Program-made: the position numbers and the translations under genes
In this document: positions 1 to 31,701 of the stretch, piece after piece
Numbering within the stretch: position 1 is the stretch's first letter
How the letters are laid out: every line of letters begins with the position of its first letter
The notes under the pieces: generated by a model
Told to the model about the DNA's origin: nothing
The model's database searches: none
The model's input: only the letters and a program-made list of their open reading frames with translations
IMG/VR virus record: IMGVR_UViG_3300023095_000007
Coordinates: 1-31,701 of that record
Direction: 5' to 3' (one strand)
Length of the DNA: 31,701 bases
DNA from: a virus
Lineage: Duplodnaviria; Caudoviricetes

Positions 1-473
1 TTTCCGTTGGTATCGTTAATACCTGTAACTATTTTAGGGTTCGTCAGAGTTGCCCCAGAGCTCGTAATGGACGTAGCCGTAATATCGCCATGTGTGCCAT
101 CTTGATTGTGTTCTACAAGGATACCCTGTGTAAGACGGTTCTCACGGCTCGAGGCGACGGGAATGTAAACCCTAGTGGTAGACCCTGCTGGGTAGTTCTG
201 ATCTGTCCCATACCTCAACACAAGTGAGGTAACTGTCGTTCCTGAGGAGACAACTCCTTCCCATTCAGTGTAAGAACCGACGTCGCGGACTTCAACTCCG
301 TTCACAAGCGTAACTGTATCTATAGCGAAGATTGCGCCCGTAGTGGTAGGCCAGTTGGACGTAGACCCCACAGTAATGCTAGTGCCCGCAATAGCATGTC
401 CTGGTGCTGCAAGGGTGGTTGCGGTTCCTGGGTTGCCAACTTCTGTGAAATAGTCTGTATTTGCTGCAGCCAT
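1..473 (-). CDS. tail/tail-fibre protein, N-terminal part (runs off the left edge; not in ORF track)
   Basis: ATG at 473 with AAGGAG SD; open to window edge: MAAANTDYFTEVGNPGTATTLAAPG...GILVEHNQDGTHGDITATS...; Thr/Gly-rich; follows the tail genes. Confidence 0.75.
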   Translation of the reverse strand, partial: MAAANTDYFTEVGNPGTATTLAAPGHAIAGTSITVGSTSNWPTTTGAIFAIDTVTLVNGVEVRDVGSYTEWEGVVSSGTTVTSLVLRYGTDQNYPAGSTTRVYIPVASSRENRLTQGILVEHNQDGTHGDITATSITSSGATLTNPKIVTGINDTNG

Positions 474-527
474 TATGCGACTCCTTCTAGTTTTATTGTA
501 CTAATGTTTATCATAATTACCATCCTT

Positions 528-2549
528 TTATTGGTTAATTCCCTGGTATACGAGATCCAGACTTGATGTACCCCTTGTATTTACTGAGCTAAGAATGTAG
601 TCACAGTTCGCGTCCTCGGTAACCACTTCCCAATCTAGCTGGTTAATCAGTCCCTTTGGCTTAATATTCAGCACCGCGATTGAGTTTGCAAACGAGTCAA
701 TCTGTCCTACATCATCACCGTATTGATAGTCACCCGAGTAGTCCCACTCCCCTACTCCCGTAAACGAGACCTCTACAGAGAACGTATCTGATCCTGTATT
801 GGTGGTCGCTCCACGTTTTGAAAGTCCGTAGGTATTTGCCATGATATCGCCTTTAGGTTGGAGGAGCTTGTAGTACTGGTTTCTGACGTTTCCTAAAGAG
901 ACCCCGTCTTCGTCCCAAACAAGAGAGGCAAAGGCACACCGAGTCCTAAACGGTACACCGTCGTCGGTAGTAGTCTGGGAGCCCGCACGGGTGAACTCTA
1001 GAATCTTATTATCTTCTCCATATCCAGACAAGTAGCATAGGTGGGCAATTCCGTCATTATCTTCGTAGAGCCATATATCTCTAGCTGCTACTGTCCAACG
1101 AAGCACCCACGCGTTCTTACGGGCAAAGTCAATGTACCATATCTCGTTATTCTGATCAGATCCCACAGGAAGAGCAAAGAACACCTTGTCCTGGTACTCT
1201 ACCGCTGAAGCGCCTCTTAAAGCAGATAGACTAATCCTGTTTATATCAGGTTCAATGAGACTTGAAAGGGTAGTGGTCGTGAGGATGTTGACAATGTTCT
1301 GGCTCGTACCAGTCGTCTTGATAGCGTCGCCAGTAGGGTAGATAAGTGCATCTCGCACCTTAGGAGTTGCTCTTGGAGCGTATGTTCCTGACTGTCCGTT
1401 GGCTTCGATGACATTAGGGTAGAAGATTGTTTGATCTCCGTAAGTGACAGACTCGAAAGTAATATGATTAATATATCCTTTACCTGCTGCGCCACGAGAA
1501 GAGGTGGTAATGACAGGATCACCTTTACCTGTTCTGAAACCGTCGACAAAGTTGAGCTGTGTATCTCCACCCTCATCAATCGTCGTGAAACCTCCACCGT
1601 TAAGAGAGGAGAAGTCACCAGTCCCCGCTGCTGAGTAGTAAGCTTTATTGTCAACCGTAACCCCGAACACTTGAGAGTTTCTCTTATCGACATACATCCA
1701 AGTGAACACGGGCCCCTCTGTAGAGTTAGAAGACGGGGCTGTTTTGAAGGGGTTGAGTGTTAAGGAGCCATCGTCAGTAAACGAAAGTGTGGAAAGGTTC
1801 GATACAGTGATAATCTCATATAGAGAATTAGGGTCCGTTCCTCCATAGATTGTGTAAGAGGTGGCACCTACAACAGACGACCAGGTGACCACAACATTCT
1901 TCGTTGTAGCATCCCAATTATCCCGTAGGTCGTTTACGTTTATAGCGGTAGAAGATGGAGAAGCCGCACTTTCACCTACGGCGTTATTAGCTGTTATCTT
2001 ATAGTAGTAGTTATACGGTTTCGTCCCAGATGTAAGACCAGCGGTTGGAGTTCCTGTAGGCGCAGAAGGAGTAGCAATAGAAGTATATTCTACCGTGGCC
2101 ATAGTCGGTAGGTTAATGTAGGTCAACGTATCGTCAGAGTTATATACGTAGACGCGGTCTTTCGACTGCTTGAATCCCGCGAATTCACCATCTATAGAAT
2201 AGGTATTCACACCGCCAACCAATGTAAAAGGCCCGCCATCCAGTTGATAGTATATTTTTCCGACACCTGTTACGCTCATCATGAATAGAAGGCCGCGTTG
2301 GCCATTATAGCGGTAGTTGCCTCGTCCGATAATCTCATAATCAGGCTGTGTACCATACTGGATCGAAGGCGGTCGAGGCCGTGGGACATTGTCCTCAACA
2401 AGTTCCATGTTAGTCATGTCACTTAATGAGTCCTCGGGACGCCGTGCGTTATTAAATGTCGATACATATCCCTTGGCGAAGTTATTCTGATGCTTGTTAA
2501 TAACGTTCTGGTGACGTTTTTCTCTTCGACCCTTAACTATGTATGCCAT
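528..2549 (-). CDS. podovirus-type tail tubular/nozzle (stabilization) protein with an FnIII-like insert
   Basis: 673 aa, beta-rich; YYYKITANNAVGESAAS and VTWSSVVGATSYTIY FnIII-like motifs; follows the adaptor-sized gene. Confidence 0.65.
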   Translation of the reverse strand: MAYIVKGRREKRHQNVINKHQNNFAKGYVSTFNNARRPEDSLSDMTNMELVEDNVPRPRPPSIQYGTQPDYEIIGRGNYRYNGQRGLLFMMSVTGVGKIYYQLDGGPFTLVGGVNTYSIDGEFAGFKQSKDRVYVYNSDDTLTYINLPTMATVEYTSIATPSAPTGTPTAGLTSGTKPYNYYYKITANNAVGESAASPSSTAINVNDLRDNWDATTKNVVVTWSSVVGATSYTIYGGTDPNSLYEIITVSNLSTLSFTDDGSLTLNPFKTAPSSNSTEGPVFTWMYVDKRNSQVFGVTVDNKAYYSAAGTGDFSSLNGGGFTTIDEGGDTQLNFVDGFRTGKGDPVITTSSRGAAGKGYINHITFESVTYGDQTIFYPNVIEANGQSGTYAPRATPKVRDALIYPTGDAIKTTGTSQNIVNILTTTTLSSLIEPDINRISLSALRGASAVEYQDKVFFALPVGSDQNNEIWYIDFARKNAWVLRWTVAARDIWLYEDNDGIAHLCYLSGYGEDNKILEFTRAGSQTTTDDGVPFRTRCAFASLVWDEDGVSLGNVRNQYYKLLQPKGDIMANTYGLSKRGATTNTGSDTFSVEVSFTGVGEWDYSGDYQYGDDVGQIDSFANSIAVLNIKPKGLINQLDWEVVTEDANCDYILSSVNTRGTSSLDLVYQGINQ

Positions 2550-3253
2550 TACGAGTAGTCTCCGTCGCTTCCGTAAACGTAGCGATTACCCCTTATACGA
2601 TTCACGTTTGTAGGGGCCACACGAGGGTTTCCGTAGACGCCCTTGCGGTTGGCGGCGGCCATCTGTGAGTAAAGAAAATTGGCCTTTCCTACGAGGTCAG
2701 GGGATTTGTCAGAATACGACAGGTCGTTAAAAGCGAGTTCACTTGCCACCGCATAGACAAGCCACATCGGGTCATCCACTGGTATATCGTCTGAGGGGTC
2801 CGTAATTTCGTCTGGCATAAAGTAGGCGGCTAGGTTAATAGTTCCACCTATGTAGTTACCATCTGCGTTAAACGTATCGTTAAAAGTCAACAGCTTTGGC
2901 TCTCGTCCTGATATATAGACTGAGTTGTAAAAGTTGTTTCTCTCTTCTGGTTTCACGAGGGTGTATTTGATGTAACTTGTCGGGTTACCCGTAGGAGATA
3001 TAGTAACGCCGTTTGCTGGGGTTAAGAACTCGTCCTCTAGCTCGTATACTTGTGTACCGAAAGCTACTGTCCCAACCTCGCGTGCCTCAAAGAGAGACTG
3101 CCAAGTGTTCTTAGAATCCCTCGCCCACTCTTGGATTTTACGGTTAGTAACACGGAGCCACATATTGTAATCTGGAGTACTGAGTGAAGGAGCATCATCA
3201 TCTGTACCCCTGTATGCGTCATTCACTTGGTTTATGAAATCTGAGTAGATCAT
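2549..3253 (-). CDS. head-tail adaptor / tail tubular protein A-like
   Basis: 234 aa; helical N-terminus, GTQVYELEDEF, and a C-terminal 'DDIPVDDPMWLVYAVASE' pattern typical of adaptors; gene order. Confidence 0.6.
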   Translation of the reverse strand: MIYSDFINQVNDAYRGTDDDAPSLSTPDYNMWLRVTNRKIQEWARDSKNTWQSLFEAREVGTVAFGTQVYELEDEFLTPANGVTISPTGNPTSYIKYTLVKPEERNNFYNSVYISGREPKLLTFNDTFNADGNYIGGTINLAAYFMPDEITDPSDDIPVDDPMWLVYAVASELAFNDLSYSDKSPDLVGKANFLYSQMAAANRKGVYGNPRVAPTNVNRIRGNRYVYGSDGDYS

Positions 3254-6200
3254 GCTATTTTCTTCCTTTGGATCTTAGATCCATAAACTAATTTACGAAC
3301 GGCATCTTGGTTGCTTCTTGCGGTACTATCCAGTGCCTCAAGACGTTTTGCATAGTCGAATTTGCTTTTAGTGGACGTCGATTTCTTCGCGGTACTGGCC
3401 TTCGTAGTTGCCACCTTTGTAGTCGAAGCCTCGCTTTTAGACACGGTGGGTGCACCTTCTCTAGGAATCCATAACTTAGGGTCTATAGTCCCAAGGGCAT
3501 ATTTCTCTTGTCGCTCTGTAAAGTCGATCTTTTTAGCCAGATCCGTGTTACCAATGCCCTCTAGGAACTGCTTCTTAGATAGGGCATTGATGTCTGTTTG
3601 GGCGTTAGCGAGTGTTTTTTTCTTATCAGAATCACTGAGGGACTGGTACTCAGGCGAGCGAACAATGTTGTTCCACAGTAGCTTCGTCTCTTTTCCGACT
3701 GCATCGTTGTACTCTTTCTGTTGGTCTGCATCTAGCTTGAGAGTCTCTCCACCGACTTTAATCGTCTTGTCGGTTGTTGGGAAGATAGGTTCGTTCACAT
3801 CCTTCAGTCGGTCGAGCTCGTTAGTTAGATCTGTTTCAATAGCCTTTGACGGCCTGAGAGGGTCTATAAGACGTCCGATCTTAGAGTCATTAGCTTGTTT
3901 AAGTTCATTACCAAAGGTATCTGACTTCGCGTTTAACGTTGTCCTAGCGCCTGGTATACGGCTGAGAATAGCTTCACCTGCGTTGTTTGCCTGCCGCTGG
4001 GTCTCGTCAGTTACGTTACCTATATCGTTAATAAGAGTTGGTACTACTGAGCCAGCCTGAGATTTAACAAAGTTGGCGGCGTAGCGTTGTGGGTCTTGGA
4101 TTGCGTCAAGTGCGCCAGATATACCTGACAGGAAGGACTGTTCGAGCGTTCCTGTAGCTAGCTGGGTTCCACCTGCAACAAGTGAGTCCGCAACTCCTGC
4201 GCCGTCTTTGATGGAGTCTGTAATTGACTTACCGACGTTGAAAAGTGCTCCAACAGGCCCTGCATAATTCAAAGAGTAGTACTTATCACCTACGCGTACA
4301 GAGTTCGGAGTAATGCCTTCTGCTTTCCATCGTGCCTGCTCGGTTGGATCGTTTGGATAGTTACCAGTCAGTAGATCGTTGTTGGCAAGTTCAGCCCCCA
4401 GGTATATAAGTCCCGTACCAGTCCCCGCTTCTGATATAGCTTGTACGAGTTTTGCCTGGTCAAGTTGTCTCTTCCCAGCCTGCATAATTACTTCCTTTAC
4501 TGCACCAATAGGAGTGAAGTCTATGACTCGTGAAAGGAAAGCGGATGGTACTTTTGTAAACGGAGCTAATACCCCGAGCGTTGCTTTTGCTGCGCCACGT
4601 ACCACGGGATTCTGAAGTCTCTCAATTGACTGACGTACACCGTTTACTCCGTTAGATAGGAGAGTATCATTGGCGAGGACAGATTGTTCGGCGACGTTTG
4701 TAGCGTACTGTGTAGCTTCTTCACTTGGATTACTGAGCCCTTTTGCAACATAGTCATCAAACGCTTTACCCTTAAGCTTAAGGTTCTTAGCTTCTACGAT
4801 GGTGGCTTCTGCGATAGAGTTCTTAAACTGTGAGTAGTAGAATGGTCGATCAGCAGCACCCATGACACGGAATACACCATTAACGTAAGCCCCAAGAGCT
4901 TTGTTCTTGAAGTTAATTTCCCGATCTATGTACTTTCCGTCTGCGGTGAACGCGCGCTCATCGACTCCCGACTTGAGATACTTGGCGGCCTTAGATAAGC
5001 CTTCTGTAGTCCCTGACCATGCACCCTTGGTTGTTAGAGCAGCACTCCGCTTTCCTGTGAATAACGACGCTGCGATATCTGCAAGCACCGCTCCAGGGCG
5101 GGATACCTCTCGGAGTCCTCTGAACAGGGCATTAGATAACGCCCCACCCGTAGTTGTACGAATACCAGTAAGGAGACCTGCTTTCCACGCGCCAACTGCT
5201 TTATCCACAAAGTCAGACGGTATAAGCTTGTTGACCTCTTTTTGCATTTCCGCGATAACCTGGCTCTTGGTCGCGTCCTTCTCTACCTTTGTAAGGTTAG
5301 GGAGTGTATCTACTTGATCAACTCTCTTTGCCAACTCTGTAAGACTCTGTCTGTCCTTTGGTGTTAGCTCCACGTCTGTCCTCTTCAATTGACGCTGCGC
5401 ATCGAAGAGAAGACCTGAACCTGTCCGTCTATTAATTAATTTCGCGGCCTGAACAGTTTGCCCAGCTTTTGTAAGTGAAGAAGAAAGCTTATCGTAGATT
5501 TCGGTTGCAACCCTTAATGATGCTTCGTCGCCCCGAAGGTCGAGTGCATTTGCAGTGGCGAGGCCGTCCGCAATATCCTGTGAACTTGCCTTTTTAGAGT
5601 CGAGGCGCGATAGAACGTCGTTAGAGGCATTATCTACTCCTCTTTCCTTGAGATACGAAATAGAGTCCTCAAGTGAGCCCTGGTTAGTAACAGGGTTATA
5701 GTCTGGTGCAGATTCACGTACACGCTGTGCTAGGTCGTCAGATAGGTTACCGCTGTTAGGAGCAGTTTGAGATGCAAACCTACTTTGCTTGCCTTGACTT
5801 AATGTAGTTCGTGTGTTATTAATTGGCAATGAATTACCTGAGTTATCTATCTGCGACGGAGTTAGACTCTCGGTATTGGGCTGGTTGGGGACTTGTCCTG
5901 GAACAATACTTCTACTTTGGTCTGCTTCTGTCAGGACTGGCTTTGCTGTGCTGGCTGGGAGTGGCTGTTTTGAAACTTCTGAGGAAAGATTAGTTCCTAT
6001 TATAGGAAGTTCTTCTGCACCGCCTTTGCTAACAGAATTCAGTAGCTCACTGTACTTTTCTGGTGCCATGTACTGGAGTTGCCCTAACTCAGAACTATCT
6101 GGTCTGTAGCCATACTGAGCCTGATAGGCTTCCTCCACTGTATTGTATTTCTTCCCCCCTGGAACCTGGATTGACCCCCTACTAAGAGTATTACGTCGTT

Positions 6201-7089
6201 GGGCATTTAGTTGTGCGATACCTTGGTTAATCTGTGCTCGACGGGTAGGGTCTGTTTCAATATCAAAAGCTTTCTGATATTGGATAAGAGTATTGTCTAG
6301 CTCTTTAATCTGAGGGTTAGCCTGTTCTACTGCTTTAACGGCTTTCTTAGCTGTTGGTACAGCGTTTCTAGCAACAACTCCAGAACCACCTGCTATAGTG
6401 TTTAACCCGCCAGCTGTCAGACCTGATACCAATCCCGTCGTTACTCCGCTTTTAATAGCTTGCCCAAGATCTCCGTTTGCTCCATAAGACTCAGCACCCG
6501 TAGCTGCACCTTGAGCACCACCGTATAAAGCGGCTTGTTGGAGTCCTTCCTTTAGAAGTTGTTTCGTACCCATATCCTGTACACCTTTAGCAAGAAGTGT
6601 AGTTGGATTCAGGAAGGTTGTCGCATCGAGTCCAGTCTGTAGTGCCCTACCCCCCACTGCAAGTGAGTCTCGTAAGAAGTCTCCAGTTGGCTGATAGTCT
6701 GGATTTACATTATAGCTTTCGCCCGTAACTGTTTTGGCAGCTTTGAGCTGGTTACGCAACATCTCAGTATTCTTGAGCTGCTCGACAACTTGAGCGTCCC
6801 GCCTCTGCTGATTGAGAAACGGGTTAGTCTGAGCTCCGATCGAACCAATAGTTCCCCCAGCCTGTAGCGCAATATCTCCAACATTTCCTATACCTTGTTG
6901 AACACCTGATACAAGCGACTTTCCTAGATTCCCAACGTTCTTTATAAGTCCCGTCGTAAAATCATTATCCCTTGCAGACTGTGCAAGGAGAGCCTTGGTT
7001 TTAGGCTGTGCAGTAGAGGCTGGCTGAGGAGTACTTGAAGAGTTCCCAAAAGGGTTTTGACCTTGTAGAAGCTTCTTCAAGTCGAACAT
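3250..7089 (-). CDS. large internal virion / DNA ejection protein
   Basis: 1279 aa, Ala/Gly-rich helical with Gly-zipper segments; size and position match podovirus ejection proteins. Confidence 0.6.
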   Translation of the reverse strand: MFDLKKLLQGQNPFGNSSSTPQPASTAQPKTKALLAQSARDNDFTTGLIKNVGNLGKSLVSGVQQGIGNVGDIALQAGGTIGSIGAQTNPFLNQQRRDAQVVEQLKNTEMLRNQLKAAKTVTGESYNVNPDYQPTGDFLRDSLAVGGRALQTGLDATTFLNPTTLLAKGVQDMGTKQLLKEGLQQAALYGGAQGAATGAESYGANGDLGQAIKSGVTTGLVSGLTAGGLNTIAGGSGVVARNAVPTAKKAVKAVEQANPQIKELDNTLIQYQKAFDIETDPTRRAQINQGIAQLNAQRRNTLSRGSIQVPGGKKYNTVEEAYQAQYGYRPDSSELGQLQYMAPEKYSELLNSVSKGGAEELPIIGTNLSSEVSKQPLPASTAKPVLTEADQSRSIVPGQVPNQPNTESLTPSQIDNSGNSLPINNTRTTLSQGKQSRFASQTAPNSGNLSDDLAQRVRESAPDYNPVTNQGSLEDSISYLKERGVDNASNDVLSRLDSKKASSQDIADGLATANALDLRGDEASLRVATEIYDKLSSSLTKAGQTVQAAKLINRRTGSGLLFDAQRQLKRTDVELTPKDRQSLTELAKRVDQVDTLPNLTKVEKDATKSQVIAEMQKEVNKLIPSDFVDKAVGAWKAGLLTGIRTTTGGALSNALFRGLREVSRPGAVLADIAASLFTGKRSAALTTKGAWSGTTEGLSKAAKYLKSGVDERAFTADGKYIDREINFKNKALGAYVNGVFRVMGAADRPFYYSQFKNSIAEATIVEAKNLKLKGKAFDDYVAKGLSNPSEEATQYATNVAEQSVLANDTLLSNGVNGVRQSIERLQNPVVRGAAKATLGVLAPFTKVPSAFLSRVIDFTPIGAVKEVIMQAGKRQLDQAKLVQAISEAGTGTGLIYLGAELANNDLLTGNYPNDPTEQARWKAEGITPNSVRVGDKYYSLNYAGPVGALFNVGKSITDSIKDGAGVADSLVAGGTQLATGTLEQSFLSGISGALDAIQDPQRYAANFVKSQAGSVVPTLINDIGNVTDETQRQANNAGEAILSRIPGARTTLNAKSDTFGNELKQANDSKIGRLIDPLRPSKAIETDLTNELDRLKDVNEPIFPTTDKTIKVGGETLKLDADQQKEYNDAVGKETKLLWNNIVRSPEYQSLSDSDKKKTLANAQTDINALSKKQFLEGIGNTDLAKKIDFTERQEKYALGTIDPKLWIPREGAPTVSKSEASTTKVATTKASTAKKSTSTKSKFDYAKRLEALDSTARSNQDAVRKLVYGSKIQRKKIA

Positions 7090-7110
7090 TAATTGCTCCT
7101 ATCGTTTAGT

Positions 7111-8175
7111 TTAGGCTTGACCAGTTAGTCTCTTACGGAGTAATGCAGCGTATGGGTTGGTCGCGTCACTTGCACCTTGGTTCTGAGCGTTAATGACTGA
7201 ACGATCGGCTGTGTATTGTCCTAATTCAGGTGTAGCAGCGACAGCGGCCTTTGGTGTGTAAGCTGTACGGAAAGTGTTGAAGAAGCTTTCAACTTGGTTG
7301 CGTGAGTTGTTAATGCTGTCTTGGAATGGTTGTTGTGCAGCACGAACTTGATTGTATCCACCACCGAGAGCTTGGGCACGTTGACCAGCAACTGTACCGA
7401 GTTGAGAGTTAATGCCTTGGCGCTGTGATTCGATGCCTGATCGAAGCGCTGACTCGTTCGTTTTCTTCTGACGCATAAGATCGTCCAGAACGTCTGCAAA
7501 GCTAATATCGAATTGACCTTGAGCCTTGTCTATGCCGCGTAGGTTAGAACCGAAGGTCTCGTTGGCGTCAGCACGTTTGCTTGAAGTATCTGTTCCAATA
7601 ACGTTAGGAAGAAGATCACGATATGCGCTTGAACCTGTACCAGCAGCACGACCGATAATCTGGGCTAGTGAACGGTATCCATTGTTAGCATTCTTATTAA
7701 TAGTGTCGTAGGTCTTTAGCTTACCCTTGTTCTGGTCAACGCGCTGGTCCGCGTAATTAGCGTACTGTTGTTCCTTAGAGGCGTTAGCACCGCCAAGTTG
7801 ACGTTGATATTCGTCTTCGTTCTGTGTAAGTCCTTGGTTAAGTCCAGTATCTGTGCGCGCAAGAAGGTCGCGTAACTGTTGTGCTTGGTCGTCGAGATAA
7901 GAAAGATCCATACCAGAACCTCCACTGCCACCACCTGAGAGCTGGGCAGACTGATTCGCAGCCGACTCACCTGCGCGTTCTACTTCTCCGAACAGATCAT
8001 CGTTCGCCCACATAGGAGCGTTAAATGGGTTAATAGTTGGACTCACGAGTTGGTTAGCCACGTTCTGTTGAGTAGTAGGAACCCGACCCGTGCTACCTAA
8101 GTTCTCAGATAATCCGAACTCTGGAAGGTTCCACTTATTACCTGTTGATGCAACGATATCTCCTAAGAATGACAT
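7111..8175 (-). CDS. internal virion/ejection protein (coiled-coil)
   Basis: Gln/Asn/Ala-rich helical; start moved from 8208 to ATG 8175, which has a GGAG SD. Confidence 0.55.
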   Translation of the reverse strand: MSFLGDIVASTGNKWNLPEFGLSENLGSTGRVPTTQQNVANQLVSPTINPFNAPMWANDDLFGEVERAGESAANQSAQLSGGGSGGSGMDLSYLDDQAQQLRDLLARTDTGLNQGLTQNEDEYQRQLGGANASKEQQYANYADQRVDQNKGKLKTYDTINKNANNGYRSLAQIIGRAAGTGSSAYRDLLPNVIGTDTSSKRADANETFGSNLRGIDKAQGQFDISFADVLDDLMRQKKTNESALRSGIESQRQGINSQLGTVAGQRAQALGGGYNQVRAAQQPFQDSINNSRNQVESFFNTFRTAYTPKAAVAATPELGQYTADRSVINAQNQGASDATNPYAALLRKRLTGQA

Positions 8176-8266
8176 ATAAAATCTCCGTTTGAATAAATTA
8201 ATATCCATCGTCCTAGTGTTTCGGTAGGATGGGAGACTTCGAGCAATGTCGGTGCGTCTTATTCGC

Positions 8267-8295
8267 AGTATACTCTAGTGACTAACCTTTGGCAA
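8267..8295 (-). promoter_or_regulatory. sigma70-type promoter upstream of the ejection genes
   Basis: TTGCCA-N17-TATACT. Confidence 0.6.
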
Positions 8296-8469
8296 TATTA
8301 TCTCCAAAGGTCGTTCGATCTGATACGATTGTTCTACTCGCTCCACCTGTACGGTGACTGTTTTAGGTGAAAGTAGTGCGTATAAAATAAGCCCTGTCAC
8401 TATAAACTGTATAGTAACAAACACAACGAAGAACTTCTTATTAACGATAAACTCTTTATCTGTTGCCAT
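8275..8469 (-). CDS. small single-TM membrane protein (possible holin/lysis accessory)
   Basis: 64 aa, hydrophobic FFVVFVTIQFIVTGLILYALL; TAATG coupling with the upstream gene. Confidence 0.5.
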   Translation of the reverse strand: MATDKEFIVNKKFFVVFVTIQFIVTGLILYALLSPKTVTVQVERVEQSYQIERPLEIILPKVSH

Positions 8470-9023
8470 TATGCCGCAATCCCAATGAGTTGTAACTTCA
8501 CGACGACTCCGTCAGGGATAGTTCCCATAGAGGCTGTGCCGAGGGCATTAATTCCCAAGATCGTCACCCCGTTAAAACCTTGTTTCGTAAATGGAATAGA
8601 AACAGTCTTGTTACTTGTAATAATGGGGAGTCCTTGAGCATATACACCTGAGCTATCAATAAAGTTCGTCTGAATTGAATCTGGAAATATAGTTGAGCAA
8701 AGAGCCGTCCCTCCAGAGGTTCGGGTAGCCCCTTGAGTCGTCACGTATGAAGTAGTCGCTCCGCTTAGCGTGTTAACGGTTTCAGTCCACATCACAATAT
8801 CACCCGTGACTGGAGTACCGTTTTGAGCGATACCATTGATGTAGCACCTAATAGCCGTCTTTTTATCTATTTTATCGTTGAGAGCAGACTCCACTGTAAG
8901 TACAGCATTCGAAGACGGTACCATGTTATCAGATGCTGCCATCGGTATATTGGGATCAATTTGTACCTTATCTACTTTAGTGTCGTCATGTCCTCCTGAG
9001 AACATCGAGAATGCTTCTGCCAT
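8469..9023 (-). CDS. tail-associated structural protein (hypothetical)
   Basis: 184 aa, beta-rich, directly after the tail fibre; GGAAAGG SD. Confidence 0.5.
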   Translation of the reverse strand: MAEAFSMFSGGHDDTKVDKVQIDPNIPMAASDNMVPSSNAVLTVESALNDKIDKKTAIRCYINGIAQNGTPVTGDIVMWTETVNTLSGATTSYVTTQGATRTSGGTALCSTIFPDSIQTNFIDSSGVYAQGLPIITSNKTVSIPFTKQGFNGVTILGINALGTASMGTIPDGVVVKLQLIGIAA

Positions 9024-9037
9024 ATTATTTCCTTTCC

Positions 9038-12000
9038 CTAAGCTGCTTCATAGAAAAACTCTCCTGTGAAGTAGTCTGATAACCCCCACGTGAATGGAGT
9101 AGTTGCATTCATCACTGCATTCGTCGCGTAAGTCGCGGCTGTATTAGATATACCAGGGTTGGCCGTCGTTGTTGAAGCGGCTTGAATATATCCTGCCCCG
9201 TAGCCTTGGACTCCTGAATCTTCTATATACAGGCTTCCCATCATAGGACGACCTGTCGTGGTTCCTGAGTAGTTCGCTGCTGCCGTGACGGGGAGTGAGA
9301 AAGCGACATTTCCTGTAATAGATGTAGTAGATCCAAATACAAAGGATATAAAACAAAACACACTCTTACCGATCTGCTTATACCGTGCAGTTACGGTAGC
9401 GTTTCCGACCGTTACGTTGGTCCACGTAGGTACCCATGTCGTCCATGCAGCACCAAGTCCTGATGCTGTTCCGAACTGGTCTATAACAGGTGTTGTTATA
9501 GTTGGACTTGTCCCGAATACGGCCACACCAGTACCCGTTTCGTCTGTCAAAGAAGTAGCAAGCTGAGATGAAGTAATAGACCCCGTCGCTGTTCCATATA
9601 AAGTACCACTCGTAGGGAGAGTAACATTCGTCGCAGCAGTCGAAGTAAGTGTGGTAGAGAACGCCCCTGCAGTCGCAAGAGTAGATCCTGTTACAAGCGT
9701 TAGGGTGGCAGAAGTCGTTGGGGCTGTAATAGTTACCTTGTTAACAGAAGTGGCCGTCGCAACCCCGATTGTGGGAGTGACAAGCGTAGGAGAAGTCGCA
9801 AGGACTGGAGAACCTGTACCCGTTGCCGCTGTCCAGACAGGTGTTGTACCTCCCATAAGAACCGTTGTTGAAGACCCAGCAGCGAGGCGAGTTGCAACAC
9901 CGCTTGCCCCTCCGTAAATGATGTCTCCTTGTGTCGTCATAGGGTTAGTGAATCCAGCGGCTGGAACAGTGATACCCCGATAGTTATGGAACACTCCCGA
10001 GGTTGTTGTGTCAGCTACAAACACTGGCTTTGATACTTGTCCTGGTGTGGAAGGATCTGTTGCCGTATAGGCACCAGCGGTAGTCGGAGAGAGGAAGTAT
10101 TGTGTCCCAGCAGTTAGACCAGTAAGGCCAGTTACAGGACCTTCCGTTGTAAGGATAAAGGCGTTAGCGTTTGTAACAGTCGAGACAGTTCCTGAGACTG
10201 CAGCGTTGGATGCGGAGTCAGCTTGAGACTTAGTGTATGTATTAGCCGTTGTCGTGAGGCGTACTATATCCCCAACTACAAACCCGTGAGCTGTCTGTGA
10301 TACAGATCGTAACACTGCACTTGAAGGGGTAGTGATGTCAGCAGAACCGTTAAATGACACCCCGTTAATGAGGCGAGGAGTGGTCAGAGTTGCTGCCGAT
10401 CCAGTAGTGTTTTGGTTAAACGTAGGGAAGGTGTTCGTTCCAGAAGTAAGGTTCTTGTTCGTTACTGTCTGCGTGTCAGATATACCCATGTATGCGCTGC
10501 CAGGAACAGTATAAGAGTTGATGGATACTACCCCATTAAGGTTCGTTCCAGAAGCGGTAATCGTGGTTGCACTTTGAATGATCTTTCCTGTTGTCCCACT
10601 GTACGTGGCGAGTCCGTCAGCTGTTGCACTTGCAGGGCCTGTAACGTCTCCAGATCCACTCCCCCCACCTGAGTATTGAGGAATATTAAGTACTCCAGAA
10701 GTAACAGTCGCTGGACCACTGGTTCCTGTTGTCGTAAGACTTGTAATAAATGAAGATCCAGGAGTCGGAATATTAAGCACATTAGAGATGAATGTGGCGG
10801 CGCCTGATCCTGTCGTTGTAAGAGAGATAGGCGTTTGGTAATCCGTTCCAGCAACTGCAATAGAGGGAACTCCCGTAGTCGTCGTGTTTTTGAGAATACC
10901 TGTAGCGAGCCCTGAAAGAGCTACACCGTTAATTCTTGATACCACCACCGCGTTTGTGTTATTAGTACTGCCGTTGAATGTAGATCCAGCCGATGTAGCA
11001 TCTCCTGTGAGTGTACCAATAATGCGACTTGTCTGGAGTACGGTAGCTGAACCTGCGTTTCCTGTAATGGTTGTTTGGTCACCAGTATTTGTACCAGATA
11101 CAGTGGTCGTCCCTGTCACTGCGAGTGTTGGTGTCGATGCACCAGATAGCACGACTGAGTTAACAGAGGTAGGAGTAATAGCCCCCAAAGTAAGTGTAAT
11201 AGCAGGGGTAGAAGTCGAGGTAGCCACCGATCCAGAAACACCATTGGCCGTTGTAACAGACACAGAGGACACAGTGCCGTAGTCAGTTCCCGATACAGCG
11301 TTAGAGAGGAGCCCTGACGTAGACTTTACAAGTCCATTTGTGAGTGAAGAAAGAGTAACCTTTTGCAACGTATCTATAGCAATTGCGGTAACCTGAGACC
11401 CTGTTTTTATAGCGATAGAGTCGCTTGTACCCACTCCTGACGTAGACTGAATCGTCAATACCGAAGCGGCACCAACGCCACCTTTCACCGTTGGAATAGT
11501 AAGACTCCCCGTCATAGTTGGAGATGAGGACAGTACCACCCGTGAACCAGACACACCCGTGAAGTCTGTAACCGAGCTTCCATTAATACTGAAGGAATTA
11601 CCTGTGCCTGCAGTATCATACGTCTTATTTGTCAGCGTGTTAGTACTTGAAGCAGTGAGATAGTCCGTACCAGCTGACGCTGCAGAGATTGCTGTACCGT
11701 TTCCTTTCAGAAGACCCGTAATGCTTGTCCCTAGTGTGAGAGTTGGAGTTGCTGAGTTTCCGTCTGACGTGCCTGAAAAACCGTTAGATGATGCCACGGA
11801 TACACTTGTGACCGTGCCGCTACCAGCTGCAGGGTTCGACCACTGAGTATTATAGTCGGTGCCATCTATCTTTGAGAGCACCTGTCCTGTTGTTCCACCA
11901 GTCGGTACACCAACACCAGGTGTACCAGGTAGGCCCTGGCCAGAGTTAATAAGGTCGATATCAACAGCGGCACTGTTCTGCAAACCAAGATCAACCTCTG

Positions 12001-12061
12001 GCGAGGGTGTAATGATGATATCCTGTCCATCACCGTCTTGTAGAACTATGTCGCTGCTCAT
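9038..12061 (-). CDS. tail fibre / receptor-binding protein
   Basis: 1007 aa, very Thr/Gly/Ser-rich; GVPTGGTTGQVLSKIDGTDYNTQW, INGVSFNGSADIT and NPMTTQGDIIYG fibre motifs; C-terminal beta tip (RYKQIGKSVF). Confidence 0.8.
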   Translation of the reverse strand: MSSDIVLQDGDGQDIIITPSPEVDLGLQNSAAVDIDLINSGQGLPGTPGVGVPTGGTTGQVLSKIDGTDYNTQWSNPAAGSGTVTSVSVASSNGFSGTSDGNSATPTLTLGTSITGLLKGNGTAISAASAGTDYLTASSTNTLTNKTYDTAGTGNSFSINGSSVTDFTGVSGSRVVLSSSPTMTGSLTIPTVKGGVGAASVLTIQSTSGVGTSDSIAIKTGSQVTAIAIDTLQKVTLSSLTNGLVKSTSGLLSNAVSGTDYGTVSSVSVTTANGVSGSVATSTSTPAITLTLGAITPTSVNSVVLSGASTPTLAVTGTTTVSGTNTGDQTTITGNAGSATVLQTSRIIGTLTGDATSAGSTFNGSTNNTNAVVVSRINGVALSGLATGILKNTTTTGVPSIAVAGTDYQTPISLTTTGSGAATFISNVLNIPTPGSSFITSLTTTGTSGPATVTSGVLNIPQYSGGGSGSGDVTGPASATADGLATYSGTTGKIIQSATTITASGTNLNGVVSINSYTVPGSAYMGISDTQTVTNKNLTSGTNTFPTFNQNTTGSAATLTTPRLINGVSFNGSADITTPSSAVLRSVSQTAHGFVVGDIVRLTTTANTYTKSQADSASNAAVSGTVSTVTNANAFILTTEGPVTGLTGLTAGTQYFLSPTTAGAYTATDPSTPGQVSKPVFVADTTTSGVFHNYRGITVPAAGFTNPMTTQGDIIYGGASGVATRLAAGSSTTVLMGGTTPVWTAATGTGSPVLATSPTLVTPTIGVATATSVNKVTITAPTTSATLTLVTGSTLATAGAFSTTLTSTAATNVTLPTSGTLYGTATGSITSSQLATSLTDETGTGVAVFGTSPTITTPVIDQFGTASGLGAAWTTWVPTWTNVTVGNATVTARYKQIGKSVFCFISFVFGSTTSITGNVAFSLPVTAAANYSGTTTGRPMMGSLYIEDSGVQGYGAGYIQAASTTTANPGISNTAATYATNAVMNATTPFTWGLSDYFTGEFFYEAA

Positions 12062-12062
12062 A

Positions 12063-12428
12063 TTAGGTCACGATACGTTGGTTAATATCTGCTTTTATCT
12101 GATAACGAAACTGAGTGAATGTCTTTACGATAGAAGCGTCGACAGATACCCACTGAAATTCAGCGAAGTACTTACCTGGAGTCGCATTAACTGTTTCGCT
12201 GTGTGTGAGGTCAAGCGTATATACTTTATCGGTTGCAGTAGTACCTGTAATGTATGAGTCGTCGTAGTCTTTTTTAATGATTGCGTTTGCGTCTGTCGGG
12301 TCTGATGGGTTAAAGTTTGCTTTACTTTTTATAGCAAAGAAGAATGTCCCGCCAGCAGACCACAGTGTGAGAGGGACTGAGAGCGTCCACGTATCTGAGT
12401 CACCTCTGTATATTGATGATCCAGCCAT
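12063..12428 (-). CDS. BppU N-terminal-like fibre adaptor
   Basis: 121 aa; IYRGDSDT...LTHSET...PGKYFAEFQW pattern. Confidence 0.5.
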   Translation of the reverse strand: MAGSSIYRGDSDTWTLSVPLTLWSAGGTFFFAIKSKANFNPSDPTDANAIIKKDYDDSYITGTTATDKVYTLDLTHSETVNATPGKYFAEFQWVSVDASIVKTFTQFRYQIKADINQRIVT

Positions 12429-12431
12429 AGC

Positions 12432-12704
12432 CTACGCCCAAGCTACAGTTATGTCTGACGCACCAGCGGTTACAACAGTGAGTCCAGTATTGAATGCAAC
12501 ATCGTACTGAAAGTCTGAACCAATAGCAGGAGATGCAGCAATGGTTGCAATCTTGTTACCTGAGGCCGTGAGGCTATCGTAAATAGTGATTGTAGCTGCG
12601 GCTGTCGTATTCACGGTAATAGTGTGTAGGATACCAGTGCCGCTCTTTACAAGAGTAGTTGTCGCAGTTGAAATGTTCGTATAGTTAAATGTTCGATCTG
12701 CCAT
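12432..12704 (-). CDS. small structural beta protein
   Basis: 90 aa; 'TTLVKSGTGILHTITVN...FNTGLTVVT' pattern typical of phage virion proteins. Confidence 0.55.
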   Translation of the reverse strand: MADRTFNYTNISTATTTLVKSGTGILHTITVNTTAAATITIYDSLTASGNKIATIAASPAIGSDFQYDVAFNTGLTVVTAGASDITVAWA

Positions 12705-12727
12705 ATTATTTCTTTCTTTAATTAGGA

Positions 12728-12786
12728 GCCTTTGTCTCCCTACGTTCTGGCCGTCATGGGCAACGTTTTATACAGGGAGACTAGGC
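12728..12786 (-). other. intergenic RNA hairpin
   Basis: GTCTCCCT/AGGGAGAC outer stem, ACGTT/AACGT and GCC/GGC inner stems; no U-tract. Confidence 0.5.
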
Positions 12787-12796
12787 GATTTAGTAA

Positions 12797-13171
12797 CTAT
12801 GCTTGCTTAGTAACAGCTGAGCTTACACCACCAGCGCTAAGCCGTTGGATAACCCAACCAGTAGTACCATCTCCTAGGAGTTGTACATAGCTACCAGCAG
12901 GAGCATTTGTGAAAATGAGCGCCTTGTTGTCTACAGCAGTGAATTGTCCACCAGCAATGTAGTCAGCAGCGGCAGGAGCGATTGTAACAGTGATCCCATC
13001 AGTACCAACACGGATAATAGGAGAGTATCCTACAACCGTTGAAGGAAGAGTGATGGTAGCAGTCGCGGTAACATTGATGACCGTACCAGAGTCAAGGGCT
13101 TGTACTGTGTACGCACCAGATTTGGTAAGGACTTCGTTGTAGCCGAAGCTGTCCATGTTAATTTGTGCCAT
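12797..13171 (-). CDS. capsid decoration / head fibre-like protein
   Basis: 124 aa beta protein (DSGTVINVTATATITLP), second gene after the MCP. Confidence 0.55.
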   Translation of the reverse strand: MAQINMDSFGYNEVLTKSGAYTVQALDSGTVINVTATATITLPSTVVGYSPIIRVGTDGITVTIAPAAADYIAGGQFTAVDNKALIFTNAPAGSYVQLLGDGTTGWVIQRLSAGGVSSAVTKQA

Positions 13172-13500
13172 TATTTATTGTCCTTTTTCTTAGCCACTGG
13201 TGCAGCAACTGGCTGTACAGTAGGCTTTACGTCTTCTTTAGATGCGACGGGAGCGACGTTCTTTTGCTCAGGCTTGAAAAGTTCTTTGGTGTCTACATTG
13301 ACATCACCTTCTACAAGCTGGCTAGTTCCATCTTCACGTACGTTTTCTTTTGCGAGTTGGTCTTCAGTTGCCTGTTCGAGTTCGCCTTTAACAGCAGATT
13401 CTCGAATAAGTCGTTGACGTTCCTCTTCTTGGTCTTCGAATCGTCGAGTAGTAATGCGGTAAGCATCTAGCTCAACTTGTCGTAATTTTCCTTCAGCCAT
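13171..13500 (-). CDS. hypothetical head-associated protein
   Basis: 109 aa, charged; AAGGAGG SD directly after the MCP. Confidence 0.6.
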   Translation of the reverse strand: MAEGKLRQVELDAYRITTRRFEDQEEERQRLIRESAVKGELEQATEDQLAKENVREDGTSQLVEGDVNVDTKELFKPEQKNVAPVASKEDVKPTVQPVAAPVAKKKDNK

Positions 13501-13522
13501 ATGGCCTCCTTTTCTTTATGTA

Positions 13523-14383
13523 CTAGGCAGTCTTGTGGATAGCTAGTGTGTAGATCTTGTTTAGGTCAAAGAATGCATCGTAACGAATACGGTACTCAAT
13601 CAAGTAACCATTGATCCCTGGTGGGTTTGTGTGTACTTTGTAGTCGCGTAGCTTCTCAGGCGCAACAAGGTTACTCGGGTGAGTAATAATGAGGTCTGTG
13701 TTAGCTGGCATACGGCTTGTAGGACAAACGACGATTTTAACACCGTCGACTTCACCTAGGTCACCAGACTTACGGTCTTTGTAAGCAAGGTCAGATGCAA
13801 GCACAAAACCAGATTGCTTCAAAAGGTTGTAGTAAGTAGGGGTCATCACTGCAACACGGCCGTCTTCAGGAGCTTCACCGTCTGAAATAGCAGCGGTAAG
13901 AGTTGTGAAGTTAGTGTACGCGTTAGCAGAAGTAGTAGCACCAGCAGCAACGATAGCGTTACGAGCGGTGATAGTACCGTAGTTTCCACCGTTTGTTACA
14001 GCACCAGCGGTAGCTAGGACTGCAAGACGGTAAGTGTCAATCTCAGGGACAAGGACATTCTTTGTCGCTTGTGCTAAGAACTTAGCAGGCTTACGAATTT
14101 CTAGTGTGTCCTGGTAGTTGATCATGTCGATTGACTGTGTCCAAGAACGGTCACGAGACAGTGTGAATGTCTGTTTTGTGTCTTGAACTTCATTTGGTGA
14201 ACCATAACGGTAGTTACCGTTTGGCGTGTAGTTGTTCATTGTAGGGTCAGTAAGCGTGTAGATGTTAATCGCGTTAACGCCGTCCCAGCTCCAGTCGTTG
14301 TTCACGATGGCGCTAGTTTTAGCGGCTACACGAAGAAGATCAGACGTCTTTGACTCAAACTTTGCTGCAAGGTTGATTGCCAT
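13523..14383 (-). CDS. major capsid protein (HK97 fold, N4-gp56-like)
   Basis: 286 aa; VPEIDTYRLAVL, RVAVMTPTYYNLLKQ, GEVDGVKIV and PPGINGYLIEYRIRYDAF motifs; follows the scaffold. Confidence 0.9.
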   Translation of the reverse strand: MAINLAAKFESKTSDLLRVAAKTSAIVNNDWSWDGVNAINIYTLTDPTMNNYTPNGNYRYGSPNEVQDTKQTFTLSRDRSWTQSIDMINYQDTLEIRKPAKFLAQATKNVLVPEIDTYRLAVLATAGAVTNGGNYGTITARNAIVAAGATTSANAYTNFTTLTAAISDGEAPEDGRVAVMTPTYYNLLKQSGFVLASDLAYKDRKSGDLGEVDGVKIVVCPTSRMPANTDLIITHPSNLVAPEKLRDYKVHTNPPGINGYLIEYRIRYDAFFDLNKIYTLAIHKTA

Positions 14384-14404
14384 TAGGGTTGTGTCTTTCT
14401 GATT

Positions 14405-15202
14405 CTACCCAGCAAATATTTTCTTGACTTCCTCGTCGAAGGCTTCAAGGTCGGGATCGACCTTTGGCTCTTTCGGAGCACGACTTGGTGGGGTAAAGGT
14501 TTTAGATTTCTCTTGTGCCTTGTCCTTCACCTGAGTACGTTTGCCAAGTTGTGTAAGCTGTGAGATAGAATCTGCTTCATCTTGTAAATATTGGTACAAG
14601 TCGCTTCTCACATTTGTAGGGTTGCCATACGCGTCCAGTGTTACATGTTGAGCTTGGAAGGCATCAAGTGCTCTATCTATCCTTGCCTTAATAACGGGAT
14701 CATCGCTTCTGAGTACGTCGAAGTCCTTAGCGGCTCTTTCGTATGCATTCGTCAGCTTATTCGTATTAGCTTCTACTTTAATGTTATAAACTTCGACTTG
14801 GGTTTGTCTGGTAGCTAACTCGATTGGATCTTCAATTCCCTCTAGGTATTTCTCCTGTTGTTCTTTGATAGACATTTCTCTCTGTTGCTTCTCTTGAATT
14901 CGCTTCTCAGCCATCTCTTTATTGAAGGCTTTACGCTTATCCTCTTCAGACGGTTCGACTTCTTTGGTTTCCTGAGCTGTCTCTTCGACGGACTCTACAT
15001 CCTCGGTTGTCTCATCTTCCGTTGACTTTGGTTCTTCCTCTGACTCGGTGGCCGCCGTTTCTTCGGGTTCTTCCTTGGATGGCTTTTCTTCTGCGAAATC
15101 GTCAAGACTAATCTCGACATCTTCCATTGCAGCTTCTGCATCCTCCTCATTGGTTGATGTATCCGTAGCATCTACGGGTGCGGTTGACTGTGAATCATCC
15201 AT
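14405..15202 (-). CDS. capsid scaffolding protein
   Basis: 265 aa with acidic disordered N-terminus and coiled coil, immediately before the MCP; AAGGAG SD. Confidence 0.75.
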   Translation of the reverse strand: MDDSQSTAPVDATDTSTNEEDAEAAMEDVEISLDDFAEEKPSKEEPEETAATESEEEPKSTEDETTEDVESVEETAQETKEVEPSEEDKRKAFNKEMAEKRIQEKQQREMSIKEQQEKYLEGIEDPIELATRQTQVEVYNIKVEANTNKLTNAYERAAKDFDVLRSDDPVIKARIDRALDAFQAQHVTLDAYGNPTNVRSDLYQYLQDEADSISQLTQLGKRTQVKDKAQEKSKTFTPPSRAPKEPKVDPDLEAFDEEVKKIFAG

Positions 15203-15234
15203 AGTTTGTCTCCTTGTCTTATCTGCCGTTGCAT

Positions 15235-15310
15235 AGGTGGCGAACCTCTACTGCTTGAGGCAGTGACTCTTCTGGTAAGGGAACCAGTGTGAATCCTCCG
15301 TGAAGGACTC
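15235..15310 (-). promoter_or_regulatory. four-hairpin 5' leader of the scaffold gene
   Basis: GAGTCCTT/GAGGATTC, CTGGT/ACCAG, ACTGC/GCAGT and AGGT/ACCT hairpins in tandem. Confidence 0.55.
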
Positions 15311-15322
15311 GCAGCGACCCCC

Positions 15323-15550
15323 TTATACTCTCGACTTACCTACCTTAAAGTGCCTATGTGACGGATGATTTGCACCCTCACAACTCATCACAAGCCCTCT
15401 ATCTACCCATATATGCTTCACACTCTTCAGTGCATCAAGGTCGATAGAATACTCTGACTCGTTAGCCATCTTCTCTGCAATCTCCTCACGGGTCATGGCT
15501 TCTTGCTCGGCTCTGAGGCTTTCTTTATATTGGTCGTAATCTTGGCTCAT
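15323..15550 (-). CDS. hypothetical protein with His/Cys cluster
   Basis: 75 aa; HIWVDRG...SCEGANHPSH. Confidence 0.65.
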   Translation of the reverse strand: MSQDYDQYKESLRAEQEAMTREEIAEKMANESEYSIDLDALKSVKHIWVDRGLVMSCEGANHPSHRHFKVGKSRV

Positions 15551-15870
15551 TTGTTGTCCCTCATTGCATTCTGTAGGCGCACCTTTGCACCTTTTAGGTG
15601 TTCGATCAGCTTGTAGTTAGCTAGCATCTCTATCTCTAAAGACCTGTCACCTAGTTCGATAAGCTGCGGGACCTTAATGTTATCTAGGTTCTTTGCCTCA
15701 GCGATCATTGTATCGAACTCTGCCATGACGATCTCCTCACTTGGGAGGAGCTTTAACCGTTTATCCTGTGCTTCCTGCTTACGCTCTAGCTCTTTAGCAC
15801 GACGCTCTTGGTTAGAGTTGCCTGCAAAGCTAGCACTTGATCCACCCGTGTATAGGTTTGAAGTATCCAT
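15547..15870 (-). CDS. hypothetical helical protein after the portal
   Basis: 107 aa; coupled to the portal stop, AAGGAG SD. Confidence 0.65.
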   Translation of the reverse strand: MDTSNLYTGGSSASFAGNSNQERRAKELERKQEAQDKRLKLLPSEEIVMAEFDTMIAEAKNLDNIKVPQLIELGDRSLEIEMLANYKLIEHLKGAKVRLQNAMRDNK

Positions 15871-17816
15871 TACATTTCTCCTTGTGGTTGTTGCATAGAT
15901 TGGACGTGAGCAATAATATCCTCTATTGGAAGTCCCTGTGCCTCAGCGGCGAGCATAGTCAGTGCAGTCATCTCGTCTACCCCATGTTCTTGCATTACGG
16001 CCTCAACGTTAGCCTGCTCCGCAGGAAGCATATCGCTCTGTGCTTCCATAGGCTCCTGCATAGGCTCCCCCATCTCTTCAGGGTTCATCATGGGTTCGCC
16101 AGTCTCTGGGTCAATGCCTTGTGCTGCAGCCTCCTCTTCGGGTGTTACTTCCGTAAGGATTTTATCGTTATCCGACGTCAACATAATAATCTCACTGAAC
16201 AACTCGCCTGGGTTGAGTTCCCTGTTGCCAAGCATAATAGGCTGGCCAGTGGCAAGGATCTGCATAGTCGCAGGGTTAGACACGAGCTCTGCAACCTTCA
16301 TAAGTCCTTCTAATTTGTCTGCATCGTCTTGGGCCTTATCAGTTTCTGGGTCTATCTCAAAGTCGAAGGTAGCACGTGCGGTATCCCATACTACTTCTAG
16401 CTCGTTAGAGGGGTTACCCTCCTCGTCAAGCGGGAACTCTAACCCAGCCTTGATAAGTCGGTCGCGCTCATCGTCTGAAAGCTTTAATAGGTCTGATCCC
16501 TCCATGTTAGCAAAGTGGGTATTAATCATCGACTTAGCTACCGCGGCGTACGTAATGTACAGGTTATCTTTGAAATCCTCATCGTCAATAGAAAGGGAGG
16601 CAGCCTGAAACTTCACACCCGCTGGAGTTTTAGAGTACTGTGGATCACCACTCCCGCTAGAGATCGAGGTATCTCCCGTTGGGATAAGTTGATTAAGGCT
16701 CGTCTTGTACATAGCCATGCGTTCGGGGAGCTGTTGATAGATACCGTTAGAAAGCTCTTGTCGCTTCACCTGAGCATTGCCTGTAAACCATAGAGCATCC
16801 TGTGCGTACACAATAGATTCGAGGTCTACAGAGTCAGCATCACCTGCAATCTCAATAGGCGGACGAAGCCCTAGTTGAGTAGCGAGTACATCAGCTTGGC
16901 GCATGTAGTCAAGAACGTTCTGTGTACCACCAGCGAGTTTAACGATTCCAATACCGTATGGGTTGATGAAGTCTTGATAACAATAGAGGAAGTGGATAAT
17001 AGTATCGCCTGTAGGATCTGGGTTAGACCATTCGCGTACAGTCTCGTTAGTCTCAGAGTGATACATATAGAACGGTGCTTCGACTCCGTGCTGAACAGCA
17101 ATACAGAACTTGAAGCCTTTAGGTCGTACATCTTTATCCTGTTCCTGGCGAGGGGTATCGAGTGAAGAACGTTCTTCTTGTTGGTCGTCTTTAAGAATCT
17201 TTTTAAGAGCTGGGATGTTCCACTTGTTGTAGCCGTCCTCTTTGTTCTCTTTTGCTTCCTTCTGTTCTTCTTCGGCCTGCTCGATCATGTTCTCAAGTTG
17301 AAGCTTTGTGTAGTAAACATCCCAGAACTGAACAGCTGAGTCGTAGTCAGATACACGGCCTGGCTCCAAGGTGACGTCTTGAGGCTGAGCTACGATAAAG
17401 TCTGCGTGTCGCTTCCCGCCGTTGTCTACAAATAAGGTAATTAGTGGAACAGATCCATAGATAGCGGCTTTACGAACTGCGTCTTTCCACTTACGAATAA
17501 ACGGCGCTTGGGTATTGGCGTTAGGGATAATCTCGTTCTCCCATACGATGTTGGCAAGTTCGGTCATCCACGCTTCATCACGGTCCAGGGCTTTGACAGT
17601 ACCAGCCAGGCTAGAAGATACAATACGTTTTGGCAACTTAAATAAGGCAGCACTTAGGCTACCATCGTTAACTTCGGGAAGGTTGGTGTCAAGACCAGGC
17701 ATGAGCCCGTTCTCAGCTAGACGTTCATAAGATGGGTAGTCTTCGCGCCAAAGGTGCGCTTCCATTTTACTCTGTGTGTAGAGACCTTTAATGTCTTTTT
17801 TGTCCAAGAAAGCGAT
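15870..17816 (-). CDS. portal protein (P22-like size)
   Basis: ~645-648 aa between terminase and scaffold, acidic Q/M/E-rich C-terminus; start is TTG 17807 or ATC 17816. Confidence 0.8.
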   Translation of the reverse strand: MAFLDKKDIKGLYTQSKMEAHLWREDYPSYERLAENGLMPGLDTNLPEVNDGSLSAALFKLPKRIVSSSLAGTVKALDRDEAWMTELANIVWENEIIPNANTQAPFIRKWKDAVRKAAIYGSVPLITLFVDNGGKRHADFIVAQPQDVTLEPGRVSDYDSAVQFWDVYYTKLQLENMIEQAEEEQKEAKENKEDGYNKWNIPALKKILKDDQQEERSSLDTPRQEQDKDVRPKGFKFCIAVQHGVEAPFYMYHSETNETVREWSNPDPTGDTIIHFLYCYQDFINPYGIGIVKLAGGTQNVLDYMRQADVLATQLGLRPPIEIAGDADSVDLESIVYAQDALWFTGNAQVKRQELSNGIYQQLPERMAMYKTSLNQLIPTGDTSISSGSGDPQYSKTPAGVKFQAASLSIDDEDFKDNLYITYAAVAKSMINTHFANMEGSDLLKLSDDERDRLIKAGLEFPLDEEGNPSNELEVVWDTARATFDFEIDPETDKAQDDADKLEGLMKVAELVSNPATMQILATGQPIMLGNRELNPGELFSEIIMLTSDNDKILTEVTPEEEAAAQGIDPETGEPMMNPEEMGEPMQEPMEAQSDMLPAEQANVEAVMQEHGVDEMTALTMLAAEAQGLPIEDIIAHVQSMQQPQGEM

Positions 17817-17872
17817 AGTAATAATTCCTTATCGACAGTCTTGCGTAGTAGCAGTTCTCTGTATCTGTTTTT

Positions 17873-17901
17873 ACATTAGCATGTGCACTATACTTCTGCA
17901 A
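17873..17901 (-). promoter_or_regulatory. possible sigma70-type promoter upstream of the portal
   Basis: TTGCAG-N17-TAATGT with a TG extension. Confidence 0.4.
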
Positions 17902-18157
17902 GTGTTTTTGGTGAGACTATTCGTACATCCATCACATTCCATTCAGTAGCGTAAGTTCGATCCTCTGCCTTGTATAGAAGTTGCTCGCGTTTATCCCCGA
18001 AGTGCTTGGATACTTTGAGCTTTGTGTACTGGTCTTCACTGATAAGCAGGACGTCTGGGAGTGGAGTACCAACTGGCCAGCCTTTAACGGACTTGTCTAT
18101 GAGGTTGACGAGCTTCTGACGGCTACCTTGTATGTTGGATATGTTAAGACCTACCAT
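17888..18157 (-). CDS. hypothetical protein (possible capsid A-domain-like fragment)
   Basis: ATG at 18157 overlaps the upstream TAA; LPDVLLISEDQYTKLK. Confidence 0.6.
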   Translation of the reverse strand: MVGLNISNIQGSRQKLVNLIDKSVKGWPVGTPLPDVLLISEDQYTKLKVSKHFGDKREQLLYKAEDRTYATEWNVMDVRIVSPKTLAEV

Positions 18158-18393
18158 TACTCTACTCCCCATTTCCGAACGATTCTGTACCGTCCTTTGT
18201 TATCTAACTTGATGCACAGCTCTAGCTTATGTGTTTGGCCACTCGTAATGACCTGTAACGAGTCTATGATGTCCTTTAGCATTGTTTCGCGTGTTGAATA
18301 CTGGCTTACTTGGTACGCGTCCTTAGATGATACCTCTTCACCTGCGTGATAGGCCTTGACGGTTATCACTTCTCCGTAGTCTGGTTTAAACAT
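18157..18393 (-). CDS. hypothetical protein
   Basis: 78 aa; GGAG SD; coupled within the operon. Confidence 0.65.
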   Translation of the reverse strand: MFKPDYGEVITVKAYHAGEEVSSKDAYQVSQYSTRETMLKDIIDSLQVITSGQTHKLELCIKLDNKGRYRIVRKWGVE

Positions 18394-18799
18394 CTTGCAT
18401 TCTCCGTTGATTCATACGCTGTTCTCTATAAGTCGCCCAACGGCAGTTACCAGGTGAGTAACCTTTATTGTTATCAATACGATCTAGTGTCATTCCCTCT
18501 GGTCTTAGTCCCATATCATTAAAGAAGTTTATAAAACCATTATCACATGACCACTCGCCACAGACAGTAATTCCTCTGTCGATGTAGTCCTCATGTTGCT
18601 TGTACCTTTTACTTGTACCTCGCTCAATCATGCCTATCCATGAGTACCAAGTAGGTGTCTTCACCATACCGTGTCTTGAAGTACCCCTGACATTAAGGCG
18701 TTTGAACGGGTCACCAAACTTATTAAACCGTTGATAATGCAACGAACAGTAGCCTTTTGCTTTATGTGGTCTCCCGCAATCTTTAATAGAACATATCAT
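18386..18799 (-). CDS. HNH homing endonuclease
   Basis: YIDRGITVCGEW, TLDRIDNNKGYSPGNCRWAT; N-terminal CSIKDC...CSLH module. Confidence 0.85.
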   Translation of the reverse strand: MICSIKDCGRPHKAKGYCSLHYQRFNKFGDPFKRLNVRGTSRHGMVKTPTWYSWIGMIERGTSKRYKQHEDYIDRGITVCGEWSCDNGFINFFNDMGLRPEGMTLDRIDNNKGYSPGNCRWATYREQRMNQRRMQDV

Positions 18800-20277
18800 A
18801 TGTGGAAGTTCAACCTCTTCGGTTTATTCGGTTGGCGGTGCTTCACAACGAGTAGTGGTTTCTCTGTCTGGTAAAGTTGCCACGCTCCAGCAAGGGACAT
18901 AATATCGTCATCGTGTGCGCCTGTCTCAGCCTCAGCCCTCCACCCACTGTTCGTCTTATGTTTCACAAATGAGAACATCTGAGTAATCGTAGGTGCGTGG
19001 TAAATGACCAGTAACTGATTATTCACAAGCTCCTCTACTCCAGCGAGCATGACAGGCCGTGTTGCGCTATTAGTGTTCCATCCTAACTTATCTGTGACCT
19101 CAAGGCGTTTAGTCAGTGGGCTTAGTTGGTACTGGCGGTATACACGATACTTTTGGTTTGTGTTTAGTCTCTCAAGCCTCTCAAGCTCGTAACCTCCCCC
19201 ATTGTTTGTCTCGTAGGCTACTACTGGTTTCACGCCTGTCTGGTCATATATCATCTCAAGAACTATCTTCATCTGCGGTGTAACATCAATAACAGACCCC
19301 TCATATGATAAGTGGATCGGTTCGTCTAAGTAGTCTTTACTAATGAACGTACCTGAGTTGAGGTCTGAGCCTTCGCCAGCTGTATCGAGGAATGCAACAA
19401 TAAACTCCCCTTTACTAAGTGGTCGATACTGTGTAAACATATCTTTATTAAGATTAGATGCTATAGGCTTACGGTCACTGGCTCTTTCTTCGTACGCCAT
19501 CATCGGTTCGTGATCGAAGTACGGTAGACCAGATGTCAGGAACGCTTCCTTCGCTGTGTAAGGATACTCCTGCGCTCCCATGCGGCCAAGGTTCTTACGC
19601 TTCTCTTCCACGAAAGCTTTATCATATGTCCAGAAGGGGTCGTAAAAGAAGTTCTTATACGTTGTCCTACCTGCTTCGGTCTCATCCCAATGGGTCTTAA
19701 ACTGGTCATACCCGTTAGCAGTAGTCTCTAGAATGGTGATTGAGTCGTTCGTCACTGCCTCACCGATACCTGACTTCAAGGCTTCGAGGTCACCCGCAAA
19801 GGCGGCCTCTGTAATGTGTAGAAAAGTAATGTCATCACCACGACCAAAGGACTTGCTCTTGGCTGACCCTACACGAAGGGTGTTTGTATAAAGGACATTG
19901 CCCTGCTCATCTGTTGGGCTGTAGACCCACTCTGAACGGTTGTCGTACTTAAGTGGCATACGTATACCATTTATCTTTTGATATGACTCTAGGAAGTGTT
20001 TGGCTCGCTGGAGCTGCTGTTGAGCTGAACTATCAATAAAGGATACGGAGACACATCGTTCGTTCTTGCCCATAAGAAATTTCGTTACCGCTATACCCAG
20101 AGAGACAGAAGAGATACCTTGCTTACGGTTCTTTAGCACGTTGTTGAGTGGTCCGAGGTTGTGAAGGAAGTGTTCCTGCGCCTTATTAAGAATAAACGAA
20201 ACTTCATCACGGTTCTTGTCAATGATGGTAAACTCGTTCTCCATGAACCTCTGGAAAGTATCGGGTTTAAAGCTCAT
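18796..20277 (-). CDS. terL: terminase large subunit
   Basis: Walker A-like VLKNRKQGISS, Walker B FLHITEAAF, coupling motif ETTANG, nuclease FLDTAGEG and HDDDIMS; likely start MSFKPD at 20277. Confidence 0.93.
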   Translation of the reverse strand: MSFKPDTFQRFMENEFTIIDKNRDEVSFILNKAQEHFLHNLGPLNNVLKNRKQGISSVSLGIAVTKFLMGKNERCVSVSFIDSSAQQQLQRAKHFLESYQKINGIRMPLKYDNRSEWVYSPTDEQGNVLYTNTLRVGSAKSKSFGRGDDITFLHITEAAFAGDLEALKSGIGEAVTNDSITILETTANGYDQFKTHWDETEAGRTTYKNFFYDPFWTYDKAFVEEKRKNLGRMGAQEYPYTAKEAFLTSGLPYFDHEPMMAYEERASDRKPIASNLNKDMFTQYRPLSKGEFIVAFLDTAGEGSDLNSGTFISKDYLDEPIHLSYEGSVIDVTPQMKIVLEMIYDQTGVKPVVAYETNNGGGYELERLERLNTNQKYRVYRQYQLSPLTKRLEVTDKLGWNTNSATRPVMLAGVEELVNNQLLVIYHAPTITQMFSFVKHKTNSGWRAEAETGAHDDDIMSLAGAWQLYQTEKPLLVVKHRQPNKPKRLNFHI

Positions 20278-20719
20278 TGCGCCACCCAAGTATATCAACT
20301 ATGGTCATCATCTCTTCGTAAGTGACCACGTTGTTCTTAATAGTATTACATCGGTGACAGGCAGGAACAGTGTTCATCTTGGTGTACCCCATTGAGCTAT
20401 CCATACGGTCAACTTCTATGCGGTTAGTAGACCCACAATATACACAGGGACTTTCAATAATATACTTAATATCCTCTTGAGTTAAGTCACACACTAAATC
20501 TTTCTTTTTCGACCTTGTGACTACTCCGATCCATCTGGATACGTGAGGAGGGGTACTTTTACTATAATTATACTTCTTACGAGCAGGCTTTGCTGCTTGG
20601 ATCTCAGACTTAGCCAAACGAGCAATTTCTGCCTCAAGGCAGCCCTTTTCTCTGCATTCGATAGCCCCTACATCATACGCAACACCACACCTGTCACATA
20701 CAAGGAACTTAGAACTCAT
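20267..20719 (-). CDS. HNH endonuclease between terS and terL
   Basis: CVYCG...EVDRMDSSMGYTKMNTVPACHRCN; likely start MSSKFL at 20719. Confidence 0.8.
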   Translation of the reverse strand: MSSKFLVCDRCGVAYDVGAIECREKGCLEAEIARLAKSEIQAAKPARKKYNYSKSTPPHVSRWIGVVTRSKKKDLVCDLTQEDIKYIIESPCVYCGSTNRIEVDRMDSSMGYTKMNTVPACHRCNTIKNNVVTYEEMMTIVDILGWRNEL

Positions 20720-21137
20720 AATCAGCCTTCTTTGTCTCAATATGCTGGTGGAAGTGAACACTTGGACTAATCCCTTGCTCTTTGTCTGCACCCATAAGCT
20801 TGAGTGCCATGCCTGATGCCTTTAATCGGATAGAGTGGTCTGGTGTTACCTCTGCAAATGCTTGGTCTCCTTGACCTGATATAGATACCTTGTCAGCCTT
20901 TAATCCATCTGCTATAGGTGCTATAGCAGAATCTAGGGTAATGTTATGCTTTTTAAGAGATTGTTCAATAGCAAACTTGACGTTCGGTTTTGTCATGTTT
21001 TCGCTAGCTATTGTACGAGCCACTGCATCCGTCCTAACGTCGTAAGCTGCCTTAGCTGCCTCCTGTCCATTTCCGTCCTTAGCAACATAAGCCTTAACGA
21101 ACTTCTTTTGTTTGACTGTAAGGGGTTTATCTAACAT
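20709..21137 (-). CDS. terS: terminase small subunit
   Basis: LTVKQKKFVKAYV...NGQEAAKAAY...ARTIASENMTKPNV HTH signature. Confidence 0.88.
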   Translation of the reverse strand: MLDKPLTVKQKKFVKAYVAKDGNGQEAAKAAYDVRTDAVARTIASENMTKPNVKFAIEQSLKKHNITLDSAIAPIADGLKADKVSISGQGDQAFAEVTPDHSIRLKASGMALKLMGADKEQGISPSVHFHQHIETKKADYEF

Positions 21138-21366
21138 AGTTTTTCGCTTTAAGTACTCTCTGGTCTTTTAGATTTTGGAGGAAGGCAAGTGTCTCATCTC
21201 TGTCGCATAAAACGATGCTCTCTCCTGGCATGTATTTGATTGGCATAATAATAAGAGGTAATCCTAAAAACAAGGGTACGTCATGTCCTCTTGTACCCGC
21301 TGGGATAACACCTTCGAGTCTTAGTCTGTTGAACATTCCTGCGGTGATCTTGTATGCGTTTGTCAC
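21127..21366 (-). CDS. hypothetical protein resembling the HK97 capsid A-domain
   Basis: 79 aa; GTG start with AGGAG; MFNRLRLE...FLGLPLIIMPIKYMPGESIVLCD. Confidence 0.6.
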   Translation of the reverse strand: MTNAYKITAGMFNRLRLEGVIPAGTRGHDVPLFLGLPLIIMPIKYMPGESIVLCDRDETLAFLQNLKDQRVLKAKNYVR

Positions 21367-21409
21367 TAGTTGAACGTCTCCTGTAGTAAGGTTACTCGTT
21401 AATAAGCTT

Positions 21410-21438
21410 ACTATACTACATGGAGGTTGTGCTTACAA
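21410..21438 (-). promoter_or_regulatory. candidate late promoter
   Basis: TTGTAA-N17-TATAGT just upstream of the packaging operon. Confidence 0.6.
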
Positions 21439-21543
21439 GTGGGAAATAGCTGAGATGATGTATACGAATAGGGCCAGTTGAGCTAGCATAGCAACTAAGA
21501 ATGCGGCGGCTAGTACTATGCCCATGGTTTTATCTTGTTTCAT
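21433..21543 (-). CDS. 36-aa single-TM peptide (not in ORF track)
   Basis: MKQDKTMGIVLAAAFLVAMLAQLALFVYIISAISHL; TAATG coupling. Confidence 0.55.
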   Translation of the reverse strand: MKQDKTMGIVLAAAFLVAMLAQLALFVYIISAISHL

Positions 21544-21794
21544 TATTCTATGTTCTTCACTTTCTTAGGTCTCTTCGACTTGCTAATTAACCCTGCATCT
21601 TCAAGCTGTTGCATCTCTTTGTCTACATCTGCCATCATAAGGGAGTCGCCCACGACCGTTTTAATTGGACTTAGTTGTGCTTCGTACTCCACATTAATAG
21701 CTTGGATTAGCCCTGCTGACTCCTTATAGGGACGTGTTCCGAGGTATTCGAGTACTTGGTTAATAAGCTGGGTTGTGATTGTAAATTCGTTCAT
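21543..21794 (-). CDS. hypothetical protein
   Basis: ATG at 21794 with AAGGAG; 'NQVLEYLGTRPYKESAGLIQAI'. Confidence 0.7.
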   Translation of the reverse strand: MNEFTITTQLINQVLEYLGTRPYKESAGLIQAINVEYEAQLSPIKTVVGDSLMMADVDKEMQQLEDAGLISKSKRPKKVKNIE

Positions 21795-21871
21795 GATTGC
21801 TCCTTTATTAAATATGGACAACTAGTATTTGAGTGGGTGTTGGTGTGACAGAAATTGCAGTGGAAAGGCAT
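21791..21871 (-). CDS. 26-aa CCHC zinc-knuckle micropeptide (not in ORF track)
   Basis: MPFHCNFCHTNTHSNTSCPYLIKEQS = CX2CX4HX4C; AAGGAGG SD. Confidence 0.55.
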   Translation of the reverse strand: MPFHCNFCHTNTHSNTSCPYLIKEQS

Positions 21872-21919
21872 TACCTGTTTTCCTCCTTAAATGTCTTACT
21901 CTCTTTACGTGATACCATC

Positions 21920-22252
21920 TTATTTCCCCTCTTTAGTCTGGAGGGCTTGAAGCTCCTTGACGCGGTCATCAATGTAGACGAAGTGTTTTCTGTAAAGCAA
22001 GTCCTCGTATTCCTCAACCTCGTCTAAAATATTGTGTCTGAATGGCACGACTATCGTGTTATCCATTTGCTCAATGCGTTGTAACTCGTCTAAGAGTCTT
22101 TCTGTTACTCGTTGGAGGACGATTGCGTCTAACTGCTTGCGAAGTTCTGGCTCTATATTCTCTGACCACTCACGTGCTCCAACGTCTCTGTTTGCCATTA
22201 CCCAAGTAAGGAAAGTTTCTATTTTTTCTTCTGTGTCTATTATGTGAGTCAT
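21920..22252 (-). CDS. hypothetical early protein (helical paralogue family)
   Basis: 110 aa; GGAGG SD; RVTERLLDELQ. Confidence 0.7.
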   Translation of the reverse strand: MTHIIDTEEKIETFLTWVMANRDVGAREWSENIEPELRKQLDAIVLQRVTERLLDELQRIEQMDNTIVVPFRHNILDEVEEYEDLLYRKHFVYIDDRVKELQALQTKEGK

Positions 22253-22435
22253 CTAACCCTCCACCACGTAGTCTAGTACAGCTCTTTTACCGCACTTCTG
22301 ACAAATATTATAGATGAAGTAAGCGCCTTGGTGTGTAAACTCTGGCTGCTTGTCGTTTAACCTGATCGGCATAATACGTTCCGTTGACTTTACGTACTCG
22401 TGTTCACAAGGCTCCTGTTTTGTATCGGTATTCAT
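22253..22435 (-). CDS. small Zn-ribbon protein
   Basis: CEHEY...CQKCG; AGGAGG SD. Confidence 0.7.
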   Translation of the reverse strand: MNTDTKQEPCEHEYVKSTERIMPIRLNDKQPEFTHQGAYFIYNICQKCGKRAVLDYVVEG

Positions 22436-22437
22436 GA

Positions 22438-22668
22438 TTACCTCCTATTTTCTATTTCGGCTATAATTTGGTTCAATTCTTCAACATCATCTCTCTCAAA
22501 TCTCGGTGGTAGATTAACCCCATTCCTACGTAAGTTCATCGCCTTCTGTCCGACTGCCTGGGGGGTTATGCCAAACTCTTCTGCTACCTGCCAGTTAAAG
22601 TCGTTGTTCATATAAGACTCAACGAACTTTTTACTGTCTACGTAAAGCCGTTTTCTTTTATGTGGCAT
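22438..22668 (-). CDS. HTH DNA-binding protein
   Basis: WQVAEEFGITPQAVGQKAMNLRR. Confidence 0.7.
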   Translation of the reverse strand: MPHKRKRLYVDSKKFVESYMNNDFNWQVAEEFGITPQAVGQKAMNLRRNGVNLPPRFERDDVEELNQIIAEIENRR

Positions 22669-22966
22669 CTTTATTCCCTTCTTCTGATAAACTTAAAACT
22701 TTTTTCAAATCCTTGATGTATACAACTTCAGTATCGTATTCTTCACGTTCTTTCTGGTAAATATCGCTAACGCTCGGGTTATACATAGAATCAATATCCT
22801 CTCTTACTGATGCTTTTGATATGAACCTAAGAGCAATTACTTCCTCTGCCTCTACGGGTGTCAATGGCTTCAAATCCCTTGGGTAACCCATATCAGCACC
22901 ATCGCAGTATGCAGTCTCTGCTACGCGCTGGAGTATCTTATATAGCTGTTCGTCTTGTTGTGTCAT
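22658..22966 (-). CDS. hypothetical early protein
   Basis: 102 aa; coupled within the operon. Confidence 0.65.
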   Translation of the reverse strand: MTQQDEQLYKILQRVAETAYCDGADMGYPRDLKPLTPVEAEEVIALRFISKASVREDIDSMYNPSVSDIYQKEREEYDTEVVYIKDLKKVLSLSEEGNKDAT

Positions 22967-23331
22967 TTAGTGCCTTCCTCTTCTGTGGACAATAGTTTAC
23001 GCCTGCTCTCAATCCATTCACCGAGTTCATGATTAGTCACATCATCAGGAGTTTCATCGTAAATATCTATTTCTAACCAATCGAGTAGTTTCTGTTCTGC
23101 CTCTCGTACTTTTGTATCTATAATTGCTTGAATATCTTTCTTGGCCTTTTCAACGGCTTCCTCCACGTTTACAACTACCTCAATGTCTAGTTCGGGGTCA
23201 TATTTGGTTTGGTAGTTTTTCGTAAGTAAATCCATCAACACGTCATCTAGCTCAGTATTAACGTTTGATTGGTGGGCGTCGCTTGTATATTCAATAGGTC
23301 TATCGTGTGTTTTAGGGTCAAATAGGCTCAT
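22963..23331 (-). CDS. hypothetical early protein (helical paralogue family)
   Basis: ELDDVL...AKKDIQAIIDTKVREAEQKLLDWLE. Confidence 0.7.
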   Translation of the reverse strand: MSLFDPKTHDRPIEYTSDAHQSNVNTELDDVLMDLLTKNYQTKYDPELDIEVVVNVEEAVEKAKKDIQAIIDTKVREAEQKLLDWLEIDIYDETPDDVTNHELGEWIESRRKLLSTEEEGTK

Positions 23332-23336
23332 CTTAT

Positions 23337-23687
23337 TTATCCTCTACTACTTAGGTTGGTACGTTGATCTTGAAATGGCTTCATATACGATTGGATTTCT
23401 TCAAACAACTTACCTAAGACCTCAGATGACATAGACGGAAAGTCAGGTTCTAACCTATGTACCATGAGCGGTGACATTGTTATCATTAATGAGCTTGCTA
23501 ACATATAATCGTTTGTAACTTTTTCTTTCAACATCTCCTGCTGGTGGAGGTGAACAAGCTCTTTTGAATAAAGATCAAAATGTTCTTCAATATCCTTGTC
23601 CTCGACTTGAAAGCCCATCTTGTACTTAGCCATGAGTTTCCGCGTTTCCGCTTCAAAATTACTACGTGTTACTTCATTGTTTGTCAT
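23337..23687 (-). CDS. hypothetical early protein
   Basis: likely start MTNNEV at 23687 with AAGGA SD. Confidence 0.65.
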   Translation of the reverse strand: MTNNEVTRSNFEAETRKLMAKYKMGFQVEDKDIEEHFDLYSKELVHLHQQEMLKEKVTNDYMLASSLMITMSPLMVHRLEPDFPSMSSEVLGKLFEEIQSYMKPFQDQRTNLSSRG

Positions 23688-23787
23688 ACTTATCCTTTCC
23701 ACAAACATCGCATCTAATCATGAAACGTGGCAGATACTTATTATCTCCGTAGTGATGGATGCCGATCAGGCAAAGCAGCTTATGCAT
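23674..23787 (-). CDS. DUF1660-like small Zn-binding protein (not in ORF track)
   Basis: MHKLLCLIGIHHY...RCDVCGK, 37 aa. Confidence 0.6.
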   Translation of the reverse strand: MHKLLCLIGIHHYGDNKYLPRFMIRCDVCGKDKYDKQ

Positions 23788-23789
23788 TT

Positions 23790-24068
23790 TTACTTACCTT
23801 CCTTGATTTCTTTGCGTTTGGCTTTGATAACACTTTTATTAATGTAGTTGGGGTGGTTATCTATCATAGCTTCCAATTCATCAAGTAACTGTTCTTGTGC
23901 TTTGGTAACTTCGGATTGGATAAGCTTTTCAAATCTATCTGCATACTTTTGGTAAATACGCTGTTCTTCTCTGGGGTAAATCATCACATCAGATCTATCT
24001 AGCGAACGGTCTTCAACTATCGCCTGAATAATAAGACTGTGCGCTTCTTCTCTCGTAGTATCAGCCAT
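23790..24068 (-). CDS. hypothetical early protein (helical paralogue family)
   Basis: EKLIQSEVTKAQEQLLDELE; start at the TAATG overlap. Confidence 0.7.
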   Translation of the reverse strand: MADTTREEAHSLIIQAIVEDRSLDRSDVMIYPREEQRIYQKYADRFEKLIQSEVTKAQEQLLDELEAMIDNHPNYINKSVIKAKRKEIKEGK

Positions 24069-24322
24069 TACTTCGTGCCCCATAGTGATTGACGCTGCTC
24101 GATTCTGAGTGAGTTCCTATTAGCTGGATAGGTGGCATTTTCAACTCCGAGTATTCGCAGATTGATAGGTTCGTCTTCCCCAATCACATACTTATCAACT
24201 GCTTGTTTGATGGCTTTGATCGCCTGATCGATGTTTTTGTCGACCAGTTCGTTTTCACCTCTCTTATAATCAATCAACTCGTATAGTGGTTCATCTAGCT
24301 CTTTATCAAACTCTGTACTCAT
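24068..24322 (-). CDS. hypothetical early protein (helical paralogue family)
   Basis: FDKELDEPL...DQAIKAIKQAVDKYVIGEDE...RNSLRIEQR. Confidence 0.7.
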   Translation of the reverse strand: MSTEFDKELDEPLYELIDYKRGENELVDKNIDQAIKAIKQAVDKYVIGEDEPINLRILGVENATYPANRNSLRIEQRQSLWGTK

Positions 24323-24444
24323 GACTGTATCACCCCTAAAATTACAAAGGTTAATACTACTAACACTGCCCCTGAGGCCTCCATAGCTCCCTTACGTGGG
24401 GTCTGAATGTATCTTGGCTTGTAATTGATTTGTTTGCTACTCAT
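24319..24444 (-). CDS. 41-aa membrane peptide (not in ORF track)
   Basis: MSSKQINYKPRY...GAVLVVLTFVILGVIQS; overlaps both neighbours. Confidence 0.5.
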   Translation of the reverse strand: MSSKQINYKPRYIQTPRKGAMEASGAVLVVLTFVILGVIQS

Positions 24445-24649
24445 GGAGGTCTTTCCCCTTTAGGTCGTTTAGTTTCTTCTTTCGGGCTTCTACACCTATG
24501 CGGCTAAAGGCTTTCTTTTCTTCTTCGGTCATAACTCGCTTGCTTTTTTGGCCGCCAATACCACCTCTACGTTTAAAGAACATAGGGTCTAGTCTCTTTT
24601 GTTCTGCTGCGCGTACCTTAGCCGCTTCACTTCGTTTGTTTTCTGTCAT
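24437..24649 (-). CDS. basic KGG-like small protein
   Basis: FFKRRGGIGGQKS...FSRIGVEARKK. Confidence 0.6.
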   Translation of the reverse strand: MTENKRSEAAKVRAAEQKRLDPMFFKRRGGIGGQKSKRVMTEEEKKAFSRIGVEARKKKLNDLKGKDLHE

Positions 24650-24804
24650 ATTCTCTCCACCTGGGTCAATCCCTGTGTTATGTTCCTAATAATATCTTCT
24701 GAGCACTTATAGGCAATAGCTATCTCTTCGGGAGTAAAACCTACTAGAAACATCTGCTTCATGCGCTTTTTGTGCTCTGGGTGTACTTTTACTCGATTGC
24801 TCAT
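24646..24804 (-). CDS. 52-aa HTH protein (not in ORF track)
   Basis: KQMFLVGFTPEEIAIAYKCSEDIIRNI; ATGA coupling at both ends. Confidence 0.6.
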   Translation of the reverse strand: MSNRVKVHPEHKKRMKQMFLVGFTPEEIAIAYKCSEDIIRNITQGLTQVERI

Positions 24805-25181
24805 CCTAGTATCACTACTCTCTCACCATCTTCCCTTGTAACTAATTTAACGCGTCCTACTATCGGGTTATGGCCATAAACAATTTTCTCTGTCACTGAA
24901 CCACCTGAGTGTCGTTCTATCTCGGCTTTATAACGTTTTGTACGGCGTCTTAGCGCAGTGGGTGAGTATTCTATAAGACCGTACTCATGGAGCTTTCTAC
25001 GCGCTCTGGCAACTGTCTCAGCATGCATAACCCGTGTAAGGTTCCAATACAAGCTTTTGGTCTCGTCGTAACCCTGCTTTAACCACACGGCTTCTAGAAG
25101 CTTCATTTCTTCGTCTTGAACGCCAGGGTTGTCTTTTATTACCTGCAAAACGTATTGCTCGTTACTAGTAAGTTTACTCAC
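24801..25181 (-). CDS. hypothetical protein, possible winged-helix DNA binder
   Basis: VLQVIKDNP...HAETVARARRKLHEYGLI; GAGGAG SD. Confidence 0.65.
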   Translation of the reverse strand: MSKLTSNEQYVLQVIKDNPGVQDEEMKLLEAVWLKQGYDETKSLYWNLTRVMHAETVARARRKLHEYGLIEYSPTALRRRTKRYKAEIERHSGGSVTEKIVYGHNPIVGRVKLVTREDGERVVILG

Positions 25182-25281
25182 AATCCAAGCTCTCCTCTTT
25201 TTCTACTGCCGCTTCGTCAGCTTCTATAACAGCCTGGGCGCGCATCTTGTCCTCTAAAAGTTCTCTAGTCTCAAAGTCCAT
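25174..25281 (-). CDS. 35-aa acidic peptide (not in ORF track)
   Basis: MDFETRELLEDKMRAQAVIEADEAAVEKEESLDCE; GAGGAG SD. Confidence 0.5.
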   Translation of the reverse strand: MDFETRELLEDKMRAQAVIEADEAAVEKEESLDCE

Positions 25282-25354
25282 CGGTATTCTCCTCTAATAG
25301 CTCAGCTAGTTTCTCACTTAAAGGGAGGATGTTTTGGTTAAAGAAGTTAAGCAT
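25271..25354 (-). CDS. 27-aa peptide (not in ORF track)
   Basis: MLNFFNQNILPLSEKLAELLEENTDGL; TAATG coupling, AGGAG SD. Confidence 0.4.
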   Translation of the reverse strand: MLNFFNQNILPLSEKLAELLEENTDGL

Positions 25355-25836
25355 TACTTTGACGCTCCTGCCATTTTAAAGTTAAGTATGTCTTTGTTGT
25401 AATAATCGTGCACCATGAGAGAGCAAGACACTGCTTCTTCTGGTTCGAGGTATGAAGCTACATTGATGGTCTTGTTCTCGTGCCGTATAGACACTCTATA
25501 CCACTTTTTCTGTACGTAGACTCCTGGGAATATATTATTCCCCTTATAATCTGGCTTCCTGGGACGTCTGTTGTTTGCTTGCTGATCCCAGGTTGCCCAT
25601 CGTACATTTCCTGGCTCGTAGTTGCCGCTATTATCTATACGGTCAAGTGAATGTCTTGAAGTAGGTCTATCACCAACATGAAGGTAAAAAGAATTAAAAG
25701 ATTCTAACCACTCCTTGCAAACGACTATGCCACGACCACCATAGTCTCCCCACTTTCTATACTTTTGGTTATAACAGCGCTGCCTCATTGCAACCCACGC
25801 ACGATACTCTGGTGTTTTTGACATCCCATGCCTCAT
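25354..25836 (-). CDS. HNH homing endonuclease with AP2-like C-terminus
   Basis: YGGRGIVVCKEW, SLDRIDNSGNYEPGNVRWAT; FPGVY...WYRVSI...EEA AP2-like segment. Confidence 0.88.
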   Translation of the reverse strand: MRHGMSKTPEYRAWVAMRQRCYNQKYRKWGDYGGRGIVVCKEWLESFNSFYLHVGDRPTSRHSLDRIDNSGNYEPGNVRWATWDQQANNRRPRKPDYKGNNIFPGVYVQKKWYRVSIRHENKTINVASYLEPEEAVSCSLMVHDYYNKDILNFKMAGASK

Positions 25837-25842
25837 AGTCTC

Positions 25843-26001
25843 CTACGCCTCCACAATCTTATTGTTACGGTAGTCCCAACGACCCTCAGCCTTGGCTTCT
25901 TTTTCTGCTTGGGCTTTAGTGAGGATACGGTTAAAAGATACCTTAGCTTGTTCGTGCTGTTCTTTCTGTTCTTCGGTAATGTTCCATTTCAGTGTGTTCA
26001 T
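25843..26001 (-). CDS. 52-aa protein, first gene after the 26.05 kb promoter (not in ORF track)
   Basis: MNTLKWNITEEQKEQHEQAK...GRWDYRNNKIVEA; GAAAGG SD. Confidence 0.6.
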   Translation of the reverse strand: MNTLKWNITEEQKEQHEQAKVSFNRILTKAQAEKEAKAEGRWDYRNNKIVEA

Positions 26002-26029
26002 TGATAGGCCTTTCGTTGCTTATGTACTC

Positions 26030-26058
26030 ATTGTAGCATTTTCGCTTACCGTTAGCAA
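26030..26058 (-). promoter_or_regulatory. sigma70 promoter with operator-like ACGGTAAGCGAAA
   Basis: TTGCTA-N17-TACAAT with TG extension; 13-mer shared with the 28.6 kb promoter. Confidence 0.7.
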
Positions 26059-26062
26059 TAGC

Positions 26063-26092
26063 AAAATAAAGAGACCGTATGTCTACGATCTC
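26063..26092 (-). terminator. intrinsic terminator
   Basis: GAGATCGTA-GACA-TACGGTCTC followed by TTTATTTT. Confidence 0.7.
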
Positions 26093-26122
26093 ATGCTCAC
26101 CCATAAACGGTATAACTCCGTT

Positions 26123-26305
26123 TTAAGCCACTGTAACAACATAAGTTTTTCCATCTTCGTTCGTTATGTAGATATCATCAATGAATACACCCGAGTTCTC
26201 AAACCTGATATCGCGATATGGTAACACCGTACCTGACTTTACCTCAGAGTAATATCTCACGCGTATCTTCTTAGAAGGTCCGTCTAAGCTACCCATTTGC
26301 AACAT
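26123..26305 (-). CDS. small hypothetical protein
   Basis: 57-60 aa; AGGAGAGG SD. Confidence 0.55.
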   Translation of the reverse strand: MLQMGSLDGPSKKIRVRYYSEVKSGTVLPYRDIRFENSGVFIDDIYITNEDGKTYVVTVA

Positions 26306-26363
26306 CCTCTCCTGTATAAGGGTCTATTACTGGAATAAAGTAATCTGGTTTTCCGCTGTCCAT
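26289..26363 (-). CDS. 24-aa peptide (not in ORF track)
   Basis: MDSGKPDYFIPVIDPYTGEDVANG; AAAGGAG SD. Confidence 0.5.
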   Translation of the reverse strand: MDSGKPDYFIPVIDPYTGEDVANG

Positions 26364-26386
26364 TGTGTTCTCCTTTGTTATGTTCA

Positions 26387-26579
26387 TGTAGATACAGCTC
26401 GCCAGAACGCAGGAACGACCCTACTATTGCGCCTCACTCACAGGTGTCACCATGCATACTTGGGCTTTCTGACGATGTGTATTCACACGAGTTGTTAAGT
26501 ATCTATCGAGTAGAAGGCGTGACACCAATCCAGCAAGTCAGTGTAACTACCCTCTGGCGGGCCGCCACCGTTCACTACA
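26387..26579 (-). ncRNA. putative ~190-nt structured RNA (element F)
   Basis: nested stems CGCCAGAG/TTCTGGCG, GACTTGCTG/TAGTAG(G)GTC, GGTGTCAC/GTGACACC, GTGTG/CACAT. Confidence 0.55.
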
Positions 26580-26583
26580 CGGC

Positions 26584-26622
26584 AGCGTCCCTGGGAGTCG
26601 AACCCATACTTGATGCCACGCT
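26584..26622 (-). ncRNA. tRNA T-arm minihelix-like element (E)
   Basis: AGCGT...TGGG-TTCGACT-CCCA...ACGCT. Confidence 0.4.
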
Positions 26623-26646
26623 TCATACTCAATGTTAATGTACCTT

Positions 26647-26768
26647 GGTTATAAACACTGGTGAGGCGGTGATAATAGTGCCGTTCCCGAAGTCATACAC
26701 TTTCGCTATCTTTTCTATCACCTACGAGGGTCGGTATATTTCCTCTACCTCAACAGCTACCTATAACC
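26647..26768 (-). ncRNA. putative ~120-nt structured RNA (element D)
   Basis: GGTTATA/TATAACC, TGAGGT/GCCTCA, GAGG/CCTC, GGTGATAG/TTATCACC. Confidence 0.55.
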
Positions 26769-26778
26769 TGTTTACTCT

Positions 26779-26854
26779 TGGAAGCTGGGGGCAAGATTCG
26801 AACTTGCTCCCATAGGCAGGTGCACCCCCTATGGTTTACTCCGACACCCCAGCT
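26779..26854 (-). tRNA. atypical tRNA-like RNA lacking a D-stem (element C)
   Basis: AGCTGGGG/CCCCAGCT acceptor + T + CCA; GCAAG-TTCGAAT-CTTGC T-arm; CCATAGG/CCTATGG stem; no D-stem. Confidence 0.6.
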
Positions 26855-26911
26855 TATACAGTTCGTTGCCAATAGCTTTCACTATTATGGATATAAAGGC
26901 AACTTTGTTTA

Positions 26912-27130
26912 TTATAACTCTTCAAACGGCTTACAAACTATCCCGAATAACAAATGACACCATACACATGCTGTATCTATTTCTAGATCGTCTTGAACCC
27001 ATTTGTAACCGACTGTAGTTTGATAATCTTCACTGTATAGGGGAAACATTAACTGGTTGCCTTGTTTGTCTGATAATCTACGCCATTTACCACATATTTC
27101 GCACTGTAGGCGTGGATTATTTTCACTCAT
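26912..27130 (-). CDS. small Zn-finger protein
   Basis: QCEICGKWRRL...CVWC; AAGGAG SD. Confidence 0.65.
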   Translation of the reverse strand: MSENNPRLQCEICGKWRRLSDKQGNQLMFPLYSEDYQTTVGYKWVQDDLEIDTACVWCHLLFGIVCKPFEEL

Positions 27131-27140
27131 TATATACTCC

Positions 27141-27341
27141 TTATAGTTCGTTAATCTTTTTCTCTAGCCGTTGCATCATGTCCCATTGCCCTTGGTGATA
27201 TGAGTGACGGACTGTCGTGCATTCTGGTTCACAGGGCTGGACTTCATCTGTTACTAACTCCAGGAAGAGAGATTTAATGTCTTCCTTACGAGGATTTTGG
27301 TAATCTACGTCTTCTAGTATTTCATCTAATTTGCTACTCAT
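27141..27341 (-). CDS. hypothetical protein (helical paralogue family)
   Basis: SKLDEILEDV...EDIKSLFLELV; GAGGGAG SD. Confidence 0.65.
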   Translation of the reverse strand: MSSKLDEILEDVDYQNPRKEDIKSLFLELVTDEVQPCEPECTTVRHSYHQGQWDMMQRLEKKINEL

Positions 27342-27369
27342 GTCTTCTGTATCTCCCTCTTAAATTCTA

Positions 27370-27545
27370 TTAAGCGTATGGTGCTAGGCACGTCTATATT
27401 TTTTACAAACGCTTTTTGCTAGCTACGAGTCTAGAATACTAGAATAATCTCATACCATCATAGCTCATCGTATTGCGCTCTCGATTTTATTCGATGCCCA
27501 GGGTAATACTCCCTGTCGAACCGTGCCCAGCACTACTACGCTTAA
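27370..27545 (-). ncRNA. putative 176-nt structured RNA (element B)
   Basis: ~23-bp imperfect terminal stem TTAAGCGTAGTAGTGCTGGGCACG/CGTGCCTAGCACCATACGCTTAA; inner CAGGG/CCCTG, AGCTATGA/TCGTAGCT, TCTAG/CTAGA. Confidence 0.6.
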
Positions 27546-27547
27546 TT

Positions 27548-27970
27548 TTAAATGTACCCTAGTCTCTTACAGGTATTATACCATCCACTTGTCTTACAGA
27601 ATGTTCCTTGTGCGGTGTACATCTGATAGGCGTATTGGACGTTGTTTGCTGCAATCTTTAACCACTCCTCTGATGGTCGAGTGTTTCGCATATTCCCTAT
27701 AAGGTTAATTTGAAAGCATCCAACCGAGTAGTCACCTGTACGTGGGTTGTCGTTAACGCTTAATGGGTTATCACGACTTTCAATCATCATAACCGCCGTA
27801 GCTTGTTCAACGTTCCAGTCATACTTGACTATCTCGCTACTACATGCCCCAGCGTCTGTGATAGCCTCGCTGACTACCTGTGACGTTATCTGAGGCTCTG
27901 TAGCGACTGTTTCAGGCGCTTGTACTGCCACTTCTTCTTTTACAACGCTAGTGGCGGGCGTTACTGGTCT
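27548..27970 (-). CDS. lysozyme-like/lytic transglycosylase domain, probably reached by -1 frameshift
   Basis: AVMMIESR catalytic Glu, SVGCFQIN, NVQYAYQMY; frame open upstream of GTG 27931 through the slippery site. Confidence 0.75.
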   Translation of the reverse strand, partial: RPVTPATSVVKEEVAVQAPETVATEPQITSQVVSEAITDAGACSSEIVKYDWNVEQATAVMMIESRDNPLSVNDNPRTGDYSVGCFQINLIGNMRNTRPSEEWLKIAANNVQYAYQMYTAQGTFCKTSGWYNTCKRLGYI

Positions 27971-27973
27971 TTT
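27927..27973 (-). promoter_or_regulatory. -1 ribosomal frameshift signal (A-AAA + H-type pseudoknot)
   Basis: CTA AAA, 5-nt spacer, S1 GTAACGC/GCGTTGT, S2 GCCACT/AGTGGC. Confidence 0.65.
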
Positions 27974-28164
27974 AGTGAAACTTGGATTGAGTTAACGACC
28001 TTGCTTTGTGTGTCTGTGAGGACGTTCACTGCTTGGAAGTATCCACCAATGAGACCGATCAATACCCCGACAGCAAACAACACGGCTGTGATAATGCGAC
28101 GGTTCTTCGCCTTCTCTTCATCGAGTAGGTCTTGGATTGTTAATTTCTCTTTAGGTGCTTTCAT
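27961..28164 (-). CDS. single-TM membrane anchor protein
   Basis: RRIITAVLFAVGVLIGLIGGYF TM after a basic N-terminus. Confidence 0.75.
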   Translation of the reverse strand: MKAPKEKLTIQDLLDEEKAKNRRIITAVLFAVGVLIGLIGGYFQAVNVLTDTQSKVVNSIQVSLKDQ

Positions 28165-28188
28165 TTTGTTTCTTCTTTCTATTTTGTA

Positions 28189-28343
28189 TTAAGCGTACGG
28201 ACTTCCCCAGCACCGTGTCCCTAACCGCCTGTCCGCAGAGCGAACCCTGTCGGATGCCTGATAGTTTGTGCCAGCGGTCTTCCTTAGCCAAGTCGCGTAC
28301 TTGGGAACGGTCAGCTGTTTGCCAGGGGAATCTGTACGCTTAA
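28189..28343 (-). ncRNA. putative 155-nt structured RNA (element A)
   Basis: TTAAGCGTAC/GTACGCTTAA, TTCCCC/GGGGAA, CTGACCGT/GCGGTTAG, CCAAGT/ACTTGG, CAGGG-TTCG-CTCTG. Confidence 0.65.
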
Positions 28344-28355
28344 TTGTTAATGTGT

Positions 28356-28494
28356 ATTCGACCGTATGAGATAGCAGTAAAGGGTAATTTCCGCAGACAG
28401 ACCTTGAGTCTCTGTTGTGGTTGCCCTGTGTTTCCAGTATCAAGTAGAAACGTACCCCTAGAGCTATCGTTACTGCTAACTACTACAGTCGAAT
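28356..28494 (-). ncRNA. putative 139-nt structured RNA (element G)
   Basis: ATTCGACTGTA/TACGGTCGAAT, TAGCAGTAA/TTACTGCTA, GGGGTA/TACCCT, TTTCTA/TGGAAA, AGAC/GTCT. Confidence 0.6.
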
Positions 28495-28607
28495 CTTGTT
28501 TGTTAAATTGTTAAACCTTGATCTGCCCTATTACGTTAGCTTATGGGCTGGTGCGTTTTTCCCGATCTTGGTTCTTCGTTGTATGGCCTTTCGTTGGTCA
28601 TGTATTA

Positions 28608-28636
28608 ATACTAGCACAACTTTCGCTTACCGTCAA
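28608..28636 (-). promoter_or_regulatory. strong sigma70 promoter with operator-like ACGGTAAGCGAAA
   Basis: TTGACG-N17-TAGTAT with TG extension. Confidence 0.75.
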
Positions 28637-28646
28637 TACATAAACG

Positions 28647-29003
28647 TTATGAAATGTCTTTTAGTGCCTGTTTCCAGATAAGAGCTTCTAACTTCCGATC
28701 CTTTTTCTTATAGGTATTTGACTGCACAACTAACTGATCCACCATGGCTTTACCTTTTCGTTCCACTTGCCATTGATAGTGTTCTGCTGGGTGGCTGGTG
28801 AAATACTGATGACAGCCATAGCAGAGTGCATCTGCGTTCATAGGTTCAAACCTAGTACCTTCTTTGCCTCTCCCCATAAAGTGAGAACAATGCAGCCCGT
28901 TAGTAGGCGGTGTGAATTGTGAGCCGCATCTCTGACACGTCCAGTTATCGCGTGTCCTCACGAATAGTGAAAATGCTTTATCAGCGGCGTCTATCTTAAC
29001 CAC
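28647..29003 (-). CDS. ninG: NinG/Rap-like recombination endonuclease
   Basis: DKAFSLFVRTRDNWTCQRCG...HCSHFMGR...TRFEPMNADALCYGCH. Confidence 0.8.
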   Translation of the reverse strand: MVKIDAADKAFSLFVRTRDNWTCQRCGSQFTPPTNGLHCSHFMGRGKEGTRFEPMNADALCYGCHQYFTSHPAEHYQWQVERKGKAMVDQLVVQSNTYKKKDRKLEALIWKQALKDIS

Positions 29004-29202
29004 GGGGTTTCTTTCTCTTATAGAATATCTGACCGTCGAAGGCTATATCTTTATCACCCATTCGGTATCTGTTAATAGGAGAGTTAAGATATGCAAGGCC
29101 ATTCCTTTTGAGTAGTTTACCTAACTTATCAAAGTTAATCTTTGGATTCTGTAGGAAAATTGCTTTAAGGGCCTCCGTCTTACTGTCTAAGTGGGGGGTC
29201 AT
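28996..29202 (-). CDS. hypothetical basic protein
   Basis: 68 aa; coupled within the operon. Confidence 0.6.
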   Translation of the reverse strand: MTPHLDSKTEALKAIFLQNPKINFDKLGKLLKRNGLAYLNSPINRYRMGDKDIAFDGQIFYKRKKPRG

Positions 29203-29447
29203 AGTAGCTTACCTCGTTTAATATACGTTTCAAGTGCTGCAAGTAGGTATGTCGGCATATTGCTTCCCATCGATGCTAAGTATGCATCGTCTTTGTCGTG
29301 TAGCTCGGTATAGAACTTTCGTGGGCTACCTTTCTCAGTAACTTTCAATACTGGAATGTGAAAACCGAATATTTTAAAGTTTTTTGCCTTAGACCAAGAT
29401 TCATTTTTCACCACTAAAGCCTCCTTGCTTTGATACTTTTCATCCAC
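29199..29447 (-). CDS. hypothetical protein (start uncertain)
   Basis: ORF track; AGGAGG precedes internal GTG codons near 29413, so the real start may be later. Confidence 0.55.
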   Translation of the reverse strand: MDEKYQSKEALVVKNESWSKAKNFKIFGFHIPVLKVTEKGSPRKFYTELHDKDDAYLASMGSNMPTYLLAALETYIKRGKLL

Positions 29448-29554
29448 TCTTCTAAAATTTCTGTATCTGACTTCGGAAGAGAGTCTACACCGCTGTCTAC
29501 GTTCACCGAAACGACTTGACCATCGCTAAGTGCTACGGAAATACATTTACTCAT
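29414..29554 (-). CDS. 46-aa hypothetical protein (not in ORF track)
   Basis: MSKCISVALSDGQVVSVNV...EEWMKSIKARRL; AAGGAG SD, ATGA coupling. Confidence 0.55.
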   Translation of the reverse strand: MSKCISVALSDGQVVSVNVDSGVDSLPKSDTEILEEWMKSIKARRL

Positions 29555-30159
29555 TGTTTCTCCTTATACTTGTAGTTAGACGTAATATGTTTCCACGTCT
29601 TGCCGCTTTTTATGTTGTCTATTGTTTGAGGCACTACATTGTAATCTGCGGCGATTAATCTGTGTACCCTCTTATCTTCCATTATGAGTAGAACCTGTGA
29701 CTCTCTTAATTTTGCCATAGAGCCTTTTTCTCCAATAGGACCAGTCCCGTCTAATACAATATCTTTGCTGTTATCCATAGCGCTTCCCCAATACAGATGT
29801 CTGTAATTAAAGCACGAAGGATTGTGACAAATGATAGGCTTGTGTAAAGCAAACGTCTTATCCTTTGGTGGTGGCCCCACTCTCACGCGCAAAGCCATGT
29901 TATGGACTCTCACCTTCCTATTATTTATGCTAAGCATTCCATATCCGAGGCTATTTTTGTTGTACTTCCAGATAACACATTTGTCCGTTTCTACTCTGAT
30001 AGAATCCTCAAAGAACTTCTTCGGTTCTCCCACAGGCTGTCTGTACGGCTGATAGTTTACATCTCCGTGTCTGCTTAGCCTAGATAAGTGCTTAGAGCAC
30101 AGCTTAAGACGAGACGGTTTAACTCTGCCGAAACAGCCGTCTATAGAGCACGTTAGCAT
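29551..30159 (-). CDS. HNH (HNH_3-type) homing endonuclease with C-terminal HTH
   Basis: CVIW...GYG...ALH...CHNPSCFNYRHLYWGSAMDN; AKLRESQV...IAADYNV...GKTWKH. Confidence 0.85.
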   Translation of the reverse strand: MLTCSIDGCFGRVKPSRLKLCSKHLSRLSRHGDVNYQPYRQPVGEPKKFFEDSIRVETDKCVIWKYNKNSLGYGMLSINNRKVRVHNMALRVRVGPPPKDKTFALHKPIICHNPSCFNYRHLYWGSAMDNSKDIVLDGTGPIGEKGSMAKLRESQVLLIMEDKRVHRLIAADYNVVPQTIDNIKSGKTWKHITSNYKYKEKQ

Positions 30160-30770
30160 TATGTTTCGTTATCCAACGCATCAGCAATGGCATCTGCGTC
30201 ATTTAACGTGTCTATTGTCTCTTTGCCAAGCACCTTTTTTATAAACGCCTTCATCTGATCGGTATCTACATAGTCCTGTGCAATCATCTGCTCTTTGATC
30301 TTACTCTTAGCTCGTGTTAGTATTTCCGCGTTGCCTGCTGCAGACTCTTCTGTACGGTTACGTATAACAACTGGTTCTTTCTGTCGAGCCTGGGTTGCCT
30401 TGTTCCCGTCGTCGTCATCATCTGCCACAACTCCAAGGACTGACATAACGCCATAGCGACGCGCGTATGTGGTGGCGCTTCCTTGGCTTTGTGGGTCGTT
30501 CTTCACTAATAGGAGAGGTTGGACGTCCTCAATGTACTGTCCTGATTCGTGTAAAAGAATAGTACGCATTGCACTATCACCGTCTAAGTTCGTAAGGAAC
30601 TGACTAATAGCTAGCTTGTGTTTTGCTAGTAACGGTTGTACGTTTGCCATCACCTCGTTAAGTGGGGCATACTTGCTTTTAAAGAACGGGTTACTTGCTG
30701 ATTTCGCTACAGGTACAAGATCTGCTTGTAGTGCTACGAGTGCTGGTGCTAATTTATCTAGCTCTGTCAT
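30159..30770 (-). CDS. erf: ERF-family single-strand annealing protein
   Basis: NPFFKSKYAPL, TILLHESGQYI, PQSQGSATTYARRY, DDDDGN. Confidence 0.9.
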   Translation of the reverse strand: MTELDKLAPALVALQADLVPVAKSASNPFFKSKYAPLNEVMANVQPLLAKHKLAISQFLTNLDGDSAMRTILLHESGQYIEDVQPLLLVKNDPQSQGSATTYARRYGVMSVLGVVADDDDDGNKATQARQKEPVVIRNRTEESAAGNAEILTRAKSKIKEQMIAQDYVDTDQMKAFIKKVLGKETIDTLNDADAIADALDNET

Positions 30771-30982
30771 TTTGTTTCCTTCTCTCTTACGATTCTTTTT
30801 TTAAATTCTGACCAGTATTGTTGACTCGTTATAGGAAATGGCCAGTTGTATCTATACTCAACAATCAGTTTGTCGTTGTCGTCTGAGTACATATTTGTTA
30901 TACGTACTTTCAAGATATTTGGCTCCGTATAACCGAGATAGTCCTGAACCTTCACGATGTCGCCCTTTTTTATAGTTGGCAT
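30767..30982 (-). CDS. small SH3/KOW-like hypothetical protein
   Basis: start MPTIKKGDIVKV at 30982 with GAGGAG SD. Confidence 0.6.
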   Translation of the reverse strand: MPTIKKGDIVKVQDYLGYTEPNILKVRITNMYSDDNDKLIVEYRYNWPFPITSQQYWSEFKKRIVREKETK

Positions 30983-31004
30983 ACTCTCTCCTCTATATAG
31001 ACCA

Positions 31005-31226
31005 TTATTGGGTGTCCTTTTTAGTAAGTTGGCGCATGATTTCTTCTGCATCATAAGTGCCAGCTCTGACAGCAGTTGGCTTTAAATGATACGGTCGTCC
31101 GCATTCATCACACCACCAGTACCGTTCTTCAAGTAATCCAGTCTTAAGTTCTTCCATTCGCCGTCTATGCTTTGGACAGGTAACATTCAGAAAGAATGGA
31201 CTCGCATGTACTTCATAGTTACTCAT
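31005..31226 (-). CDS. Zn-ribbon protein
   Basis: CPKH...WWCDECGRPY; start at the TAATG overlap 31226. Confidence 0.65.
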   Translation of the reverse strand: MSNYEVHASPFFLNVTCPKHRRRMEELKTGLLEERYWWCDECGRPYHLKPTAVRAGTYDAEEIMRQLTKKDTQ

Positions 31227-31426
31227 TACCACTTCCCTTCTGTAGAATCTAACTTTGTGACAACCGATAATAGTACAGACGCGGTAGATAAAGCTTCCAT
31301 AATTCCCATTTCTATATCGCACAACATCTTTTCATCTTCACCTTGGATACGAAGATTAATGAAATTACTGTTTTTCTCAGCAGTCACAACAACCCCGTTT
31401 GGCCATGTATGTGTGGAGCTATTCAT
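31226..31426 (-). CDS. hypothetical protein
   Basis: 66 aa; GAGGAG SD. Confidence 0.6.
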   Translation of the reverse strand: MNSSTHTWPNGVVVTAEKNSNFINLRIQGEDEKMLCDIEMGIMEALSTASVLLSVVTKLDSTEGKW

Positions 31427-31547
31427 CTTTTGACTCCTCTAAGCTTATTTCATAACAGTCCTGACACAGGTATTCACCATTAGTAAGTTCCTGAATAAAT
31501 GTGCCACAATTTTCGCATTCTTCTGGTAATCCTATTGGATTTAACAT
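31419..31547 (-). CDS. 42-aa Zn-finger peptide (not in ORF track)
   Basis: CENCG...LCQDCY. Confidence 0.55.
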   Translation of the reverse strand: MLNPIGLPEECENCGTFIQELTNGEYLCQDCYEISLEESKDE

Positions 31548-31581
31548 AGTGTGTTCCCTTCTGTATATACGTTAGTAGTCA

Positions 31582-31701
31582 TTATTTAGACTCCTTGTTC
31601 TTTTTATACATTTTATTTCTCCGCTGATTAATGTTTTGTTCGAGCGAGGTAGACCACTTAACGTTGCTTGGTTCATAGTCTCCGTCGTTATCAATACGAT
31701 C
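31582..31701 (-). CDS. HNH endonuclease, C-terminal fragment (runs off the right edge)
   Basis: DRIDNDGDYEPSNVKWSTSLEQNINQRR, same subfamily as the HNHs at 18386 and 25354. Confidence 0.8.
   Translation of the reverse strand, partial: DRIDNDGDYEPSNVKWSTSLEQNINQRRNKMYKKNKESK

Follow-up and report, generated by a model that had tools for sequence, protein, structure and literature searches.

The RNase III sites of phage T7 are simple hairpins of about 60 nt between the genes of polycistronic mRNAs, and lambda nut (boxA and boxB) and HK022 put are further examples of RNA elements that act in cis in phage transcripts. For pre-rRNA, a leader-trailer helix has been described and an anchoring model proposed in a source which also mentions the lambda N-TAC (PMC10250234). 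The boxA consensus GYTCTTTAANA is gamma-proteobacterial (PMC5725501). YrlA RNA carries the motif GNCGAAN0-1G near its 5' end, and its T arm precedes the D arm (PMC4201824).

Here we compare these systems with an operon found in a DNA stretch of 31,701 nt (the window; positions 1 to 31,701 of the IMG/VR virus record IMGVR_UViG_3300023095_000007, Caudoviricetes). The operon (26063..28636, minus strand) is one promoter-to-terminator unit of an uncultured phage. On balance we consider it probable that its non-coding half consists of eight RNA cassettes organized like pre-16S rRNA, which would be transcribed with the assistance of Nus factors and excised by RNase III. The cassettes are laid out like host pre-16S rRNA, and this makes boxA/Nus transcription and RNase III cutting likely. 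The phage likely borrows the transcription and trimming machinery of host rRNA for interchangeable small RNAs.

Operon layout and RNA elements

The features of the operon are listed in Table 1. Both the promoter and the terminator named in the preliminary description were found, and they lie in the same places in the relatives L060 and L306. The promoter is identical in L060 and similar in L306; its spacer contains ACGGTAAGCGAAA, which recurs in the next promoter (26058-26030). At the conserved terminator position the hairpins of the two relatives differ in sequence, and only one terminator-like site was found within the unit. Counted from the ORF map, the non-coding share of the operon is approximately 1.2 kb and not 900 nt, as estimated earlier. 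The 67-aa ORF has no Pfam family according to the Pfam scan and, read by eye, is a putative single-span membrane protein. In the -1 frame the SLT_3 frame runs open through the stop of this ORF and has no start codon nearby, in agreement in 7/7 genomes covered by the analysis. For the 66-aa/72-aa ORF pair only a weak zf-CW match under the Pfam cut-off was obtained. The 24-aa ORF starts at the ATG at 26363, which is preceded by a ribosome-binding site, and the surroundings of this start are conserved in both L060 and L306.

Table 1. Features of the operon, listed in the direction of transcription
Feature	Position	Strand	Remarks
Predicted operon promoter	28608..28636	-	sigma-70-like: TTGACG, 17 nt, TAGTAT, TG-extended; consensus scan
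Two overlapping boxA-like copies UUUAACAAUUUAACAAAC	28498..28515	-	directly 5' of G; match Saccharimonadales 16S-leader boxA
Cassette G	28356..28494	-	outer stem AUUCGACUGUA/UACGGUCGAAU, internal loop, inner stem, 90-nt core
boxA-like UUAACAAUU	28342..28350	-	overlaps first bases of the outer stem of A
Cassette A	28189..28343	-	outer stem UUAAGCGUAC/GUACGCUUAA, same as that of B; own inner stem
67-aa ORF, first gene of the operon	27961..28164	-	homologues in L002-L005
Lysozyme-like (SLT_3) reading frame	27548..27990	-	Pfam SLT_3, E 1.1e-6
boxA-like variant ACAUUUAAAAUU	27544..27555	-	overlaps lysin stop codon, directly 5' of B
Cassette B	27370..27546	-	canonical clamp GUA-GUA-GUGCUGG...CUAGCAC-CA-UAC, outer stem UUAAGC/GCUUAA
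Two small ORFs, 66 aa and 72 aa	26912..27341	-	72-aa ORF with CxxC...CxxC; ORF map
GAAA-loop hairpin	26865..26903	-	closing stem GUUGCC.../...GGCAAC
Cassette C, tRNA-shaped RNA	26779..26854	-	fold z -2.1, 6/200 shuffles
Cassette D	26647..26768	-	closing stem GGUUAUAGG.../...UUAUAACC; z -2.4, 5/200 shuffles
UUAACAUU, then cassette EF1	26505..26638	-	EF1 itself 26633-26505
Cassette F2	26390..26504	-	AGAUAC, UUAACAA, ..., GUAUCU
Two small overlapping ORFs, 24 aa and 60 aa	26123..26363	-	ORF map
Intrinsic-terminator-like hairpin and T-run	26071..26092	-	sequence scan

The minus-strand RNA of the elements was folded and compared with 200 dinucleotide shuffles. The closing helices of B (z -6.4), G (z -4.2) and A (z -2.9) were not reached by any of the 200 shuffles, and the same holds for EF1 (z -5.2, 0/200); the value for the GAAA-loop hairpin was z -2.8 (2/200). 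As a control, six other gaps of the window gave z -0.74 to +1.41. Thus, the closing stems formed by paired ends, as previously drawn, were found for G, A, B, C, D and the hairpin (z -2.1 to -6.4). This was not the case for E (z +0.5, 136/200 shuffles) and F (z +0.15, 103/200) in their original delimitation. We rejected the boundaries of these two elements: EF1 replaces E and a part of F, and F2 is the remainder. EF1 is closed by a stem of 17 positions and contains three hairpins, of which the first has a T-loop-like UUCGACU; in L060 the same closing stem surrounds another core. F2 folds weakly (z -0.6, 46/200), no better than shuffles, which speaks against our preferred explanation. Since F2 is absent from L060 and L306, an indel of the whole element is suggested.

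Over identical coordinates the minus strand is more stable than the plus strand in G, B, C, D and EF1 (for example, -65.9 vs -54.4 kcal/mol for B and -62.8 vs -42.8 kcal/mol for EF1). This comparison of minimum free energies comprises five elements, A being not comparable because the stretches folded for its two strands differed in length. The earlier proposal of one minus-strand unit from promoter to terminator with structured elements whose ends pair is supported.

Comparison of the window with its close relatives L060 and L306 revealed that clamps and junctions are kept, while the cores are exchanged. The stem of G is retained in L060 around a different core and shows a compensatory A-U to U-A change in L004. 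Cassette A, the core of which includes a UUCG-capped hairpin, differs between the window and L060 in 2/155 bases, and the pairs are kept (A-U to G.U; G.U to A-U). The stem of D is kept in both L060 and L306 with G.U-mediated changes, and its core in L060 is tRNA-like. The closing stem of the GAAA-loop hairpin is also kept in both relatives, where long inserts replace the loop, and the core of C is replaced in both, with the flanks kept.

A clamp family and the 16S leaders of the putative host

B and G belong to one family, in which the near-invariant clamp GUAGUAGUGCUGGUAG...CUAGCACCAUAC surrounds a free core. The clamp is composed of an outer stem (7 variable pairs and GUA/UAC) and an inner helix of 13 bp, with a 3x2 internal loop between them. 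The covariance model R1 matches B with 48.1 bits (E 9e-11) and G with 42.4 bits (E 4e-9), and it also detects second or third copies in L003, L060, L156, L174, L177 and L198. The designation of the elements as unrelated was therefore wrong for B and G, and A has the outer stem of B. Instead of seven unrelated RNAs there is a shared, conserved clamp with variable cores. No match at the gathering cut-off of Rfam 15 was obtained in the window and nothing relevant in the relatives, in line with the initial impression that no named family is present.

The clamp 16-mer is present in approximately 130 viral stretches, and the 3' arm is also present in 30/120 loci among the matches listed. In total there are 36 distinct clamp elements, including B, in uncultured phages and Saccharimonadales contigs. 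Many uncultured phages that are otherwise unrelated carry the clamp, and it is identical even in phages without detectable neighbour proteins in common with the window, while the enclosed cores (28-290 nt) are unrelated to each other. The outer 7 positions are paired in 97.1% of cells vs 72.3% (sd 2.3, max 79.6) in 1000 partner shuffles, and 17 distinct outer arms exist among 35 elements; inner position 11 varies as well (U.G, U-A, C-G). Thus the outer stem covaries. Further, 70 G.U pairs vs 2 A.C mismatches were counted, showing that the family is RNA of the gene strand and confirming that G-U pairs mark the transcribed strand. The helices are real, and their conservation involves covariation at the level of gene-strand RNA.

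Five elements of the window are preceded by UUAACA(A), which matches the boxA of Saccharimonadales 16S leaders. When at most one mismatch to TTAA[AC]AATT was allowed, a boxA-like motif was found 4-5 nt before the clamp in 15/36 elements vs 0.86% of random 24-mers. Of the nine TTAACAA sequences in the window, five are located on the minus strand of the 2.6-kb unit, four of these just before or inside closing stems. Two observations count against the preferred explanation: the total in the window is not unusual (9 vs 5.8 expected; 13/100 shuffles reach 9), and boxA is lacking in 21/36 canonical elements, in both host chromosomal copies and in C, D and the hairpin of the window.

The sequence UAGUGC after a boxA-like motif is common to window elements and Saccharimonadales 16S leaders. 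In 14/27 of these leaders boxA is followed by U[AG]GUG[CU] within 12 nt; the 16S leader of G002, for example, is CUUUAACAAUUUAGUUGUGCAA. The host leaders mostly have UUAAAAAUU, vs ACAUUUAAAAUU before B. The reverse complement is found downstream of the Saccharimonadales 16S gene and indicates a leader-trailer helix, which boxA and the UAGUGC after it open. The identity between phage and host leaders is short (boxA and GUAGUGC), which is a further point against our explanation, and nothing in host rRNA loci closely matches the remaining clamp sequence.

The phage host probably belongs to the Saccharibacteria; that this assignment is based on metagenome-assembled genomes (MAGs) is another point against our explanation. 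Full clamp elements were found in 6/24 genome-contig matches, four of them in Saccharibacteria MAGs, and R1 matches 2/121 Saccharimonadales genomes. One host copy shares a contig with nusB, rnc, rpsP and a KH-domain gene, and both host copies are located just 3' of homologues of the L060 lysin (E 5e-18 and 1e-11). NusB and RNase III were each detected in 5/5 putative host genomes. No match for Rho over the cut-off was obtained in 5/5 host genomes searched; this also weighs against the preferred explanation, and the classic anti-Rho role of boxA may thus not apply.

According to the proposed mechanism, which follows the anchoring model for pre-rRNA, boxA on the growing transcript would be bound by NusB/S10, and the 5' arm would thereby stay close to the polymerase until the 3' arm has been made. 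RNase III would then cut the helix of approximately 23 bp. Cutting could separate the mRNAs for the membrane protein and lysin and for the small ORFs, and could set free the cores as stable small RNAs with paired ends. The earlier suggestion of a polycistronic precursor that is cleaved at its closing stems would fit the anatomy of boxA and a leader-trailer helix.

More tentatively, we propose that a portable clamp of Saccharibacteria and their phages, in the form of a near-invariant leader-trailer helix that often has the rRNA boxA before it, could hand any enclosed cargo to the machinery for rRNA transcription, folding and trimming, and could move by recombination at the clamp. The cargo would be a tRNA mimic, an ornate small RNA or a mini-mRNA. 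If true, this would be a natural modular cassette for RNA expression and maturation and an undescribed RNA family. In L224, L233 and L257 a small ORF together with a ribosome-binding site lies inside the clamp, which is thus not dedicated to sRNAs. The core of the L306 clamp comprises only 28 nt, at variance with the preferred explanation; there the function may reside in the helix itself rather than in an RNA that is released.

tRNA-like cores and alternative explanations

Cassette C combines an acceptor-like stem of 8 bp, a 7-bp stem bearing a loop of 11 nt, and a perfect T arm (GCAAG-UUCGAAU-CUUGC), which is followed by CCCCAGC; it lacks a D arm. Its T-arm 18-mer is found inside called phage tRNA genes in 24/30 loci checked. 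The best Rfam score of C was below the cut-off (tRNA-Sec, 18.4 bits, E 3.1, cut-off 47), and ARAGORN called 0 tRNAs in the window and in L002-L005. Among the cores, at least C would be a tRNA-shaped RNA incapable of decoding.

Such cores could be the actual point of the operon, which then would be a factory of small RNAs that act in trans, as tRNA mimics or as other decoys directed at host defence or RNA enzymes, and that the clamp only delivers. tRNA-shaped cores with perfect T arms are present not only in C, the T arm of which is that of real phage tRNAs, but also in L060 (D'), in an element of L004 and in L099, and L179 reaches 23.8 bits on a tRNA model. Further, core A is preserved between the window and L060 by pair-preserving changes, and cores that differ among close relatives are expected under an arms race. 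However, none of the cores matches any Rfam family, T-arm-like hairpins occur in only 2/36 canonical cores vs 0.7 expected, and neither the ORF-containing clamps of L224, L233 and L257 nor the 28-nt stub of L306 suits a small-RNA factory. No target was identified, and Ro60/TROVE, RtcB and reverse transcriptase were absent from the 48 window proteins in the Pfam scan (contig 86% complete). We regard it as unlikely that the cores are the main point. This was the view of the preliminary description, and it is compatible with the processing model. Its more specific suggestions, mimicry of retron, crRNA or antitoxin RNAs and RNA polymerase as a target, received no support from the present analyses.

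It is still less probable that the canonical clamp is a pre-tRNA-like end, whose inner helix would serve as an acceptor stem for tRNA punctuation, with an RNase P cut and CCA trimming. In the corresponding numbering, G1 pairs with C72, U is at position -1, and A73, C74, C75 and A76 are encoded. Indeed, the invariant sequence can be read as GU|GCUGGUA...UACUAGC|ACCA, the 13-bp inner helix has the length of the stacked acceptor and T stems, and in L179 the tRNA model takes this helix as the acceptor stem. But A73 and C74 pair with the leader in the conserved structure, and CCA is missing in G and A of the window, in L099, in L004 and in the host variant in G122 (ACUCA). Moreover, a host tRNA with such a stem was not found in 5 genomes, and there was no ARAGORN call.

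A role at the DNA level only, with the inverted repeats being ends of small mobile elements or recombination modules for cargo shuffling, is very improbable. It could account for the gain and loss of whole elements between close relatives (F2, absent in L060 and L306, begins with TTAACAA), for identical clamps in phages without detectable neighbour proteins shared with the window, and for a clamp common to host and phage. It would not account for the ratio of 70 G.U to 2 A.C or for the strand-specific folding energies. In addition, the outer stem covaries as an inverted pair and not as a direct target duplication, the elements are always in gene orientation, and neither transposase nor integrase was found beside them in the window in PHROGs and Pfam scans. 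Recombination at conserved clamps can explain core exchange with the RNA role intact.

In the window, L002, L003, L004, L060 and L306 the first element lies between the promoter and the membrane-protein/lysin genes, and this constant position, the 28-nt core of L306 and an invariant internal loop resembling a protein-recognition site could also indicate a nut-like site (boxA and hairpin) for antitermination of the late/lysis operon by a phage N-like protein, with the cores as tolerated loop insertions, but this is the least probable explanation. The elements also occur at gene 3' ends, in the host chromosome and in multiple copies, a single terminator-like site was found in the unit, and scans of the window against PHROGs and Pfam recognised no N-like protein, though such proteins are small and easily missed.

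Comparison with known systems

Phage tRNA clusters resemble the elements in that the T arm of C is identical to that of real phage tRNA genes, and several cores of relatives have acceptor, D and T arms. In contrast to genuine tRNAs, the anticodon arms of the elements are aberrant, for example with an 11-nt loop or a 37-42-nt insert, and escape ARAGORN. YrlA, which is known from phages, shares with the elements a stem closing the 5' and 3' ends, a tRNA-like module and the presence of several copies per precursor. However, its stem leaves the anticodon side, while that of the phage cores continues the acceptor, and its T arm precedes the D arm, while in the L099 and L060 D' cores D comes before T. 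Also the Ro60/TROVE gene is missing in the window, RF02553 (YrlA) had no match there at E<=10, and GNCGAAN0-1G is absent from the 5' arms of the elements inspected.

Like lambda nut and HK022 put, the first cassette would be a cis RNA just 3' of a phage promoter, with a boxA-like motif and a hairpin; it differs from nut by lacking a 15-nt boxB with a GNRA-like loop and by having a long-range helix that is repeated along the operon. The T7 RNase III sites, too, form a family of hairpins that lie between the genes of a polycistronic phage mRNA, contain an internal loop and presumably serve to separate and stabilise mRNAs, but the arms described here are up to 300 nt apart, enclose variable cargo and have boxA in front.

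Finally, the bacterial rrn leader has boxA, boxB and boxC, an antitermination complex, and a leader-trailer helix that RNase III cuts. In comparison to it, the phage helices surround either a small ORF or 28-290 nt of unrelated RNA in place of rRNA (rRNA families of Rfam had no match in the window), up to eight of them are present in a protein-coding operon, and boxA is absent from many copies. In common with it, they have a boxA-like motif that either directly precedes or overlaps the 5' arm of a helix, which is long-range, measures approximately 23 bp and surrounds a structured RNA, and the phage boxA and UAGUGC match the 16S leader of the putative host itself.

Folding and covariation of the clamp

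The minus-strand RNA of the operon was folded and compared with dinucleotide shuffles. In agreement with the preliminary description, six of its elements (G, A, B, C, D and a GAAA hairpin) folded better than their shuffles (see the table). The units E and F as originally drawn behaved like shuffled sequence (z +0.5 and +0.15, respectively) and were rejected; comparison with the close relative L060 gave the boundaries of two redrawn units, EF1, with the closing stem AUUGAGUAUGAAGCGUG/CACGCCUUCUACUCGAU, and F2. The proposed promoter and, at the place of the proposed terminator, a terminator-like hairpin were also found by scanning, and both are retained in L060 and in a second close relative, L306. 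Since six other gaps in the window folded at chance level (z -0.74 to +1.41), structured RNA is special to the RNA operon. The complementary strand is less stable (B, -54.4 vs -65.9 kcal/mol; EF1, -42.8 vs -62.8 kcal/mol); it folds too because the elements are inverted repeats. The ORFs that overlap these elements (84, 46, 45, 40 and 34 aa) were rejected as genes, because every start is TTG and the L060 cassette regions contain no counterpart of at least 30 aa.

Features of the RNA operon and associated loci
Feature	Locus	Position	Strand	Property
Promoter	window	28608-28636	-	ACGGTAAGCGAAA in spacer
Element G	window		-	z -4.2
Element A	window		-	z -2.9
Upstream membrane-protein ORF (by eye) and lysin frame	window	27548-28164	-	SLT_3 domain
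Element B	window		-	z -6.4
GAAA hairpin	window		-	z -2.8
Element C	window		-	z -2.1
Palindrome in 11-nt loop of C	window	26800-26830	-	GGUGCACC
Element D	window		-	z -2.4
EF1	window	26633-26505	-	z -5.2
F2	window	26504-26390	-	z -0.6
Terminator-like hairpin	window	26092-26071	-	
Second promoter	window	26030-26058	-	ACGGTAAGCGAAA in spacer
HNH or NinG-type endonuclease gene	window	20267-20791	-	
HNH or NinG-type endonuclease gene	window	25354-25836	-	
HNH or NinG-type endonuclease gene	window	28647-29003	-	
HNH or NinG-type endonuclease gene	window	29551-30159	-	
Region of chromosomal host clamp	L252 (G002 contig 16)	700-1390	-	clamp followed by ~450 nt without ORF of at least 50 aa before next gene

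Four loci found through the lysin (L002-L005) share a layout of NinG-like gene, promoter, long hairpins, 67-aa protein and lysin, and in them the arms of B recur around different interiors. A search with the arm sequence yielded about 130 viral stretches; among the matches listed, the 3' arm was also present in 30 of 120 loci, and these matches together with genome contigs provided 36 distinct canonical elements. Most clamp carriers have no detectable homologue of the neighbouring window proteins. Probing with the 14-mer AACAATTAAGCGTA yielded chance matches for the most part, and no more than eight of all its matches included the 3' arm. The match of L305 to an 18-mer from the junction of D was likewise due to chance, lying within a coding region.

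The clamp consists of an outer stem of seven variable pairs followed by GUA/UAC, an internal loop with GUA opposite CA, and an inner helix of 13 bp (GUGCUGGUAGUAA/UUGCUACUAGCAC), which together enclose a core of 28 to ~290 nt. Seventeen different outer arms are represented in 35 elements, and the outer stem is paired in 97.1% of cells, compared with 72.3% (sd 2.3, maximum 79.6) when partners were shuffled. One position of the inner helix occurs as U.G, U-A or C-G, and 70 G.U pairs stand against 2 A.C mismatches. This covariation and this asymmetry show that the clamp is paired as an RNA of the gene strand. A covariance model (R1) built on ten short members detected B (48.1 bits, E 9e-11) and G (42.4 bits, E 4e-9) in the window and additional copies in six relatives. 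Element A has its outer stem in common with B and an inner helix of its own.

Comparison of close relatives revealed exchange of the cores. L060, which is 83% identical to the window from the promoter to A, has kept all closing stems and junctions, but the cores of G, the hairpin, C, D and EF1 differ and F2 is absent. Core A is retained in L060 with two changes in a UUCG-capped hairpin, each of which preserves a pair. In L306 a single canonical clamp, enclosing a core of 28 nt, precedes the membrane-protein gene; the D core differs again, and EF1 and F2 are missing. In three other phages (L224, L233 and L257), an ORF with its ribosome-binding site lies inside a clamp.

boxA and the 16S leader of Saccharimonadales

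The motif (A)CAUUAACAAUU is located directly 5' of many clamps. In 15 of the 36 elements, a boxA-like motif, differing from TTAA[AC]AATT at no more than one position, was found at a constant distance of 4-5 nt 5' of the clamp, compared with 0.86% of random 24-mers. In the window, boxA-like sites precede G (two sites), A, B (as UUUAAAAUU) and EF1, and one lies within F2. The boxA consensus GYTCTTTAANA cited in PMC5725501 is that of gamma-proteobacteria.

Full clamps were present in six of 24 genome-contig matches, four of the six being in Saccharibacteria MAGs, which prompted inspection of the 16S leader in one of these MAGs. It contains CUUUAACAAUUUAGUUGUGCAA 77 nt upstream of the 16S start. 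A survey of 61 Saccharimonadales genomes, one unpublished genome being left out, gave 16S matches in 25 and a leader of the form GAAC[G/U]UUAA[A/C]AAUU-NNN-(G)UAGUGCAAAUCAACGUCAG, whose reverse complement follows the 16S gene; thus the two form a leader-trailer helix with boxA inside. In 14 of 27 leaders the boxA motif is followed by U[AG]GUG[CU]. Accordingly, the 5' arm in the phages, with its boxA, a few bases and then GUAGUAGUGC, reproduces how the pre-16S stalk of the host begins, and the phage variants UUAACAGUU and UUGAAAAU mirror host variants. An approximate search of host rRNA loci for the full clamp found nothing nearer than 4-5 mismatches, and the LSU search in four MAGs gave no match. 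Counts of 10-mer boxA sequences in host genomes were uninformative, since they resembled the control. In three Saccharimonadales 16S loci (L278, L284 and L288) the 16S 5'-end motif occurs twice, ~130 nt apart, which points to an insertion or duplication close to where the 16S begins.

R1 matched two of 121 Saccharimonadales genomes. One of the host clamp contigs also carries nusB, a NUDIX gene, rnc, rpsP and a KH-domain gene and is thus chromosomal. In both genomes the clamp lies 3' of a homologue of the L060-type lysin (E 5e-18 and 1e-11). The ORF-poor stretch behind the chromosomal clamp is possibly a further structured RNA. All five genomes searched (G002 contig 16, G010, G026, G007 and G050) encode NusB and RNase III; in each, about 1 kb separates nusB and rnc, which share a strand. 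For Rho, no match over the cut-off was obtained in any of the five.

Gene context and nature of the cores

The window is an entire IMG/VR virus contig (31.7 kb, estimated completeness 86%) with all genes on the minus strand. Recognisable products are the major head protein, terminase subunits, an internal virion protein, Erf, a NinG-like protein and several HNH endonucleases. The RNA operon is bordered by the NinG-like gene on one side and by a second promoter on the other. Within ~10 kb there are four genes for HNH or NinG-type endonucleases, two of which flank the operon. The promoter downstream of the operon in L060 and L306 carries the reverse complement of the window spacer motif, TTCGCTTACCGT or TTCGCTTACTGT; the motif may serve a shared regulator as its operator. 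In INPHARED, no DNA similarity to cultured phages was found with the 2.7-kb unit or with a 54-nt boxA-clamp query, and the 72-aa protein of the operon detected no related loci. Among the public sequencing runs listed, four DNA runs contained small shares (0.05-0.15), and there was no RNA run.

In the window and in L002, L003, L004, L005, L060 and L306, the lysin frame lacks a start codon in its vicinity; the first ATG, GTG or TTG does not come until 32-278 nt past the stop of the upstream ORF. This ORF, read by eye as a membrane protein, comprises 65-71 aa across the seven genomes. In all seven, the -1 lysin frame is open from 25-55 nt before that stop, and an AAAA run is located 4-13 nt before it. 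L060 and L306 show the same arrangement with another type of catalytic domain. From sequence, this looks like a programmed -1 frameshift, which would yield a lysin anchored in the membrane besides a small membrane protein.

The Rfam scan of the window gave no match at the gathering score, and ARAGORN found no tRNA in it. The sole weak Rfam match was that of C to the tRNA-Sec model (18.4 bits, cut-off 47). In C, the acceptor-like stem spans 8 bp, the D arm is missing, and an 11-nt loop closes a 7-bp stem; the T arm is perfect, and its 18-mer lies inside real tRNA genes at 24 of 30 loci checked. The palindrome in the 11-nt loop could allow pairing between two molecules. Both D and T arms are present in the tRNA-like cores of L099, of the D' element of L060 and of an element of L004, and L179 scored 23.8 bits with a tRNA model. 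T-arm hairpins in canonical cores (2 of 36, 0.7 expected) were not significantly enriched. YrlA was rejected: the window contains no match to its model and no TROVE gene, the arm order is opposite, and the GNCGAA motif is absent (arm order and motif as described in PMC4201824).

A proposed processing model and its alternatives

Based on these observations, we propose that a single transcript would start at the operon promoter and that its boxA copies would load host Nus factors. The clamps would close co-transcriptionally; their cleavage by RNase III would then release both the mRNAs and the cores, the latter with paired ends. Two points count against this boxA/Nus reading: many clamp copies lack boxA, and the identity with the host stalk is short. 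Alternatively, with its U-1, G1-C72 and ACCA, the clamp reads like the end of a pre-tRNA. However, CCA is not retained in variants, and in five genomes no host tRNA has the clamp 'acceptor' stem, the two pattern matches being non-tRNAs. That the clamps are a DNA-level mobile element would leave the G.U asymmetry unexplained.

We found no description of a clamp/boxA cassette in literature searches covering Saccharibacteria phages, tRNA-like RNA, boxA/NusB/RNase III processing or leader-trailer helices. The motif could be among the unnamed members of the ~10,000 viral RNA candidates catalogued in PMC10690425. The clamp is a defined, highly conserved motif without an Rfam entry and a sequence marker that ties uncultured phages to Saccharibacteria hosts. 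Its fast-changing cargo RNAs, some of them tRNA-shaped, are candidates for a role in phage-host conflict.

In ribosomal RNA synthesis, boxA binds NusB/S10 and suffices to assemble the rrn antitermination complex, and 30S biogenesis requires the leader-trailer helix; boxA was proposed to keep the 5' strand anchored close to the RNA exit up to the emergence of the trailer (PMC10250234). If the boxA/Nus and RNase III reading is true, this combination of antitermination and a leader-trailer helix would not be exclusive to ribosomal RNA, and phages of a major uncultured bacterial lineage would reuse the rRNA frame to make small RNAs and to punctuate mRNA.

Follow-up and report, generated by a model that had tools for sequence, protein, structure and literature searches.

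What kind of element keeps its ends constant while everything between them changes? The question is raised by two cassettes, A and B, in the genome of a phage. The window analysed here is the whole of a linear virus record (31.7 kb, with an estimated completeness of 86%), in which all annotated genes lie on the minus strand and include those for a major head protein, a terminase, several HNH proteins, a NinG-like protein and an Erf-like annealing protein. A and B are part of a row of small ORFs and non-coding stretches at 26.3-28.6 kb, downstream of a promoter-like site at 28636. The features of the row and its surroundings are given below in minus-strand order, together with the state of each slot in L005, which belongs to the complete genome of a relative (G205).

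30159..30770, minus strand: Erf-like single-strand annealing protein (phrog_2324, E 1e-46), presumed candidate engine of cargo exchange
28647..29003, minus strand: NinG/Rap-like gene, marking the upstream side of the cassette row; relatives in 4/6 compared phages
28608..28636, minus strand: sigma-70-like promoter TTGACG-17-TAGTAT with extended TG, predicted by consensus scan only; heads the cassette row and is kept in L005
28506..28514, minus strand: boxA-like motif TTAACAATT, upstream of cassette E
28356..28494, minus strand: cassette E, with like stalk geometry and a different, covarying outer helix (z -4.5); same outer arms and unrelated cargo in L005
28342..28350, minus strand: boxA-like motif TTAACAATT that continues into B's left arm
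28187-28345, minus strand: cassette B (159 nt), starting AATTAAGCGTA and ending TACGCTTAATA; outer 11-bp arm in common with A, its own inner stem and a multi-hairpin cargo
27961..28164, minus strand: 67-aa ORF with a hydrophobic segment; in many relatives a comparable small ORF comes after the cassette
27548..27931, minus strand: 127-aa lysozyme-like (SLT_3) ORF between B and A (PF18896, E 1e-6)
27544..27552, minus strand: imperfect boxA-like motif TTTAAAATT that overlaps with both the stop codon of the SLT ORF and the beginning of A; it resembles the TTAAAAATT form of host 16S leaders
27368-27547, minus strand: cassette A (180 nt), starting AATTAAGCGTA and ending TACGCTTAATA
27522..27547, minus strand: left arm of A (outer 10-11 nt, loop GTA, inner GTGCTGG...)
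27393..27521, minus strand: cargo of A, with four predicted hairpins (z -2.4) and no homologue among the other interiors
27368..27392, minus strand: right arm of A (...CTAGCAC, loop CA, outer TACGCTTAATA)
26779..26857, minus strand: tRNA-like element (slot C) with acceptor-like stem, T-arm and 3' CCA, no D-arm pairing, found only below default thresholds; L005 holds other cargo
26648..26767, minus strand: end-paired cassette F; same outer arms and a different tRNA-like interior in L005
26505..26633, minus strand: end-paired cassette D with a T-arm hairpin; same outer arms and different cargo in L005
26386..26486, minus strand: end-paired cassette D2, absent at the corresponding place in L005

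A and B are separated by 639 nt (819 nt from start to start), a gap that contains the 67-aa ORF, for which Pfam and PHROG searches returned no match, and the SLT_3 lysozyme-like ORF, which had no relatives in the genome collections searched. Elsewhere in the window, two promoter-plus-leader stretches (25997-26058 and 28575-28636) are alike, with 76% identity over 42 nt.

As had been claimed in an earlier note on this DNA, A and B have identical ends: both 11-nt ends were confirmed on the minus strand, and the four exact matches to TTAAGCGTA in the 31.7 kb window are the arms of these two cassettes. At one mismatch the window holds 14 matches to TTAAGCGTA where 8.6 are expected, so that loose versions of the arm motif are not significant. 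The same note had named two elements, C and E, without coordinates, as having weaker versions of the arms; the further stems at 26386-26860 and 28356-28494, among which these two may lie, are indeed real (z -2.3 to -4.5). The earlier picture of an 11-nt arm likewise stands for the shared outer ends and fails for the extent of the stem, which reaches ~24 bp in A, with B having only the outer 10-11 bp in common with it and lacking the GTAGTG core. When folded on the minus strand and compared with shuffles, both cassettes were unusually stable (z -7.2 for A and -4.0 for B). The fold of A prefers this strand (-67.2 kcal/mol, versus -55.9 on the plus strand), and that of B does not discriminate between the strands (-62.8 minus, -64.4 plus). 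A flank-joining helix of ~20 bp or more, of the leader-trailer stalk type, is present on the transcribed strand.

The interiors proved to be as unrelated as the earlier note had proposed. Their alignment scored at the level of dinucleotide shuffles (p 0.31-0.66 under three scorings), which shows that A and B are not diverged duplicates; a MAFFT alignment of the two looks suggestive, yet its score is also that of shuffles. The cassettes match neither a tRNA model (ARAGORN) nor any Rfam covariance model. Across the window, Rfam gave no match at gathering score and chance-level matches only at E values up to 10, and ARAGORN found 0 genes at default settings and mostly noise at relaxed thresholds. 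In 40 further locus scans with Rfam and tRNA models no match lay in a cassette, the yield being real tRNAs outside the cassettes and three weak matches.

We then collected the wider family by longer single-arm scans of viral, metagenome and genome collections, retaining sequences with both arms at no more than three mismatches each. This gave 51 arm-bounded sequences, two of which span two tandem cassettes, and hence 49 single cassettes, from phages and prophages, with arms of ~26 nt (L132, which is identical to A, was counted once together with A). By BLAST, the arm-bounded sequences fall into 44 interior clusters that are mutually unrelated. The consensus of this main family consists of a 10-bp outer helix, a GTA/CA loop (48/49), and a 13-bp inner helix containing a fixed G-U pair (46/49), figures for arm conservation that are partly built in, since one arm always served as the query. 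The earlier note's expectation that related phages would have fixed ends and variable interiors was borne out by these longer arms; the 9+9-nt pattern that it had suggested is too short for the purpose, as 29 of its 35 viral matches lie outside the family and only six within it (five with the longer ends of A and one, L005, with B). Its phrase of a common handle on variable cargo is thus supported both by the 44 interior clusters and by the change of cargo at fixed slots.

Single-arm matches in genomes were mostly due to chance (24/26 in one set), although in another set of 26 three of the five inspected were cassettes. When 16 of 21 left-arm-only loci were rechecked, two had a perfect right arm, two a divergent one, three ended at the contig end and nine were chance-like. 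An inner-arm scan of host-order genomes gave 31 matches, of which 30 were fetched and three were stalks; GenBank phages yielded nothing above noise, and among 26 matches to B one was real, the contig of L005 itself.

Family cassettes range from 65 to 672 nt in length, the smallest being 65-78 nt in total. Their cargo is mostly non-coding, with candidate small RNAs and tRNA T-arm pieces, and also includes short genes, among them 64-aa ORFs without family matches and, in two cassettes, an HNH gene behind a promoter-like TGTGATATAAT motif. The cassette phenomenon is real, widespread and surprising.

Several arrangements were observed alongside the main family. A nested scaffold, in which an outer stalk contains three inner conserved helices that each close a variable insert, is found at L038:4366-4621, L099:958-1224, L106:3798-4097, L108(-):2085-2415 and L116(-):1632-2070, and L107 and L114 seem to contain further ones. 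Long-stalk cassettes also abut in rows of four or five, 0-105 nt apart, at L137:2143-2951, L055:1925-3007, L114:1653-2249 and L108(-):1940-2647. Several larger viral contigs (L006, L009, L013, L014 and L016, 3001-3167) contain a further element, which has TTAAGCGTATCT...AGATACGCTTAA as its bounds and longer inverted flanks. At L025:2895-3066 and L026:1005-1176 a strong one-strand interior fold (z about -6) lies between 9-nt arms without inner arms. In L112 (9-1547) a cassette stands upstream of an array of 11 tRNA genes, and in L084 and L081 the cassette row starts at a host/phage gene boundary, which in L084 comes just after two host tRNA genes.

Several lines of evidence suggest that the arms behave like RNA stems. 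Outside the loop, G-U outnumbers A-C on the left-arm strand by 35 to 4 in 23 main-family stalks and by 54 to 22 in 47 other stalks, a bias toward the transcribed strand; the scoring was strand-symmetric, 70 of 100 unique stalks were kept after locus, score and non-coding filters, and the counted pairs are not independent of one another. In 36/40 cases the left arm is the upstream one with respect to coding direction, and in L005, L037, L107, L340 and L362 different complementary pairs have taken the place of the outer helix. Within the interiors, GNRA/UUCG/CUUG tetraloops were found nine times (2.3 expected, 1 antisense), and T-arm hairpins in 6/84 interiors (0.06 expected, 0 antisense). Most interiors are not unusually stable, with a mean z of -0.5 and 3/43 below -2.

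What precedes the stalks is also informative. A boxA-like motif is exact before B and E and imperfect before A, where it is a putative boxA. From its position and from what is generally known of boxA, we take the TTAACAA(TT) motif to be one, putatively. With up to one mismatch, TTAACAA precedes 36/100 stalks, versus 6/100 antisense and a 6% background, and 32/49 main-family cassettes; it is lacking even at one mismatch in 64/100 stalks and 17/49 main-family cassettes.

The same combination recurs in genomes of the presumed host order. In 20 of 26 of their 16S leaders TAGTGY comes no more than a few bases after a boxA-like motif and usually has a GCACTA partner downstream of the 16S gene, and in 8 of 10 23S loci TTAACAA stands 87-167 nt before the 23S rRNA. 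By eye, the stalk begins right after TTAACAA in the 23S leaders L282 and L284, and several host 23S stalks contain GCTAGT/ACTAGC. In the phage arm TTAACAATT is followed by GTAGTGCTGGT, whose pairing partner is ACTAGCAC-CA-TAC, and the arm so contains both the 16S and the 23S host core, the 23S likeness being one found by inspection. The distance from boxA to TAGTGC is 8 nt in the phage arm versus about 3-5 nt in host 16S leaders, boxA itself being paired there. None of 31 host ACATTAACAATT sites is followed by a short cassette stalk. RNase III was identified in 39/41 and NusB in 40/41 host-order genomes, mostly as neighbouring genes; these tallies, and no other claim made here, include the unpublished genome G037, without which they become 38/40 and 39/40. 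In most of the host-order genomes listed, nusB and rnc are ~0.6-1.2 kb apart.

Other features of the host loci were noted in passing. Several host-order 16S genes have no 23S gene directly after them. In L233 (G120) and L218 (G096), after the 16S gene, a boxA-like motif immediately precedes tRNA genes and the 5' fragment of a tRNA is duplicated, possibly as an integration scar. The 16S trailers of L216 and L218 hold a hairpin, CTGGTAG(T/C)AAG...CTTG, that is closely like the inner arm of the phage cassette.

Cassettes were found in Saccharibacteria-labelled records (L084/L209, L206 and L333) and in host-order genomes (G122 and G280), and the phages that bear them likely infect Saccharibacteria. 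We infer the same host for the phage of the window, with the reservation that the best two NinG relatives in genomes are labelled Gammaproteobacteria (71%) and Saccharibacteria (64%) and that one cassette record, L081, is labelled Chloroflexi. Among six compared phages, whose heads include both P22/SU10-like and Mu-like types, no protein family is common to all, the maximum being 4/6, which makes a host factor more likely as the reader of the stems.

Taken together, these data favour a processing or binding site at the base of the stem, one of the possibilities raised in the earlier note, as the best reading. More specifically, and judging from sequence, we think it fairly probable that the row consists of phage RNA cassettes whose processing stalks are of the rRNA type: a boxA-like motif and a leader-trailer-like stalk, putatively cut by host RNase III, would carry exchangeable cargo. 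Transcription of the row would start at the promoter at 28636, NusB/NusE would hold the boxA-like motif while the left arm waits for the right arm, and host RNase III would cut at each stalk, releasing the end-paired cargo as individual RNAs that are likely stable. In A, if the enzyme made a staggered cut across the GUA/CA loop, the product would be an end-paired RNA with a 2-nt 3' overhang ending ACCA. Counting against this reading are B, with its missing GTAGTG core and its lack of strand preference, the cassettes and stalks that have no boxA-like motif, the different boxA spacing, the ordinary stability of most interiors and the outcome at the 31 host ACATTAACAATT sites. In E. coli, RNase III cuts in the leader-trailer helix, whose leader strand is proposed to wait, with NusB bound to boxA, for the trailer to emerge (PMC10250234). 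Internal loops can restrict RNase III to one strand and leave protective stems (PMC1540722). A weak E. coli RNase III consensus is quoted as WNAGWG...CWCUNW (PMC4357697); the host 16S core conforms to it, as does the phage core apart from mismatches.

The strongest competitor accepts the arms as RNA stems and denies that they are RNase III substrates: they might instead be a protein-binding handle, a folding insulator or, in the main family, a mimic of the tRNA acceptor (GCUGG.../...CUAGC-ACCA) matured by RNase P and 3' exonucleases. We regard this as rather unlikely, though deserving of attention. The GTA/CA loop and the G-U pair, kept in 48/49 and 46/49 cassettes, are held more tightly than a length-reading nuclease needs, and the main arm sequence as a whole is more conserved than RNase III would be expected to require, although the search patterns impose part of that conservation; against this, the layout of boxA followed by a stalk matches that of rRNA leaders. 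In favour of acceptor mimicry in particular are the ACCA with which the right arm meets the loop, the T-arm pieces among the cargo and the CCA-ended tRNA-like element in the row, but CCA is found at the loop in 8/47 stalks of other arm types versus 8 antisense and 6.0 shuffled, and B and E have none there. As a general arm end, CCA was accordingly rejected: it is a trait of the main family only, at control level (8/47) elsewhere.

How the cargo changes could be followed by comparing the window with G205, which has the promoter, the leader and B in common with it. B is identical to its L005 counterpart at 157/159 nt, and the two changes (A-U to G-U and G-U to A-U) fall in the same UUCG hairpin and keep its pairing. 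In slot E the same outer arms enclose unrelated cargo in the two phages, slots F and D likewise combine common outer arms with different cargo, slot C combines common flanks with different cargo, and slot A is occupied in L005 by another cassette with other arms. Five slots (E, A, C, F and D) thus retain their flanks or outer arms in the relative and differ in cargo. The E cargo of L005 recurs in L114 under different arms (90% over 91 nt). Beyond the row, window 21482-27362 and G205 have a series of conserved linkers (27-87 nt) in common, between which the small protein genes differ; since neighbouring genes are thus also swapped between short linkers, short-homology exchange needs no dedicated enzyme. 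Matches to Erf were found in the window, G205 and G206, and to RecA in G209. The cargo is likely exchanged at the DNA level through short homologies; in our model it would be replaced by recombination through 25-35 nt homologies at the arms, and we infer that Erf-type annealing proteins do the swapping. A copying of cargo from host rRNA/tRNA loci was considered and rejected, as the only matches were of 14-16 nt and at chance level.

It is improbable, by comparison, that a phage or host recombinase uses the arms as DNA sites for cassette exchange or in a MITE-like system (of the attC, dif or terminal-inverted-repeat type, with a TTAA target). Such sites would account for near-perfect 26-nt inverted repeats with TTAA bounds and for cargo changing between arms, the same arms are found in phages with different head types, hairpins of single-stranded DNA tolerate G-T too, and host XerC/D-type enzymes acting in trans remain candidates. 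However, five phage records (four complete) contain no tyrosine recombinase, and a Pfam search of 107/211 longer ORFs from five relatives detected none of the domains of an integrase, resolvase, DDE transposase, RT or Ro60, the one match of this sort being an IS1595 zinc ribbon. The empty TTAA sites for which the earlier note had proposed to look were not seen at the A slot of five relatives, no inverted cargo was seen (21 shared segments in the same orientation versus 1 in the opposite one), the outer TTAA arm is freely replaced when pairing is kept, and ordinary genes nearby are swapped between short linkers. The note's suggestion of a DNA inverted repeat with a dedicated recombinase is therefore poorly supported. 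A MITE or TTAA-target IS was rejected on similar grounds, with 44 unrelated interior clusters, stalks clustered in one region per genome, a varying outer arm and no DDE match in the 107/211 ORFs.

Still less probable, in our view, is a decayed tRNA or stable-RNA cluster in which the stalks survive and most cargo is functionless filler shuffled by recombination. The low folding z-scores of the interiors, the presence of tRNA pieces instead of whole tRNAs, the tiny interiors of the 65-78 nt cassettes and the landing of an HNH gene in two other members of the family are all in keeping with decay, but B is 99% conserved in L005 amid differing neighbour genes, with changes that are neutral to pairing, tetraloops are in excess on the sense strand, and the three-slot nested scaffolds are conserved. 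The earlier likening of B to a retron msr-msd, with an RT elsewhere, is scarcely credible: B does combine long end pairing with internal hairpins, and the window is only 86% complete, but an RT is absent from all five phage records (four complete, including the B-carrying G205), B has no Rfam match, and the same outer arms enclose ORFs and tRNA pieces elsewhere.

If the cassettes are processed as we propose, the question becomes what the released RNAs do. Speculatively, the cargo may be a fast-changing set of small RNAs, some of them tRNA-like, that act as decoys or regulators against host functions. T-arm pieces, together with an RNA-repair trio in G208, hint weakly at tRNA-related decoy or repair roles; this trio (L328:984-4204) consists of adjacent RNA ligase, polynucleotide kinase-phosphatase and RlaP-like genes, an RNA-repair set. 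A phage-borne Cpn60 chaperonin-like gene was also seen, at L320:9837-11438 (G206). In its broadest form, which we offer tentatively and consider possible but doubtful, CPR phages of unrelated virion types would have a standard boxA-tethered, host-processed RNA cassette, in some cases a scaffold with three slots, and would fill it from a large, exchangeable stock of small RNAs. These would serve as decoys or effectors, tRNA pieces for instance diverting host defences that cut tRNA or sense RNA. Such a stock, if it exists, would parallel at the RNA level the cassettes of accessory genes.

Phage small RNAs tend to be discovered as single conserved families, whereas here the handle is conserved and the RNA variable, so that the cassettes would escape any covariation screen that relies on conserved interiors. 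Searching with the arms leads to dozens of candidate small RNAs whose ends can be predicted. If our reading holds, phages borrow the host route of rRNA maturation (boxA, Nus factors and RNase III) for accessory RNAs, and the stalks are a first set of substrates for RNA processing in the hard-to-culture Saccharibacteria; a natural stalk that releases arbitrary cargo could double as an expression scaffold.

Set against known systems, the parts are already familiar: boxA, RNase III stalks, phage use of host RNase III and linker-bounded gene exchange. For tandem cassettes with common arms, nested multi-slot scaffolds and a large pool of unrelated cargo, we found no description in Rfam or in the open literature searched. 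Inverted repeats are tied to exchangeable or mobile DNA in integron attC sites, pdif modules and MITEs such as Correia elements, and transcripts of the last are RNase III substrates. Unlike these, the phage cassettes show no recombinase, empty site or inversion, their hairpin encloses the cargo, and their interiors are unrelated, unlike those of MITE copies. Retron msr-msd elements have, as B does, end-pairing inverted repeats around hairpins, but the complete B-carrying genome G205 has no RT. From the tRNA clusters of T4 and T5, host RNases cut stable RNA species and tRNA-like molecules out of one transcript; these stable RNAs are few conserved species that, unlike the cassettes, are not known to have common terminal arms or a cargo pool.

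The T7 R1.1 site has the geometry of a lower stem, a loop and an upper stem. Like the cassettes in our reading, T7 R1.1 and the lambda nut-N leader are cases in which a phage uses host RNase III on internal-loop stems. Such loops can confine cutting to one strand (PMC1540722), and lambda nut uses boxA and NusB (PMC10250234). The T7 and lambda sites differ in having a small closing loop, in lying between genes and in enclosing no exchangeable cargo. In the pre-rRNA leader-trailer helix (rrn), as in the cassettes, a boxA-like motif stands directly before a long helix that encloses RNA, and host rRNA leaders have both this motif and the TAGTGC/GCACTA core in common with the phage arms. Unlike the rRNA helices, the phage cassettes enclose 15-620 nt of RNA that is unrelated from copy to copy and sometimes holds an ORF, and they are arranged in tandem rows.
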